DNA of 64,000 nt from an uncultured virus (IMG/VR IMGVR_UViG_3300030060_006061) (lineage: Duplodnaviria; Heunggongvirae; Uroviricota; Caudoviricetes): the IMG/VR virus record IMGVR_UViG_3300030060_006061, positions 1 to 64,000 of that record. One strand, written 5' to 3'. Position 1 is the stretch's first letter; every line of letters starts with the position of its first letter. Position numbers and translations under genes: made by a program. Positions 1 to 64,000 of this stretch are shown piece after piece. The notes beneath the pieces are model-generated. The model was not told the DNA's origin. It did no database searches and saw only the letters and a list, made by a program, of their open reading frames with translations.

Positions 1-726
1 CTAGAGAATTTTAAAACAAATATTATTATCAAAGAGGTTGATAAACAATCTGTATTTGAAAAAGAAGCACTACCAATCTTAGAAGATATTGTAGATGTAG
101 ATATATGGGAAAACTTTAATTTTATATTTGAGAAAAGTGACGAACCACTCTTTCATAGGCAGAGAGTATTAAATGAAATGATAATGCAGTGTGACACAGA
201 GATAGTTGTGAACTATGATTGTGATGTCATTCTACCTAGAGAGTCATATGCACTAGCCTATAAGGGTATACTCGATGGAATATATGATGTGGTCTATCCA
301 TATGGTCAAGGCATGTTCCAGAGGCAGGTAGCAGCGACTGATGTTACTGTATCTAAGTTCTTGGAGACAGGTGACTATGAGTTTCTAAATGCAGTGTCAA
401 ACGATCATACATCTGATTATGGATGGGCTCAGTTCTTTAGAACAAGTGTCTATAAACAGGGTGGTATGGAGAATGAAAACTTTAAAGCATATGCACCGGA
501 AGATAAAGAAAGATATTATAGATTTACCACATTGGGATACAGTGTTGGTAGAATAGAGAACTGTGTATATCATCTTGAACATGCACGAGGAGAGAACTCA
601 TGGTTTAATAATCCATTTATGGAATACAACATGGCAGAGTGGGAGAGAATACAAGGCATGAGTAAAAAAGATCTGCTACAATATTATTCAGAACAGGAGT
701 ATCTAAAGAAGTATGCTTGCATTTAA
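1..726 (+). CDS. Glycosyltransferase (GT-A fold, GT2/GT7-like), 5'-truncated by window
   Basis: Frame is open from base 1; YDCD (DxD) motif, GGMENENFKAYAPEDKE and YHLEH motifs. Confidence 0.8.
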   Translation, partial: LENFKTNIIIKEVDKQSVFEKEALPILEDIVDVDIWENFNFIFEKSDEPLFHRQRVLNEMIMQCDTEIVVNYDCDVILPRESYALAYKGILDGIYDVVYPYGQGMFQRQVAATDVTVSKFLETGDYEFLNAVSNDHTSDYGWAQFFRTSVYKQGGMENENFKAYAPEDKERYYRFTTLGYSVGRIENCVYHLEHARGENSWFNNPFMEYNMAEWERIQGMSKKDLLQYYSEQEYLKKYACI

Positions 727-1564
727 TAATATAGGTAGTCTAGGTAGACTTGGGAATCAAATGTTTGAGTATGCTGCATTGCGTGGTATCGCAGCTAAAC
801 ATGGATATGAGTGGATGATACCACCACCAGAAAATAAAGGTATTGAAAACTATAGTCTGCACGAATGTTTTAAACTATCTCCTGATCGTAAAGAGGGAGT
901 GTTAGATCCGTGTCATTATGCACAAGAACCTTACTTTCATTTTTGCGAGGAACTATACGAAAGATGTCCTGATGGTATTAGTCTTCATGGTTTTTTTCAA
1001 TCATGGAGATATTTTCAAAATGTAGAGGATGAACTCAGAAAAGATTTTACCTTTCATAAGGGTATCTCAGAACCATGTAAGGAGATGATGCAGGAGCTTG
1101 ATGGTAAGGAACCCATCATGTTGCATGTAAGGAGAGGGGATCCGAATCTTACAGATCCACGAGGATTTAAATGGTCATACACACAATGTGGAGATCAACA
1201 TCCAGTTCAACCGATAGATTATTATGAGAAAGCATTATCAAAGTTTGACGCGAAACAACCTGTGATTGTCTTCTCTGATTCTGTTGAGTGGGTTAAGGAA
1301 CAAGAGTTCTTTAAACCAGATCGATTTATGATCTCCGAACCAGAGGATAAATATGCTGATGGTTCATTTACACCATATGCTGACTTATGCTTGATGAGTC
1401 TATGTTCACATGCTATAATAGCAAATAGTTCTATGAGTTGGTGGGGTGCTTGGTTGATCTCTAATCCAGATAAACAAGTAATCGCACCAAAAATGTGGTT
1501 TGGCCCTGCTTATGCAGACAAAGATACTAAAGACCTTTATTACCCTACTTGGAAATTATTATGA
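713..1564 (+). CDS. Alpha-1,2-fucosyltransferase-like (GT11)
   Basis: GRLGNQMF, HVRRGD and IIANSSMSWWGAW motifs. Confidence 0.9.
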   Translation: MLAFNNIGSLGRLGNQMFEYAALRGIAAKHGYEWMIPPPENKGIENYSLHECFKLSPDRKEGVLDPCHYAQEPYFHFCEELYERCPDGISLHGFFQSWRYFQNVEDELRKDFTFHKGISEPCKEMMQELDGKEPIMLHVRRGDPNLTDPRGFKWSYTQCGDQHPVQPIDYYEKALSKFDAKQPVIVFSDSVEWVKEQEFFKPDRFMISEPEDKYADGSFTPYADLCLMSLCSHAIIANSSMSWWGAWLISNPDKQVIAPKMWFGPAYADKDTKDLYYPTWKLL

Positions 1565-2340
1565 CTTGTAAAACAAGAATAGAAAGTTACGAAGATTTAG
1601 CAGAAGATATAATCAAATGGTTGAAAGATTACTATTATATACATGCGATCAAAGCGTTTGTTGTTGGAGTATCGGGAGGTATTGACTCTGCTGTAGTTTC
1701 ATCATTGTGTGCAAGAACAGGCCTTCCAACATACGTTGTGTGTATGCCACTCGCATCAAAGTTTAAGAACACTCAACTGTCTGATATTCACTCAAAACAA
1801 TTAGAAGAAAAATATGATAATGTAAAAAGAATTGAAGTTGAATTATCTCCAGTGTATGACAGTCTAATAAAATCTGTTGATTGGTGGACTGAGAGAAATT
1901 TTGAAAAGGGTGAGTTTACAAATAATGAACATGCAAATGCAAATACTAAGTCTCGTATACGTATGGTTTGTCTATATCAAATAGCAGGATCTATTGGTGG
2001 TATTGTGGTTGGAACAGGAAATAAAGTCGAAGATTATGGAGTGGGATTCTATACAAAGTATGGAGATGGTGGAGTTGATATCGCACCAATAGCAGACTTA
2101 CTTAAAACAGAGGTATGGTTACTTGGTGAATATCTTGAAGTTGATGAGAGAATATGTGAAGCACCACCAACTGATGGATTGTGGAATGATTCACGTACAG
2201 ATGAATCACAATTAGGTGCTACATATGAGGAACTAGAAGAGGCAATGGAGCACGGCACGGGCCCTGCTGTCAACGTTCTTGAAAAGTTTAGCACACAGAA
2301 CAAACACAAAATGGAACCCATCCCTACATTTAAACTATGA
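1561..2340 (+). CDS. nadE: NH3-dependent NAD+ synthetase
   Basis: GVSGGIDSAV PP-loop, NTKSRIRM, GTGNKVE, GFYTKYGDGGVD, PPTDGLW, TDESQLG. Confidence 0.93.
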   Translation: MTCKTRIESYEDLAEDIIKWLKDYYYIHAIKAFVVGVSGGIDSAVVSSLCARTGLPTYVVCMPLASKFKNTQLSDIHSKQLEEKYDNVKRIEVELSPVYDSLIKSVDWWTERNFEKGEFTNNEHANANTKSRIRMVCLYQIAGSIGGIVVGTGNKVEDYGVGFYTKYGDGGVDIAPIADLLKTEVWLLGEYLEVDERICEAPPTDGLWNDSRTDESQLGATYEELEEAMEHGTGPAVNVLEKFSTQNKHKMEPIPTFKL

Positions 2341-3440
2341 AGATAGGATTGATTGGAGCAGGAAGATTAGGTATCTGTCTTGCTCTTCTTATAGAAAAAG
2401 CAGGACTTGATGTAATCGCATCAGATGTTCGTGAAGATTATATTACAAACCTTCAGAACAAAGTCATTTTTACAAATGAACCACAAGTTCAAGATTATCT
2501 TACAGAATCTAAAAACATAGAATTCACTACAGATAATCAAAAAGTTATTGATGAGTCTGATATTATCTTTACTCTAGTTCAAACACCATCACTCGAAGAT
2601 GGAAGCTATGATGTAAGTGCTGTTTGGAAAGTTGTTCAAGACTTGCAAAACTCAAATACAGATGGTAAATCTTTTGTAGTTGGTTGCACAACAAATCCCG
2701 GTGATTGTGACGAGTTCCAAAAGATGCTTGGCATAGATGTTTATTATAATCCAGAGTTCATCGCACAAGGTTCTATCATAAAAGATTTACAGAACGCAGA
2801 TATGGTTTTGTTGGGTGGTAAAGGTAAACACTCTGAAGTGCTAGAGCATTTATATTATATGATTCAACTTGGATACAAAGATGCCAACGTACATACCATG
2901 AGCACAAAGGCTGCAGAACTCACAAAGATTGCAGTTAATTGTTTCCTCACAACTAAGATTAGTTACGCAAATATGCTTGGAGAAGTTCTTTCATTATCAG
3001 GATTAGATGCTGAAATAGAAACTGTATTGGGTGCTATAGGATCTGATAGTCGAGTAGGCACAAAGTATTTAAACTTTGGTTTTGGATTTGGTGGGCCTTG
3101 TTTTCCAAGAGACAATCGTGCTTTCGCAGCACATGCACAGAGTGTGGGTGTTCAACATAATATTGGATTTACAACTGATGCATTTAATGAAGAACATGCA
3201 AAGTTTATGAAAGAGTTTTTCATACGAAAGAATAAAAATAATTTACCGTATGCATTTAAATATTTGACATACAAACCGGGTATCGATATACTTACAGAGA
3301 GTCAACAATATCGTTTATGTCTCGATCTTTTAGATGAGGGATATAAAGTTTATTGTATGGACGATGCAATCATTCATTTATGCGATGATCGAATTTTATT
3401 TGAAGACCCCAAAGAGGAAGTCTATTGGATCAACTTGTAA
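2337..3440 (+). CDS. ugd: UDP-glucose/GDP-mannose dehydrogenase family
   Basis: GAGRLG Rossmann motif, YNPEFIAQG, GFGGPCFPRD catalytic Cys. Confidence 0.88.
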   Translation: MKIGLIGAGRLGICLALLIEKAGLDVIASDVREDYITNLQNKVIFTNEPQVQDYLTESKNIEFTTDNQKVIDESDIIFTLVQTPSLEDGSYDVSAVWKVVQDLQNSNTDGKSFVVGCTTNPGDCDEFQKMLGIDVYYNPEFIAQGSIIKDLQNADMVLLGGKGKHSEVLEHLYYMIQLGYKDANVHTMSTKAAELTKIAVNCFLTTKISYANMLGEVLSLSGLDAEIETVLGAIGSDSRVGTKYLNFGFGFGGPCFPRDNRAFAAHAQSVGVQHNIGFTTDAFNEEHAKFMKEFFIRKNKNNLPYAFKYLTYKPGIDILTESQQYRLCLDLLDEGYKVYCMDDAIIHLCDDRILFEDPKEEVYWINL

Positions 3441-4228
3441 CTGACAAAAATAAATCTGCCTATAAGTTAAAAAACTTTGGGCCTGTATATTGTATTAATC
3501 TTGATGGACAACCAGAGAGATGGGAATACATGGAGGGTCAATTTAAATATTGGGGTGTGAATGATTATAGTCGTATCTCTGCCTATGACGGTCGTGATGA
3601 TGATCTAAGTGATATTATTAAGGGAAAGTATCCTGAGAATATGACATCAGGTGAGGTTGGATGCACTACATCTCATTTAAAGGCCATGAAATATTATTTG
3701 GAAACAAGTGATAGTCCTTATGCAATCATGATGGAGGATGATTGTAGTTTAGATCTTGTTAAGTTTTGGAATTTTAAATGGAGTGAATTGCACGGGCACT
3801 TCCCATATGATTGGGATGTTGTTCAACTCGCAATTATATGCACAGGTGATATACACGTAAGATTGCATAAAAGATTTGTTAATGATTTCTCTACAGCGTG
3901 TTATGTAATCAGTCGTAGTCATGCTGAAAAACTTGTTAGATTTCATTGTCGTAACGATAAGTATAAGTTAGATCAAGGTGTAAAACCGAGAGCAGTGGCT
4001 GATGATTTGATATACAACTCAGGGAATACATTTGCAATACCTCTTTTAGTTTACAAATTTGAATTAGGTTCAAGTATTCATCCTGTTCATGTTGATGTAT
4101 ATCATAAACAAAATTATGAAGCACAAGTAAATTTTTGGACACAGAATGGTGCTAATATTGATATTGCAGACTACATGAACTATGATCCATATCTTGGTCG
4201 TGTCACGGAAAGGAGCACTCAAGGGTGA
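3425..4228 (+). CDS. Glycosyltransferase family 25 (LPS biosynthesis-like); start uncertain
   Basis: CINLD..ERW, GEVGCTTSH and MMEDD motifs. Confidence 0.85.
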   Translation: MDQLVTDKNKSAYKLKNFGPVYCINLDGQPERWEYMEGQFKYWGVNDYSRISAYDGRDDDLSDIIKGKYPENMTSGEVGCTTSHLKAMKYYLETSDSPYAIMMEDDCSLDLVKFWNFKWSELHGHFPYDWDVVQLAIICTGDIHVRLHKRFVNDFSTACYVISRSHAEKLVRFHCRNDKYKLDQGVKPRAVADDLIYNSGNTFAIPLLVYKFELGSSIHPVHVDVYHKQNYEAQVNFWTQNGANIDIADYMNYDPYLGRVTERSTQG

Positions 4229-4253
4229 CAGACAGATAAGTGGTTGTCATATA

Positions 4254-4287
4254 TTGACACTGTTTAGATAAAATGTTATTATAAATA
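4254..4287 (+). promoter_or_regulatory. Overlapping sigma70-like promoter and T4 late promoter
   Basis: TTGACA(4254)-17nt-TATTAT; TATAAATA at 4280-4287. Confidence 0.7.
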
Positions 4288-4291
4288 AATC

Positions 4292-4420
4292 AACTGTCAC
4301 ATGTGACAGTTCTAGTCAAAGGACTCGAAAGATCGTAACCCTGTGGCGAATGTTAAAACTATCCTCTGTCGGGGATGGTATCATCCGCAGGGAAAACTCT
4401 GCGAGAAAACTATAAAAACA
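4292..4420 (+). ncRNA. Candidate structured 5' leader (possibly a manA- or wcaG-class cyanophage RNA motif)
   Basis: Perfect 20-bp palindrome at 4292-4311, then GC-richer hairpins (ATCCTC-TGTC-GGGGAT; CGCAG-GGAAAACT-CTGCG) between promoter and ATG. Confidence 0.45.
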
Positions 4421-4774
4421 ATGTCTATTAAATCAATCGCAGCTCTTGCTGCTTCTCCCTTCTTATTCGCAGGTGCTGCGTTTGCTGGCCCATATGTTAA
4501 TATTGAAACAAATTCTAGTTTTACTGGATCTGACTACACAAGCACAGCAACAGACCTAGCAATCGGATATCAAGGTGCTAATTGGTGGGTACAAGGTGGC
4601 CCTATCGTCACATCTCCTGATAATGGTGACTCCACAACAGATCTTCTTGTTAAAGCAGGTGGTAACGTTGCTTTTACAGATGTAGTTGGTGCATACGGTG
4701 AAGTATCATTCCAAACAGCAGACAATGCTGATTCAGCATACGGTGTAAAAATAGGAGCTAGATACAGTTTCTAA
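4421..4774 (+). CDS. Small outer-membrane beta-barrel/porin-like protein
   Basis: Signal peptide ending AAFA, alternating beta-strand pattern, C-terminal RYSF. Confidence 0.65.
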   Translation: MSIKSIAALAASPFLFAGAAFAGPYVNIETNSSFTGSDYTSTATDLAIGYQGANWWVQGGPIVTSPDNGDSTTDLLVKAGGNVAFTDVVGAYGEVSFQTADNADSAYGVKIGARYSF

Positions 4775-4821
4775 ATAAGTATGAGACCTTTCGTGCGGTC
4801 TCTGCAAAACGGAACAAACCC

Positions 4822-4850
4822 AAGACCTCTCATTGCAGAGGTCTTTTTTT
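4822..4850 (+). terminator. Rho-independent terminator
   Basis: AAGACCTCT-CATTGC-AGAGGTCTT followed by T-run. Confidence 0.85.
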
Positions 4851-4866
4851 ATGTTACAATATTTCT

Positions 4867-5055
4867 ATGAAAAAAATTTTAGAAGTCATCACTCATCCTG
4901 TTACCTATTCTAATTTGCTGATCGTAGGTACACTCATATTGATAGAGCTCTCCCATACACATGCTCATCATAAAATGGAAGTAGATGTTCATGGATATTG
5001 TCATCAATATAATATGAAAAATCCAAATGCATTTGTTGAGGATGAGGATTGGTAA
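4867..5055 (+). CDS. Hypothetical membrane protein
   Basis: 62-aa ORF, one TM segment followed by His-rich stretch. Confidence 0.6.
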   Translation: MKKILEVITHPVTYSNLLIVGTLILIELSHTHAHHKMEVDVHGYCHQYNMKNPNAFVEDEDW

Positions 5056-5128
5056 CGTTACATAAGTTTACTTAATAGGACATATAAGGTATATTTACTT
5101 ATGTTCGGGTCTCCGAATGTAAAGATAT

Positions 5129-5157
5129 TTGACAAAATTTAATATTTTATATATAAT
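5129..5157 (+). promoter_or_regulatory. Consensus sigma70 promoter of hli cluster
   Basis: TTGACA-17nt-TATAAT. Confidence 0.85.
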
Positions 5158-5183
5158 TATGTTACATAAATTAATATAGTTCA

Positions 5184-5381
5184 ATGACGACAGTTACTGA
5201 AGGCGGGGGTCGCCAAAACATGTATCCAACAGAGACAGTCTCTTATGTTGATGAAACCATTTCATACGATGGTTATCCTCAGAACGCTGAGAAAGTAAAT
5301 GGACGTTGGGCCATGATCGGATTCGTAGCACTTATTGGTGCATACGCAACTACAGGTCAAATCATTCCCGGTATTTTCTAA
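5184..5381 (+). CDS. hli: High-light-inducible protein 1
   Basis: AEKVNGRWAMIGF...TGQIIPGIF. Confidence 0.95.
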   Translation: MTTVTEGGGRQNMYPTETVSYVDETISYDGYPQNAEKVNGRWAMIGFVALIGAYATTGQIIPGIF

Positions 5382-5506
5382 TGGACACAAATCATCCCTA
5401 TTGGAAATACGCAGAAAAGGTCAATGGTCGCCTCGCGATGCTTGGTCTAGTAATCGGCACAATTAATTACGGACTATTCGGATGGATAGCACCCGGATTA
5501 TTTTAA
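5381..5506 (+). CDS. hli: High-light-inducible protein 2
   Basis: MDTNHPYWKYAEKVNGRLAMLG; TAATG coupling. Confidence 0.9.
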   Translation: MDTNHPYWKYAEKVNGRLAMLGLVIGTINYGLFGWIAPGLF

Positions 5507-5551
5507 ATGAAAATTAACACACAATTCACAATTCAAGAAAGGTACAAACTC

Positions 5552-5659
5552 ATGACTCCAGAAGCAGAAAGATTTAACGGTTGGGCAGCAATGCTTGGTT
5601 TCGTAGCAGCAGTCGGTGCATACGCAACAACAGGAAACATCATCCCCGGCATTTTCTAA
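5552..5659 (+). CDS. hli: High-light-inducible protein 3 (not in ORF track)
   Basis: MTPEAERFNGWAAMLGFVAAVGAYATTGNIIPGIF; alternative in-frame ATG at 5507. Confidence 0.95.
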   Translation: MTPEAERFNGWAAMLGFVAAVGAYATTGNIIPGIF

Positions 5660-5772
5660 TGAACAACAACGACATCTTCTTAAAAGCACAAGGACGTGCA
5701 GCGATGATGGCATTCATCGTATTGTGTATATCATACACAGCAACAGGTCAACTCATTCCAGGCTTTGTATAA
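5659..5772 (+). CDS. hli: High-light-inducible protein 4 (divergent)
   Basis: MNNNDIFLKAQGRAAMMAF...TGQLIPGFV; ExxN motif degenerate. Confidence 0.85.
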   Translation: MNNNDIFLKAQGRAAMMAFIVLCISYTATGQLIPGFV

Positions 5773-5927
5773 TGGCAAAAACTAAAACAATAGAAACAAC
5801 ACGCAGACAACCAGAAAGACAGAAGGTTGTAGCAGAAAGAATCAATGGGCAGTTAGCAATGCTCGGATTAGTAGCAGCATCTATTTCATATGCAACTACA
5901 GGACATATGTTCTTCGGTTTAGTCTAA
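5772..5927 (+). CDS. hli: High-light-inducible protein 5
   Basis: AERINGQLAMLG...TTGHMFFGLV. Confidence 0.9.
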   Translation: MAKTKTIETTRRQPERQKVVAERINGQLAMLGLVAASISYATTGHMFFGLV

Positions 5928-5930
5928 ACT

Positions 5931-6107
5931 ATGATTGGTTTAGAAGATGCTAATACAACTTCACCACTCCTAGTGATCCTATGGTGTTTTTATCCCATAG
6001 GAATCCTAGTAGCGATAGAACTATTTTTAAAATCCCTCAATGACGACGATGACGACGATTTTGGAGGGGGTAAAGCAGTCCCAGTTTATTCACCATCAGG
6101 AGCTTAA
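5931..6107 (+). CDS. Small membrane protein with acidic tail
   Basis: 58 aa, TM segment then DDDDDDFGGG; directly follows hli5. Confidence 0.7.
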   Translation: MIGLEDANTTSPLLVILWCFYPIGILVAIELFLKSLNDDDDDDFGGGKAVPVYSPSGA

Positions 6108-6108
6108 C

Positions 6109-6183
6109 ATGTATCACATTTTATTCACAACAATAGTCACACTTTACATCGTATCAGGTGTAGGCAACATCGCATTCGCATGA
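6109..6183 (+). CDS. 24-aa hydrophobic microprotein
   Basis: MYHILFTTIVTLYIVSGVGNIAFA; AGGAG upstream; ATGA overlap with next ORF. Confidence 0.5.
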   Translation: MYHILFTTIVTLYIVSGVGNIAFA

Positions 6184-6275
6184 TTAAAATAGCTTACTCA
6201 CCATACTACTCACTTATTGAGTTCGGTTTTTTCGTTGTTGTGGGAACAGCAGCGGGTATGGCAGGTTTAATATGA
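6180..6275 (+). CDS. 31-aa hydrophobic microprotein
   Basis: MIKIAYSPYYSLIEFGFFVVVGTAAGMAGLI; ATGA overlaps at both ends. Confidence 0.6.
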   Translation: MIKIAYSPYYSLIEFGFFVVVGTAAGMAGLI

Positions 6276-6640
6276 ATAACTCACAATCTTATCACGACGT
6301 TATGGAAGCGTATAAGCGTCCACCATCAATCAGATTTATTCCTAGAATATTTGGTTGGTTAACAGTGTTTGTGCTGTTATTTGGTGTATCAAAAACAGCG
6401 TATGCTTATGAGGCAGAACCCGTGATTTGGGTGCAAGTTCCACAGTGGACAGATGATTGGGCAGTATGTGCAGTAGATATTCCAGATGCTGCATGTCATT
6501 GGTATGTTGCAAATGCAGACAATACATTTGGAGAGGGATTCGACTGGGAGACAGCTCCTTGGTTCGATGCAAACGGATTAAGCGATGTGGCACCCATCTC
6601 TAAACAAACTGTCGCACAAAAATTACAAGAGGTAGGATGA
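6272..6640 (+). CDS. Hypothetical protein (TM/signal plus Trp/Cys-rich domain)
   Basis: 122-aa coupled ORF. Confidence 0.7.
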   Translation: MNNSQSYHDVMEAYKRPPSIRFIPRIFGWLTVFVLLFGVSKTAYAYEAEPVIWVQVPQWTDDWAVCAVDIPDAACHWYVANADNTFGEGFDWETAPWFDANGLSDVAPISKQTVAQKLQEVG

Positions 6641-6741
6641 ATTATATTTCAATATTACAGATGTTTCTAATGATATTCTCAGGCACAGCGATACTAACAA
6701 CACTTTTCGTGGTCATGATGAGCACCATGATGGAAGACTAA
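6637..6741 (+). CDS. 34-aa hydrophobic microprotein
   Basis: MNYISILQMFLMIFSGTAILTTLFVVMMSTMMED; ATGA overlap. Confidence 0.5.
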   Translation: MNYISILQMFLMIFSGTAILTTLFVVMMSTMMED

Positions 6742-6763
6742 ATAAGACACATACACAAAAATT

Positions 6764-7009
6764 ATGTTACAGAAAATTGTAAATGGAATCGCTATTGCAA
6801 GTGGTGTTGTATCTCTCACCGTTGTTGGTCTTGGCGGTTACGTATTCATACGCAAGGATGCAATTATCGAAAACGTCAAAGGTAAAATAATGGAATCTGT
6901 TTTACCCGGTGGAATCGGTGGAGCAATAGGAGGAGCTGGACTATCATTACCAAGTCCTTCATCAGACGCACCAACGTCACCATCACCATCAATACCTTCT
7001 CCATTCTAG
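6764..7009 (+). CDS. Hypothetical membrane protein with Pro/Ser tail
   Basis: 81 aa; preceded by CTAAATA late-promoter variant. Confidence 0.7.
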   Translation: MLQKIVNGIAIASGVVSLTVVGLGGYVFIRKDAIIENVKGKIMESVLPGGIGGAIGGAGLSLPSPSSDAPTSPSPSIPSPF

Positions 7010-7055
7010 AAAAGGATTAATATACTAAATAATACCGCTAATGCGGTATTTTTTT

Positions 7056-7490
7056 ATGGCAGAAGAAAAAAAAGAAATTAAAACAGAGGAACCAAAGAAG
7101 AAAGGTTTCTTTGGTAATTTAAAAGAACATGCGGAAGACAAAGAAGAACAGTTAATGATTCTCTCTACTTTCGTGAGATTGGGAATATTGATTTGGTCAG
7201 GGGCTATCTTGACTTTGGCCTATGTTGAATTACCAGAAGCACTTAAAATTCCAAAACAAGATCTCGACCCGACATTCATAGCTTCAGTTTTCACAGGAGT
7301 TTTGGCCACTTTTGGGGTCACTACTTCTAAGAGAGGTTCACAAGGTGGTTCTAATGGTGGTGTAAGTAAAGGTGACATGGAGAAACTTATTGCAGCAGCA
7401 TCACAGACTGCACCTGCACAAACAATTCGTATTGAACAGGCACCAATGCAGATTGCAACTGCAGTTCCACCAAAGAAAGATAAAGAGTAA
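7056..7490 (+). CDS. Hypothetical two-TM protein
   Basis: Two hydrophobic segments; DPTFIASVFTGVLATFGV. Confidence 0.75.
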   Translation: MAEEKKEIKTEEPKKKGFFGNLKEHAEDKEEQLMILSTFVRLGILIWSGAILTLAYVELPEALKIPKQDLDPTFIASVFTGVLATFGVTTSKRGSQGGSNGGVSKGDMEKLIAAASQTAPAQTIRIEQAPMQIATAVPPKKDKE

Positions 7491-7727
7491 TTGGAATTCA
7501 CTGCTAGTAACGTCATTGAATCCCTTTCAGAGATCGCCCCTTACATAGAGGCTGACGGGGGATTCTTGCAATTTGTAGAAATAGAAGAGGGAACTAACTT
7601 TGTAAAGGTAAGACTTGGTGGTGCTTGTACAAGTTGTGCCATGAGTGCTATGACATTAAAACAAGGTATTGAGAAGAAATTATTTCAAGATTTTCCTGAC
7701 TGCAACGGAGTTATCCAAGTTCTATGA
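7491..7727 (+). CDS. NifU C-terminal (Nfu) Fe-S scaffold domain protein
   Basis: IAPYIEADGG...VRLGGACTSCAMSAMTLKQGIE; TTG start. Confidence 0.9.
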   Translation: MEFTASNVIESLSEIAPYIEADGGFLQFVEIEEGTNFVKVRLGGACTSCAMSAMTLKQGIEKKLFQDFPDCNGVIQVL

Positions 7728-7811
7728 CATAGTGTGGGATCCCACACATTACTGCGTATATATACCTATTCAGTTATAATAAATATTATTGTACTGGAGT
7801 TGAAAAGAATC

Positions 7812-7973
7812 ATGTCCCATTACACATTAGCTTGGCACGATCAACAAGATATCGAGCACCATATCTGTGAATATGCAGACGATGCATTTGAAGCAGCAGC
7901 TCACGCGAGAGAGGATGTTCCGTTTCTACAGGAACATCCTTTTTCTCTGTATGAAATACTCAAGGAGGATTAG
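7812..7973 (+). CDS. Hypothetical protein
   Basis: 53 aa, GGAG upstream, TATAAT/TAAATA elements upstream. Confidence 0.65.
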   Translation: MSHYTLAWHDQQDIEHHICEYADDAFEAAAHAREDVPFLQEHPFSLYEILKED

Positions 7974-8063
7974 ATGAAAGATCTTCCAATTACATCCGCT
8001 TGTATAGTGTTCGGTGTTATTATATTCACACTTGTAACATTACCTCATTTTGCTTACGTATAG
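7974..8063 (+). CDS. 29-aa hydrophobic microprotein
   Basis: MKDLPITSACIVFGVIIFTLVTLPHFAYV; GGAGG upstream. Confidence 0.5.
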   Translation: MKDLPITSACIVFGVIIFTLVTLPHFAYV

Positions 8064-8089
8064 ATAATACTAATATTACTCATTAGTTT

Positions 8090-8389
8090 ATGTTATCTAC
8101 ACAATATCGTCTTCGCTTAGAAGGCATTTGTAAATCTATTGCAGCCGGAACAGAAGTAGGGATAGACGATATGATATGGGCACAGAAACTAGCGAAAGCA
8201 AATACAAGTGCAAGAGGTATGCTAAATCAAGCAAGAAGATTATCTACAAACCCGAACGATTCTTTTCTGAATAACTTGAATATTGGAGACCCCGATTCAA
8301 GTAATCACTTAAGGGGTTTCAATTCACCAGAGGATGTGGCAGACTGGTTCCATCAGGAGAGATCGGATGACTGGCGACAGAGAGATTAA
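8090..8389 (+). CDS. Conserved cyanophage hypothetical protein
   Basis: 99-aa ORF MLSTQYRLRLEGICK...DDWRQRD. Confidence 0.75.
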   Translation: MLSTQYRLRLEGICKSIAAGTEVGIDDMIWAQKLAKANTSARGMLNQARRLSTNPNDSFLNNLNIGDPDSSNHLRGFNSPEDVADWFHQERSDDWRQRD

Positions 8390-8648
8390 TCCTAATTTTT
8401 ATCTTTCTCCACAAGGTGTTTGTTATGAAAAGAATCCAAAACCAAAATACCCAAGAGTCATTGCAGTCTTCTTACTCAGTTCGCACGATACTAGCTGGTT
8501 ATATCATAGAGAAGATGGCACATATTACTGGGAGCATGCAAGAAAGAATGAAGACCTTAAGGTAGAGGATGTGGATGGATTACAACTAGATATGTTTGGT
8601 AAACCAGAATTAACAAAAGAGTTCATAATGAATTCCATATTATGGTAG
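8334..8648 (+). CDS. Hypothetical protein; start uncertain
   Basis: ORF fills gap between coupled genes. Confidence 0.6.
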   Translation: MWQTGSIRRDRMTGDREINPNFYLSPQGVCYEKNPKPKYPRVIAVFLLSSHDTSWLYHREDGTYYWEHARKNEDLKVEDVDGLQLDMFGKPELTKEFIMNSILW

Positions 8649-8716
8649 TTCATGCTATTGTATACATAAGTATATTCGTGCTAATAATTTTAGCATTCGG
8701 TTTTTTCGATCCATGA
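8642..8716 (+). CDS. 24-aa hydrophobic microprotein
   Basis: [28 protein letters not shown] overlap with ndhP. Confidence 0.5.
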   Translation: MVVHAIVYISIFVLIILAFGFFDP

Positions 8717-8865
8717 ATTTAGAAATCATTCTTTTATTTTCGGCACTTCCCTTTGTAGCATTTACACTTTACTTTGGGACTAAGGGAGGATATTATGATA
8801 GTGATGACTACGATGGTCATGGTACAGCTCACAAGGTACTGATCGATGATGAGACAAGTATTTGA
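8713..8865 (+). CDS. ndhP: NDH-1 small subunit NdhP (not in ORF track)
   Basis: [40 protein letters not shown] matches the NdhP pattern FGTxxGxYDxDxYxGxGxAH; adjacent to ndhI. Confidence 0.85.
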
Positions 8866-9421
8866 TTATCTAAAAGAAATCAAAGACGCAGCAAAGTATA
8901 TGTTGCAAGGTCTTTCAGTTACCCTATCTCACATGGGTCGAAGACCAGTCACTGTCCAGTATCCTTATGAAAAACTAATACCATCTGAAAGGTATCGTGG
9001 ACGTATTCATTATGAATTTGATAAGTGTATCGCTTGTGAAGTTTGTGTGAGAGTATGTCCTATCAATCTCCCAGTGGTCGATTGGGTGATGAATAAACAA
9101 ACAAAAAAGAAAGAACTACGTAATTATTCGATAGACTTTGGAGCATGCATATTCTGCGGTAACTGTGTAGAGTATTGCCCGACTAATTGTTTATCTATGA
9201 CTGAAGAATATGAATTGGCTACATTTGACAGACATCAACTTAACTATGATAATGTCGCTCTTGGACGACTTCCCACTAATGTTACAAGCAATCCCAATGT
9301 TAGATCACTTCGTGAACTTACATATCTACCCAAAGGTGAAATGGATCCCCACACAGTAAAGGATAATGATCCTAGAGTAGGTAAACTACCAGAGGAAGTT
9401 CTAGATTGGATGACAAAGTAG
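8846..9421 (+). CDS. ndhI: NAD(P)H-quinone oxidoreductase subunit I
   Basis: VTVQYPYEK, two 4Fe-4S motifs [12 protein letters not shown] and [12 protein letters not shown]. Confidence 0.97.
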
Positions 9422-9509
9422 ACAAAATACCTAAATGGTTTTATAATACTGTTATATCAATGGGAATCATGGTTTTTGTTGCATTTGGATTAATATTTTT
9501 TGGAATGAC

Positions 9510-9872
9510 ATGAATAAGATATTAATATTACCACTATTTTTTCTCACCATGTGTGCACCTGCACCAGTGACACCACCTGCTCATGCTTGTAGTCCACGTT
9601 TAGATGGTAAACCCACATATTGCCCCACTGATTTAGACGATCTAAAACCAGCTCCACCCTCATATCCACAACCAAAACGTGAAATTAATATTTTTGATCC
9701 CATGGATTGGTATCAACTACAAATAATGTTTTATGAAAGTAAGAGAAAAAAAGAAATTGAAAAAAATATGACTAGACCAGAGGACTCTATAAATAAGGCA
9801 GTTATGGAATATCAAGATGGGCGCAATGACACCCCCAAGTCGGAAGAGTTGTTACAACTTCCGAGTGACTGA
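9510..9872 (+). CDS. Hypothetical protein with signal peptide
   Basis: 120-aa ORF, hydrophobic N-terminus. Confidence 0.6.
   Translation: MNKILILPLFFLTMCAPAPVTPPAHACSPRLDGKPTYCPTDLDDLKPAPPSYPQPKREINIFDPMDWYQLQIMFYESKRKKEIEKNMTRPEDSINKAVMEYQDGRNDTPKSEELLQLPSD
9788..9795 (+). promoter_or_regulatory. T4-type late promoter
   Basis: TATAAATA about 20 nt upstream of ATG 9817. Confidence 0.7.
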
Positions 9873-10278
9873 AATTAATAGAGTGCTTGACGGTGACACA
9901 ATTGATGTTACAATAGATTTAGGATTTGATCTATACAAAAAAGAAAGAGTCCGCGTAGCAGGGGTTGATACTCCTGAGAAACGTACACGTAACTTAGAGG
10001 AGAAAGCACTTGGTTTGGACGCGACTGCATGGCTTAAAGACAAGCTCGAAGGTGCTATTGACGGTGACGATGAGCTTTCTATTAGGACTGAACTTGTTGG
10101 TGGGGTCGGTAAATATGGTCGTCTTCTTGGGTGGCTTTATATCGGGGACTCAAATGTGTCGCTTAACGAACAAATGATCGGTGAAGGATATGCATGGCCA
10201 TACGATGGTGGCACAAAACAAAAAGACTTTGAGGAACTACGAGTTCTTCGTAGGGCTAGAGGCACACTTAAGGAGTAA
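9817..10278 (+). CDS. Thermonuclease (SNase-like) family nuclease
   Basis: VLDGDTID, RVAGVDTPE, GKYGRLLG, LNEQMI..GYA. Confidence 0.88.
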   Translation: MGAMTPPSRKSCYNFRVTEINRVLDGDTIDVTIDLGFDLYKKERVRVAGVDTPEKRTRNLEEKALGLDATAWLKDKLEGAIDGDDELSIRTELVGGVGKYGRLLGWLYIGDSNVSLNEQMIGEGYAWPYDGGTKQKDFEELRVLRRARGTLKE

Positions 10279-10281
10279 ATT

Positions 10282-10491
10282 ATGTTTTCAGTATTAAATG
10301 TAGTAGAAGCATGGAATGAGATCTCATGGGCAGATGCAGTTCCTTTTACACTTGTTCTTATAGGTCTTTACTGGGTAAAGGTAAAGATAGATACATCACT
10401 TGGATCTATCAATAAAAAACAAGCAAAACAATTAAAGAGAGTTATTCGAGAAGCGATTGACGAATCAGAGCTGATTGATAAAATAAAATGA
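10282..10491 (+). CDS. Hypothetical membrane protein
   Basis: 69 aa, AGGAG RBS. Confidence 0.7.
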   Translation: MFSVLNVVEAWNEISWADAVPFTLVLIGLYWVKVKIDTSLGSINKKQAKQLKRVIREAIDESELIDKIK

Positions 10492-10697
10492 AACACATAT
10501 TCAATATCATGGCAGCAACATCATTTGGATTATCACTTTTTTTAGTGGGAGTGATAATCTTTTTGAATGCAACAAAGCAGTCAAGAATTGAGGACAATCG
10601 TAATTATATGCAAAGAATAATAGAGGAAGAGGTATCAAAACAAATACCAAGATCACTACCACGAGTGACAGGGGAAGTATATGTCCCCAATAAATGA
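10488..10697 (+). CDS. Hypothetical membrane protein
   Basis: 69 aa, ATGA overlap. Confidence 0.65.
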   Translation: MKHIFNIMAATSFGLSLFLVGVIIFLNATKQSRIEDNRNYMQRIIEEEVSKQIPRSLPRVTGEVYVPNK

Positions 10698-11436
10698 AAT
10701 TAACGTGAGTGATGTAATTGTTCCTCATATCCATTCACCACAGATTCCTTTTACTAATATACACAATCACCATATTCCTGTAACACTGCAGATAGGATTT
10801 CCGATTGTTGATATGCCGGGATGTGTAGAGATGCACAAAGATAATAAAGATCATATATCTGGTTTACCCTTTGATAAAGATCTTGTTAATCAAGATCCAA
10901 AAGGTAGCATAGTATTGTGTCCACATGGAGAGTATCCATCATATGATGCATTGGATTATCAACCAGAGCAATTAATAATTACAAAAGAAACACCTCCCCC
11001 ACCTATTGCACCGCCACCAGAAGTTGAAACACCAGAGGTTCCTCCCACTGGTGATCTTGGTGGAAAAGAGGAGGTGCCCTGTCCGGGCCCAAATCAATTA
11101 AGAGTTGGTGATGTCACTCAATCAGGTGATGAAAGAGTAGTGGGTCATCGTCTTCTTGAGGATGGTAAAACCTGTGAGACATTATATGAATCAACCACAC
11201 CACTTGAAAAATATGTTCCACCTTTAAATCAAGTATCAACTGTGACTGCATTAGCAGTGGTGGCTACAGCAGGAGCAGCAGCGACACCATTATTGATAAG
11301 AGTTATAAAACCTGTAATAAAAAAATTATGGACAACGATTCAAAAGAAGTTAGGTAAAAAAGTCAAAACTCCGAATCGTAGTCTCATTCAGACAAATAAG
11401 TATCGTGAGAAGAAAGGACTTCCACCATTAAAATAA
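10681..11436 (+). CDS. Conserved cyanophage hypothetical protein (Pro-rich, C-terminal TM)
   Basis: 251-aa ORF. Confidence 0.75.
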   Translation: MSPINEINVSDVIVPHIHSPQIPFTNIHNHHIPVTLQIGFPIVDMPGCVEMHKDNKDHISGLPFDKDLVNQDPKGSIVLCPHGEYPSYDALDYQPEQLIITKETPPPPIAPPPEVETPEVPPTGDLGGKEEVPCPGPNQLRVGDVTQSGDERVVGHRLLEDGKTCETLYESTTPLEKYVPPLNQVSTVTALAVVATAGAAATPLLIRVIKPVIKKLWTTIQKKLGKKVKTPNRSLIQTNKYREKKGLPPLK

Positions 11437-12306
11437 TTAAGGTTTACCTATAGATATATCTTTTAAATTACTTGCATTTCCATTTGCAGGAGGAGTAATA
11501 GTTTGTATCGAGTGAGTATGATTTGGTAAAGTTCCGGGTGGGTTGACTAATACAACATCAGCACATACCTTGAAATAAGGTGAATTTTTATGAAACATAA
11601 TACCAGCTTTCATAAGTTCACCACAATTTTTCAAACGAGCTATTTCAAAGTCTAATCTTTTGTTTGCAGTTTGTTGTTGCATGTATGCAATATTCGCTGC
11701 TGCTGCCTGTTTACATTGATCTTGTAGTTTCTTATCTAATGGTTTAGACCATGTAGCAGATACACCTATCGATAATGTGCTACTGTCTTTCTGTCCTGTT
11801 CTAGTTGGTTTAAAATATAAAATTTCTCCGGGATTGTCTGGTACATCGTCATTATTCGCATCTACATTGTTGTATACAGGATCCATCCAATAATCCTCAT
11901 ACGGCCGCTTGACTGCAATATTTCCTGTTACGAAGGGAGTTACATTCATGGTAGGGCCTTGACATTGTATTCCGTTACCATATGTGTTTGTTATATATGG
12001 GCCTTGCAAAACTTGTATTGCTTGATTGGTCACTGAGCCTGAACTATTAGCCACTGGATTTGCTGTAGCAGAAACTCCCCCGATGTCTGAAGCGAATGAT
12101 GGGGTTGCTGTTCCAACTGTGAGACACAGTGATATCAGTTTGAGAAGACGCTTGTTGTGTTTGTTACACTTTGTATGGTGGTCGTTCTCTGTATTATTGT
12201 GTGATTCTTGAGGCCGGGGCCAGAATATGTTTCTGTAAATTGAAACGCTGCTCCGGGATTTACGATTGTAAAGTTTGGTTTGTTTTCGAGGTCTAACCCT
12301 GTCCAT
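11437..12306 (-). CDS. Conserved cyanophage hypothetical exported-type protein; true start probably downstream of 12306
   Basis: Internal signal-like segment LISLCLTVGTATPSFA; 5' part overlaps the neighbouring gene. Confidence 0.7.
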   Translation of the reverse strand: MDRVRPRKQTKLYNRKSRSSVSIYRNIFWPRPQESHNNTENDHHTKCNKHNKRLLKLISLCLTVGTATPSFASDIGGVSATANPVANSSGSVTNQAIQVLQGPYITNTYGNGIQCQGPTMNVTPFVTGNIAVKRPYEDYWMDPVYNNVDANNDDVPDNPGEILYFKPTRTGQKDSSTLSIGVSATWSKPLDKKLQDQCKQAAAANIAYMQQQTANKRLDFEIARLKNCGELMKAGIMFHKNSPYFKVCADVVLVNPPGTLPNHTHSIQTITPPANGNASNLKDISIGKP

Positions 12307-12578
12307 GTTGAAGTCACTCCGTTCAATGTATTACTATTACCAGTGGTGGTAGGAGAAGATATTGTGTTACCATCATGCTCTATGTTTGTGCCTGTTATAA
12401 CGTGCTGATAGCCCGTGTCGTAGCTCATCGAATTTATGGTCTCAGTCACCGTAGAAGTCGTTTCGGTATTTGAGGTCATCGAGCCCTGAGTGAAATTCGG
12501 CACAACTGGCACAGCACCTACACTTTGTTGTATGAGTGCAGTGAGCACAGTGGCAACAATAGCAAGATTCCTTTTCAT
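12135..12578 (-). CDS. Hypothetical protein with signal peptide, Thr-rich
   Basis: AVPVVPNFTQGSMTS after signal peptide. Confidence 0.75.
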   Translation of the reverse strand: MKRNLAIVATVLTALIQQSVGAVPVVPNFTQGSMTSNTETTSTVTETINSMSYDTGYQHVITGTNIEHDGNTISSPTTTGNSNTLNGVTSTWTGLDLENKPNFTIVNPGAAFQFTETYSGPGLKNHTIIQRTTTIQSVTNTTSVFSN

Positions 12579-12581
12579 TTA

Positions 12582-13070
12582 TCATTTGATGGTCAACTCG
12601 TTTACAAATTGTCCAGTAGCCACAGTTCCAGCACCACCAGCAGTTATGGTCATGACACCTGCACTGGTTATGGTTCCAGCCAATGTGTCTTTTGTTCCAG
12701 CAGCCGTCGATGTTTGATTACTGAAATTACCTACAGCACCGACTGTTGGAGCAGATGTTGGAACTGCATCAGCCTGAGTGTATGACTGAGCAAAGCTGAA
12801 CGATGCCCCTGCTGTGTCTTGTGTAGCTGCAATTGTTCCGGGTGCATATACACCTGAAGTGATTGTTCCTACTGACACTGTGCCAGCAGTTGTGCCATCA
12901 GTTGTATCTACATTAGATCCAGAGATTGCGAAACTTGAACCAATTCTTTCAACCTGAGTTGCAGCTGCGTTCACTTGTAATTGTACACTATTAGACAACT
13001 TATGAGTGATATCAGCCATTACAGGAGAACCAAAACCAAAAACCAATAATATAGGTATAAATTTTTTCAT
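12582..13070 (-). CDS. Hypothetical protein with signal peptide, beta-rich
   Basis: MKKFIPILLVFGFGSPVMA signal; minus-strand CTAAATA upstream. Confidence 0.75.
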   Translation of the reverse strand: MKKFIPILLVFGFGSPVMADITHKLSNSVQLQVNAAATQVERIGSSFAISGSNVDTTDGTTAGTVSVGTITSGVYAPGTIAATQDTAGASFSFAQSYTQADAVPTSAPTVGAVGNFSNQTSTAAGTKDTLAGTITSAGVMTITAGGAGTVATGQFVNELTIK

Positions 13071-13134
13071 AATTTTGAGACAATATACCTATTTGCTATT
13101 TAGTAATCAAATAAATAGATAAAAAAACTGTGTA

Positions 13135-13326
13135 ATGGCGAACAGGTACTCTCGTATATTTCATCACATTTCTACTCAAGACCTTAAGAGAAATCTAAAG
13201 GAAGAGGTTCGTTTGAGAAAAATGGAACAGAATAATTTATTAGTCGAAGAAGAAAAAAAAGAAGTGATTCGTAAAGAGCTTGAAACAAAAAAATCTAATT
13301 GGAGAGATGACTTGACAATAGTGTAA
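13135..13326 (+). CDS. Hypothetical protein
   Basis: 63-aa charged ORF. Confidence 0.55.
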   Translation: MANRYSRIFHHISTQDLKRNLKEEVRLRKMEQNNLLVEEEKKEVIRKELETKKSNWRDDLTIV

Positions 13327-13340
13327 AGTTCTGTTAAGAT
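13312..13340 (+). promoter_or_regulatory. psbA sigma70-like promoter
   Basis: TTGACA-17nt-TAAGAT, with TAAATA overlapping downstream. Confidence 0.75.
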
Positions 13341-13377
13341 AAATAACGAAAGGTGATGTCCTTAAACATCAATATTT

Positions 13378-13495
13378 GCTCCCGCTAACCAAGACCTATG
13401 GGAGGGTAAATTACGTCTTTCATATCCAGTAGTGAGGGATTACTGGAAATAAGTTTCGCTCTACCCTAGAGCCCTACTTAACAAACGTCTTACTA
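13378..13495 (+). ncRNA. PhotoRC-II-like cis-regulatory RNA in psbA leader
   Basis: Stems CTCCC...GGGAG and TCCAGTAGT-GAGGG-ATTACTGGA; location upstream of phage psbA fits the known motif. Confidence 0.7.
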
Positions 13496-14581
13496 ATGAC
13501 AACTCTTTCAAAACAAGGCAGAGGTGGTCTCCTACAGGGATGGCCAGAGTTCTGCGAATGGGTAACATCAACTAACAACAGAATTTATGTTGGTTGGTTC
13601 GGTGTACTCATGATTCCATGCTTACTCGCAGCAGCAGCATGTTTCATCGTTGCATTCATTGCAGCACCTCCAGTCGATATCGACGGAATCAGAGAACCAG
13701 TAGCAGGTTCATTCTTATATGGTAACAACATCATCTCAGGTGCAGTTGTTCCATCATCAAACGCAATCGGTCTACACTTCTACCCAATGTGGGAAGCAGC
13801 AACAGTAGATGAGTGGTTGTACAACGGTGGCCCATATCAGTTGATTATCTTCCACTTCCTTATCGGAATTTCTGCTTACATGGGCAGACAGTGGGAATTA
13901 TCATACCGTTTAGGTATGCGTCCTTGGATTTGCGTAGCATATTCCGCACCAGTATCTGCAGCATTTGCTGTATTCCTTGTATACCCATTCGGTCAGGGTT
14001 CATTCTCAGACGGTATGCCACTTGGAATATCTGGAACATTCAACTTTATGTTTGTATTCCAAGCAGAGCACAACATCCTAATGCACCCATTCCATATGGC
14101 TGGTGTAGCAGGTATGTTCGGTGGAGCACTATTTGCAGCAATGCACGGTTCACTTGTAACATCTTCTCTAATCAGAGAAACAACTGGTTTAGATTCACAG
14201 AACTATGGTTACAAGTTCGGACAAGAAGAAGAAACATACAACATCGTAGCCGCACACGGTTACTTCGGTAGATTAATCTTCCAGTATGCTTCATTCAACA
14301 ACTCAAGAAGTTTACACTTCTTCCTTGGTGTATTCCCAGTAGTATGCGTATGGTTAACATCCATGGGTATCTGCACAATGGCATTCAACCTTAACGGTTT
14401 CAACTTCAACCAATCAGTTGTAGATGCGAACGGTAAGATTGTACCAACATGGGGAGATGTTCTTAACAGAGCAAACCTTGGTATGGAAGTTATGCATGAG
14501 AGAAATGCACACAACTTCCCACTAGACCTAGCATGTGCTGAGTCTTCAACAGTTGCTTTAACAGCACCTTCAATCGGTTAA
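13496..14581 (+). CDS. psbA: Photosystem II D1 protein
   Basis: Full D1 sequence, uninterrupted; Prochlorococcus-like N-terminus [12 protein letters not shown]. Confidence 0.99.
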
Positions 14582-14602
14582 TAATTTAACTGATATAATC
14601 AC

Positions 14603-14626
14603 AGGGGGTCTTCGAGACCCCTTTTT
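14603..14626 (+). terminator. Terminator hairpin between psbA and psbD
   Basis: GGGGTCT-TCG-AGACCCC followed by TTTTT. Confidence 0.85.
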
Positions 14627-14640
14627 CATAGGAGAAATTA

Positions 14641-15717
14641 ATGGTAGCATCTACCTTACAAGCACCCACAAGGGGTTGGTTTGATGTTCTTGATGACTGG
14701 TTAAAGAGAGACCGTTTCGTATTCATCGGATGGTCTGGTTTACTTTTATTACCTTGTGCATTCTTGTCTATCGGTGGCTGGTTCACTGGTACTACATTCG
14801 TTACAAGTTGGTACACACATGGTATTGCATCTTCATATCTTGAAGGAGCAAACTTCTTGACCGCAGCAGTATCCACACCCGGAGATGCGATGGGTCACAG
14901 TCTATTATTCCTTTGGGGGCCTGAAGCACAGGGTTCTTTTGTTCGTTGGTTACAAATCGGTGGACTCTGGAACTTCGTAGCATTACATGGTGTATTCGGT
15001 CTCATAGGATTCATGTTACGTCAATTTGAGATTGCAGGTCTAGTAGGGATTCGTCCTTATAACGCACTCGCATTTTCAGCAGTGATCGCAGTATTTACTA
15101 GCGTCTTTTTAATATATCCATTAGGACAGCATAGCTGGTTCTTTGCACCTTCATTTGGAGTTGCAGCAATCTTTAGATATATCTTATTCATACAAGGATT
15201 CCATAACATCACACTCAATCCATTTCATATGATGGGTGTAGCAGGTATTCTTGGTGGTGCTTTACTTTGTGCTATTCATGGTGCAACAGTGCAGAACACA
15301 CTGTATGAAGATACATCTATCTACACCGAAGGTAAGATTCAAAGTACAACATTCCGTGCTTTCGATCCTACACAGGATGAGGAAACTTATTCAATGATTA
15401 CAGCAAACAGATTCTGGTCACAGATATTTGGTATTGCTTTCTCAAACAAAAGATTCCTACACTTCTTGATGCTCTTTGTACCTGTGATGGGTATGTGGAC
15501 ATCATCAATCGGTATCGTAGGTCTAGCACTTAACTTGAGAGCATACGACTTTGTATCTCAAGAGATAAGAGCAGCAGAAGACCCAGAGTTCGAGACCTTC
15601 TATACAAAAAATATACTTTTGAACGAAGGCATGAGAGCATGGATGTCATCTGTAGATCAACCTCATGAGAACTTTGTGTTCCCAGAAGAAGTATTACCTC
15701 GTGGTAATGCCTTGTAA
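14641..15717 (+). CDS. psbD: Photosystem II D2 protein
   Basis: [16 protein letters not shown]...[10 protein letters not shown]. Confidence 0.99.
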
Positions 15718-15740
15718 AATTACATACATATGATATAATA

Positions 15741-15764
15741 AAGACCCTTATAGGGTCTTTTTTT
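15741..15764 (+). terminator. Terminator after psbD
   Basis: AAGACCCT-TAT-AGGGTCTT followed by T-run. Confidence 0.85.
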
Positions 15765-15777
15765 ATGCAAGGAAAAG

Positions 15778-16209
15778 ATGGATCTAGATGAACAACTAGA
15801 ACTGGCTCATTTGCTACTACAGGAACGCAAGTGTAGAGTTTGTGGTCAGGAAAAAAATCTAATTGATGGTTATTATCGAACTCGAAAGAATGTCAGGTTA
15901 GCATCTTCATACTCTTACGAATGTAAAGAGTGCACTGTTAAAAGAGTTTGTGAAAATAATCGTTGCAATCGACTTAAGAAAAATCGTATTAAAAAAATGA
16001 AACAAACTGAAAATTTGCAACAACTCATGGAAAGATTTACTAAGAGATTAAATCAGACAAATCCAGATGATAAGGAGAGAGTATCCTATCTTAAGGGTTG
16101 CATAGACACTATTGATTATTTGGCTACAGGAAAACTACCAAATGACGGTAATCACGATGGTATGAAAAATCATAGACCTAGACATTCTCAACTTGATGCG
16201 TTAGACTGA
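15778..16209 (+). CDS. Zn-finger (CxxC...CxxC) hypothetical protein, possibly a two-gene fusion
   Basis: CRVC and CKEC; second half starts at internal MKQTENL. Confidence 0.65.
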   Translation: MDLDEQLELAHLLLQERKCRVCGQEKNLIDGYYRTRKNVRLASSYSYECKECTVKRVCENNRCNRLKKNRIKKMKQTENLQQLMERFTKRLNQTNPDDKERVSYLKGCIDTIDYLATGKLPNDGNHDGMKNHRPRHSQLDALD

Positions 16210-16248
16210 AAAATATCAACCACTATATAAAATCGAGAGATCATACTT

Positions 16249-16914
16249 ATGAAAATTTTTCTTGATACTGCTGATACAAAAATTATTAGCAAACATTTCG
16301 AGACTGGATTGATTGATGGTGTGACCACAAATCCAACATTGATTATGAAAAGCCATGAAAGACCTGATGATGTATATCGTGACTTAGTTTTGATTGGTCT
16401 TAAGGATATAAGCATGGAAGTTGTTGGAACTAAAGAAGAGATGCTTGCAGAAGCAGATCGTCTTATTAGTAAGTTTGGTGATGTAGTAACAATTAAGGTG
16501 CCTTGTACACCCGACGGCCTAACGGTCTGTAAGGAGTTGTATAGTCAAGGTGTTAGAGTTAATGTCACACTAATATTCAGCGTCTCACAGTCGATCCTAG
16601 CGGTCAAAGCGGGAGCGAGATATCTCTCACCTTTTGTTGGTCGTGTAGATGACCAGAGATTTGGAGGATGTAATCTCATTAGAAGAATTAAAGAGGTGTT
16701 GCCAGTTCATGTTGCAGCACAATATAATCTACCTGAGATACTTTCTGCCTCAATCAGATCAGTTGCTGACGTAGAGCATTCATTCGCTCAAGGTGCTGAT
16801 ATCTGCACAATGCCACCCAAAATCTTTGAGAACATGTATAATCATATTCTCACAGACAAAGGATTAGAACTTTTTGACATCGATTATCAGAAAACAATTA
16901 AGGAATTTACCTAA
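16249..16914 (+). CDS. talC: Transaldolase (TalC/MipB type)
   Basis: IFLDTAD, GVTTNPTL, IKVP, VNVTLIFS, SPFVGR. Confidence 0.95.
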   Translation: MKIFLDTADTKIISKHFETGLIDGVTTNPTLIMKSHERPDDVYRDLVLIGLKDISMEVVGTKEEMLAEADRLISKFGDVVTIKVPCTPDGLTVCKELYSQGVRVNVTLIFSVSQSILAVKAGARYLSPFVGRVDDQRFGGCNLIRRIKEVLPVHVAAQYNLPEILSASIRSVADVEHSFAQGADICTMPPKIFENMYNHILTDKGLELFDIDYQKTIKEFT

Positions 16915-16915
16915 A

Positions 16916-17152
16916 ATGAAAGCTGTAGTCTATTCAAGAGATAATTGCCAATGGTGTGATAGAGTAACACAATTACTCAGAAGTGTTAAGATCGATTATG
17001 TTGAATACAAATACGATCTAGACTTTACAAAGCATGAGTTTCAAGAGGAGTTTGGTTCTGATGCCACATTTCCTCAAGTCTCAATTGGAAGCCGTTACAT
17101 TGGAGGATGTAAAGAAACTTTAAAATGGTTACAAAAAGAAAATCTCATATGA
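16916..17152 (+). CDS. nrdC: Glutaredoxin
   Basis: CQWC, TFPQV, YIGGC. Confidence 0.88.
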   Translation: MKAVVYSRDNCQWCDRVTQLLRSVKIDYVEYKYDLDFTKHEFQEEFGSDATFPQVSIGSRYIGGCKETLKWLQKENLI

Positions 17153-17490
17153 AAAACTTTGAAGAAGTTTATTTTATCGTTGAGAAAGCACTTGAACTTG
17201 CTTTCAAGGGTGATTTTGTTTTAAAATTTTATCCTTATCTTGAAGGTGAGGGTGTAAAGAAAAAACAAATTGAAGAGTTTATCGCAAGTTCAACAGCAGA
17301 TGAATTATCACAACAAGTTTTAGAACTTGAAGGATATATCAAAGGTGGTGACAAAACTCTTAAAGAGGCCTACGGTCACATACCAAAACCAAAAGCAAGA
17401 AAGATAAAAACTTATCTTTATGGTATACTAGAGGATGCGTGGAGGTACAACCATGACAAAAGGAGAGGAAGAAGAAAACGCTCTAAATAA
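17149..17490 (+). CDS. Conserved cyanophage hypothetical protein
   Basis: EAYGHIPKPKARKIK motif; ATGA coupling. Confidence 0.75.
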   Translation: MKNFEEVYFIVEKALELAFKGDFVLKFYPYLEGEGVKKKQIEEFIASSTADELSQQVLELEGYIKGGDKTLKEAYGHIPKPKARKIKTYLYGILEDAWRYNHDKRRGRRKRSK

Positions 17491-17635
17491 AAACAAACCC
17501 GAAATCAATCGGGGTGTAGAGTTGTTACTACGTAATAGGAGGAACGTTCAACCTAAACCAACTTTCCAGTTAAAATTTACTTTCTTTAAAAGAGAAATAA
17601 CTTTAACTTTAAACATAACAAAAAATAATCTCTAG
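17435..17635 (+). CDS. Hypothetical protein
   Basis: INRGVELLLRNRR; fills gap. Confidence 0.6.
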   Translation: MRGGTTMTKGEEEENALNKNKPEINRGVELLLRNRRNVQPKPTFQLKFTFFKREITLTLNITKNNL

Positions 17636-17642
17636 GAGATCC

Positions 17643-17870
17643 ATGGAAACTTTAATAGTAACTCTAACGATTACAACGACAGTATCGTTTCTTGCACTAT
17701 TGGTAGGAGGTGTGATAGGATGGGTAGCAAGAGGACACTCATATGAAACAACACCAGTTTACACACATCCAGAGATGTTTGATGAAAATGGTAATCTAAG
17801 AGCAGATGAAATTTTAGCAGTTCGATTTGAAAATTATGACAACAACGACGAAGAAGAAGACAACGACTAA
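17643..17870 (+). CDS. Conserved hypothetical membrane protein
   Basis: TM then HPEMFDENGN; AGGAG RBS. Confidence 0.75.
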   Translation: METLIVTLTITTTVSFLALLVGGVIGWVARGHSYETTPVYTHPEMFDENGNLRADEILAVRFENYDNNDEEEDND

Positions 17871-18327
17871 GAAGGTAAAACTACCTCCTAATCCTTTTAT
17901 CCATGAGATATTAGAGTATGTTGACAGTCAAAGAACAAAGGCAAAAAAAGTTGAAGCCTTAAGAGAACACAGAGATGATTCTTTAACTGCAGTTCTGATA
18001 TGGAATTTTGATGACAAAGTGGTGTCAGCTGTTCCTGATGGTCAAGTACCTTATAAAGAGAATGAGGTTCCGGTTGGAACTGATCATACGTCACTCCGTA
18101 GAGAATGGAAAAATCTATATCACTTTATTAAAGGTGGTAATGACACACTGAGTTCTCTTCGTAGAGAAACGATGTTTATTCAATTATTGGAAGGTCTACA
18201 CCCAGAAGAGGCTAAAATTATTTGTCTTGTTAAGGATAAAAATCTTACAAGTAAGTATAAGTTGACTAAGGAAATTGTTGCAGAAGCGTTTCCTGATATA
18301 ACATGGGGTTTACATAGAGGATCATGA
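17836..18327 (+). CDS. Conserved T4-like hypothetical protein
   Basis: RRETMFIQLLEGLHPEEA motif. Confidence 0.8.
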   Translation: MTTTTKKKTTTKKVKLPPNPFIHEILEYVDSQRTKAKKVEALREHRDDSLTAVLIWNFDDKVVSAVPDGQVPYKENEVPVGTDHTSLRREWKNLYHFIKGGNDTLSSLRRETMFIQLLEGLHPEEAKIICLVKDKNLTSKYKLTKEIVAEAFPDITWGLHRGS

Positions 18328-18626
18328 GTGAAATAAAAGCGGAAGATTATTCTTGTGAGGTCTTACTCGAACAGACCACACAGGAAAAAGCGAAGGACAC
18401 TTCTTTCCCGACTGATGCGTATAATGTAACTTACACAGTAGATGGAAAGGATATGTTAGATGTATGTCGTGCACAGAAAAAAGCTGACGTATTTGATCTA
18501 TACTATGACAAATACAAAAATGTAAAAAGTATTGAGTATGGATCGGGAACTATCTCACCGAATCGTTTTGGTTTAAAACCACCACCAAAGAAAAAGAAAA
18601 CGAGAGGTAGTAATGGACAAAGATAA
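18324..18626 (+). CDS. Hypothetical protein
   Basis: 100-aa coupled ORF. Confidence 0.7.
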   Translation: MSEIKAEDYSCEVLLEQTTQEKAKDTSFPTDAYNVTYTVDGKDMLDVCRAQKKADVFDLYYDKYKNVKSIEYGSGTISPNRFGLKPPPKKKKTRGSNGQR

Positions 18627-18888
18627 TTTAAGGGATCAAATCAACGAACTTATTCGTGATGAGATTCAAGAAGTTATCAATGATTATGTTGATGCTCAAG
18701 AAACTACAAAAAAAGCTGGACTAGGGTTCGTTGGTAAAGAAGATGAACAGGAGTTAAAGGTTAACATTCGTAAGAGCGAAGTTGACAAGTTAATGAAACA
18801 ATACAAAAAGATTAAGAAAAAAGAAAGAAACAATCTAAATAAGATCAAAAAACTAGGTTTGGTCGATAAAAACGGTAAACCTTTGTAA
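18613..18888 (+). CDS. Hypothetical protein
   Basis: 91-aa ORF with GAGG RBS. Confidence 0.7.
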   Translation: MDKDNLRDQINELIRDEIQEVINDYVDAQETTKKAGLGFVGKEDEQELKVNIRKSEVDKLMKQYKKIKKKERNNLNKIKKLGLVDKNGKPL

Positions 18889-18891
18889 AAT

Positions 18892-18942
18892 GTAACAAGT
18901 TATACCATTCCACTTGACTACATAGTTATGGTATGCTAACAT
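18892..18942 (+). promoter_or_regulatory. NtcA-like box plus sigma70 promoter
   Basis: GTA-N8-TAC at 18892-18905; TTGACT(18914)-17nt-TAACAT with extended TG. Confidence 0.6.
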
Positions 18943-18949
18943 ACCTTTA

Positions 18950-19036
18950 CGTTCATCCCACTAGGGACGCAAGTAAGCCGACACGGAACGGACTCGTTCA
19001 TCTTCTTTGAAGACGCAAATGTTGACCGAAGGAACG
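18950..19036 (+). ncRNA. Tandem glutamine riboswitch aptamers (glnA/downstream-peptide class)
   Basis: Two units CGTTCATC-hairpin-GACGCAA...GGAACG at 18950-18990 and 18995-19036, each closed by CGTTC/GAACG. Confidence 0.8.
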
Positions 19037-19068
19037 GCATTTAATTGCCCACTACGGAGGAAAAACCA

Positions 19069-19212
19069 ATGGCAAAAGTCACTTATCGCGGAGTCGAATA
19101 TGACTCTGAAGAATACAACACTAAAGTTGTTGCAGAAGCAGCACAGCGTGAAAGACACGATCTAATGTATCGCGGTCTAAAGGTTAAAAGCAAGGCATCA
19201 CCTTGCAGCTAG
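19069..19212 (+). CDS. DUF4278-type peptide, related to IF17/GifB-like N-terminus (not in ORF track)
   Basis: MAKVTYRGVEY...LMYRGLKV, two YRG motifs; GGAGG RBS. Confidence 0.85.
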   Translation: MAKVTYRGVEYDSEEYNTKVVAEAAQRERHDLMYRGLKVKSKASPCS

Positions 19213-19216
19213 CAAC

Positions 19217-19244
19217 AAAGGGGGGTTTACACCCCTCTTTTTTT
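19217..19244 (+). terminator. Terminator
   Basis: AAAGGGGGG-TTTACA-CCCCTCTTT plus T-run. Confidence 0.8.
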
Positions 19245-19274
19245 ATACTATAATAAATAAAATGAAAAGTTTTC

Positions 19275-19436
19275 ATGGACAAAGGAAAATTAAAAGTCTT
19301 AGTCATGGCTCTTAAGGAGATTGTTGAAGAACTAGAGAGCGAAGTATATTCCGATGTGGATGCTTACAAATCTCCTGCGACTTTTTCATCTGCACCGATG
19401 AATTATGATGAGATGTTTGATGATGGTTCAGATTAA
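19275..19436 (+). CDS. Conserved cyanophage hypothetical protein (not in ORF track)
   Basis: MDKGKLKVLV...LESEVYSDVDAY, 53 aa; TAATG-coupled to thyX. Confidence 0.75.
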   Translation: MDKGKLKVLVMALKEIVEELESEVYSDVDAYKSPATFSSAPMNYDEMFDDGSD

Positions 19437-20068
19437 TGTCAGTATCACTTATCAGTATTACTCCTGACGCTGAGAAAACGATGGCACATATTGCCAGAGT
19501 ATCTAATCCAAATAATCAGGATAATCCAAACTATGCAGGATTGTTGAGATATTGTATCAAGCATAATCATTGGTCTGTCTTTGAGCAGTCATCTATGACA
19601 CTTGAGATTGAAACTACAAGAGCAATCGCAGCACAGATACTACGACATAGATCATTTACTTTTCAAGAGTTCTCACAGAGATATGCACAAAGTAATGAGT
19701 TGGGAAAAATAGAACTACCAGATTTAAGAAGACAAGATATAAAGAATCGTCAGAACTCTACAGATGATCTTGATCCGTTTGTGAAACAGAAACTCGAAGC
19801 ACAGATGATAACTCTCTTCAGTTCTGCTCAATCATTGTATAATCAGATGATTAATGAGGGAGTTGCAAAAGAATGTGCTAGAATGGTATTACCTTTATGC
19901 ACTCCCACTAAGATATACATGACAGGTTCATGTCGTTCATGGATACATTACATCGATCTCAGATCAGCACACGGAACACAGAAAGAACACATGGATATTG
20001 CTGAAGCATGTCGTGAAGTGTTTACCGAACAATTCCCTACTGTGTCCGAAGCCCTTGAGTGGGTCTAA
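19436..20068 (+). CDS. thyX: Flavin-dependent thymidylate synthase
   Basis: HWSVFEQ, QILRHRSFTFQEFSQRY, KECARMVLP. Confidence 0.96.
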   Translation: MSVSLISITPDAEKTMAHIARVSNPNNQDNPNYAGLLRYCIKHNHWSVFEQSSMTLEIETTRAIAAQILRHRSFTFQEFSQRYAQSNELGKIELPDLRRQDIKNRQNSTDDLDPFVKQKLEAQMITLFSSAQSLYNQMINEGVAKECARMVLPLCTPTKIYMTGSCRSWIHYIDLRSAHGTQKEHMDIAEACREVFTEQFPTVSEALEWV

Positions 20069-20092
20069 ATATTTACAAAACTTAAAACACCT

Positions 20093-20335
20093 ATGCCTAC
20101 CTACCCTGTTAAAAACTTGAAGACCGGTGAAACAAAAGAGATCCAGATGTCAATGACAGACTACGATCAGTGGCGAAAGGATAATCCCGATTGGGATAAA
20201 GATTGGAATGCTGGAGTCGCAAACGTCGGAGAAGTTGGAGAAGTTTATGATAAACTTCGCAAGACACATCCCGGATGGAATGACGTATTGCGTAAAGCAT
20301 CCAAAGCTCCCGGTTCTAAAGTAAGACCTGTTTAA
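20093..20335 (+). CDS. Conserved T4-like hypothetical protein
   Basis: MPTYPVKNLKTGE; usual position upstream of phoH. Confidence 0.8.
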   Translation: MPTYPVKNLKTGETKEIQMSMTDYDQWRKDNPDWDKDWNAGVANVGEVGEVYDKLRKTHPGWNDVLRKASKAPGSKVRPV

Positions 20336-20336
20336 C

Positions 20337-21092
20337 ATGCCAAGAAAAAAGAAAGCAGATCAACAGCCGATAGGTGTCGGATTAACCGCAAAACAAATGA
20401 AGAGGAAGAAACCAATCAACGCTGATATGTTGAGAGACATTGAACCTCTTACTGAAAATCAGCAAAAGTTATTTGAATCATACGCTAACGGTAAAAACCT
20501 AATCGCTTATGGTGCAGCGGGTACAGGAAAGACCTTTATAACACTATACAATGCGTTGTGTGATGTATTAGATACCACGACACCATATGAAAAGATATAC
20601 ATCGTGAGATCGCTTGTGTCCACCAGAGAGATTGGTTTCTTGCCCGGAGATCATGAAGATAAATCTTTCTTGTATCAAATACCATATAAAAATATGGTGA
20701 AATATATGTTTGAGTTACCATCAGCAGCAGATTTTGAAATGCTCTATGGTAATTTAAAAGCACAAGAAACTATCTCATTTTGGAGTACGTCGTTTATTAG
20801 AGGAACAACATTTGATAGGGCTATCATATTAGTAGATGAGTTTCAAAACTTGAATTTTCATGAATTAGATAGTATAATGACAAGAGTAGGGGAGAACACA
20901 AAGATTATGTTCTGTGGAGATGCAACTCAGACTGATCTCATCAAACAAAACGAAAGAAATGGTATCGTAGATTTTATGAGAGTTCTTCGTTTAATGTCAT
21001 CAGTTGATATTATTGAGTTTGGTGTAGAAGACATTGTTCGATCTGGTTTAGTTAAAGAATTTATTCTTGCAAAAATGGAACTTAATTTATGA
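20337..21092 (+). CDS. phoH: PhoH-like ATPase
   Basis: GAAGTGKT, IGFLPG, RGTTF, DEFQN, GDATQTD, IVRSGLV. Confidence 0.96.
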   Translation: MPRKKKADQQPIGVGLTAKQMKRKKPINADMLRDIEPLTENQQKLFESYANGKNLIAYGAAGTGKTFITLYNALCDVLDTTTPYEKIYIVRSLVSTREIGFLPGDHEDKSFLYQIPYKNMVKYMFELPSAADFEMLYGNLKAQETISFWSTSFIRGTTFDRAIILVDEFQNLNFHELDSIMTRVGENTKIMFCGDATQTDLIKQNERNGIVDFMRVLRLMSSVDIIEFGVEDIVRSGLVKEFILAKMELNL

Positions 21093-21772
21093 ATTTTATT
21101 CATCATAATTATCTGGGTGATCTTGAATTACAAAAAAAAGAAACTAATGGCATAAGACTTTATAATCTTCCGAGTGGAGATTGGGTTCCGTCGATTACTT
21201 CTGTGACATCCTTTTATAATCGTCAGATCTTTGCTGATTGGAGGAAGAGAGTTGGTGTTGAAGAGGCAAATAAGATTACAAGAAAAGCAACTGCTCGTGG
21301 CACAGATTATCATGAGGCAGCACAGAACTATCTGTTAAATCTTGAATTGAAATGGGATGACTATCAGCCTCTCACAAAGTTCATGTTTTACAATACTCTA
21401 CCATATCTGGACAAGATAAATAATATACACGCTATCGAGAGGACTCTTTACTCAGAATACCTCGGTCTTGCCGGTAGAGTTGATTGTATCGCAGAGTATG
21501 AAGGGGAACTAGCAGTAATAGATTTCAAAACTTCAACTAAGATTAAACCAGACAACTGGTGCACAAATTACTTTGTGCAAGAAATGTTTTATGCAGCTGC
21601 GTACTACGAACTAACAGATATCCCTGTTACAAAGTTAATTACAATAATGGTAACTCCTGACGGAGAGGTAAAAGTATTTGACAAACGTGACAAAGGGGAC
21701 TATATTAAATTATTAGTTCGTTACATTAAAGAATTTGTATCTCACAATACTGGGTCGCCAAATGGACAATGA
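21089..21772 (+). CDS. PD-(D/E)XK exonuclease
   Basis: PSITSV, RGTDYH, AGRVDCIAE, IDFKTS. Confidence 0.88.
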   Translation: MNFIHHNYLGDLELQKKETNGIRLYNLPSGDWVPSITSVTSFYNRQIFADWRKRVGVEEANKITRKATARGTDYHEAAQNYLLNLELKWDDYQPLTKFMFYNTLPYLDKINNIHAIERTLYSEYLGLAGRVDCIAEYEGELAVIDFKTSTKIKPDNWCTNYFVQEMFYAAAYYELTDIPVTKLITIMVTPDGEVKVFDKRDKGDYIKLLVRYIKEFVSHNTGSPNGQ

Positions 21773-22019
21773 ACTAGAAAAAGCATTCGAGGATAAGTTT
21801 TATTGTCCTGCTCGTTTCGCACAAGAAATTGAAGGTCTTGTGCAATCTCAGGAGGAGATGAATTACATCGATGCAATTGTCTATTTTTGCGATCTTAATT
21901 CCATTGATCTTGAATCAGTTCCAAAACTGATATCAAAACCATTAAAAGAAAAACTAAAGTATGAGGCTCAAGAACTCAACTTTTTAAAAAGAACTTCAAG
22001 AGCAAAACTCGTTTTCTAA
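21762..22019 (+). CDS. gp33: Late promoter transcription co-activator gp33
   Basis: YIDAIV...KLISKPLKEKLKYEAQELNFL; synteny. Confidence 0.88.
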   Translation: MDNELEKAFEDKFYCPARFAQEIEGLVQSQEEMNYIDAIVYFCDLNSIDLESVPKLISKPLKEKLKYEAQELNFLKRTSRAKLVF

Positions 22020-22198
22020 TGAATGATCCTGATGATAATCCCTTTTGGGGTGAACCAACTCCCTCTGATTTATGGGAGGATATGGCCAAACTTAATGCAT
22101 TGTACGAAGAATTGAATTGGGGCCATCGTGATTACCTAGAGTTTACAATTGAAGGAAATCATATTACAATAAGGAATAAATCCAGAGAAGGAAGGTAA
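22019..22198 (+). CDS. Hypothetical protein (not in ORF track)
   Basis: 59 aa MNDPDDNPFWGEPTP...; TAATG coupling at both ends. Confidence 0.7.
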   Translation: MNDPDDNPFWGEPTPSDLWEDMAKLNALYEELNWGHRDYLEFTIEGNHITIRNKSREGR

Positions 22199-22788
22199 TG
22201 ATGCCGTTTGATGCCTACCGTTGTTATTTGTCATTAAAAAATCACTTCACAAAAGACCACTATGATTACCATAAGTATGGTGGTAAAACAAGAGCAACCA
22301 AAGAGGCCTTTTATAAAAGGAAGGATCGTTTTTGGTTTGAAAGATTCGCAAGACAGAAGAATGATAAAGAGGTCGTAGACTTTTTTGTATCTAATTTTGT
22401 TTCATGCTCTGATCCTGAGAGTATGTGGATTGGAGAAATGATAAAAGAGGGAGAGGGAAGATATACTGATTGGAAAAAGAAAGTGCAATCACTATCATAT
22501 ATTTTTAAAGAAGAATCTGAAAGCCTGTTCACTGACAATAAAGTGAATGATGTCTTTGATTGTAGTAAAGGTCATCCAATTGTATTAAAGAAATTTTTAG
22601 GTGGTAATATCAGTATTGAAAGTATGGTAATCTATGATAGAATACTGGGGTATGGGAAAGACTTTGATGAAAAGTTGAATGATCCTGTATGGAAAACCGT
22701 CAGTCGAAGGGTAAAGAAGTATTCACCCTTCCTAAATATAGATGTATTCCGCTATAAAAAAATTCTAAAGGGGGTAGCAACTAAGTGA
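22198..22788 (+). CDS. gp59: Helicase loader gp59
   Basis: YLSLKNHFT..YDYHKY; synteny with gp33 and gp32. Confidence 0.9.
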   Translation: MMPFDAYRCYLSLKNHFTKDHYDYHKYGGKTRATKEAFYKRKDRFWFERFARQKNDKEVVDFFVSNFVSCSDPESMWIGEMIKEGEGRYTDWKKKVQSLSYIFKEESESLFTDNKVNDVFDCSKGHPIVLKKFLGGNISIESMVIYDRILGYGKDFDEKLNDPVWKTVSRRVKKYSPFLNIDVFRYKKILKGVATK

Positions 22789-23123
22789 GTTTCTTTGACT
22801 CTGACATTGTGAAAGCTGAGATGTCTGACATCCATCAACTTCAAGAGGAGATTTATTCTTCTGTCATGAAGTTTCCTTATATGAATGTTGCTGATAAAAC
22901 AGAACATATCAATTTACTTTCTGAACTTGTCGAGAAACAAAAAGTCATGTATGCTCGTCTGAAATTATCAGATGACCCTGATGCCGAAAAAATGAGAGAG
23001 GAAATCATGAAGTCAGCACATGCTATGGGTCTTCCCAAGAATGTTGACATGAGTGTGATCTTTAATCAAATGAGTGAAATGATTTCTCTTATGAGAGATC
23101 AGTTTGACATCGGCACATTTTAG
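22785..23123 (+). CDS. DUF1825-like conserved protein
   Basis: FFDSDIV...RLKLSDDPDA. Confidence 0.75.
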   Translation: MSFFDSDIVKAEMSDIHQLQEEIYSSVMKFPYMNVADKTEHINLLSELVEKQKVMYARLKLSDDPDAEKMREEIMKSAHAMGLPKNVDMSVIFNQMSEMISLMRDQFDIGTF

Positions 23124-23131
23124 TGTATAAT
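23104..23131 (+). promoter_or_regulatory. sigma70-like promoter for gp32
   Basis: TTGACA-16nt-TATAAT. Confidence 0.7.
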
Positions 23132-23178
23132 AGAGGAGTACACACAAGCCAAATCTAATTTAATCCGAGGTAATCTAA

Positions 23179-24084
23179 ATGTCTTTCGCAGACCTAAAGA
23201 AGCAGTCATCACTAGGTTCATTGACTGCAAAACTTGTTAAAGAAGTTGAAAAAGCGAACACATCTGGTGGAGGTGGAGATGAACGTCTCTGGAAACCAGA
23301 ACTAGATAAAACAGGTAATGGATATGCAGTTGTCCGTTTCCTTCCTGCACCTGAGAACGAGGAGTTCCCATGGGCAAAAATGTACACTCATGCCTTTCAA
23401 GGGCCAGGTGGTTGGTATATTGAAAATAGTCTAACTACAAATGGTCAAAAGGATCCTGTCTCTGACTACAATCGTGAGTTATGGAACAGTGGTAATGAGT
23501 CTGACAAAGATGTCGTACGTAAACAGAAACGTAAGTTATCTTATTACAGTAACATCTATGTTGTGAAAGATCCTACAAATCCTTCTAATGAAGGCAAAGT
23601 ATTCTTATTTAAGTATGGTAAAAAAATATTTGATAAGATTATGGAAGCAATGCAACCAGAGTTTGAAGATGAGACTCCAATCAATCCTTTTGACTTCTGG
23701 CAAGGTGCTAACTTCAAGTTGAAGATTGTAAAAAAAGATGGATATTGGAACTATGATAAGTCTGAATTTGACAAAGTAGGGCCAGTCCTAGAAGATGATG
23801 ATGCTCTTGAAGCATTATGGAAAAGACAGTATTCACTTACTGCGATCACTGCTCCAGACCAGTTCAAGTCATATGATGATCTTGAAAAACGTTTAAAGTA
23901 TGTTCTTGGCAAAAAGCCAGTCAATCGTTACGTTCCTGATGAAGAATTAGAGAACGAAAGTGAAGGTCTTAACGTTGCAGAAAAAGTAGTTACTCAAGCA
24001 GTATCAACTCCTGCAGCAACTACAACTGTTGACTCTGATGAGGATGATGCACTATCATACTTTCAAAAGTTAGCAGATAGTTAA
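23179..24084 (+). CDS. gp32: Single-stranded DNA-binding protein gp32
   Basis: DERLWKP..DKTGNGYAVVRFLP, GANFKLKI, acidic tail. Confidence 0.96.
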   Translation: MSFADLKKQSSLGSLTAKLVKEVEKANTSGGGGDERLWKPELDKTGNGYAVVRFLPAPENEEFPWAKMYTHAFQGPGGWYIENSLTTNGQKDPVSDYNRELWNSGNESDKDVVRKQKRKLSYYSNIYVVKDPTNPSNEGKVFLFKYGKKIFDKIMEAMQPEFEDETPINPFDFWQGANFKLKIVKKDGYWNYDKSEFDKVGPVLEDDDALEALWKRQYSLTAITAPDQFKSYDDLEKRLKYVLGKKPVNRYVPDEELENESEGLNVAEKVVTQAVSTPAATTTVDSDEDDALSYFQKLADS

Positions 24085-24755
24085 GTATATAATCTAATAT
24101 CGTCTCCTTGCACTAAGGTTTCATCCAAGAATTGGGTGGAACCTTCTTTATATTTCATGATTCTTTCTAAATCATCAAACACTATACTTAAGTATATTGG
24201 TTTCAGTAAAAATATTTCTCTCTTTTTATTATTTTCATTCTCTTCAAAAGTATAATTTGTGACAGGTAAAGCTATATCAGTTACTACAACTTGATTTTCT
24301 AGACCATCATCAAAGTAACTTACACTTTGACCAACGCTCACCCTTGTCCCACTAGCTATGATTATATCATTGTTTGATGTCTTTACTTCATTCGCTTCAT
24401 AATGATGAATACCAGAGTATAGGACAGTTTCATTATCATATTTTTCATTTAAATAGGTGAAAAAATCTGCTTGTGAAAGAGGCCATTCACTTTGAACATT
24501 AACTATATTATTTGATAATAATACAACCCAATCTAAAAATGGATCTCCATATATTTCATGGGCAACATTATCAGGTCTATCATCTCCCTGTACAATAAAC
24601 TTTTCAAAGAACGCAAGATTCTCAAAAATATCACCTCTTAATTTTGCTCTTTTAAAGAAGTTTTTTACAACAGAATAATTCTCAGTCTCACGTTGAGTAT
24701 CGTTTCGATTAACGTATAAAAAATCTGGTAGATTGCGAAAGTAAGGATTTGCCAT
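24081..24755 (-). CDS. gp53: Baseplate wedge subunit gp53
   Basis: DRPDNVA..IYG...WVVLLSNNI...WPLS. Confidence 0.88.
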   Translation of the reverse strand: MANPYFRNLPDFLYVNRNDTQRETENYSVVKNFFKRAKLRGDIFENLAFFEKFIVQGDDRPDNVAHEIYGDPFLDWVVLLSNNIVNVQSEWPLSQADFFTYLNEKYDNETVLYSGIHHYEANEVKTSNNDIIIASGTRVSVGQSVSYFDDGLENQVVVTDIALPVTNYTFEENENNKKREIFLLKPIYLSIVFDDLERIMKYKEGSTQFLDETLVQGDDIRLYT

Positions 24756-24756
24756 T

Positions 24757-26226
24757 TTAGAAACCTATCTCCATATCTCCACTATCATCTCCTTCAAGAT
24801 TCTCATAATCATCATTAAATATTGGATCGAGTTCTTGAAATTGGAAAGTTAATTGATATTGCACCATTGAAGTATCATCATATGTCATGTAACTATTTGT
24901 TGGCATGTAATTAACTTCAAAACCTTTTAATGCACACTCTTTGATTCTTGGTAAAAATTGATGACTCAGTAAAGATCCATCTAAAAACTCTAAACGATAT
25001 GTATTTGGAGCGTGTAAGAATATACCAACATCATCTCTTTGAACTGCCATTGATTGTTTAAACATTCTTATTATTTTTTTTACATTATCTGATTCTTTTT
25101 GATCTCTTGGTGATAAAACATACTGAAATGTAAATGGACGAAGTGTTGGGCCTGTGAATAAAAGTTGTAAATTATTATTGAAAATTTTACCTTGAGTTCT
25201 AGCTAGTAAATTATTTGCATCTTTACCTACGGCAGATCCAATGAGTAGATTTGCAACAGCATCAGGAACTTGACCACTCTCTGCTGCGGTTCTAAGTGTG
25301 GTTGCCATTGCATCTCCACCATCCATCTTTCCATCATTCAAGAGAGTTTTAAGTGCGACGTTTGCTCCCGCTAACTGTAGAGGATTTAATTTATCCTCAC
25401 CATATGTTACTAAGTTAGCATCAGTTACTCCATCTGGTATTGGTAAAACAACAGCACCGATTGCTTTTTTATCTGCAAGTGCCCCTCTCTGTTGTTGAAA
25501 TGGACTTCCACCTTCAACTCTAACTTCAGTTAAATTTTTATCTGCTATTACTCCACCTAATCTTCTCATTTTTATTTTATCTACAAATAAATCACCACCA
25601 GTTTCAGCTGGTTCAAATTTCAAAACACTAATCCTTAATTTATCTTGGAAAAAATCAGTTATACCAGTTGGAAATTCAAGAGTTGTGCTGTATTTTTTTC
25701 TTGCCTTTATAGTTGCTGCCTTACTTGTTATATCTGATAAATCTTGAATATCTCCCTCTCCACCATCTCCTTCTGGTCTTGGTTTATTGTATATCTTTTC
25801 ATATGGATCACCGGGTGGAGTGGGTTTTCCTGCTTTTTCCCACTCATCCGATGCTATCTTCTCAGAAGTTTTAATTATTTTATCCGCTTTATCTTTATTT
25901 TTAAAGTACTCTGTTTCACTCTTTGTAGCGTTAGGTTTTCCATTTCCTTCATCAATCGCTGGTTGAAACTCACCATTCTTATCATAAGTGCCTAATACAT
26001 CATCATTCCTAAATTGACCGGCTCTGTAGACAGTTACTGCACCAGTTTCTTTATCAATACGAGTGTAATATTGTCTCTCACCACCTCTTCCCGGGCCAAT
26101 ATTTCCATTTTCTTGATCTTTAGTTCCTTGCACGGCCTTAAATCCGGGATCGAATCTAAATTTTCTATTACCCCAAGTGTCTGATGTAGACACTTCATCT
26201 AACCCCAATTCTCCTAAGTTTGACAT
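24757..26226 (-). CDS. gp48: Baseplate tail-tube cap gp48 with N-terminal extension
   Basis: LLFTGPTLRPFTF...IIRMFKQSM...LTFQFQELDPI. Confidence 0.8.
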   Translation of the reverse strand: MSNLGELGLDEVSTSDTWGNRKFRFDPGFKAVQGTKDQENGNIGPGRGGERQYYTRIDKETGAVTVYRAGQFRNDDVLGTYDKNGEFQPAIDEGNGKPNATKSETEYFKNKDKADKIIKTSEKIASDEWEKAGKPTPPGDPYEKIYNKPRPEGDGGEGDIQDLSDITSKAATIKARKKYSTTLEFPTGITDFFQDKLRISVLKFEPAETGGDLFVDKIKMRRLGGVIADKNLTEVRVEGGSPFQQQRGALADKKAIGAVVLPIPDGVTDANLVTYGEDKLNPLQLAGANVALKTLLNDGKMDGGDAMATTLRTAAESGQVPDAVANLLIGSAVGKDANNLLARTQGKIFNNNLQLLFTGPTLRPFTFQYVLSPRDQKESDNVKKIIRMFKQSMAVQRDDVGIFLHAPNTYRLEFLDGSLLSHQFLPRIKECALKGFEVNYMPTNSYMTYDDTSMVQYQLTFQFQELDPIFNDDYENLEGDDSGDMEIGF

Positions 26227-26240
26227 TATAAACTAACTTT

Positions 26241-26585
26241 TTAGTTATTTAGGAACTTTGCATATGGAATCGCAAGAAGATCATCAAGTTCATCTGAATT
26301 GACTATGTATAATTGTCCTGCAAGTTCTGCCCATGTATAATTACGATACTCTCTCCAATGAAAATTCAACCCACGAAAACCCCATGAAAATAAATCAGTG
26401 CATGCTATGAGAGGGTGTTGATCATATGTTATGTTTGGAGTTTTAGGATTATAAACAAAGGTATAAAAATTACCTACATCAGGAACTGGTGTAACTGTTC
26501 CTCTTAAAATCTGCATGATTTCTAACATCATGTCTTCCGGATCATTCGTTCGATTGTTTATATCATTACCCTCTAATCTACTCAT
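26241..26585 (-). CDS. gp2: DNA end protector gp2-like
   Basis: YDQHPLI...FRGLNFHW; synteny with gp4. Confidence 0.7.
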   Translation of the reverse strand: MSRLEGNDINNRTNDPEDMMLEIMQILRGTVTPVPDVGNFYTFVYNPKTPNITYDQHPLIACTDLFSWGFRGLNFHWREYRNYTWAELAGQLYIVNSDELDDLLAIPYAKFLNN

Positions 26586-27025
26586 CGGATCCCTAATTCT
26601 TTTTCTGTAACGACTTTGAATTCAATACGATGATCATCACAGAATTCTTTTGCTGCCTTCCATTTAGCCTGATTTACAGCATAAGTAACACACTCAGTTA
26701 TATATGATTTAGTTTTTCTTTTTCGAGGTTTTGGTGGCATTGTTTGCTTAAGAGGTTTTACTTCAACCACATAAGTTTTTATTTGATTATCTTTTTCTTT
26801 GACTTTAATTAGATAGTCTGGATAGTATTTGTGTACACGATTATCTTTTGGTGAGACATATGGTATGCTAAACTCCTCTGATGCCCATGACACAATGCTA
26901 TTATTCATATCACACCATTGACAAAACTTTCTCTCCCAACTACTACGACATATTATCATCTTCGAGTTACCCTTATACTTGTGAGGGTACACAGGAGTAT
27001 ATTTACTTTTAATACTCTCGCCCAT
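26582..27025 (-). CDS. gp4: Head completion nuclease gp4
   Basis: RSSWE, WASEE, YYPD, EVKP, NQAKW; minus-strand TATAAATA at 27055-27062. Confidence 0.9.
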   Translation of the reverse strand: MGESIKSKYTPVYPHKYKGNSKMIICRSSWERKFCQWCDMNNSIVSWASEEFSIPYVSPKDNRVHKYYPDYLIKVKEKDNQIKTYVVEVKPLKQTMPPKPRKRKTKSYITECVTYAVNQAKWKAAKEFCDDHRIEFKVVTEKELGIR

Positions 27026-27063
27026 TACTTGCCTACATAATATACAGGTAAAAATATTTATAA

Positions 27064-27855
27064 ATGGCCGACATACGACCAACGGGTAAAAAAATATCTC
27101 AGGTGAAGAAGGATTTATTAAGTCCTGCAACAACCTCTCATTTTTTAGCGAGTGTTGGATTACCTAATGGTGCTGGTTTAAAAGAAATTCAACAAGAGAT
27201 TGGATTAACTTTTAATTCAGATCAACAAGAGAAACTTAATTTACTTTGCTCAGAGACAGCTCTCCCCGGATCAAGATTGTCAACTGTAGAGAGTCGAAAT
27301 CATTTTCCGGGAGTAAGAGAGAGACACGTATATCGTAGAGAGTTTGATGATGTAATAAATTTAATATTTTACGTAGATGCGGAACAATATTTGCCAATAA
27401 GATATTTTGAATCTTGGATGAATTATATAACTGGATCATCTTTCTCTGATGATAGGGGTATGAATGTAGAAAACCCAACTTTTAGTTATACGATGAAATT
27501 TCCAAATGATTATAAAGGTAGTCTTGAAGTAACAAAATTTGAAAAAAATCTTGAGTTTGGTGGAGTGGGAAGAACAAAAATATTAACATATAAATTTGTT
27601 AATGTTTATCCATTGGCAGTAAGTTCAATGCCAGTTTCTTATAACACATCAAGACTTTTAAAGTGTAGTGTTGGTATGGCTTACACAAGATATTTTGTTA
27701 CAAAAGGAGCAACCGGAAAAGTTAAACCACCATTAAATACACCACCTGATTTTCTAGCTCCGGGTGAAGCAAGAGTAGAGGCTTTTAATAATAATTTAGA
27801 AAACAATCCAGAACTAAAACAGTTTCTCAGTGTTGATTTTAGTGCTGAAAAATAA
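27064..27855 (+). CDS. Tail-tube-like baseplate protein (gp54/gp19-like)
   Basis: LLCSETALPG...YFESWM...YPLAVSSMPVSY. Confidence 0.7.
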   Translation: MADIRPTGKKISQVKKDLLSPATTSHFLASVGLPNGAGLKEIQQEIGLTFNSDQQEKLNLLCSETALPGSRLSTVESRNHFPGVRERHVYRREFDDVINLIFYVDAEQYLPIRYFESWMNYITGSSFSDDRGMNVENPTFSYTMKFPNDYKGSLEVTKFEKNLEFGGVGRTKILTYKFVNVYPLAVSSMPVSYNTSRLLKCSVGMAYTRYFVTKGATGKVKPPLNTPPDFLAPGEARVEAFNNNLENNPELKQFLSVDFSAEK

Positions 27856-27897
27856 TTCTATTTTCGCTGCTAAATAAACATACTGAATTGAATACTT

Positions 27898-28623
27898 ATG
27901 CCATTACCAAAAATTGCAACACCAAGTTATGAACTTGATTTGCCTTCGTCTGGTCAAACTATAAAGTACAGACCATTTTTAGTCAAAGAAGAAAAACTCC
28001 TTGTCATCGCCCTTGAGAGTGAGGATACAAAACAAATTACAAATGCTATTAAAGCTGTTATACGTGCTTGTATTCTTTCAAAAGGTGTGAAAGTAGATAC
28101 TCTTCCAACCTTTGATATCGAATATTTGTTTTTAAATATTCGAGGCAAATCAGTTGGAGAAGACATTGAAGTTAAACTCATATGTCCTGATGATAATAAA
28201 ACTGAGGTTCAGGTGAATATAAACCTTGATGATATTCAAGTTAAAAAACCTGATGATCACACAAATGAGATTAAACTTGATGATTCTTTAATGATGCAAA
28301 TGAAGTATCCATCATTGAATGAATTTATTAAAACAAATTTCGATCCCACTGATGCGAATAAGAATCCTATGGAGCAATCCTTTGATTTGATTGGTTCTTG
28401 TATTGATAAAATTTACACAGAAGATGATGTATGGGCTGCTGGTGACTGCACCAAAAAAGAAATCACAGAATTTCTTGACTCAATGAACTCGACTCAGTTT
28501 AAAAAAATTGAAAAGTTTTTTGAGACAATGCCTAAATTAACTCACACTGTCAAAGTATCTAATCCAAATACGAAAGTTGATAGTGATGTGGTGCTTGAGG
28601 GTTTAGCATCTTTTTTCGCCTAG
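27898..28623 (+). CDS. gp26: Baseplate hub subunit gp26
   Basis: MPLPKI, YRPFLVKEEK, FDIEYLFLNIRGKSVGE, LEGLASFF. Confidence 0.92.
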   Translation: MPLPKIATPSYELDLPSSGQTIKYRPFLVKEEKLLVIALESEDTKQITNAIKAVIRACILSKGVKVDTLPTFDIEYLFLNIRGKSVGEDIEVKLICPDDNKTEVQVNINLDDIQVKKPDDHTNEIKLDDSLMMQMKYPSLNEFIKTNFDPTDANKNPMEQSFDLIGSCIDKIYTEDDVWAAGDCTKKEITEFLDSMNSTQFKKIEKFFETMPKLTHTVKVSNPNTKVDSDVVLEGLASFFA

Positions 28624-28625
28624 CG

Positions 28626-28811
28626 ATGGTGCATATGAATCTGGAGAATTACTTCAGACTCAATTTTGCTTTGATGCAGTACCATAAATATAGTTTGACC
28701 GAGATTGAAAATATGATGCCTTGGGAACGAGACATCTATGTTGGATTACTACAACAACATCTTGAAGAGGAAAGACTAAAGGAACAACAACGTCGAGCAA
28801 GCAATGGATGA
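28626..28811 (+). CDS. gp51: Baseplate hub assembly protein gp51
   Basis: HKYSLTEIENMMPWERDIY. Confidence 0.88.
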   Translation: MVHMNLENYFRLNFALMQYHKYSLTEIENMMPWERDIYVGLLQQHLEEERLKEQQRRASNG

Positions 28812-30573
28812 AACTAATCCAGTATTTGAAAATTTTCGTAATAAAATGCGAGCGTTTGGTAAACCAATTAGGGAGACCACACGAAAAGTTTCTGCGTCAA
28901 AATTTTTAAAAAGAGATGATCTGGAAAAAAGAATTGAGATAAATGCAAGAAAAATAACTTTATTAAAAAATATAATTCAAGCACAGCAGGTTTCAGCTGC
29001 TGAGATGATTAAATCTTTGTCAGAATCAAAAGATACCACTGAGTCTATTGATTTAATCAAGAGAGTTGAGAATAATGAAAAGATGATAAAGTCATTATCT
29101 GAATCGTCTTCCATAAAAGGTATTGAAAAAGAAATAGCAGAGATAAGGGAATCAGTCACATCAATCAAAAATACTCTTATCAAACAACAAGAATTAGAAG
29201 CCGAAGCGATTAATAAAGCACGAAAAGAATTAGAGAGAAAAAAAAGAAAAGAGAGAGAAAATTTATTAGAAAAAACAGGAAAGAAACTATCTTCATTTTT
29301 AAAATCTACAACTCAAAAAATAGTTGATCCTGTTAAAAATATTTTTGTTGGAATTATACAGTTCTTTGCAACATTATTTTTCGGAAAGTTTCTTGTTAAT
29401 TTTACAAAGTTTTTATCAAATCCAAAAAATCTTAACATAGTGATCAGTATTACTGACTTCATTGCAAAGAATTTTGATTTAATAATCGGAACTATTGGAA
29501 TAGGAACTCTTGCTATTGCTGCTTTTGGATTTAAATTACTAGGTATTGGAAATGTCCTTACAGCAATATTAACTGGTAATTTATTTGCATCCCCCACTGC
29601 TCGTATATTGGGATCTGCATTCGGGTCAAGTGCTGCAACAAAAGGCATGCCGGGAATAATTTCAAAAGGAACAAGAACAACTAATTTTGCGGGGGCACCA
29701 TTTGGATCTAGATTTAAGGGATTTAAATTTTTTAGTCAAGGTGGTTTAGTTCCCGGAGTGGGTAATCAGGATACAATTCCTGCAATGCTAACTCCCGGTG
29801 AGGTTGTTATAAGTAAACCTGCTGTTCAAAAAATAGGAGCTGCAAATCTTCTTAGACTCAACTTGGAAGCGGGAAAAACAAATAAACCAAAGATTATAAA
29901 TGGAAGGATGTATGCAAACCAAGGTGGTTTTGTTGCAGCTCAAAAAGAGTTCTCCAAGATATCATTGGATGAAAGAATTAAAATGCAAGAATTGATTGAA
30001 GATCAATTCAATGATAAGAACAACAAGACGATCACGGTGTCATCAACAAGAAAAGTTGGTGAGGAACAAACTCCTGCACAAAAACTTAATTCAATGAGTA
30101 TCACCAGAGGTGGAAAGGAAAAATTTCAAGAGTTGATAAAAAATACAATCGGACTTGATGCTGATGGTATCATGCCCGATACGGGTAAATTTACAGTGGA
30201 TAAGATGCGAAAAGCTTTACTCTCATCAAGAACTGGTCAAAATCTAACAGATTCACAAAGAGAGGAGGCAGAATCATTTTTTGGTAATCTAGAAAATGAA
30301 ATCAATAGTATGATTCCCGGAACAAGAGCATACCGATTTAGAAATGAAGCAGATTTGATCAATCAAAGCATGGCAAAATTCAAGCCTGTTTCTGGTGCCC
30401 CTGTAATCACACCACCTATTGAAGAGAATAGTGAGGCAGATATATCCTCCGTTGCCAATAGGATAAATGTTCCTGTTCAACAAAATTCACCATCAGGAAT
30501 TGATAATAATATAGTCAAAGGCGATCTTGCCTCTCCTGATGAATCAGTTCTATCCACTATTGGTATGTTATGA
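28804..30573 (+). CDS. Coiled-coil/hydrophobic tail protein (tape-measure or baseplate-hub-like)
   Basis: Coiled coil, hydrophobic stretch, GGLVPG..DTIPAMLTPGEVV motif. Confidence 0.6.
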   Translation: MDETNPVFENFRNKMRAFGKPIRETTRKVSASKFLKRDDLEKRIEINARKITLLKNIIQAQQVSAAEMIKSLSESKDTTESIDLIKRVENNEKMIKSLSESSSIKGIEKEIAEIRESVTSIKNTLIKQQELEAEAINKARKELERKKRKERENLLEKTGKKLSSFLKSTTQKIVDPVKNIFVGIIQFFATLFFGKFLVNFTKFLSNPKNLNIVISITDFIAKNFDLIIGTIGIGTLAIAAFGFKLLGIGNVLTAILTGNLFASPTARILGSAFGSSAATKGMPGIISKGTRTTNFAGAPFGSRFKGFKFFSQGGLVPGVGNQDTIPAMLTPGEVVISKPAVQKIGAANLLRLNLEAGKTNKPKIINGRMYANQGGFVAAQKEFSKISLDERIKMQELIEDQFNDKNNKTITVSSTRKVGEEQTPAQKLNSMSITRGGKEKFQELIKNTIGLDADGIMPDTGKFTVDKMRKALLSSRTGQNLTDSQREEAESFFGNLENEINSMIPGTRAYRFRNEADLINQSMAKFKPVSGAPVITPPIEENSEADISSVANRINVPVQQNSPSGIDNNIVKGDLASPDESVLSTIGML

Positions 30574-32774
30574 TTAATACAACTAAATTTTTACCAAGAA
30601 GGACTGAGAAAAAATCTGTGTTGTCTGAAAAGACAGTGATAAATTTTCGTATCATAAAAAAAGATTTCAAAAGGATAGATGATACATTAAAAGAAAGATT
30701 AGTTTTATCAAAAGTAAGAGCTGGAATATTAAGAGATCAATTGGAAAGAGCGAGAAGAAGGGAGAATGAGAACACTCTTGAAAAAAGAAAAGAAGATGAT
30801 GGAACAGATTTTGATCCTACTCAAGAACCAAAAAAAAGAGGTAATCAGGGTTTATTAACAACTTTATTTGCAGGTTTAATTGGTGGTATTGGTTTTGTTA
30901 TAGTAAAGGCGATTCCATTATTCAAAACTATATTTAAAACTTTAAGTGCAATAGCTAGACCGATCATTGCGATAGTTCGTAGCGTAGGTGCTTTACTAGC
31001 AGGAATAAAGGGTAGATTATTCCCTGCAGTTAATGACTTAGAAGATAAAGAGAAAAAAAGTAGAAAGGATATTAAAGATTTACCTAATCGTATAAACCAA
31101 GTTGGTAATCAGTTGCAATTTTTAGCCAATGCAATGGTTTTTAATACTGTTCTCGGCATGATATTCACAGGTGTTGGTGCAGGAAAAGTAAAAGGTATAG
31201 TGAACGTAGCACGATCAAAAAAATTACTCACTGCTGCCTCTGCTGTTAAGATACAAAAACAATTAGTCGCTCAGAAAAAAGTTGCAAGAACAGTTGGCAT
31301 AAAGAAAAGAATTATAAAAGCAGCGGATTTAGCTGAGAGTGGATCTGCTGTCACTACTAATTTTGCAAGAGAGGGGCGTAAAATATCTAAAAAATTTGCT
31401 AAAGATGTCACTGAAGAATCTGTTGAGATTGTCGAAAAAGGTGTAAAAACTCTAACTGCTGCCGGAATTGATTCAGCAACATTGAGACAGATGGGAGTAG
31501 ATCCAAGTTTAGGTCAATTTGGAGCAAAAGTCCCAAGAAATATTCCAAAATCTCCTTTCGGTGTACCGGGTGGTCGAGTGGGGCCTCCTCTTGGAGGTAT
31601 TTCTGGGTCTTTCGGATCAACAGCTGATATAATGAATCAGATTTTTAAAGTAAGCCCAAAGGGAATCATATCTAAACCAACTCAAATAGCTGATGAGATA
31701 TTAAAGAGTTTTAAAATTACGGATGTTGGTCTTGGAATCGATTTTAGTAGTTTAACTAATGCACAGAAGAGGGAATTCGTATTCATAATCGCTGAAAATA
31801 AGTTTGCTCAATTATTTAAAAGGGAACCAAAAAATCTTGATGAGTTACTTGATTTTGTAAAATCAGGAGATTTTATAGCTGAAAATTTTGGCTTAATAAG
31901 AAAGGCACCTATTAGACCATCTATGGTTACAAATGTTCCCTTGAATTTGTCACCACTCGTGGATCCCACCGCCGGTAGCAAATTCATAACACCCACTATC
32001 CCAAAAGTAGCAAAAACTGTTACAAGAACTGCCACAAAAGGTTTTTCAAAACAAGTATTAAGACAAACTCTAGGTGCAGTTCCTCTTCTAGGTGATCTTG
32101 CTGTGCTATTATTAGACATATATGTTTTCAAAGAGATACCAGCTAGAGCAGGATTTAAAACAATTGGTAGCATACTTGGTTCAGTTATTGGTGGACTCTT
32201 AGGTGGTTTAGCAGCCACTGCGACCGCTGGAACTGGTGCTATTTTAATTCCTGCGCTAACTATACTTGGTAGTATTGGTGGTGACATTCTTGGTGGTGTC
32301 CTTTATGATTTCTTAGATAGAAGTTATAGTGATTATGGCCCATTTAAAAAACCAGATAGTGGTGGCAAAACAAAAATATCCGATGTGGGTAGAGCTGGTG
32401 TGAGTGGTACAGTGAAAGGATCAACGATTGGTAAAGTCGTTAAGGACGCTGGTGGTGTTATCAAAAAAGGAGTCTTTGAAAATAAAGGTAATGATGAATT
32501 TTTATTTGACAGTGATACATACATGGCATTTAATAAAGCATTCCCCGGTCTTCTTGAAACAGCAAACTCTCTTGAGGGTGATGATTCAATCTCTGCAATA
32601 AGTGAGAGATTATCTTATGAAAAAAAAGGAAGAAGATTAACAAGAATGATTCCAATACCGATACCCGAAGTATCGAAAAATGCATCTCAGAATGAGGGAT
32701 CTATCATGACTAATAAAAAACAAGAAGTATCAATGTTAGCGATGAATACTCAAACACTATACAGGAGAAGTTAA
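30570..32774 (+). CDS. Long tail-associated protein (tape-measure-like)
   Basis: 734 aa, Gly-zipper hydrophobic segments; synteny. Confidence 0.55.
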   Translation: MINTTKFLPRRTEKKSVLSEKTVINFRIIKKDFKRIDDTLKERLVLSKVRAGILRDQLERARRRENENTLEKRKEDDGTDFDPTQEPKKRGNQGLLTTLFAGLIGGIGFVIVKAIPLFKTIFKTLSAIARPIIAIVRSVGALLAGIKGRLFPAVNDLEDKEKKSRKDIKDLPNRINQVGNQLQFLANAMVFNTVLGMIFTGVGAGKVKGIVNVARSKKLLTAASAVKIQKQLVAQKKVARTVGIKKRIIKAADLAESGSAVTTNFAREGRKISKKFAKDVTEESVEIVEKGVKTLTAAGIDSATLRQMGVDPSLGQFGAKVPRNIPKSPFGVPGGRVGPPLGGISGSFGSTADIMNQIFKVSPKGIISKPTQIADEILKSFKITDVGLGIDFSSLTNAQKREFVFIIAENKFAQLFKREPKNLDELLDFVKSGDFIAENFGLIRKAPIRPSMVTNVPLNLSPLVDPTAGSKFITPTIPKVAKTVTRTATKGFSKQVLRQTLGAVPLLGDLAVLLLDIYVFKEIPARAGFKTIGSILGSVIGGLLGGLAATATAGTGAILIPALTILGSIGGDILGGVLYDFLDRSYSDYGPFKKPDSGGKTKISDVGRAGVSGTVKGSTIGKVVKDAGGVIKKGVFENKGNDEFLFDSDTYMAFNKAFPGLLETANSLEGDDSISAISERLSYEKKGRRLTRMIPIPIPEVSKNASQNEGSIMTNKKQEVSMLAMNTQTLYRRS

Positions 32775-32775
32775 T

Positions 32776-34095
32776 ATGAATTCTAAAGATTTTGAATCTG
32801 ATAAGATAAGAATAGTTAAAGCAGAGATAAAGTCAAACACAAACTCTGAAAAAACTGTTAATCTTCAACCAGCTGATGTGGTTGAATATAGGGAACACAT
32901 GTTTCGAGATTCTGTTGAGGTTTTGATGATCATATCTGACACAGGAAACTCACTTGATGGAAAAAGTTTATCGGAGGGATTACCTTTAACAACGACCGAA
33001 GATTTTGAATTTGAAATTCAAGACGTAAAAGAGAGAAAAATAAAAATGAATTTAAATGTAAACAAGGTGACACCTTTTTTACAAACAACACAAAGAGAAA
33101 ATATATTACTGACTTTAACCTCTGAGGAATTTATAAGAAACGAACAATATTCATCTCAGGTAAATAAAAGATTTGATGGGAAAATTTCAGAACATGTCAA
33201 AGAAATATTGAAAGATAATTTAAAATCAAAAGTAAAAGATGAAAATATAGAGGTTACTGCAAATAATTTTAATTTTATAGGAAATAAAAGAAAAGCGTTT
33301 TACACAATCAGATGGTTACAGAAGAAGGGTGTGCCCGATAAGGATGGTAAGATGGGTGATAGTGCCGGATTCATGTTCTATCAAACATCAAGCCCGGACG
33401 GATTGCAATATAATTTTAGATCTATTGATGGTTTATTTGCACAAAAACCAAAAAGAAAGTATGCGTTCACGGGTATTCCAGTCGCTGAAACTAAAAAATA
33501 TGATGCGATAGTAGCAGAATTCTCCTCTAATTTAAATTTAACCGCAAACAAAAAATTAAGATCAGGTGCTTTCAACACAAAACTTGTTATATTTGATCCT
33601 TTTAATTGTTTTTATCAACCCATTGAACAAAAAGCTGAGGATACTGAGAAGGGAACAACTACAGCTGGTAAACATCTTCCCGTACTAAACGAAAAATTTA
33701 CACAAGAAACAACAAGAACGACTTATATGATAAGAGATACAGGAACAATTCCTTCAGGAGATGTTAAGGAGCAAGTTGAAAAAAATGAAGAACAATCATT
33801 TGAGGTTGAAAAAATATTAAACCAATCGATAAGAAGATTTAATCAATTTGAGTGTTCGTCCATGGAGATAGTGATACCCACAGATTTTGATCTACACATT
33901 GGGGACACCGTGTTCATAGATCCAAAATCGTTAAGAAATAAATCGAACGGGCAAATTGATAAGGTAGCTGGAGGTAAATATCTCATATTTGCTTTAACTC
34001 ATAAGATTGCAAAAGATAAAGGAACAACAACTTTAGGACTTGTGAGAGACTCAATGGGTAGAAAAGTTGAGGGAAATAGTAGCATGTTACAGTAA
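32776..34095 (+). CDS. Baseplate hub protein (gp27-like)
   Basis: FMFYQT..YNFRSID, GGKYLI..LTH, LVRDS; precedes gp5. Confidence 0.65.
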   Translation: MNSKDFESDKIRIVKAEIKSNTNSEKTVNLQPADVVEYREHMFRDSVEVLMIISDTGNSLDGKSLSEGLPLTTTEDFEFEIQDVKERKIKMNLNVNKVTPFLQTTQRENILLTLTSEEFIRNEQYSSQVNKRFDGKISEHVKEILKDNLKSKVKDENIEVTANNFNFIGNKRKAFYTIRWLQKKGVPDKDGKMGDSAGFMFYQTSSPDGLQYNFRSIDGLFAQKPKRKYAFTGIPVAETKKYDAIVAEFSSNLNLTANKKLRSGAFNTKLVIFDPFNCFYQPIEQKAEDTEKGTTTAGKHLPVLNEKFTQETTRTTYMIRDTGTIPSGDVKEQVEKNEEQSFEVEKILNQSIRRFNQFECSSMEIVIPTDFDLHIGDTVFIDPKSLRNKSNGQIDKVAGGKYLIFALTHKIAKDKGTTTLGLVRDSMGRKVEGNSSMLQ

Positions 34096-34142
34096 AATAA
34101 GTTATAATGAATAAATACTATTGTAGGGTTCAATTAAAGCAA

Positions 34143-34370
34143 ATGAAATCCATCGAAGATCACATTCAAAAAGACAAGGAGATCCTTGCCGACCCAAATA
34201 CCTCAGAACCAATGAGGAGACATACTCTTGATGAGTTACATGACCTTGAGGAGTACGTTGATCATCATCATAATGAAATCGAGGCTGGAGATCATCACGA
34301 TCCAAACGCATTAGAATTATTCTGTGACATGCACCCTGACGAACCAGAGTGTTTAGTTTACGATGATTAA
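34143..34370 (+). CDS. cp12: Calvin-cycle inhibitor CP12-like protein
   Basis: C-terminal LELFCDMHPDEPECLVYDD. Confidence 0.9.
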   Translation: MKSIEDHIQKDKEILADPNTSEPMRRHTLDELHDLEEYVDHHHNEIEAGDHHDPNALELFCDMHPDEPECLVYDD

Positions 34371-36358
34371 TGGAACAATCGAGTTTATATAATCCCGGAT
34401 TTGTTGGCACTCAGTTTAACTGGTGGATAGGTCAGGTTGCTGCGTCTTCAACTTGGCGTGAAAATATGAAAGATACTCCTTATGAAAAGAGGGAGGATAT
34501 ACCGGGATGGGGATACAGATATAAAGTAAGAATCATGGGCCTTCATGATGGTGGAGAGTCCGTAATACCATCTGATCAACTGCCTTGGGCTCAGGTCATG
34601 TACTCTGTCTGGGGTGGTGGTCAGGGTGGATCGTTTCAAACTCCCGGAATCAAGGAGGGAATGTTTGTCTTTGGATTCTTTTTAGATGGGAGTGATGAAC
34701 AAATTCCTGTCATCATGGGAGTTCTTGGTAATAATGCCAAGACAAAGATTAAAGGAGTCAACTCAAAGGTTGGTGTAGATACAGTTACGGATGAATCATC
34801 TGTATTTGAACCTCGAAGTGGTTTCACGGATGATGGCACAACAGTTTGTTCAGATAATCAGATTCGTCAAGAGGGGGCGAATAGTTCGGTGACAAATGAA
34901 AGCACTGATGGAACATTACTGCTAACGATCTCGGACAAAATACAAACACAGGTACAGAATGAAGAACATCCTGTTGAGTGTCCAAAAACAAAAAATAGTT
35001 TGACATCATTGAATACTCACATGAGTAACTTCCAAGTTGAGTATCAAAGATTATTAGAGAAAGCAAATGATTTTCCGACTGCTGCTGCATCGAAAGGTAT
35101 TAACGAATCAATTGATAAATTAATTGAAAAAACAGCTGGACTATCAGCAAAATCCATGTTGACTACTTTGAATAATCAACAAACATTTTTATTAGAAAAA
35201 TTAAATGATGCAACAGCAATATTCGAGCAAGAGGAAAATATTACAAATAGATTAAATATTCTTCAAAAAAATTTAGAGGGTCAAGGTAAATTATCATGCA
35301 TCTTCGGTAAGATAAAAGGTGATCTCGCTGATCTTATTAAGGCAGCGATGAAGAAAAATTTGAATAGAAAAAATAGTGCACCACCAGCTGGAAGTTATAA
35401 CCCATCTAATCCCTGTGAAACTGAGGAGATTATAGCAGAGGTAATGTCTAGCACACAAGGACAGATAAGTGGTGGATTTATGGATGCGGTTAAATCATTA
35501 GCAGGTGGTCAAGGTGTGCCATCATTAGGTAGATTGGGAACTGCATTTAACAAATTAAATAATTTAAACATACCAAGTGAACTTGATGTGGCTAGTTTGT
35601 TACCATCATTTAATCAAAGTCTTGATGTTGGTGGTCTTCTTGGAAAACTACCACCAATAGGTGGATTTGATATAGGGCAAGAATTAAGTTTTGATATGGC
35701 ACTAGCAAATGTGTTTATCTCTTCTATCGCTGCTTTTACAGAGTGTGATCCTCCTGAAGAGTGTCCTGAAACTGACACGCTTACATTAGGTGGTGATCAA
35801 ACTAAAAAATCTGAAACCGATCCTGTCAATACAGACAATATCGCTCAATTAGAATCTGAAAAAATAAATGAAAAACTATCTGGTAAAGTTCCACCAAAAA
35901 TTGGTGATGTCGTTACTAAAGATGATGGAACAAAACAATATTATACAGGAGTAAGTGAAAATGAGGAGGGGGAATTAATATTGAATAATGAGGATGAGAA
36001 GATCAAATATGTTGAGAAACCACCGACCACTTTTGATAAACCAATAGTTGAAAAAAGTTTAGTGATTGAAAAAAGTGTAGATGTCGAAAAAATAAATGAA
36101 AATGAAACAAAAATTACAAAAACTTTTTCTCGCCAAGAATCTTCCACAGTGGAGGCGACTATTAAACAAGGTGTTGTAGTCGGAGGTGACTCAAACCCGA
36201 ATGCAGCCAGAATAGCAAAACTTTCTGTAGATATATTAAACTTAACCAAGGCTAAAAATGAAGCAAGAAGATTTGGTAATACAGCTGAAAAAGAAAGATT
36301 GGAGGAAGAAATAAAAATTCTTAAAAAAGAAGATAGAGAACTGAGGAGAAAATTATGA
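34370..36358 (+). CDS. gp5: Baseplate hub/spike gp5, N-terminal OB-fold protein
   Basis: WWIGQV, RYKVRIMGLH, LPWA, VFGFFLDG...PVIMG. Confidence 0.8.
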   Translation: MEQSSLYNPGFVGTQFNWWIGQVAASSTWRENMKDTPYEKREDIPGWGYRYKVRIMGLHDGGESVIPSDQLPWAQVMYSVWGGGQGGSFQTPGIKEGMFVFGFFLDGSDEQIPVIMGVLGNNAKTKIKGVNSKVGVDTVTDESSVFEPRSGFTDDGTTVCSDNQIRQEGANSSVTNESTDGTLLLTISDKIQTQVQNEEHPVECPKTKNSLTSLNTHMSNFQVEYQRLLEKANDFPTAAASKGINESIDKLIEKTAGLSAKSMLTTLNNQQTFLLEKLNDATAIFEQEENITNRLNILQKNLEGQGKLSCIFGKIKGDLADLIKAAMKKNLNRKNSAPPAGSYNPSNPCETEEIIAEVMSSTQGQISGGFMDAVKSLAGGQGVPSLGRLGTAFNKLNNLNIPSELDVASLLPSFNQSLDVGGLLGKLPPIGGFDIGQELSFDMALANVFISSIAAFTECDPPEECPETDTLTLGGDQTKKSETDPVNTDNIAQLESEKINEKLSGKVPPKIGDVVTKDDGTKQYYTGVSENEEGELILNNEDEKIKYVEKPPTTFDKPIVEKSLVIEKSVDVEKINENETKITKTFSRQESSTVEATIKQGVVVGGDSNPNAARIAKLSVDILNLTKAKNEARRFGNTAEKERLEEEIKILKKEDRELRRKL

Positions 36359-37572
36359 CATCCGCACCAATCTCAAACGATAATATAAGAGTAGGATATA
36401 TCAGTGAAACTGACGGGTATGTCAAGAATAAGACTGTGGCAGAGGCAAATGAATATGAAAAATTAAATCCTGAGACAATTTTTGTTTTTGTTAATGGAGA
36501 TGGAAAGATTGTGTACTTAACTATTGATGGTGTTAATCAATTAACATCAAAAGATTTATTAAGGGCAGATCCATGTGACGTAGGCCCTCAACCATGCCCA
36601 CCACCCACAATAAAAGTATTTGGTGGAGGTGGAATTGGAGCAGAGGTAAATCCTGTTGTGGATTCTCAAGGTAATCTTCTTGCTGCTGATATTGTAAATG
36701 GTGGTTTTGGATATAAGACACCACCCTTTGTCACGATAATAGACCCATGCAAAAATGGTAGTGGTGCTGTTGTAAAAGCAGAAATAAAAAATGGTGTGGT
36801 AAGTAAAGTTGTTGTAAATGAAACTGGAACCGGATACTTGCCACCAAAAGCAACTTCTCCACAGTATCCAGCAATATTGCAGATATCTGAGGTCAGAGTA
36901 AGTAATCCCGGAATAAATTATGATCCATCTGTCGATCAACTTGTTATTGAACCTGCGAACGGAACACAACTTTCATATACAACCGAACCATTTGGTAAAA
37001 TTTTTGAAGTAAAAATATTAAAGGCTGGTAATTTTACAGAACTTCCTACAATAAGAATGAAAACAAGAACAGGAGTTAACGCATCTTTCATACCAGTATT
37101 TGATGTGATACGTGATCCAGTTCCCGTCGAACCGGTCTCTGCTGATATTATACAAATTTTCGATCTAGTCGGACTTAATATAAATGGATACGTAGATGGT
37201 AAAGCCTATTATGGTAATGTGTATTTTGTAAACGGGGTAAAATTTGCAGGTTCTTCTGTAAATTCTGGCACAAACATAAGAGTGTTTGAGACAAGAGCAG
37301 CAAGCATCAGCGGTCAGAATGTCCCTGTCGCAAGAACAGTAAGAGTTAGAGAAGATGTTGAAGCACCAGATGTATCAACAGACGTTATAACTGCAGAGCC
37401 AGATGTTGTTGAACCATCAACATTTACAACGTCTCCTGCTCCAACAACAACAGTTGATCCAACTCCCCCAACACCAACTGTTGATCCAACACCAGCACCA
37501 TCTCCTTCACCATCACCAGCACCTTACACACCACCACCAAGCACCGGTGGTGGCGGTGGATATGGTTACTAA
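36355..37572 (+). CDS. Baseplate-associated structural protein with Pro/Thr tail
   Basis: GGFGY..PP and GTGY repeats; duplicated TVDPTP; ends GGGGGYGY. Confidence 0.65.
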   Translation: MTSAPISNDNIRVGYISETDGYVKNKTVAEANEYEKLNPETIFVFVNGDGKIVYLTIDGVNQLTSKDLLRADPCDVGPQPCPPPTIKVFGGGGIGAEVNPVVDSQGNLLAADIVNGGFGYKTPPFVTIIDPCKNGSGAVVKAEIKNGVVSKVVVNETGTGYLPPKATSPQYPAILQISEVRVSNPGINYDPSVDQLVIEPANGTQLSYTTEPFGKIFEVKILKAGNFTELPTIRMKTRTGVNASFIPVFDVIRDPVPVEPVSADIIQIFDLVGLNINGYVDGKAYYGNVYFVNGVKFAGSSVNSGTNIRVFETRAASISGQNVPVARTVRVREDVEAPDVSTDVITAEPDVVEPSTFTTSPAPTTTVDPTPPTPTVDPTPAPSPSPSPAPYTPPPSTGGGGGYGY

Positions 37573-37590
37573 ATATCAAAAAAGATAGTT

Positions 37591-38130
37591 ATGTCAGAAA
37601 AGAAAAATTATTGGACTCAATCGATCGGGACGCAAGACGCGATTATACAATTTGGTGGCATTTCTTCTGAAAAAGATGTTCGATCTGATTTTAAAGTAGT
37701 TGCCAAAGATGGAGGCCATTATTTTACGATGGACTCGAACATTGGTGAGAGTCGTAGAAAGGGATGGACAACACTTGTATCACCCGGAGCTACACAAATA
37801 TCATCTGGATATAACATGGTCAAAGGTCAGAATTGTATTCTGATTAACGCTATGAATGGTGATATCACTATCAAAGCAAAGGATGGTAACATAAGATTTG
37901 AAGGAGATAAAATAAATTTTGTTGCAAGAGAGAGTTTTAATGTCGAATCGCATGATAAGATTGACATTAACGGCCAAAATGTTAATATACATGCAAGACA
38001 AAGAATGAGAATAAAGTCATCAAGTTTCCTTGCAATAAGAGCAAATTGTGGTATGGAAATTTGGTCTAAAATCATTCAGGGAGTTTCTTGTGCAACACCC
38101 GGATACAAAACAAAACTAGGAGTTAGTTAA
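37591..38130 (+). CDS. Spike-like beta-helix protein (gp5 C-terminal-like)
   Basis: INAMNGDITIKAKDGNIRF periodic pattern. Confidence 0.55.
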   Translation: MSEKKNYWTQSIGTQDAIIQFGGISSEKDVRSDFKVVAKDGGHYFTMDSNIGESRRKGWTTLVSPGATQISSGYNMVKGQNCILINAMNGDITIKAKDGNIRFEGDKINFVARESFNVESHDKIDINGQNVNIHARQRMRIKSSSFLAIRANCGMEIWSKIIQGVSCATPGYKTKLGVS

Positions 38131-38870
38131 TGGCATTTATATTTGACGAGGTTGACGTTAATAATGGTCAACTTATTGTTGCAGAAGATGGAGTGGATGT
38201 TAAATCATCCGGTGTTAAGAAAACAAAACATTCTGCATTTATAGAAGGCCCCGTCCAGATAGGCAATGTAGGTGACTTTACATCTGCTGATGGCACTGTA
38301 ATGATTGGAAAGGACGGTAATACTGGATCACCAGTTTCATTGTATGTAAAGGGTGATGGCACAAATGCTGTTTACATAGAGGGTGATTTATTTGTAAGTG
38401 GTGATACAGATACGGGAAATAAAGGAAGACTAGCATCAAGATTTAGTTCTGCAGATGCAAGACCAAAACCTTTTGACATGGAACATCCATCAAAAGAGGG
38501 TTATCGACTAAGATACGCATGTATTGAGGGCCCAGAGGTTGGTGTTTACTATCGTGGTAGATTAAAAAATCAAAAGAAAATAAAATTACCCTTTTATTGG
38601 AAGGATCTTGTGCATACAGAGAGTATTACTGTGCAATTACAACCCATCGGAGCTCATCAGGACATCATTGTCAAGAGATGGGATGACGAATTTGTTTATT
38701 TACAAGCACAAGGTGGTCTACCAATTAATTGTTTTTATCATGTCTATGCAGAAAGAAAAGACGTAAATCCACTTGTTGTTGAATATGAGGGAGAAACATG
38801 GGAAGATTATCCAGACCCTAATTACAACGACCCACAATATACTAAGTCTGTAAATACAAGAACCCTTTGA
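38130..38870 (+). CDS. Tail/baseplate-associated hypothetical protein
   Basis: KPFDMEHP...LRYACIEGPEVGVYYRG domain. Confidence 0.65.
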   Translation: MAFIFDEVDVNNGQLIVAEDGVDVKSSGVKKTKHSAFIEGPVQIGNVGDFTSADGTVMIGKDGNTGSPVSLYVKGDGTNAVYIEGDLFVSGDTDTGNKGRLASRFSSADARPKPFDMEHPSKEGYRLRYACIEGPEVGVYYRGRLKNQKKIKLPFYWKDLVHTESITVQLQPIGAHQDIIVKRWDDEFVYLQAQGGLPINCFYHVYAERKDVNPLVVEYEGETWEDYPDPNYNDPQYTKSVNTRTL

Positions 38871-39400
38871 AAAAATTAATTTATATTGAGGAGAACTTTA
38901 TATCTCCTGATGAATGTGAAAAATTCATAGATTTGTCTCTTAAAAACAAAGGTAATGAAATTCCTTATGGTGATGAGAGTCGTGGGGGTGATACTTTTCT
39001 TACCACTGTTGACTGGAAAAATCATGGTGCAGTATATTATGGTGGTGATGTAGACACTACTGTTCCATCTCTCGACCATGAAGTTATATCTAAAGTCAAT
39101 AATATTTGTAAAAATTTTGATTCAAATTCAAATCTTGATTATGTTGGAGTGGTAAGGTGGCCAATAGGAACTTTTATGAAACCACATGTTGATGATAATA
39201 ACATTCATAAACCTGATCTTTTCGCTGCCATGTTATATCTTAATGATAATTTTATAGGTGGATGCACTTGCTTTGAAGAGTTTAGTGTCAAACCTGAAAT
39301 TGGAAAATTAATTATATTTTCTAATTCTCACTACCTTCATTATGTTAGTAAAGTTGAAAAGGCAGAGAGATTTGTTCTTTCATTTTGGTATAATGGTTGA
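38867..39400 (+). CDS. 2OG-Fe(II) oxygenase
   Basis: HVD, LYLND.F.GG, HYV, RFVLSFW. Confidence 0.88.
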   Translation: MKKLIYIEENFISPDECEKFIDLSLKNKGNEIPYGDESRGGDTFLTTVDWKNHGAVYYGGDVDTTVPSLDHEVISKVNNICKNFDSNSNLDYVGVVRWPIGTFMKPHVDDNNIHKPDLFAAMLYLNDNFIGGCTCFEEFSVKPEIGKLIIFSNSHYLHYVSKVEKAERFVLSFWYNG

Positions 39401-39444
39401 CAAACCACCTACATAGTGTTACATTATGGAAAAGTGGAGTTTTT

Positions 39445-39627
39445 ATGGAAGAAGATTGGTTATCGAAGTGCGTGATTGATACTTGTAAGAGAAAGGTTTA
39501 TCTATATTCTGAGGGTGGTGATAAAAAAACTGTAAAATGTGACACTGTTGATGAGTTTATGAATGTTCTTAGATTTGTAAGAGCAACAGCGAGTGAAGAC
39601 ATGATATCGTACACTGATCCTCGATAG
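39445..39627 (+). CDS. Conserved cyanophage hypothetical protein
   Basis: 60 aa with GGAG RBS; TTGACA(39397)-17nt-TACATT upstream. Confidence 0.7.
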   Translation: MEEDWLSKCVIDTCKRKVYLYSEGGDKKTVKCDTVDEFMNVLRFVRATASEDMISYTDPR

Positions 39628-39763
39628 CCAGGGAAAAATAGCTTTTAATTCCAAAAAAGGTCGCCAAAAAATTCGGGCCAAAAATCGACCCTATTAGTTT
39701 TTTGCGTATCTGTTTCTTTGCTAAATAATCCATAACGGATACTATAAGTTTTGGAAAAATAAC

Positions 39764-42700
39764 ATGGGTCTTTCCAGATTAGAGAATTTTCTCAAAAATG
39801 TGCGAGGCAATATACTATATGTAAGTCCAAATGATTTGGATGCAACTGATAGTGTAGATAATAAAGGTAATTCTCTCACTCGTCCATTCAAGACAATCCA
39901 AAGAGCATTAGTCGAGGCAGCCAGATTTTCATATCAGCAAGGTTTAGATAATGACAGATTTGGTAACACAACTGTATTATTATACCCCGGTGAGCATATC
40001 GTAGATAATAGACCGGGATGGATACCAATTCCAGATGGTGTAAATGCAAAATTTAGAAAAAGAGACGGTTCAGAGTCACAAGATTTTCCTGCATGGGATT
40101 TGGACACAGTTTATGACCTCAATAACTCAAATAATGCATTATATAAGCTGAATAGTGTGCATGGTGGTGTAATTATGCCACGAGGAACCTCACTTGTAGG
40201 TTTAGATTTAAGAAAAACAAAGATAAGACCAAAGTATGTTCCAAATCCAACAAATGATAATATTGAGAGAACTGCTTTATTTCGTGTAACAGGTGCTTGT
40301 TATTTTTGGCAATTCACGATGTTTGATGCAGACCCAAATGGGGTTGCATATGTAGATTATACAGAAAATCTTTTTGTTCCTAATTTTTCACATCATAAAT
40401 TAACTTGTTTTGAGTACGCTGATGGTGTTAATAACGTAAACATCAATGACACTTTCAATACTTTAAGATTAGATCGAACAGATCTGCAGATGTATTATGA
40501 AAAAGTTGGTTTAGCATACGGAACTGCAACAGGTAGAGAAATACAACCAGATTTCCCATCATCATCAATTGATATACAACCAAAAATTGATGAATTTCGT
40601 ATTGTCGGATCAACTGGATCATCTGTTGGTATTTCAAGTATAAAGGCCGGAGATGGATCTGCGACAAGTGATACAATCACAGTTACAACTACAGAGGCCG
40701 TTTCTGGATTAGATGTTGATACACCATTTGTATTAAGTGGCATTACCGCTGCTGGATATAATGGTAAATTTGTTGTAAGTGAAAAATTGAGCAGCACTCA
40801 ATTCAAATATGAGGTGCAAAATGCTCCTGTAACGCCACTTCCACCAGTCACTGGTGCAACTATTACCTTAAACACTGATACTGTGACATCAGCGTCACCA
40901 TACATGTTTAACTTATCGTTGAGATCTGTTTTCGGTATGAATGGACTCCACGCCGATGGTCAAAAGGCAACTGGATTCAAATCCATGGTGGTCGCTCAGT
41001 TTACTGGTATTGGTCTTCAGAAAGATGATAATGCATTCTTATTATATAATTCTGCAACTGGTGTTTATGATGATGCGACTGTTCCCGGAAATGAAAATTT
41101 AAGCACAAACTCAAGAGCAATATATAAACCTGCATATGCAAACACACATATAAAATGTAGTAATAACTCTGTTATACAGGCTGTCTCTATCTTTGCGATT
41201 GGATTTACTGATCATTTTGTTTCAGAGACTGGTGGTGACATGTCAATCACCAACTCAAACTCAAACTTTGGTGCGAGAGCGTTAATATCGAAAGGTTTTA
41301 GACCAGATGCTTTTTCACAAGATGATAAGGGATATATTTCACACATTATACCTCCAAAAGAGGTGCCAATCACTGAAAATGCAATAGAATTTGATGCGGT
41401 TGATTTGGGAGTGACCGTAGGTGTGAGTTCTGACGCACATTTATATCTCTTCAATCAAACAAACGTTGATGCTCCACCTGAAAATGTATTAGAAGGATTT
41501 AGATTTGGTGCGAGAGATCTTGATACTTTAAACGTCCTTGTTCCTAATTCATCAGGAACACCAACTGAATTTGCATCAAGAATTGTGATGCCAAATGGAA
41601 ATGGTAATAATAACGTACAATATAGTTCAGAGAAAGTATTTCGAGTTGACAGAAGTTCTGCTGGAATTAATAGCATAACAAGTAATGTTATCACCCTTAC
41701 ACAGGCCCATTCTTTTGAAAATGCAGAATCTGTAAGAATTTTGAGTGATAATGGACGTATTCCTGATGGATTAGATCCAAATACGGTTTATTTTGTCATA
41801 ACAAGTGCGAATGCGACAGCTGGATTGACTACTAATAGAAATATTAAACTTGCAAAGACAGAGACTGATGCAAAAAATGCCTCTGCACTTACAATTAATA
41901 ACTTGGGTGGTTCACTTAAAATTGTCAGTCGTGTATCTGATAAAAATTCTGGAGATATTGGACACCCTATTCAATTTAGCACAACTGAAAATCAGTGGTA
42001 CGTAAACGTCTCTACTGCTGCAACAGATAATAAAATATTTGATGATGTTGTCGTTGGGTTAGGATCAACCGCTTTAGGTAGTGCAACACCAAGATCATTC
42101 ATCAAGAGAAAATCAGACACCAGAGCTGCAAACGATACAATATACAGATTTAGATATGTAATACCTGCCTCTAGTGGTGGTGCGGTAGCAAGACCACCAA
42201 CAGATGGATTCATACTACAAGAATCGAACACTTCAATTGGTTCAACCAACACTGAGGTTCAAACATACTTTGGTTCTGGAACATTAAACCATGAGAATGA
42301 GCAGAGAAACTTTAGATTTATTGCAAATGCACATTGGTCATCTAGTTCTAGTGTTGCAAGTGTATTAACTGAATTACCACATGATCTATCAGTTAATTCG
42401 AGAGTTGAATTAATTAATATTCAAAGTTCTACAAACACAGCTGGAACTGCGAACACTGGTTTCAATGGAACTTTCCATGTGACAGGTATAACAAGTGCAA
42501 GGGAGTTTACAGTTGGAATATCAACAGATCCCGGAACATTCACGAGTGATACTCTTACTAGAACCACCTCTCTTCCTCACTTCAAGAGAAAGAATTTCGA
42601 GACAACTTACTATATTCAAGATATTGAGGAAGTTCAATCATATAAACAAGGTGAGCAAGATGGTGTTTACTACATAACACCTGTCAATGCTAATAATAGA

Positions 42701-45700
42701 CCATCTGTAGATCCTTTTACAGATAATAAGTTCTCACAGAGCATTATCAATCTATTCCCTCAAGTAGATAGAGACACACCATTATCTGATCCAGATCCAG
42801 CTGTATCTTTTGCAAGGACAATTCCTATTGGTGAAGTTATAGTTGATGATGTCAAAAAGAGTATTACAAAAGAGACAATAGATAAATTTATTCGTGATGT
42901 TGATGTCGGTGTTGGAGTGACAGATGTTGTTACTGCTGTTGGAGGAACATCACATAGATTTAACACTAAGATTGATCATGGTTTAAATAGAATCACTCAA
43001 GTTAGTATTGCAAATAGTGGAACACAGTACGGATCTGGATCTGATGCAGACTTTTATAATGCAAAATTAGTAAGTATTGGAGCATCGGTAACTGGTATTA
43101 ACGCAACTGCAAAAGTAGGTGTTATTAATGGGCAGATTAATAGTGTTGAGATTATGGATGGTGGTAGTGCCTATGGTATAGGTAACACCATGAATGTTGT
43201 CGGTATTGCCACAACTGGTGATACAGGACATACATCCGCTGTTGTTCAAGTGACAAAAATTTATGATAATATTGGTGATGTTGTAAGATTAACAGGTGTC
43301 TCGTCAGAAACTTATAATCAATATAACGATCTATATCGAATCACGGAGATTCAAGTTGGTGGAGGAAAGAGTTTCACTGCAATAAGTGATAAAACCGTTA
43401 TTGGTGTCACAACTGCCGGTATAGGAACGAGTCCTCTTGATAAGGCAGCTGTTTACATAACAGGTGGTAGTTTAGGTATCACAAACATAACTTACGATCC
43501 TACAGTTGGTATAGCGACATTTACATCATCCAGTAATCATGGATTAAAAATTAATAACAAAGTTAGAGTTAATACTGGAGTCTCAACATTTAGGGGTAGT
43601 TTTGTCGTAACTAAGAACGTAAGTTCAACTCAATTTGCAGCCAGAGTCGGTACCTCACTAACCACCGCGACAAGTGTTTCCACTGGATCTTCATCCTTCG
43701 CATTTGAAGAAGGATTCTCATCAAGAGACGGAATACCAACTGTTGAGAATGAAAGTTTAAATGGAAGAATGGTTTCTCGTTATGCTGGAATCACCACCAC
43801 TTTATCATCCAATATTGCAGATGCAGTAACAACAAGCGTTAGTTTAACCAATGTTGGAGAGATTGGGGTGAGGATAGGTGATTATCTAATGATTGATGAT
43901 GAAATAGTTCGTGTTAAATCATCGTTATCAAATCCTGCAACAAACCCACTAACTGTTTTCCGTGCTGTTCTTGGAACTAGAGCAACAACTCATAGTTCTG
44001 GTGCAGTGGTTCGTCGAATCAAACCATATCCGATTGAACTTAGAAGACACTCTATCAATAGAGCGTCAGGTCATACGTTTGAATATGTTGGATACGGGCC
44101 CGGTAACTACTCAACTGCTTTACCTCAAAGACAAGATCGTGACATCACAGATCGTGAAGANNNNNNNNNNATATTATCACAAACATTTAAGCAAGAAGGT
44201 GGTGTTAACTACTTCACTGGTATGAATGATCGTGGTATCGCTTTCTCTGGAAACAAAAAAATAAGCACAATCACTGGTAAGGAAGAAATATTTGATTCAC
44301 CGATCAGAAGTGTAACAGGTGAAGATATTTCAAATAGAACTGATATTAATCTTATTAATGCAACAGAGGGAACATTTACACAATCAATTCGTGTTGATGG
44401 TGGAGATGAGGGCAAGTCAATATCTGAATTCACTGGCCCAGTTGTGTTTACTAATAAAGTAACATCGACTGCATCTCGTGGTTTTGAAGTCAATAATTTA
44501 TTCATTCAAGGTGATTCTACAGTTGCAAGAAAATATACAGTTGGAATAGCAACTCCAACTGATGCAGGAACACCCGGTGATGTTGTATTTGATGAAACAC
44601 CCACACAAGGCGATTATGCGGCTTGGGTTTACACGAATGACAAGGATTGGAGAAGATTTGGCCCAATCAGTCTTGAAAAAGATCAAAACAAATATGTATT
44701 TGATAAAGTAGGTATTGGCACAACCACTTTAAGTGGGTCAATGTTTAGAATAGGTGCTGGTTCTACCTTATTTGCAGTTGATGCTGGTATCGTTACAGCC
44801 GTCGGTGGTCTTCGTGTTGGCACTGCAGCAACCATATATCGTAATGGAAATGCGACATTCTCAGGAATTGTTACGGCAACTGCATTTGTTGGTGATGGTG
44901 CTAACCTATCCAATTTAAACGTCACAGCAGCAGGTTGGGGACAAGTTGAAGCAACGTTTGCTGGAGCTGGAAGCACAGGAATCTATGCATTTGGTAGTGG
45001 TGACGTTGACAATGCAAGAGTTGGTATCGGAACATCTGTCGCTCATTTCCCACTCGATCTTGGTAAAGATGATAAAGTCGGCACTGGATTGACAAATATG
45101 ATTGTCCGCAATGAATCTAAATTTATTGAGACAGTTACCGCGCATTCCGGAGTTAATATAACGGGCATACTGAGTGCAACCAATTATAAATTAAATGGAT
45201 CTGCTGGTATTATAAGTGCGGGTATTGTAACCACCTCAACTCTATTAGTTGGTGCAAGTGGAACTGCGATTCAAGTCACATCCGGATCACTAATTGGATT
45301 TGGAACTGCATCGCCGAGATCAAAAGTAGATATTGATGGTAGATTGAGGGTTAAGTCATTACATGAAAACGTTGAAGAACTTGACATCTCATCTGGTAAT
45401 GTAAACGTTGATTTATCAAAAGGACAATCATTCAACTTAAATATTGATGAGGCAGTTACAGGATTCACTGTTATAAATCCACCGGCAGAGGCAACAGCGT
45501 TTACGATCAAGATCACTCAAGGATCTACCGCCTTCTCAGTTGGTATAGACACGTTTACAAATAATGCGACTGGTGCAGGTGCGACAGTTTACTGGCCCGG
45601 TGGAAACGTTCCTGTTGTAACACAAGTCGCTGGAAAGACTGACATCTTCTCATTCAAGAGTTTTGATTCATGCATCGCACTCTTTGGTATAGTGGGTGGT

Positions 45701-45718
45701 CAGAACTTCTCTAACTAG
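39764..45718 (+). CDS. Very large tail fibre/structural protein (spans N gap)
   Basis: MGLSRL...GNSLTRPFKTIQRAL N-terminus, VGIGTT fibre repeats, DEIVRV..RAVLGT motif. Confidence 0.85.
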   Translation: MGLSRLENFLKNVRGNILYVSPNDLDATDSVDNKGNSLTRPFKTIQRALVEAARFSYQQGLDNDRFGNTTVLLYPGEHIVDNRPGWIPIPDGVNAKFRKRDGSESQDFPAWDLDTVYDLNNSNNALYKLNSVHGGVIMPRGTSLVGLDLRKTKIRPKYVPNPTNDNIERTALFRVTGACYFWQFTMFDADPNGVAYVDYTENLFVPNFSHHKLTCFEYADGVNNVNINDTFNTLRLDRTDLQMYYEKVGLAYGTATGREIQPDFPSSSIDIQPKIDEFRIVGSTGSSVGISSIKAGDGSATSDTITVTTTEAVSGLDVDTPFVLSGITAAGYNGKFVVSEKLSSTQFKYEVQNAPVTPLPPVTGATITLNTDTVTSASPYMFNLSLRSVFGMNGLHADGQKATGFKSMVVAQFTGIGLQKDDNAFLLYNSATGVYDDATVPGNENLSTNSRAIYKPAYANTHIKCSNNSVIQAVSIFAIGFTDHFVSETGGDMSITNSNSNFGARALISKGFRPDAFSQDDKGYISHIIPPKEVPITENAIEFDAVDLGVTVGVSSDAHLYLFNQTNVDAPPENVLEGFRFGARDLDTLNVLVPNSSGTPTEFASRIVMPNGNGNNNVQYSSEKVFRVDRSSAGINSITSNVITLTQAHSFENAESVRILSDNGRIPDGLDPNTVYFVITSANATAGLTTNRNIKLAKTETDAKNASALTINNLGGSLKIVSRVSDKNSGDIGHPIQFSTTENQWYVNVSTAATDNKIFDDVVVGLGSTALGSATPRSFIKRKSDTRAANDTIYRFRYVIPASSGGAVARPPTDGFILQESNTSIGSTNTEVQTYFGSGTLNHENEQRNFRFIANAHWSSSSSVASVLTELPHDLSVNSRVELINIQSSTNTAGTANTGFNGTFHVTGITSAREFTVGISTDPGTFTSDTLTRTTSLPHFKRKNFETTYYIQDIEEVQSYKQGEQDGVYYITPVNANNRPSVDPFTDNKFSQSIINLFPQVDRDTPLSDPDPAVSFARTIPIGEVIVDDVKKSITKETIDKFIRDVDVGVGVTDVVTAVGGTSHRFNTKIDHGLNRITQVSIANSGTQYGSGSDADFYNAKLVSIGASVTGINATAKVGVINGQINSVEIMDGGSAYGIGNTMNVVGIATTGDTGHTSAVVQVTKIYDNIGDVVRLTGVSSETYNQYNDLYRITEIQVGGGKSFTAISDKTVIGVTTAGIGTSPLDKAAVYITGGSLGITNITYDPTVGIATFTSSSNHGLKINNKVRVNTGVSTFRGSFVVTKNVSSTQFAARVGTSLTTATSVSTGSSSFAFEEGFSSRDGIPTVENESLNGRMVSRYAGITTTLSSNIADAVTTSVSLTNVGEIGVRIGDYLMIDDEIVRVKSSLSNPATNPLTVFRAVLGTRATTHSSGAVVRRIKPYPIELRRHSINRASGHTFEYVGYGPGNYSTALPQRQDRDITDREXXXXILSQTFKQEGGVNYFTGMNDRGIAFSGNKKISTITGKEEIFDSPIRSVTGEDISNRTDINLINATEGTFTQSIRVDGGDEGKSISEFTGPVVFTNKVTSTASRGFEVNNLFIQGDSTVARKYTVGIATPTDAGTPGDVVFDETPTQGDYAAWVYTNDKDWRRFGPISLEKDQNKYVFDKVGIGTTTLSGSMFRIGAGSTLFAVDAGIVTAVGGLRVGTAATIYRNGNATFSGIVTATAFVGDGANLSNLNVTAAGWGQVEATFAGAGSTGIYAFGSGDVDNARVGIGTSVAHFPLDLGKDDKVGTGLTNMIVRNESKFIETVTAHSGVNITGILSATNYKLNGSAGIISAGIVTTSTLLVGASGTAIQVTSGSLIGFGTASPRSKVDIDGRLRVKSLHENVEELDISSGNVNVDLSKGQSFNLNIDEAVTGFTVINPPAEATAFTIKITQGSTAFSVGIDTFTNNATGAGATVYWPGGNVPVVTQVAGKTDIFSFKSFDSCIALFGIVGGQNFSN
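44161..44170. other. Assembly gap
   Basis: 10 N. Confidence 1.
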
Positions 45719-45726
45719 GAGGACAT

Positions 45727-47640
45727 ATGAGTAATAAAATATGGGATGATAAACCCACCGATCTGACATTAAACGGCCCTAGATTATCAATAACTTCTGA
45801 CACAACTCGTAATATTTCCCTAATAGCACCTAATGGTCAAACTGGTGGTGGTGTCACGGATCAAACTTCAGTTACTTTTTCAGTGACTGGAGTTTCTACT
45901 TTTCCTGATGGAACGAGTGCTGATGGTGGTATATCATATGAGTGGTTTGAAATCAACGATGGTGCGATTGGAGTATCTACTAGGTTTACAGGAGCAGGGA
46001 CAAGTTCACTTACATTAACTCATGCCCTTAGTCCAGAGGATAATGGAAAACAATATTTTAGCAGATTAACATTTACACCAGACAATGTTTCTTCGGGAGG
46101 AACATCCGGCATATCTTTGATTCCAACTCTTGATTCTTCACCCATAGGTGTTGACATTACACCAGAATTATTCATATCGGCAGGTATAACAACAGCGACC
46201 GTATCCGTAGATCAAGAAGCATCATTTAGTTGTTTAGGTGGCATAAATCGTGATAAAGTTTCATCATATGATACTGGACAGGAAAGTAGTATTGCATATC
46301 AATGGTATTTTGATGGAAACACACTTTCTGATGGAACACTTAAAGTTGAAACACCTGCAACCACAGTTACAAAAACCTTTGGTATTGGAGATCATACTTT
46401 AATCATACCTGATGATGCACTTAACGTGACAGTGCGTGTTGTTGGTGGTGCAGGTGGATCAGGTGGAAATGACGCAGGATCAAATGGTGGAAGTGGTGGA
46501 CAAGGTAGAGTTGGTAAATTCTCACTACCAAATGGTGGTAGAAAATTAACTATAAATGTTGGTGGCCGTGGTAACAATGGTGGTGGAGGAGGAAATAGAT
46601 CTGGAGGTTCTGGAGGTTCATCACCAGTTAGTAGAGGTGGAAATGGTGGTAACTCTGGTGATAGAGGATCATCAGGATCTGGTGGTGGAGGTGCAGGAGG
46701 AGTATTTGTATTTGATAGCGTAAGTAATGGTTACATTATCGCTACTGGAGGTGGCGGTGGAGCCGCAGGAGGATCTCTTAACAGAGGTAATGCACCTAAT
46801 GGGGGAAATGCTGGTGATTGGCAATCTGTAAGTTCAATTTCAGGAATAACAAACGGAAGTAATGGAAATAAACCCGGCGGTGACGGCGGCGGCGGCGGCG
46901 GTGGCGGTGGAGGCTACCGTGGTGGATCTGGTGGTGCTGCTGGATCCGATGGTGGTGGTGGTGGAGGAGGCCCATGCTTTAGTGCTGATACTCGCGTGTT
47001 AATGTGGCCTGCTCCAACTGTATCTTTCGGTGATTTAGTTGAGAGACCAATATCTGAAGTAAAGGTTGGTGATTATGTAATAAACAAAGACCGTACATCA
47101 AAGAACAAAGTCACATTCATTGAGGAGCATAATCCAAGTTCAAAAGATCCAGATCTTTATTCACCAAATGAAAATATACCTCCATTTGCAACAACTAATC
47201 ATCCATTATTTGTTGATGGTGAGTGGGTTGCAGTTGATGTTGACCTATATCCATGGTTAGGTAAACAAAGACCATTAAGAGATGCCAGTATAGAGGAGAC
47301 TGGAAATAGAAAACTCTATAATCTTTGGTTATCGGGTGATGGAACTTATAATGTGAATGGTTTTGGAACACACTCCATAATGTTTGATGGTGGATTTATG
47401 AAAAATTGTTTTGCTCAAGGATTGTTAACTCATGATGAAGTGATGAGTTTAATGAGGAATTATACATATGATCAAACTGATCTCGTGACAGGGGCATTCT
47501 TACTCAATAAATTATTAGGGAAGATAAATTTAAAAATGTTAAATAAATTTATGATTTATTGTTTGAGAGGAAATGACACATCAAAAAGAAAGAAGATTGT
47601 TCATAAGGTAATGAAATACTTACAAAGAGGTTACAACTAA
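45727..47640 (+). CDS. Ig-like plus glycine-rich tail protein with C-terminal Hint domain
   Basis: ISYEWFE and IAYQWYF Ig-like motifs, Gly-rich block, then CFSADTRV...TTNHP...YNL...THS. Confidence 0.85.
   Translation: MSNKIWDDKPTDLTLNGPRLSITSDTTRNISLIAPNGQTGGGVTDQTSVTFSVTGVSTFPDGTSADGGISYEWFEINDGAIGVSTRFTGAGTSSLTLTHALSPEDNGKQYFSRLTFTPDNVSSGGTSGISLIPTLDSSPIGVDITPELFISAGITTATVSVDQEASFSCLGGINRDKVSSYDTGQESSIAYQWYFDGNTLSDGTLKVETPATTVTKTFGIGDHTLIIPDDALNVTVRVVGGAGGSGGNDAGSNGGSGGQGRVGKFSLPNGGRKLTINVGGRGNNGGGGGNRSGGSGGSSPVSRGGNGGNSGDRGSSGSGGGGAGGVFVFDSVSNGYIIATGGGGGAAGGSLNRGNAPNGGNAGDWQSVSSISGITNGSNGNKPGGDGGGGGGGGGGYRGGSGGAAGSDGGGGGGGPCFSADTRVLMWPAPTVSFGDLVERPISEVKVGDYVINKDRTSKNKVTFIEEHNPSSKDPDLYSPNENIPPFATTNHPLFVDGEWVAVDVDLYPWLGKQRPLRDASIEETGNRKLYNLWLSGDGTYNVNGFGTHSIMFDGGFMKNCFAQGLLTHDEVMSLMRNYTYDQTDLVTGAFLLNKLLGKINLKMLNKFMIYCLRGNDTSKRKKIVHKVMKYLQRGYN
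46975..47376 (+). other. Hint (Hedgehog/intein) domain, about 134 aa, no endonuclease
   Basis: Block A CFSADTRV, ISEVKVGDYV, block B TTNHP, block F/G LYNL...TYNVNG..THS. Confidence 0.85.
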
Positions 47641-48932
47641 TGTCAAATGCAGGAAGAGGTGGAGGAGGTGAGAGTGCCTATAATACTAATATAGTCACAT
47701 TAACAGGTCAAAACTCTGCGAACGGAATAGATCCCACGGTCGAAGTAACTTATACGTCAGCAGAGGAAGGTGCTGGTAATGAGGTTATTATAACAAACAT
47801 AACTGTTTCAGGTGCGACAACTCCAAATTTAAAATTATCAGCTGACGGACTTACAACAAATGAAATAAAGTGTAAGATAAGTCAACCTAATTCTGTGTTA
47901 AACAAAGCTGATGCAGATGGAAGCACCGTGTTATCTGCAGGAACTATTGATAGTGGATCAAATATAGGTTTAGTAACGAAAACGGTTGATTTTGAGGTCA
48001 TAAGTGCCACAAACAAATCCATATCTTTTGTTAATTCGGAAATTGTCGATGATAAAGACTCAAGTGTGCATTCATCATCCTCAACAAATTTATTTCTTAA
48101 TGACATTATTTTTGAAGGTCAACAGACAGATCCTGCATCATCAGGAAGGACATTTATCATATATCCACCTGATGAAAATATAAGTGTTAAAATTTCAATG
48201 GCTGGATCCCGTGGTTTTGATTTTAATGGTAACAAAGGTGGTAATGGTGGAGTCACTATTTTTACTTATACTCTTCAAAAAAATACAGAGTATGTTTTTA
48301 AATTAGGATATACTGTTTCTCCTCCAACATCTTTAGGTAGAGGTGGATCGGGAGCTTTCTTTTATGAAAAGGGTAGGTTATTAGTAGCATGCGGTGGTGG
48401 TGGAGCGTCTGGATGGTACGGTGGAAACGGAGGCACTGGTGGAGGTGCAGGAGTTGCTGGTGGATCGGGTAGTGGATCATCAGGTGGTTCAGGTGGTGAA
48501 TCTGTTTCAGCAGGACAATTAACTTCAGAGGGTGTTGTTCCAACATCAGGTTCCGCAGGAAAAGCTGAATCTTGCACAACTGGTGATTATTGGTTAGGGC
48601 AAGGTGTTGATGCGTGTAGTGATGTTGGAAATGTTAAATTTAGAACATTTGATGGAACAGAAGTTTCAAGTTCTGCCACAATACAAAGAGGATATAAAGC
48701 AGATGGAGGCCCAGAAAATGGATTTAGATTTAATGGAGAGAGTAGTTTTAATGAAGTAAATGGCACATATGTTGGTGGTGGTGGAGCAGGAGCATTTGGT
48801 GGTGGAGCAGCTGCGTCAACAAACTCTGGTGGTGGAGGAGGGAGTGGATATACAAACGGAAGTGTTAATATAATACGAACTTCTTCTGAGAATGAATTGC
48901 AAACTGCCTTCGCACAGATTGAATTACTATAA
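47640..48932 (+). CDS. Glycine-rich tail protein (continuation of previous gene)
   Basis: Starts MSNAGRGGGGESAY; contains a second complete Gly-rich domain. Confidence 0.8.
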   Translation: MSNAGRGGGGESAYNTNIVTLTGQNSANGIDPTVEVTYTSAEEGAGNEVIITNITVSGATTPNLKLSADGLTTNEIKCKISQPNSVLNKADADGSTVLSAGTIDSGSNIGLVTKTVDFEVISATNKSISFVNSEIVDDKDSSVHSSSSTNLFLNDIIFEGQQTDPASSGRTFIIYPPDENISVKISMAGSRGFDFNGNKGGNGGVTIFTYTLQKNTEYVFKLGYTVSPPTSLGRGGSGAFFYEKGRLLVACGGGGASGWYGGNGGTGGGAGVAGGSGSGSSGGSGGESVSAGQLTSEGVVPTSGSAGKAESCTTGDYWLGQGVDACSDVGNVKFRTFDGTEVSSSATIQRGYKADGGPENGFRFNGESSFNEVNGTYVGGGGAGAFGGGAAASTNSGGGGGSGYTNGSVNIIRTSSENELQTAFAQIELL

Positions 48933-48935
48933 ATA
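48928..48935 (+). promoter_or_regulatory. T4-type late promoter
   Basis: TATAAATA about 35 nt upstream of ATG 48970. Confidence 0.75.
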
Positions 48936-48969
48936 ATTAGAGCAAAAAATAGGGGGAGAGTGAACCCGA

Positions 48970-51900
48970 ATGGCCATTAATAAGAATTTTGTAATTAAGA
49001 ATGGTGTTGAGGTAAATACTAATCTTCTTGTCGGTGATTCAACTTTAAGTAAAGTCGGTATTGCGACTACAGTTCCGGGATATACCCTTCATATTGGTGT
49101 CGGAGCAGGGGATCGTGGTGGAATTGGAGCGACTGACTTAACAGTCACTGGTGTTGCAACTATTGGAACACAAAATAGCACATCAGGTGCTTTGAATGTA
49201 GGTGGAATATCAACTTTCAGTGGGGACATATTTGTTGGTTCTGGTGCGACTATACAAGCAAATGGTAATGCGGCCTTTGCTGGTATAGGAACTTTTGGTG
49301 GTGATTTAAATGTAGGTGGAAACTTATCTGCTGGTGATTTCACAATTGATGAGATAACAGCGAGAAATATAAACGTAACTGGATTTGCCACATTCTCTGA
49401 GATAGGTGGTAATCTCATTCCCGATACTGATGACACTCATAGTATCGGTGCTGCCACAAGTGAATGGAAAGATTTATTCATAGATGGAACTGCAAAGATT
49501 GACACTCTTACTGTTGATGAAAGTGCTACCGTTACTGTAGATGTAACAGTCGGATCTGGAGTCACACTTCAAAGACATGGTGGAGTTTCAATTGCTGGTA
49601 TCACAACAGTTGGTGGTAATCTACTTGCTGGTGGAGATATTTTACCAGATGAGGATGGATCAAGAGATCTTGGATCAAGTTCAAAAGAGTTCCAAGACTT
49701 ATTCATAGATGGAACAGCAAATATTGACTCCTTATCTGCTGACACAGCAATAATTGGTGACTTGACCGATAACAGAGTTGTCATCGTTGGTTCTGGTGGA
49801 GAACTTGAAGATAGTGGTAATTTAACGTTTGATGGTACTAAATTAGCAACAACTGCCTTTAACGTAAGCACTGGAGCAACCATAGCCAACAACGGTAATG
49901 CAGCATTCGCTGGTATAGTCACTGCAAATGGTGGTATTCGTATTGGTACTGTAGTAACGGTTGATTCTAACACTGGTAATGCAACCTTTGCCGGTGTCAC
50001 AACAACAGGTGAGAATCTTGGTGGATTTAAGAGATTAGTTGGAGCAGCGAGTTCAACTGTTGTATCAATCGCAGTTACAGTCGCAGCCAAGACAGCAGAT
50101 CACAGATACTTTGGACAAGGATCAGGAAATGGATATTGGTTAGATGGAGTTCAATCACCATTCCTTACATTAGTTCCCGGAAAATTATATTACTTTGATC
50201 AGTCTCATAGCACAAACAGTGGTCATCCACTTCGTTTCTATCTTGAACAGGATAAGGCAAATGCATATACAACAGAGATAACAACTGGAGGATCACCCGG
50301 TAGTTCAGGTGCATATACACAAATCGGAATCGGAACTGCATCCAATGAGAACAATCATCCAGCAGTCCTTCATTATCAGTGTTCATCTCATGCTTTGATG
50401 GGTAATGCGGTTGCAACTCAATCAAATGCAGTTAATTTGCCAGATTCAGTAGTCACAACGGTTCGTGGTAATTTATTACCGGGCACTGATAGTTCATATG
50501 ACATTGGAGCTAGTGGAACAAGATTTACTAACATCTATGGTGATACTTTACATGGTGATGGTTCAAACTTAACTAATTTACCTACTCAAGTATCGATTGC
50601 AAACAATGCAGACAACCGAGTAATCACAGGTGGTAGTGGTGTCAACTTAAATGGTGAAGCAAACCTCACATTTGATGGATCAACACTTGGAATCACTGGA
50701 AGTATTGATCTAAGTGCAGATATTGATGTTGATGGAACTGCAAACCTTGATACTGTAGATGTTGACGGAACCGCAAACTTTGCTGATGATGTAACCCTTG
50801 TTGCTGCTGGTAGTAGCACAATATTATTTGATGCATCTGCATTCGATTTAACATTTCAAGATAATATTAGAGCAAAGTTCGGAACAGGAAAAGATTTAGC
50901 CATATATCATGATGGCAGCAATTCTTTCATCGATGATACTGGAACTGGGGATTTAAATATTTCTGGTAGTATCGTAAGATTGCAGGATAGTAATCGACTT
51001 ACTTTGGCGAGAGGTGTAGAGAGTGGTGCGTTTGAGCTCTATCATAATAATTTAAATAGACTTGAGACCACAGCTGACGGAGTTGAAGTTGGTGTTTCAT
51101 CCATTCACGTAAATGGAAACGCTGCATTCCCCGGAATCACTACATTAGGAAAACCCGGTGCTGGAAGTGAGGTTATAATAAACAACAGATTGACCGTCAA
51201 TAGTGGTGCAAATATATCTGGTATTGCGACACTAGCGCAAGCGTATATTGCTAAACTAGCACAGAGTAACGGAACATCTGGTAGTGTTAATGAAGTTCCA
51301 GTTGCAAACGGTTCAGGTGGTTGGAACTGGGCACCTGTAAACACCGCCGGTGCGAGTGACATTCAGGGTATTACTGTTCAGGAAGAAGGTTCAAACGTTG
51401 GTACTGCAGGTAGTATTAACACGATAAACTTCACTGGCACCGACATCACTGCGTCTGCATCAGGACAAACTGCAACGATAAACGTCAGTTCAACAATTCA
51501 GGGTATAAGCACAGCAAATCAGTCATATTTACATGACATCACTCAAACTGGTGTTACAACAATCACATCAGATCAAGAAGCAGCTATAAATGTTGGAACT
51601 TCAGCAACAATATACAAACTTGGTAACATCAGGACTGTTGGTGTTATTACTGCTCGTGGTGGACTTGTTATCAGTGATTCTACAGATAGAAGTTCTAATG
51701 GTGGATTAATAGTTGGAACTGCTGGAACGATACAATCAAATGGTGCAGCTGCATTTGCTGGAATCGTAACTGCTGGTGGTGGTTTCAATATTGGTATTCA
51801 ATCTGCTGGTATTGTTATTGCGAAGAACGTTGGTATCAATACACTTAACTTTGTTGGATCTGGTAACTCAATCACTTACTTCGCTGCAACAAACACTCTT

Positions 51901-52254
51901 GATGTTAGTATCGCAGGGTCAAGTGGAGGTGGAGGAGGAGGTGTCTCGGAAACAGAGACAGCAGTTTCATCTACAAGTGCAACAAGCACTGGTAGCTTTG
52001 CGAAGGCAAGTTTCCGATCTGCATCTATCCTAGCACAGATAACGCAAGGATCTGCATTCCAAGTTGGTCGATACTTGTTAATACATGATGGCACGACAGT
52101 TACAACGATTGAAGAATCGGCAGTCGCAACCGGATCAATGCTTGGAACATTTGAAGGTGTGATAAATGGTTCAAATGTTGAGTTCAGGGTGACGATGAGT
52201 AGCTCTTCTTCTGCAACAGTTACAACTAAGATTGATACAATCTCGATACCATAG
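48970..52254 (+). CDS. Tail fibre protein
   Basis: MAINKNFVIKNG start, GNAAFAGI and DLFIDGTA repeats, HPLRF...YQCSSHALMG insert. Confidence 0.85.
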   Translation: MAINKNFVIKNGVEVNTNLLVGDSTLSKVGIATTVPGYTLHIGVGAGDRGGIGATDLTVTGVATIGTQNSTSGALNVGGISTFSGDIFVGSGATIQANGNAAFAGIGTFGGDLNVGGNLSAGDFTIDEITARNINVTGFATFSEIGGNLIPDTDDTHSIGAATSEWKDLFIDGTAKIDTLTVDESATVTVDVTVGSGVTLQRHGGVSIAGITTVGGNLLAGGDILPDEDGSRDLGSSSKEFQDLFIDGTANIDSLSADTAIIGDLTDNRVVIVGSGGELEDSGNLTFDGTKLATTAFNVSTGATIANNGNAAFAGIVTANGGIRIGTVVTVDSNTGNATFAGVTTTGENLGGFKRLVGAASSTVVSIAVTVAAKTADHRYFGQGSGNGYWLDGVQSPFLTLVPGKLYYFDQSHSTNSGHPLRFYLEQDKANAYTTEITTGGSPGSSGAYTQIGIGTASNENNHPAVLHYQCSSHALMGNAVATQSNAVNLPDSVVTTVRGNLLPGTDSSYDIGASGTRFTNIYGDTLHGDGSNLTNLPTQVSIANNADNRVITGGSGVNLNGEANLTFDGSTLGITGSIDLSADIDVDGTANLDTVDVDGTANFADDVTLVAAGSSTILFDASAFDLTFQDNIRAKFGTGKDLAIYHDGSNSFIDDTGTGDLNISGSIVRLQDSNRLTLARGVESGAFELYHNNLNRLETTADGVEVGVSSIHVNGNAAFPGITTLGKPGAGSEVIINNRLTVNSGANISGIATLAQAYIAKLAQSNGTSGSVNEVPVANGSGGWNWAPVNTAGASDIQGITVQEEGSNVGTAGSINTINFTGTDITASASGQTATINVSSTIQGISTANQSYLHDITQTGVTTITSDQEAAINVGTSATIYKLGNIRTVGVITARGGLVISDSTDRSSNGGLIVGTAGTIQSNGAAAFAGIVTAGGGFNIGIQSAGIVIAKNVGINTLNFVGSGNSITYFAATNTLDVSIAGSSGGGGGGVSETETAVSSTSATSTGSFAKASFRSASILAQITQGSAFQVGRYLLIHDGTTVTTIEESAVATGSMLGTFEGVINGSNVEFRVTMSSSSSATVTTKIDTISIP

Positions 52255-52264
52255 GTGATATAAC

Positions 52265-53632
52265 ATGGCAACCTTTCGCGTTGGTGTAGGATCTTTTAAC
52301 ATACAAGATGGAGCTGTCGGTTTTGGTACTGATATAGATGGTCTTGGAAATTTAAGAGTTAAAGGTGTAACAAAAACAACGGGTTCGATAGTATCTGGTG
52401 CATCAACACTCACCAGATATTCTGGTTTTGCTGCGGATAATATTAATCAACTTGAAAATATTACACTTACATCAGAAGTTGGGACGATTGGAGATATTGT
52501 AGTTGGTGTTGGCACATCAGTCATTATATCAAGTGCATCAACAGTCACAGTTGGAACAGTTGAAAGTGTGAGTATCGGAACTCATTTCTCTCCTCCAACA
52601 GGTGGTATTGAAGAAAGGGGAGATAATTTTATTGAGGGTATGATGAGATTCAACACGGATCTCAATACGATGGAGTTCTATAATGGCGATGAGTGGAGAC
52701 AATTCACTTATCTTGCAGATATTCAAAATAGCCCGGGAAGTCGTGGTCGCGGTTTATTTGGTGGTGGACAACCAGGCCCAAGTAGAAAAAAAATAGACTC
52801 AGTAGAAATAATGAGTCAAGGTAATGGAGTTGATTTTGGTGATCTTATTGCGGGTCACTCAAATAAAGGTGCTTACTCTAGTAATATAAGGGGTATATTT
52901 ATTGGTGGAGCAACTACTGATAATATGGATTACGTAACCATCGCATCACGAGGAGATGGAATTGATTTTGGAAATTTAACATTAGCAAGAGGATATTCAC
53001 CCGGCACTTCATCCTCAACAAGAGGTTTATGTCTTGGTGGATGGGCAGGATCAAACCCACCATCAAATATAATTGATTATGTGGAGATAGTAACTCTTGG
53101 AGACGCACTTGATTTCGGTGATTTATTTACTGGAAGATATTCTCATAGTTGTTTCTCCTCTCCAACTCGTGCTTTTGCTTACACTGGATCTAATAATAAC
53201 AATGGAACCATTGAAGGATCTATTGAAATGGTGACAATAGCAGCAAAGGGTAATGGAACAGATTTTGGTGAACCTGTCATAGCAAGTAACTATCATCAAA
53301 ACGGATGTTCATCCTCTATTAGAGGTCTCTTGGCAGGTGGTGCAAATCCAGCATATACCACTAGCATACAATCTATTACAATGGCATCATCAGGTTCTGC
53401 GGAGATTGGTGGTGATTTAACAGTAAGAAGACAGAGGCCTGGTGCATCATCAACTGAAACTCGAGCTATATTTTATGGTGGAAGATCAGATGGAGGTGCA
53501 ACACTTAGCACTATTGATTTTGTTTCAATAGCGTCATTAGGTAATGCACAAGATTTTGGCGATATAAATGATAAAGATAATTACACTAAAGCTGGTTTAT
53601 CAGATTCCCACGGTGGATTAGGAGGTTACTGA
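52265..53632 (+). CDS. Fibre plus six-repeat Kelch-like propeller, paralog 1 (intact junction)
   Basis: PTGGIEER...GMMRFNTD...EFYNG..W then six GNxxDFGD repeats, ends SDSHGGLGGY. Confidence 0.8.
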   Translation: MATFRVGVGSFNIQDGAVGFGTDIDGLGNLRVKGVTKTTGSIVSGASTLTRYSGFAADNINQLENITLTSEVGTIGDIVVGVGTSVIISSASTVTVGTVESVSIGTHFSPPTGGIEERGDNFIEGMMRFNTDLNTMEFYNGDEWRQFTYLADIQNSPGSRGRGLFGGGQPGPSRKKIDSVEIMSQGNGVDFGDLIAGHSNKGAYSSNIRGIFIGGATTDNMDYVTIASRGDGIDFGNLTLARGYSPGTSSSTRGLCLGGWAGSNPPSNIIDYVEIVTLGDALDFGDLFTGRYSHSCFSSPTRAFAYTGSNNNNGTIEGSIEMVTIAAKGNGTDFGEPVIASNYHQNGCSSSIRGLLAGGANPAYTTSIQSITMASSGSAEIGGDLTVRRQRPGASSTETRAIFYGGRSDGGATLSTIDFVSIASLGNAQDFGDINDKDNYTKAGLSDSHGGLGGY

Positions 53633-55002
53633 TGGCTGAAATACGTTTTAATTACGGCGATAAATTTACACAAACATCAGATTCAAACACTGGTATTGGA
53701 TCAACAAATCCTGCTGCAAAATTAGACATAGCAGGTGGAACAAGTGCAGGAAGTCTCCGAGTCTCAGGTATTGCAACTCTTTCTTCATATCAGGGATTTG
53801 TAAATACTAAATTATCAACAACAGAGAATTTAATTGTTGAAGCAGGTCAAAGTGGATCTGTTTCTGGAGAGGTCGTTGTCAGCACAGGACAAACAATATC
53901 AGTATCAACAGGTGCGACCACAGGACAAGGTGGGATTCAGAGTCTGAAGGTAAGTCAAACATTCATGCCACCTGTTGGAGGAACTGCTGATCGACCAACT
54001 GATGTCAAACCCGGAATGGTTTACTATAATAAAGACTTCAAGACAATTGAGTTCTGGGATGGTAATTTCTGGAAGCAGGTAGATAATACAATAAGATCTA
54101 GTCGTGCTGTATTTACAGGTGGTGCTTATTCTTCTTATGGGGATTTTATTGATTTTGTAAATATTTCAACTCTTGGAAATGCACAAGAATTTGGAAGAAC
54201 TATTACTTCTGCTAGATTTTTTGCTGCATGCTCCTCTGGAACTCGTGGTGTTTATGCTGTTGGATATAAATCTCCGGGAGCTAGTGCAAATGAAATTGAA
54301 TATATTACAATTGCCTCAGAGGGAAACGCGATTGATTTTGGTGATAGCACTGTATCAGGGTATGCTCAATCATCTTTAAGTAGTTCAACTCGTGGTATTT
54401 GGGGAGGAAGACAAAGCCCCTCTGGATATTCAAATGTAATTGATTATGTAGAAATAGCAAGTATTGGTAATGCGGTTGATTTTGGTGATACAACCACACC
54501 ATTGGATGGTGCTGCTGGAGTTGCATCACCGACTAGAGGAGTCATATGTGGTGGAAGAAATCCAGATTCTGGATCAACTGGTGTAAGTAATAATCAATTT
54601 ATCACGATAGCATCCAAAGGTAATGCAAATGATGATGGTGATTTAACTCACAGAAGAAAAGATCTAGGTGGATTGTCAAACTCCACGAGAGGAATTCTTA
54701 GTGGTGGTAGAGATGGTTCTGCTGGAATACAGTTTTCTGATATCGACTTCATTACAATTGCGTCTTTAGGAAATGCACAAGATTTTGGTAATCTTACTTT
54801 TTCCGGTGCATATCTAGCATCAGCATCAAATCAAATTCGTGGTGTTACAGCTGGTGGAAACAGTGCGCCAAATTATTGGAATATAATTAATTTTGTAACA
54901 ATTGCAACTACAGGAAACGCACAAGATTTTGGCGATTTAACTGTTGGAAGATACGCACTTGGTGCTTTATCAGATTCCCATGGCGGACTAGGAGGTTTCT
55001 AA
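53632..55002 (+). CDS. Propeller paralog 2 (intact junction)
   Basis: PVGGTADRP...GMVYYNKD...EFWDG..W, six repeats, SDSHGGLGGF. Confidence 0.8.
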   Translation: MAEIRFNYGDKFTQTSDSNTGIGSTNPAAKLDIAGGTSAGSLRVSGIATLSSYQGFVNTKLSTTENLIVEAGQSGSVSGEVVVSTGQTISVSTGATTGQGGIQSLKVSQTFMPPVGGTADRPTDVKPGMVYYNKDFKTIEFWDGNFWKQVDNTIRSSRAVFTGGAYSSYGDFIDFVNISTLGNAQEFGRTITSARFFAACSSGTRGVYAVGYKSPGASANEIEYITIASEGNAIDFGDSTVSGYAQSSLSSSTRGIWGGRQSPSGYSNVIDYVEIASIGNAVDFGDTTTPLDGAAGVASPTRGVICGGRNPDSGSTGVSNNQFITIASKGNANDDGDLTHRRKDLGGLSNSTRGILSGGRDGSAGIQFSDIDFITIASLGNAQDFGNLTFSGAYLASASNQIRGVTAGGNSAPNYWNIINFVTIATTGNAQDFGDLTVGRYALGALSDSHGGLGGF

Positions 55003-55003
55003 G

Positions 55004-56419
55004 ATGGCAACAATACGTAGAGCTGGTTTTGGCACTGTATTTGAACTCGAAAACGATGTTGTCGGGATCGGAACTGATAATCCAACTCATAAGTTACAAG
55101 CACTCGGTAATATTCGATCAGAGGCAGCAACTGATATTGGTATCTCTTCTCTTACAACTTATCAAGGATTTACAGATAAGGAAGCAAGATTTACAACTGG
55201 ACAGATTGATAATCAATCACAGTCAGGATCAACATCAGGTGAGATTGTAATTGATGGTGATGTCACAGTTTCATCTGCAACGACATTCACAAGTGGCCCA
55301 CAGAATCTAACAGTCACTGATACATTTACTCTTCCATCAGGAGACACTAATAGTCGTGCATTGAAACCAACTGCAGGAAGTTTGAGATTCAATCAAGATT
55401 TTGCAACACTTGAATTTTACACAGGTAATAACTGGGCAACGGTAAATACATTTACTGAAATGCAAAACAGCCCCGGAAATCGTGGTCGTGGTATAACTGC
55501 TGGATCATATCCCGGTGAAGTAGAACATATCGAATTTATAAACATTGCAACAAAGGGAAATTCACTTGATTTTGGTGAAATGACAGAGCATCAAGGATTA
55601 ATGGATGCAGCATCATCATCAACAAGAATGGTTATTTCGGGAGGATATAATTCTGGATTTGGAGGTGGTGCAGTTACGGATATACAGTATGTTACAATGG
55701 CATCGGAAGGAAATACAATAGATTTTGGTGATCAGACTCAAGTAACCTATGGAACGGGAGCGAGTTCAAGTTCAACTCGTGCTTTGATTATGGGTGGAAA
55801 TAGAACTCCTGATGTTTCGCCATTTGATGATGGAAATGATGGTAACAATACGATTTGCACCATCGAAATGGCAACGATAGGAAATGCAATTGATTTTGGT
55901 GATTTAAGTGCACGAAGAGCATATCCAAGTGCTTGTGGAGATCCTGTTCGTATGGTATTATTTGGTGGATATAGTAATGATGTTGGATCACCTCTTGGTT
56001 TGAGGAGTTCAGATACTGTAATCTATGCTTCTCATGGAAATGGGGTTGATTTTGGTGAGGCATCACATGGTGGATCTAATAAAGCAGGATCAAACTCGAC
56101 AAGAGGTATTTGGGCTGGAACAAGTGGGGGAAGTAATACTTATACTAACATCATATATACAGTTTCTATTCAAACTTTAGGTAATTCAACTGATTTTGGT
56201 GATAGAACTTATGGTTATGTTGGTTCTGCTATGTCATCACAAACTCGCATGGTGATGTCTGGTGGAAAAAATGCTGCATCCCCATATGCAACAACTAATA
56301 TAATGGATTTTATTGAGATTGCATCATCTGGAAATGCACAAGATTTTGGCGATATTGGTTTTGATCAAGCTGATGCTGCTGGAACATCAGACTCTCACGG
56401 TGGACTAGGAGGTTTCTAA
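55004..56419 (+). CDS. Propeller paralog 3 (intact junction)
   Basis: LPSGDTNSR...GSLRFNQD...EFYTG..W, six repeats, SDSHGGLGGF. Confidence 0.8.
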   Translation: MATIRRAGFGTVFELENDVVGIGTDNPTHKLQALGNIRSEAATDIGISSLTTYQGFTDKEARFTTGQIDNQSQSGSTSGEIVIDGDVTVSSATTFTSGPQNLTVTDTFTLPSGDTNSRALKPTAGSLRFNQDFATLEFYTGNNWATVNTFTEMQNSPGNRGRGITAGSYPGEVEHIEFINIATKGNSLDFGEMTEHQGLMDAASSSTRMVISGGYNSGFGGGAVTDIQYVTMASEGNTIDFGDQTQVTYGTGASSSSTRALIMGGNRTPDVSPFDDGNDGNNTICTIEMATIGNAIDFGDLSARRAYPSACGDPVRMVLFGGYSNDVGSPLGLRSSDTVIYASHGNGVDFGEASHGGSNKAGSNSTRGIWAGTSGGSNTYTNIIYTVSIQTLGNSTDFGDRTYGYVGSAMSSQTRMVMSGGKNAASPYATTNIMDFIEIASSGNAQDFGDIGFDQADAAGTSDSHGGLGGF

Positions 56420-56420
56420 C

Positions 56421-58112
56421 ATGGCAAATTTAAGAACGAACAATTTATCAGGAGAGCAAGGACAGAATGCCTATCGTGGGTCTGTTTTTTTCAATGACGA
56501 TGGTGGTGGAAATGGGAGTGATAGTCTCACGGTTCCAGCTGGGTCAGATTTTGCATATGGCACGGGTGATTTTACATTTGAAGCGTATGTATGGATATCG
56601 AGATATAGTGGTGGCACGAGGCTTATTTTTTCACAGACTGTAAGCGGAACTAATTATATTCTTTTTGGTGTCACCTCATCTGGTCAGGTGACAACGATTC
56701 TTGGACATTCAAACCAAGTTACGTCAACAGAGACTATCGCTGAAAATTCTTGGAATCATGTCGCAGTTAGCAGAGCATCAGGCACTGTGAAGGTATTTGT
56801 TAATGGTGATGCATCTTCTGGATCATCGATCACCACAGATTTAAATGATACAACAAGAATTCCAACAATCGGAAAATATACACACTCAACTCAACTTCAA
56901 TGGAAGGGATACATTTCAAATTTCAGAATAACAAAAGGAGAGGCACTTTATACAGTAAGTTTCATTCCACCAACAACTGAACTGACAGCAGATGCAAATA
57001 CAGTTTTATTATGTTGTCAAAATTCTGATGATGTAACACAAGAGGCAACAGGAAAAACAATCACTGCAAGCGGAAATCTTGCAACTGTAGGTTACAATAA
57101 AACACAACCAAAAGTTATTCCACCATACGGAGTGGATGCAGGAAACGCATTCGGAGGGCCAATCCAACAAAACACTCAAGGATATATGTATTTCCAATCA
57201 GGAAGAACAGAGGAAAGAGGTGGAACTCGTGCTTTAATGATTGGAGGTTTCTCACCGGGTGGTTCTGATACCATTAATTTTGTAAATGTTGCGACGGAGG
57301 GGACAGCTTTAGATTTTGGAAATTTGAGTAGAGCTGCTGGTTACTGTGGTGCAATGGGAGGTCGCACTAGAGGTGTCATACCTCTTCAATATCAAATGAC
57401 TCCCTCTGAAGCCACAACCAATATTATTGAATTTTTAACAATTTTAACTGAGGGGAATACACAAGATTTTGGTGATATGGCAACTAGCACTTATGGTAGA
57501 GCATCCGCATCTAATGATGTTAGAGGAATCATATCAGGAGGAGAAGCAACGGAAGATGCCATGGAATTTATTACATTAGCATCACTAGGAAATGGTAGCA
57601 GTTTTGGTGATTTAACTCAGGGAAGAAGAGAGCCTCAATCAACTGCTGATCCAACTCGCATGGTAACTGCTGGTGGTTATGCATCTCCTAGCACCGGCAC
57701 TAGGTATAATATTATTGATTTTGTGACCATTGCGACAACTGGAAATGCACAAGATTTTGGTGACTTGACAGTAACACGTTGGAAACCCGCTGCTTGTGCT
57801 GATGCCACAAGGGGTGTATTTGCAGGTGGAGGTACACCATCTAATTTAAATGTAATTGATTTTATTACAATTCAATCAACAGGAGATGCAACTGATTTTG
57901 GTGATTTGGTATTAACCAGTAGTCGTGGATCTGCAGGATCTGATTCTATAAGGGGTGTTATTTTCACTGGTTTTTCAGATACTGGATCACATACTGCCAA
58001 CATTGATAGCATAATTATTCAAACCACGGGAAGTGCAAAAAGATTTGGTGAGACGACAACAGATACTCATAGTACAGGTGGACTATCAAATGGTCATGGT
58101 GGTCTTTCATAA
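56421..58112 (+). CDS. Propeller paralog 4 with LamG/concanavalin-like domain (type B)
   Basis: GTGDFTFEAYV, WNHVAVSR, GYISNFRI, TVLLCCQ; six repeats. Confidence 0.8.
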   Translation: MANLRTNNLSGEQGQNAYRGSVFFNDDGGGNGSDSLTVPAGSDFAYGTGDFTFEAYVWISRYSGGTRLIFSQTVSGTNYILFGVTSSGQVTTILGHSNQVTSTETIAENSWNHVAVSRASGTVKVFVNGDASSGSSITTDLNDTTRIPTIGKYTHSTQLQWKGYISNFRITKGEALYTVSFIPPTTELTADANTVLLCCQNSDDVTQEATGKTITASGNLATVGYNKTQPKVIPPYGVDAGNAFGGPIQQNTQGYMYFQSGRTEERGGTRALMIGGFSPGGSDTINFVNVATEGTALDFGNLSRAAGYCGAMGGRTRGVIPLQYQMTPSEATTNIIEFLTILTEGNTQDFGDMATSTYGRASASNDVRGIISGGEATEDAMEFITLASLGNGSSFGDLTQGRREPQSTADPTRMVTAGGYASPSTGTRYNIIDFVTIATTGNAQDFGDLTVTRWKPAACADATRGVFAGGGTPSNLNVIDFITIQSTGDATDFGDLVLTSSRGSAGSDSIRGVIFTGFSDTGSHTANIDSIIIQTTGSAKRFGETTTDTHSTGGLSNGHGGLS

Positions 58113-58134
58113 ATATGAATAGGATAGTAGAACC

Positions 58135-59160
58135 ATGAGTTTTTCACCAAAAACTGTACCACTAGGAGCGATAAGATTCAACTCTGACTCACAGAAGTTA
58201 GAGTATTGGAATGGTAATATTTGGATGCAAATTCATACTTTCTCTCCAAATCTTGATGGTGGTACTAGAGGTATTTTTACTGGTATGGGTGCGATACCTA
58301 ATATGAGCCCATATGGAATTCAATTTATAACAATTCCAACTCAAGGAAATGCAACAGATTTTGGTGATATGGTTGATGCGAGATCAAACGTAGGGTCTTT
58401 TGCATCAAATGTTCGTGGAGTGTTTGGTGGTGGTTACAGCCCCACTCCAGATAATGATATTGATTTTGTTACCATACCATCAACAGGAAATGCAGTGGAT
58501 TTTGGTGATATGAATTACAATGCATTTGATACGGTTGGAGCATCAAATCAAACTCGTGGGTTATTTTTAGGAGGATCACCAAATAGTAGTGAGAATGGTG
58601 GTGTTAATAGTGTAGATTATGTAACAATTACGACAACAGGAAATGCAAAAGATTTTGGAGATTTATTTTTAAAATGTATGACTGCGGGAGCTGGTGCAAA
58701 TCCAGTAAGGGCAGTGGTTGCGAATGGAAAAGATGGCCCAGCACATTCAAATGTTATTTTTAGAGTTAACATAGCAACACTAGGTAATTCATCAGACTTT
58801 GGGGATCAGTCTACAAGCAGACAAACCATGGGTGCATGTTCAAATTCGGTTAGAATGGTATTTGGGGGTGGAGGCACTCCTACAAAAATATCTAGTATTG
58901 AAACTCTTTTGTTAGCGACTGAGGGTAACTCAGTATTATTTGGCGATCTTGGGGCTGCTAAATCTAGTCTTGGTGCTTGTTGTGATGCGACTCGTGCTGT
59001 ATTTGGTGCTGGTATATTCCACCCTGAAACTCATACAAATAATTTGGAATATATTAACATCGCCACTGGTGGTGATACAGTTGATTTTGGTGATTTATTG
59101 GATAATAGTAAAACATCAGGTGGCACTGGATTCTCAAATGGTCACGGAGGTCTCGGATAA
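58135..59160 (+). CDS. Propeller paralog 5 (type A, short)
   Basis: PLGAIRFNSDSQKLEYWNG then six repeats. Confidence 0.8.
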   Translation: MSFSPKTVPLGAIRFNSDSQKLEYWNGNIWMQIHTFSPNLDGGTRGIFTGMGAIPNMSPYGIQFITIPTQGNATDFGDMVDARSNVGSFASNVRGVFGGGYSPTPDNDIDFVTIPSTGNAVDFGDMNYNAFDTVGASNQTRGLFLGGSPNSSENGGVNSVDYVTITTTGNAKDFGDLFLKCMTAGAGANPVRAVVANGKDGPAHSNVIFRVNIATLGNSSDFGDQSTSRQTMGACSNSVRMVFGGGGTPTKISSIETLLLATEGNSVLFGDLGAAKSSLGACCDATRAVFGAGIFHPETHTNNLEYINIATGGDTVDFGDLLDNSKTSGGTGFSNGHGGLG

Positions 59161-60893
59161 TGGGAATATTAAGAACTGATCGAGTATCTGGTTTAGGTGG
59201 TGCAAATGCCATCAAGGGATCTGTATTTTTTGGTAATTGTCTGAGTGCCGGAAGTGTCCTTGGATTTAATTATTTAAGAACTGAGAGTAGTGATAATTTT
59301 ACATTCGGCACAGGAGACATAACGATTGAGGGTTGGTTTTTCTTCCCAAGATTATCAAGTAGCACTGGTTATCAAACTTTAGTTGGTGATACAATATACT
59401 CCAACACTGGTGGATTTACTTTTTATGTTCAGAACGGACAACTTAATTTTTGGAAAGGCACTAACGCAAGTAGTGTTGTTTCTGGTGGAACAATTGTGCA
59501 AAATGAGTGGACTCATCTTGCTTATACAAGAGAAAGTGGATCTAATAAAATTTTTGTTAATGGATCTTTAGTTGGAACAGCGAGTGATTCGACAGATTAT
59601 ACAGATACTACACTAACAATTGGAACTAACAAAGTAACCCAACAATCAGGCACTGATGCTGGTCTATATTCTTTTTCCGGATTTGCTTCTAATTTGAGGA
59701 TTTTAAAAGGAAGAGCACTATACACCGCAGCATTTACCCCACCGGTTGGAGAACTTCAAGTTATTGATAATACAGTTTTATTATGTTGTCAATCACCCGG
59801 AAATGTTTTACAAGAAGCCACTGGTGTTGTCTTAACCGCACCAAGGATTAACAATAGTGCTGGAGTTCAAGCATCACACTTCACACCAAACTCACCCGTT
59901 GGTTTCTCTACAACCACTGATGTTGGAACACAGTTTGGAACAACCTTTAATGGTGTGACAACCTTTGACTCACAAGCATATATGGTTCCACCCGGTGGAA
60001 ATACAAGAGAAAGAAACCGAGGTCGTGGTGTTCTTAGTGGTGGAAGAAGTAACCATGCCATGCAATTCATTAACATTCAATCTCAAGGAAATTCACAAAT
60101 TTTTGGTGACAGCGTAACTGACGATGGAATAGAGGGATTTGCAGTTGGATCTTCAACAAGAGGTTTGTTTTCGGGTGGTTATCCTAGCGTAGGAAATGTA
60201 ATTGAATTCATAACCTTTGCAACTACATCGAATGGTACAGATTTTGGTGACATGACCACAGGTAGAAGAAGTGGTGCGGGAGCAGGAAATGAAACAAGAG
60301 GTTTATTTGCTGGAGGATTAAATTCAAGTGGTACCTCATTAAATACCATAGAATTTTCGACCATCGCAACATTAGGAAATTCAACTGATTTTGGTGATAT
60401 GACACAGGCGAGAGATCAACTTGCCGGAGTTTCAGATACAACAAGAGCTGTTTTTGCTGGTGGAGTTGAACAAGGTGGTAGTCAACATAATATTATGGAC
60501 TTCGTTACAATCGCAACAACAGGAAACGCACAAGATTTTGGTGATATGACCGGAGTAAACACTGGTAGTGCCGGATCATCAGATTCAACAAGGGGTGTAA
60601 TAACGGTTGGATATACAGCCCCGAATATGCTTGACCGAATTGATTTTATAACAATACAGTCAGCAGGTAATGCAACTGATTTTGGTGATTTAACATTGGC
60701 AAGATATTTAAGTGCAAGTATGTCAAATTCAATCCGTGCAGTTATTGCTGGAGGTGGATCACCCTCTTCTCAAAATACAATTGATTTTGTGACGATAAAA
60801 ACAACAGGAAATGCAAATGATTTTGGTGATCTTATCGGAGGTGCTAATTTTGTTGTTGTTGGAACATCAGACAGTCATGGTGGTCTTTCATAA
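59160..60893 (+). CDS. Propeller paralog 6 with LamG-like domain (type B)
   Basis: GTGDITIEGW, WTHLAYTR, SNLRI, TVLLCCQ; six repeats. Confidence 0.8.
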   Translation: MGILRTDRVSGLGGANAIKGSVFFGNCLSAGSVLGFNYLRTESSDNFTFGTGDITIEGWFFFPRLSSSTGYQTLVGDTIYSNTGGFTFYVQNGQLNFWKGTNASSVVSGGTIVQNEWTHLAYTRESGSNKIFVNGSLVGTASDSTDYTDTTLTIGTNKVTQQSGTDAGLYSFSGFASNLRILKGRALYTAAFTPPVGELQVIDNTVLLCCQSPGNVLQEATGVVLTAPRINNSAGVQASHFTPNSPVGFSTTTDVGTQFGTTFNGVTTFDSQAYMVPPGGNTRERNRGRGVLSGGRSNHAMQFINIQSQGNSQIFGDSVTDDGIEGFAVGSSTRGLFSGGYPSVGNVIEFITFATTSNGTDFGDMTTGRRSGAGAGNETRGLFAGGLNSSGTSLNTIEFSTIATLGNSTDFGDMTQARDQLAGVSDTTRAVFAGGVEQGGSQHNIMDFVTIATTGNAQDFGDMTGVNTGSAGSSDSTRGVITVGYTAPNMLDRIDFITIQSAGNATDFGDLTLARYLSASMSNSIRAVIAGGGSPSSQNTIDFVTIKTTGNANDFGDLIGGANFVVVGTSDSHGGLS

Positions 60894-60914
60894 ATATGTT
60901 AGGAGTATAATTAT

Positions 60915-61925
60915 ATGTCAAATCAACCACCGATAGAAGTACCACAAGGTGCAATCAGACTGAATACAGATTCTCAAAAGTTAGAGTTCTTTGCACAGGA
61001 TCGGTGGTATGAGATGGCGACTGATACACAGGTGCTTGATGGTGGAGTTGGTCGTGGTATAGCAGCTGGTGGAAATACTCCAGGCCAAACAAACGTTATA
61101 GAATTTATCACAATACCAACAGCAGGTAATTCAACTGATTTTGGAGATTTAACCGCACCAAGACAAGCAGTTCCGGGTGCAACTGGTAGTTCAACTCGTG
61201 GTATAATTGGTGGTGGTCAAGAGTTTCCAGCATCAGTTAATAAAATTGATTTTATAACATTCTCATCAACAAGTAATGCACAAGACTTTGGTGATTTAAC
61301 AGTTGCAAGACGACAACCAGCAACTACTGGTAATCAAACTCGTGGAGTTTTTAGTGGTGGTGAAGCACCAAATGCTGTAAATACGATAGATTTTGTAACA
61401 ATCGCAGCAACTGGAAATGCAGTTGATTATGGTGATTTAACTGTTGCGAGAAGAATAGCTGGAGCTGCAGCCTCACCAACTCGTGCATTGATTATGGGTG
61501 GATATGCTGCTCCTGCGAGTCTCAATTCAATTGAGTTTCTTACAATTTCAACAACTGGAAATTCACAAGACTTTGGAGATTTAACTGTTGCTAGGTATAA
61601 TAATGGAGGAACTTCGAGTAGCACTCGTGCAGTTATGATGGGTGGTTATGCAACATCACCGGGTGCAGCAGTTAAGACTATTGATTTTGTTACCATTGCA
61701 ACGATAGGAAATGCAATGAACTTTGGAGATCTTACAGAGACAATTTATCATTCACAAACCGTATCAAATTCAATTCGTGCTGTTAGAATGGGTGGCGTTA
61801 CTCCTTTGGATGATTCAATGGATTATATACAAATAGCAACTGAGGGAAATGCAGTTTTCTTTGGTGATTTACTCTCAACTCATAAAGAGGGTGCAGGTTG
61901 TTCAAATGCACATGGAGGTTTATAA
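60915..61925 (+). CDS. Propeller paralog 7 (type A, short)
   Basis: PQGAIRLNTDSQKLEFF then six repeats. Confidence 0.8.
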   Translation: MSNQPPIEVPQGAIRLNTDSQKLEFFAQDRWYEMATDTQVLDGGVGRGIAAGGNTPGQTNVIEFITIPTAGNSTDFGDLTAPRQAVPGATGSSTRGIIGGGQEFPASVNKIDFITFSSTSNAQDFGDLTVARRQPATTGNQTRGVFSGGEAPNAVNTIDFVTIAATGNAVDYGDLTVARRIAGAAASPTRALIMGGYAAPASLNSIEFLTISTTGNSQDFGDLTVARYNNGGTSSSTRAVMMGGYATSPGAAVKTIDFVTIATIGNAMNFGDLTETIYHSQTVSNSIRAVRMGGVTPLDDSMDYIQIATEGNAVFFGDLLSTHKEGAGCSNAHGGL

Positions 61926-62962
61926 TGGCAATACTTAAAGTCGATACAATCTCTGGAATTGGCACTGAAGGGCCAGTATTTGAAGGAGACATAGAATTTA
62001 CAAGTCAAAACTTTTTAACACTTCCAAAGGGTGATACAACACAAAGAGGAAGAGGTCGTGCTGTGTTATTTGGTGGTAGTATAACTCCTGTTAGTCCTAA
62101 TTTTTCATCCAATATCGATTACGTAGAGATGAGATCGTCGGGAGTTGGAGTGAGATTTGGCAATTTGAGTGCTGGTAATTCTTTTATGGGTTCATTTTCA
62201 TCATCAACTCGTGGAATAAGTTTTGGTGGTCAACCCTCATCCCCTAATGGTCAAACAGATACTATAGAGTTTGTTACAATATCAACAGAAAGTAATGCAA
62301 CAGATTTTGGTAATTTAGATAGAGGTAGAAGACAATTACAGGGTATGGGTCACTCTAACCAAACAAGAGGAATACTTGCTGGTGGTGGAGGAGATGCACC
62401 ATTAGCACCAGATAATGTCATTCAGTTTGTTACAATCGCAACCACAGGTAATGCATCAGACTTTGGTGATGTTTCTACATCAATCAGTAGAGCATCGGCA
62501 ACAGGATCTTCAACAAGAATGTTAATAGCTGGTGGATCAACACCAACAGCTATAAATACCATACAATTTGTCACCATAGCAACCACTGGTAATCCTACAG
62601 ACTTTGGTGATTTATCTGCAGTAAGAATGGGAATGGGAAGAGCTTCAAACGGTGTTCGTGGTGTTTTTGCTGGTGGATACACTCCATCCTTAGTTAACAT
62701 CATTGAATTTGTCAATATAGCGACCACTGGTAACACCACAGACTTTGGTGATTTTTCAACTGCTAAAAGTAACATGGGGAGTGCTAATAATTCAATCATT
62801 GGAATTTTTCAAGGTGGTGGAACTCCTTCAAGAACCACAACAATACAATCCATAACAATAGCGACCACTGGTGATGCTGTTGAATATGGTGATTGTAATA
62901 TTACTGATCCTTTATTTGGAAGAGAGGGTTGTTCTGACAGTCACGGAGGTTTAACAGAATGA
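61925..62962 (+). CDS. Propeller paralog 8 (type B, no LamG)
   Basis: MAILKVDTISG...LPKGDTTQR then six repeats; TAATG coupling. Confidence 0.8.
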   Translation: MAILKVDTISGIGTEGPVFEGDIEFTSQNFLTLPKGDTTQRGRGRAVLFGGSITPVSPNFSSNIDYVEMRSSGVGVRFGNLSAGNSFMGSFSSSTRGISFGGQPSSPNGQTDTIEFVTISTESNATDFGNLDRGRRQLQGMGHSNQTRGILAGGGGDAPLAPDNVIQFVTIATTGNASDFGDVSTSISRASATGSSTRMLIAGGSTPTAINTIQFVTIATTGNPTDFGDLSAVRMGMGRASNGVRGVFAGGYTPSLVNIIEFVNIATTGNTTDFGDFSTAKSNMGSANNSIIGIFQGGGTPSRTTTIQSITIATTGDAVEYGDCNITDPLFGREGCSDSHGGLTE

Positions 62963-63990
62963 GTATCAATCCAGTCGAAATTCCAACAGGAGCAGTCAGA
63001 TATAATACTGACAGTAATAAGATGGAGGTATATATTGGTGACACATGGATGGAAGTCGCTGTAAGTTCACCAAATCTTGATGGTGGTGCTCGTGGAATCG
63101 TTATGGGTGGAAATCCGGGTGTAAATACTATTGATTTCTTTACAATTTCAACTGCAGGAAATGCATCAGATTTTGGTGATTTACTTACCACATCATATTT
63201 AGGTGCATCAGGAGGAAGTCGCACTCGTGGAATATGTGTTATAGGAACACCAAGTCATAGTGATAAATTGGAATTTATTACAATCTCATCCACAGGAAAT
63301 GCACAAGATTTTGGTGATCAATCTCATAGTAATCATAAAAGAAACATATCTAATGGTGGAAGTGAAACAAGGATGATAATCGCTGGAGGGATATATGGAA
63401 ATAACCCATATACTTATTATAATTCAATGGAATTTGTCACTATTGCATCAACAGGAAATACAGTAGATTTTGGTGACATGACCGCGGCAAGAACTCAACC
63501 CTTTACTGCATCCAGCCCAACAAGATTTCTTACTCTTGGTGGTTATCAATCATCTTCACCAAATGCAAGTGATGTTATTGAATTTGTGACGACTGCATCC
63601 ACGGGTAATTCTCAAGACTTTGGTGATTTAATGGAAGGTAATAGTGGAACTCCTGCGAGTTGCTCTAATTCAACAAGGGCAATAACATTTGGTGGTAGAA
63701 TTGACGGAACATCAACAACAATAAGTAAAATTCAAACTGTACAAATAGCGACTGGGGGAAATGCAAGAAAATTTGGAGATTTGACTGAATCTGTAAGATT
63801 TGCTTCGGGTACATCTAGTAAAACAAGAGGAGTTAGAATCGCTGGTTATAAAGTTCCAGCTAACGCTGATGTGGATACAATGGATTACATCAATATATCC
63901 ACAGAGGGGGATGCAGTTGATTTTGGAAACCTAACAAGATCAACTCGTTCAAGTGGAACTGCAACCTCAAGTGATCATGGTGGGTTGTAA
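62959..63990 (+). CDS. Propeller paralog 9 (type A, short)
   Basis: PTGAVRYNTDSNKMEVYIG then six repeats, ends SSDHGGL. Confidence 0.8.
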   Translation: MSINPVEIPTGAVRYNTDSNKMEVYIGDTWMEVAVSSPNLDGGARGIVMGGNPGVNTIDFFTISTAGNASDFGDLLTTSYLGASGGSRTRGICVIGTPSHSDKLEFITISSTGNAQDFGDQSHSNHKRNISNGGSETRMIIAGGIYGNNPYTYYNSMEFVTIASTGNTVDFGDMTAARTQPFTASSPTRFLTLGGYQSSSPNASDVIEFVTTASTGNSQDFGDLMEGNSGTPASCSNSTRAITFGGRIDGTSTTISKIQTVQIATGGNARKFGDLTESVRFASGTSSKTRGVRIAGYKVPANADVDTMDYINISTEGDAVDFGNLTRSTRSSGTATSSDHGGL

Positions 63991-64000
63991 AAATACATAG

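Follow-up and report, generated by a model that had tools for sequence, protein, structure and literature searches.

Organization of the split locus

The window (the whole 64,000-nucleotide stretch of DNA that was analysed) belongs to a marine cyanophage in which a glycine-rich tail-fibre-type protein is encoded by two back-to-back genes, because an intein-like Hint cassette occupies its middle. The split gene recognized in an earlier note at 45727..48932 is confirmed, and all features described here lie on the + strand. The first gene, ORF1 (45727..47640; 637 aa), encodes an Ig-like N-terminal part, an incomplete glycine-rich domain (46387..46971, residues 221-415), a linker, a Hint domain and a helical tail. 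The Gly7-Pro linker (46951..46974, residues 409-416) forms the 5' part of the cassette and is followed by the Hint domain (46975..47376, residues 417-550). The codon TGC at 46975-46977 places the switch at Cys417, as the earlier note had it, and the boundary, GGGGGGYRGGSGGAAGSDGGGGGGGP followed by CFSADTRV, reads exactly as given there. An 87-aa tail modelled as five helices (47377..47637, residues 551-637) completes the protein.

A Shine-Dalgarno-like AAGAGG (47625-47630) and a TAATG stop/start overlap (47638-47642) together span 47625..47642. The former sits within the last ORF1 codons, 9 nt upstream of the ORF2 ATG, and a GAGG/GGAG-type motif occurs upstream of this ATG in 12 of the 12 loci compared. 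The TAATG overlap is visible at the junction, which reads AAC TAA TG, with an A common to both ORFs. ORF2 (47640..48932; 430 aa) matches phrog_24848 and represents the latter half of the ancestral chain. Its second glycine-rich domain (48027..48929, about residues 130-430) has a confident model with an ALK/LTK TG-type fold. Fusion of the two ORFs by frameshift or read-through was rejected: a fused product without Asn could not splice, and every ORF2 has its own Shine-Dalgarno site.

The linker position is occupied in relatives by poly-Pro, poly-Arg or poly-Gly, with up to ~35 Pro/Arg residues. The residue just before Cys417 (position -1) is Pro, as it is in several relatives, and this counts against self-cleavage, since Pro at -1 slows N-terminal cleavage in some inteins. 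An 11-bp direct repeat flanking the cassette, GGTGGAGGAGG, was considered as a target-site duplication and rejected. It occurs five times in the window, always in sequence coding for Gly runs, and is therefore at most microhomology.

A Hint domain without a terminal asparagine

Pfam returned no Hint family for ORF1 or for the Hint and tail, even at E <= 10, and for 20 other family members it gave weak block-A matches in 13, mostly under the gathering score. Fold comparison and a family profile were therefore needed to identify the Hint domain in ORF1. The AF2 model of residues 417-637 (pLDDT 95.1, pTM 0.90) was matched by Foldseek to BIL2 (6tmm, E 1.7e-6), followed by inteins, Vint and Hedgehog (1at0); each of the 10 matches at E <= 1e-3 is a Hint protein. 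Alignment of the module with VIA-align placed 26 chains at Z >= 8, including BIL2 (Z 13.9, rmsd 2.5, 125 aligned) and 1at0 (Z 11.8, rmsd 2.5, 111 aligned). By sequence, a profile built from 36 family members matches PI-SceI (1.9e-5), BIL2 (2.7e-5) and Shh (0.012). Judged from the model and these profile matches, residues 417-550 of ORF1 form a real Hint fold and belong to the Hint superfamily.

The putative active residues are Cys417, a block B motif (T489-x-x-H492) and D538. C417, T489, H492 and the Asp are invariant across 12 close relatives, and T73 and H76 (module numbering) are invariant in 36 aligned family sequences. The Hint ends in T548-H549-S550, with no Asn, and Ile is the next residue; the 12 close relatives share T548 and H549 without exception and S550 almost without exception. 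The wider family consensus at this end is GT[HT]S, and none of the 36 aligned family sequences has HN there.

Several intein-type assignments were rejected. A canonical intein would not end in THS-I without a C-terminal Asn, Gln or Asp, with 87 more residues and then a stop, and an arrangement with both exteins in one ORF is found in none of the Hint-bearing loci with a visible ORF2, since 10 of 10 are split. A split intein does not fit a whole Hint (417-550) within ORF1 and an ORF2 that begins directly in domain sequence. Nor is the module a decaying canonical intein, since it has neither a homing endonuclease nor a C-terminal splice junction.

The interrupted glycine-rich domain

ORF1 residues 221-415 match Pfam Gly_rich_2 (PF21722) over profile positions 4-202 of 226 (E 1.7e-4), at 22.1 bits, under the gathering score cut-off of 24.3. 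The match stops at 202, so the last ~24 profile positions are absent from ORF1. Together with the GTHS end of the Hint, this incomplete match agrees with the earlier description of an Asn-less Hint that interrupts one glycine-rich domain. Pfam gave no match on ORF2; relatives carry PF12810 or PF21722. The ORF2 N-terminus, GRGGGGESAYNTNIVTL, resembles the end of the C-terminal domain of ORF2 itself, GGGGGSGYTNGSVNII, and this second domain is comparable to the glycine-rich domains of ALK and LTK at E 5e-6 to 2e-4, with TM of only 0.28-0.46.

The phage family phrog_24848 (799 positions) covers the two ORFs in succession, positions 3-399 matching ORF1 3-419 (E 5e-17) and positions 389-786 matching ORF2 5-418 (E 5.6e-39). 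When ORF1 200-637 was co-folded with ORF2 1-60, ipSAE was 0.86 and that of the best control 0.00; the mark applied to this score is attained by solved complexes in 116 of 157 cases and by mismatched pairs in 2 of 215, counts that are rough because our own alignments were used. Two parts of a single domain should pass in any case, and the ALK and LTK domains were solved as single chains, so the value speaks for likeness to a contiguous domain and not for binding in the cell. At least 88% of contacts agreed between runs, and the partner had a pLDDT of at least 75. The predicted interface joins ORF1 208-406 with ORF2 2-44 (47643..47771), which would complete the ORF1 domain. All confident contacts of the ORF2 N-terminus fall within ORF1 208-406; contacts with the Hint or tail were looked for and are not among them, which speaks neither for nor against such contacts, because residues left unnamed are uncertain. 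In ORF2 folded alone this region is disordered, residues 1-49 having a pLDDT under 50. The family succession and the co-fold thus uphold the idea that ORF2 begins with the missing end of the ORF1 domain.

One-chain and split relatives

The earlier note anticipated Hint-less relatives with both halves as one ORF, and these are common. In S-SM2 gp031 the two halves form a single 845-aa ORF, and they follow one another in one chain in 106 of 121 long relatives; the Hint module is absent from all 121. The two ends at the split point are only 3-6 residues apart in one-chain relatives, and at this point 10 of the 106 carry at least 50 extra residues in frame, with inserts of 100 aa or more tolerated.

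Ten Hint-bearing loci have a visible ORF2; all are split with both halves intact, and an extra small ORF lies between the halves in four. Contrary to the earlier expectation, the split is not tied to the Hint: six relatives that lack it, among them the cultured phage SynMITS9220M01, have their split at the same loop, so covalent joining is not required. The non-Hint tail in SynMITS9220M01-type relatives gave no homology to the module with the A1 HMM (E at least 0.07) and nothing in Pfam. The expectation of a conserved Ser, Cys or Thr at ORF2 residue 2 in split versions likewise failed: in the 10 Hint-bearing loci this residue is A seven times, S twice and G once, and it is one of these three in all 16 split loci (10 with Hint, 6 without). 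Values of dN/dS are 0.14-0.48 over all parts (0.14-0.32 for the module), consistent with purifying selection, but they are rough because dS is near saturation.

A viral family of putative C-terminal caps

At E <= 1e-3 the module was found in 190 clusters (50% identity) on unrelated, almost entirely viral proteins of 200-2900 aa, where it occupies the extreme C-terminus. Eighty viral loci were kept, and a GGGG-SAY partner is present in eight. A single-pattern scan of 185,579 species genomes gave only three loci, a tblastn search of the Hint and tail against 50,697 phage GenBank records gave no match at E <= 0.01, so that no cultured phage of that set has the module at this threshold, and a protein atlas search yielded nothing beyond viral hypothetical proteins and Vint clusters. 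In literature searches nothing was found on the module, one jumbo-phage review mentioning classical inteins only, and no published description of such a Hint-split gene was found. The Hint and tail apparently constitute a large, essentially viral family of putative C-terminal self-processing caps, seen on fibre and adhesin proteins, that as far as these searches show is undescribed in the literature.

Compared with the related locus L003, the window is 76-78% identical in the flanks and 50% in the module, whereas compared with L004 it is 60-69% identical in the flanks and 81% in the module. These pairwise contrasts count for exchange of the cassette between genes.

The five tail helices are modelled at 140-147, 153-166, 168-182, 187-197 and 204-220 (module numbering). 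Conservation is as high in the tail as in the Hint, and the model folds both as one unit; this counts against a module that is simply removed and suggests a role beyond discard, as for the Hedgehog sterol-recognition region (SRR). Among solved folds no similarity to the tail was found: the best tail-only matches reach Z <= 5.0, with no solved SRR among them, and helical parts of the IpaH/SlrP/SspH1 type, ParB-N and Zuo1 (Z 3.8-5.0) were rejected as lying below chance level for helical bundles. Many family members end in a hydrophobic-then-basic helix (e.g. ...GKIACIINNK, ...GRVAWFFKNK) that, read by eye, may resemble membrane-binding amphipathic ends. The tail may help folding or assembly, tether the protein to a membrane, or recruit a nucleophile as in Hedgehog.

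Proposed mechanism and alternatives

We hypothesize that a swappable self-cleaving cassette split the protein at a loop that tolerates insertions and that the halves reassemble non-covalently, which is probably, though not securely, the correct reading. The ancestor, still one chain in most relatives, would have been an adhesin-like virion protein with two glycine-rich domains of the ALK/LTK type, and the split site would be a surface loop in the first of them. The inserted cassette would consist of the Gly/Pro linker, the Asn-less Hint, the five-helix tail, the Shine-Dalgarno site and the stop/start overlap. ORF1 would be translated as the N-half fused to the Hint and tail. The conserved Cys1, TxxH and Asp suggest that the Hint converts the Pro416-Cys417 bond to a thioester, which could be resolved most simply by water, freeing the N-half from the Hint and tail. 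ORF2 would be translated separately via coupled re-initiation, and its first ~44 residues are predicted to enter the ORF1 glycine-rich domain as the missing strands, without a covalent bond. Among the possibilities raised earlier, that of a self-removing module fits best, and the earlier interpretation as a whole is partly supported.

That interpretation favoured ligation to the N-terminal Ser of ORF2, which is not borne out given the variation at residue 2 (S/A/G) and the six Hint-less relatives that are split likewise. Ligation could also proceed without a special side chain, if the free N-terminal amine of docked ORF2, its Met removed, attacks the Gly7-Pro-thioester to give a single covalent chain whose loop is slightly longer, but we regard this as improbable. 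Residue 2 is always small in the split loci, and a small residue at this position permits Met removal by methionine aminopeptidase; however, small residues are common there in any protein and are equally present in the six Hint-less split loci, and no side-chain nucleophile is conserved. The proximity of the chain ends in one-chain relatives suggests that docking would put the amine near the thioester, and the loop would accommodate the extra residues, as it accepts large inserts. Against this, another ORF separates the halves in 4 of 10 Hint loci, linkers in relatives can keep the Hint away from the domain, and the Hint-less split relatives indicate that joining is dispensable. The best structural match, Tetrahymena BIL2, is described as resolving its thioester with a protein amine (PMC8616854), but 72 of the 80 viral module loci have no such partner, counting one contig that breaks off ahead of any possible partner. 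Were the ligation nonetheless to occur, and we give this the same low probability, it would amount to natural expressed-protein ligation via the ORF2 alpha-amine, and the viral caps would be a Hog-like family handing fibre C-termini to chosen nucleophiles and not to water.

Transfer to a non-protein nucleophile (an amine, or the hydroxyl of a lipid or sugar) recruited by the tail, with the Hint passing the C-terminus of the N-half to it as Hedgehog does with cholesterol, seems unlikely. The combination of a Hint with a C-terminal region of ~70-90 aa recalls Hog domains as described in PMC2362128, and the conservation of the tail, its modelling as one unit with the Hint and the hydrophobic-then-basic terminal helix of many members would suit such a role. 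Yet the tail resembles no solved fold found, no solved SRR was among those compared, and no candidate adduct is evident. We know of no precedent for a lipidated tail-fibre protein. A Hint that does not cleave at all, either because the Hint and tail are a permanent virion-protein domain or because the locus is a decaying intein insertion, is very unlikely. It is favoured by the Pro at -1, but the invariant Cys1, TxxH and Asp in 12 close relatives, the low if rough dN/dS of the module and the intact halves in all 10 Hint-bearing loci argue against it.

Hint domains are known as inteins, Hedgehog processing domains and BIL domains. The reassembly of a protein split by a self-cleaving cap would be an unusual use, in that the cap lies inside a folded domain and divides a receptor-binding-type protein into two genes that are still apparently functional. 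The locus is a natural test bed for domain complementation versus Hint-mediated ligation and, if the chemistry is true, might yield new tags for self-cleavage or ligation. A loop that accepts insertions, the exchange of cassettes and the variety of inserts at this one site also suggest a route for the reshuffling of cyanophage fibre tips.

Comparison with known systems

The best structural match of the module, BIL2 from the Tetrahymena BUBL1 locus (PDB 6tmm/6y75), shares about 19% sequence identity with it. The phage module would resemble BIL2 and bacterial BIL domains (C. thermocellum BIL, 2lwy), whose Hint is used for cleavage or conjugation and not for scarless splicing; BIL2 hands its N-extein to a protein amine, as described in PMC8616854. 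However, BIL2 retains a C-terminal Asn (an N143A mutant is named in the entry title), whereas the phage Hint ends in Ser. BIL2 also lies between two ubiquitin-like domains of one chain, whereas the phage module has a five-helix tail and its downstream half is a separate polypeptide.

The module is similar to Hedgehog and Hog proteins in that its Hint begins with Cys-Phe after a Gly-rich junction, has no terminal Asn and lies at the protein C-terminus, and it has a C-terminal extension of similar length, the ~70-90 aa described for Hog (PMC2362128). It differs from Hedgehog in that the phage hosts are bacteria, which are not known to contain sterols, and no adduct is known for the phage module.

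Phage genes in pieces include the Aeromonas phage Aeh1 nrdA, split by mobE, and split gp43 polymerases, in which the insert is a homing endonuclease gene. The locus described here is comparable in that an essential or structural gene, kept in one piece by relatives, is divided between two neighbouring ORFs, and the two products would reassemble non-covalently, but its insert is translated as a continuation of the upstream reading frame and includes a putative self-cleaving Hint.

The Peptidase_S74 C-terminal intramolecular chaperone of fibres and spikes removes itself after assembly by means of a Ser-Lys dyad. It is only a functional analogy to a self-removing cap, unrelated in fold and chemistry, and Pfam gave no Peptidase_S74 match in ORF1 or ORF2. 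A further likeness, by description only, is to gp38-type adhesins, for which PMC3157838 and PMC12032242 describe glycine-rich motifs and hypervariable segments; a glycine-run scaffold with variable loops is common to both. The split site, a loop with differing inserts among relatives, may be compared with these gp38 variable loops.

Locus and ancestry of the two halves

ORF1 (45727–47640, 637 aa) and ORF2 (47640–48932, 430 aa) belong to a series of large plus-strand genes of fibre type. Upstream of them is a 1984-aa ORF (39764–45718), whose counterpart in S-SM2, a Synechococcus phage, bears the annotation 'fiber', and downstream a 1094-aa fibre-like ORF (48970–52254). The 1984-aa ORF includes 10 N (44161–44170), translated as XXXX. 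The source record is a 74.6-kb viral fragment, and among named phages it is closest to two cyanomyoviruses of the family Kyanoviridae, S-SM2 and SynMITS9220M01. The module considered here, ORF1 residues 417–637, occurs in it once. The sequence features reported in the earlier note proved exact, with the Cys417 codon at 46975, a TAATG overlap at 47638–47642, and a Hint end at T548-H549-S550 followed by an 87-residue tail.

S-SM2 encodes one 845-aa protein at the corresponding position. In phrog_24848 (799 positions), ORF1 residues 3–419 align to positions 3–399 and ORF2 residues 5–418 to positions 389–786. ORF2 has 193 longer relatives (754–2150 aa, E ≤ 1e-10); among the 120 of these that were listed plus S-SM2, BLAST places the ORF1 N-part and then ORF2 in a single chain in 106 of 121, and the Hint+tail profile has no match in any of the 121. 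Hint-less relatives with both halves in one ORF, which the earlier note had suggested looking for, are thus common, and the computed alignments indicate that ORF1 and ORF2 descend from one protein.

In the contiguous relatives, the junction lies after ...YRGGxGGxAGxD and before GGGGGxSAY. Ten of the 106 carry an in-frame insert of at least 50 residues precisely there, so the first glycine-rich domain is split at a loop that tolerates insertions. The inserts include a Cys-rich block of ~75 aa in relatives P0156–P0158 and blocks of ~100 aa in P0155, P0177 and P0178. The ~100-aa blocks are beta-rich, and with different inserts in different proteins the loop resembles a hypervariable, cargo-accepting site.

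The C-terminal domain of ORF2 has a confidently predicted fold that matches the glycine-rich (TG) domain of ALK/LTK (E 5e-6 to 2e-4; TM scores are modest, 0.28–0.46). Modelled alone, residues 1–49 of ORF2 have pLDDT <50. When ORF1 200–637 was co-folded with ORF2 1–60 (alignments A3 and A2), ipSAE was 0.86, against 0.00 for the best control; of 157 solved complexes 116 score this high, as do 2 of 215 mismatched pairs, a rough benchmark since our own alignments were used. Three runs shared at least 88% of contacts, with partner pLDDT of at least 75. Every confident contact pairs ORF2 2–44 with ORF1 208–406, the glycine-rich domain, and the tightest pairs are ORF2 32–38 with ORF1 214–218 and 234–239. 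ORF2 2–44 is therefore predicted computationally to dock into the ORF1 glycine-rich domain, the modelled outcome expected for halves of one domain. ALK/LTK domains have been solved as single chains, so the co-fold pass reflects likeness to a contiguous domain and is no binding measurement.

A Hint domain with a helical tail

Pfam reports for ORF1 only a truncated Gly_rich_2 match (residues 221–415 against profile positions 4–202 of 226, E 1.7e-4, under the gathering score) and nothing for residues 417–637, even at E ≤ 10. Despite this silence, the latter hold a genuine Hint. Exhaustive HMMER searches with residues 417–637 recovered 190 cluster representatives at E ≤ 1e-3, of which 142 reach ≤ 1e-10 and 67 reach ≤ 1e-30. 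The AF2 model built from 36 aligned representatives (pLDDT 95.1, pTM 0.90) has a beta domain at module residues 1–133, then five helices at 140–220. Foldseek against the PDB returned 10 matches at E ≤ 1e-3, exclusively Hint proteins, including Tetrahymena BIL2 (1.7e-6), the Prp8 and gp41-1 inteins, a Vint domain and a C. thermocellum BIL, with Hedgehog (1at0) next at 9e-3. VIA-align, which is independent of Foldseek, gave Z scores over 48,161 chains of 13.9 for BIL2, 12.6 for gp41-1, 11.9 for Vint, 11.8 for Hedgehog and 11.7 for BIL. The family profile also matches PI-SceI, BIL2, Vint and Sonic hedgehog at the sequence level.

The residues of the N-S acyl shift (Cys417, T489-x-x-H492 and D538) are invariant in 12 close relatives. 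The Hint family ends in GT[HT]S followed by Ile, Gly or Leu, and a terminal HN occurs in none of the 36 aligned sequences, confirming a Hint without the terminal Asn. Computation thus shows a Hint fold with intact N-terminal catalytic residues and without C-terminal splicing residues; a thioester at the Hint N-terminus is feasible, and a C-terminal cut or splice by the Asn route is not. Canonical intein, given the missing C-terminal splicing residues, and split intein were both rejected as descriptions of the module. The conserved tail closes with a basic, amphipathic helix, and many family members have a C-terminus that turns from hydrophobic to basic; judged by eye, the tail end is possibly membrane-binding.

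The module as a generic viral cap

Hint+tail is a viral cap that is both generic and mobile. Among 150 listed representatives of the 190, it forms the very C-terminal end of proteins of ~200–2900 aa, except in a few fragments and a few proteins with tandem Hints. In front of it lies poly-Gly, poly-Pro then Gly/Arg, or a stretch rich in Ala/Val/Ile, with Cys-Phe next. Its passengers include DUF4815/phrog_358 proteins, Ig-like, cadherin-like, LRR, PA14 and laminin-G domains, a subtilase and, in P0054, a complete Gly_rich_2 domain. In P0012, P0145, P0030, P0034, P0049 and P0074, several tandem Hints with the canonical VHNK end lie just upstream of the terminal Hint+tail; P0012 and P0145 have 4–5 Hom_end_hint stretches.

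In a scan of viral contigs, 81 of the 106 candidate stretches proved genuine; 80 loci were retained. Only 8 of the 80, all on cyanomyovirus-group contigs, have a downstream GGGG-SAY partner, directly or behind a small ORF; in the others unrelated genes come next, often after a 20–30-nt gap. A single-pattern scan of prokaryotes (185,579 species, one genome each) gave three loci, a lower bound, all in metagenome-assembled bins.

Within the cyanophage group, the module has a history of its own. The window and contig L003 are 76–78% identical in the flanking halves and 50% in the module (46975–47637; L003 4282–4998), and the window and L004 are 60–69% identical in the flanks and 81% in the module (L004 4001–4657). 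This mosaic suggests cassette exchange between phages. Computed dN/dS values of 0.14–0.48 across the two flanks and the module indicate purifying selection on all three, with dS near saturation. The 11-mer GGTGGAGGAGG lies on both sides of the cassette (46960–46970 and 47658–47668) and is a possible microhomology for its insertion. It was rejected as a target-site duplication because it occurs five times in all in the window (also at 46582, 48831 and 51928; 0.01 expected), always in Gly-run coding sequence.

Split loci with and without the Hint

ORF2 is visible in 10 Hint-bearing loci (the window and nine IMG/VR contigs, L003, L004, L005, L006, L010, L011, L013, L015 and L091); an eleventh contig, L014, stops short of it and is outside this count. 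Six Hint-less relatives, the cultured SynMITS9220M01 (L002) plus L096 and L098–L101, are split at the identical loop. Their ORF1 (for example, L002 5992–7842, SynMITS9220M01_028; L096 2247–4079; L098 2293–4143; L100 2218–4071; L101 2203–4095) continues into ~30 consecutive Pro, 6–8 Arg (absent from L096) and an unrelated ~170-aa tail, which contains ..IICKNLATLGYFKDKEMNDADQRF.. and a hydrophobic C-terminal stretch. This tail has no significant Pfam match (best DUF6787, E 0.006, under the cut-off) and does not match the Hint+tail profile. Their ORF2 begins MAKAGGGGGG, MAKATGGGGGG or MGRAAGG.

A small acidic ORF of 110–133 aa with the motif NC[IV]x[YL]NAIxKxxxPYD is conserved between the halves in 4 of the 10 Hint-bearing loci (115–133 aa; L006 4681–5082; L010, L011 and L013 4178–4525) and in all six Hint-less ones (for example, L002 7842–8183; L096 4083–4415; L098 4140–4499; L100 4068–4418), and the window lacks it. 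Neither Pfam nor PHROG gives it a significant match, and it might be an assembly helper. In five relatives with Pro-rich ORF1 linkers, a 2OG-Fe(II) oxygenase gene (PF13640, E ~1e-14) directly follows ORF2 (L015 5453–6025; L009 5829–6404; L010 5881–6675; also L011 and L013); neither the window nor L003, L004, L091 or the Hint-less split loci have it. That it is tied to the poly-Pro linkers, e.g. by prolyl hydroxylation, is only a thought.

A GAGG/GGAG-type motif precedes the ORF2 ATG by 8–12 nt in all 12 loci printed, within the last codons of the ORF upstream (in the window AAGAGG, 47625–47630, plus strand). ORF2 thus has a separate, computationally identified SD site, and the cassette brings or maintains a restart signal.

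Fate of the thioester

The earlier note proposed that the Hint joins the ORF1 N-half to the N-terminal Ser of ORF2. A conserved nucleophile at ORF2 residue 2 is contradicted by the 10 Hint-bearing loci (Ser in 2, Ala in 7, Gly in 1), and a split tied to the Hint by the six Hint-less relatives divided at the same point; the earlier note had itself named both outcomes as refuting its proposal. A weaker form, in which the free ORF2 amine attacks a thioester at the end of a flexible linker, is possible but unlikely. Residue 2 is small in 16 of 16 split loci, compatible with Met removal, and the predicted docking would bring the free amine and that linker end to within a few residues of each other. 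In BIL2, the closest structure, the thioester is resolved with a protein amine (PMC8616854).

We hypothesize that a thioester forms at Pro416–Cys417 and that the N-half would be released from Hint+tail, with water, the ORF2 amine or another molecule as candidate nucleophile; non-covalent assembly of the halves is then the probable functional end state. A caveat for self-cleavage at this bond is the Pro at −1, a residue unfavourable for N-cleavage in some inteins.

Relation to known systems

Our literature search, which covered sources outside subscription journals, turned up neither a phage Hint-plus-helical-tail cap nor a Hint-split adhesin in any paper. Phage 'genes in pieces' arise by mobile insertions, and the arrangement of ORF1 and ORF2 is similar. 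The module itself is most like BIL domains in fold and most like the Hog domain (Hint plus SRR/ARR; PMC2362128) in architecture.
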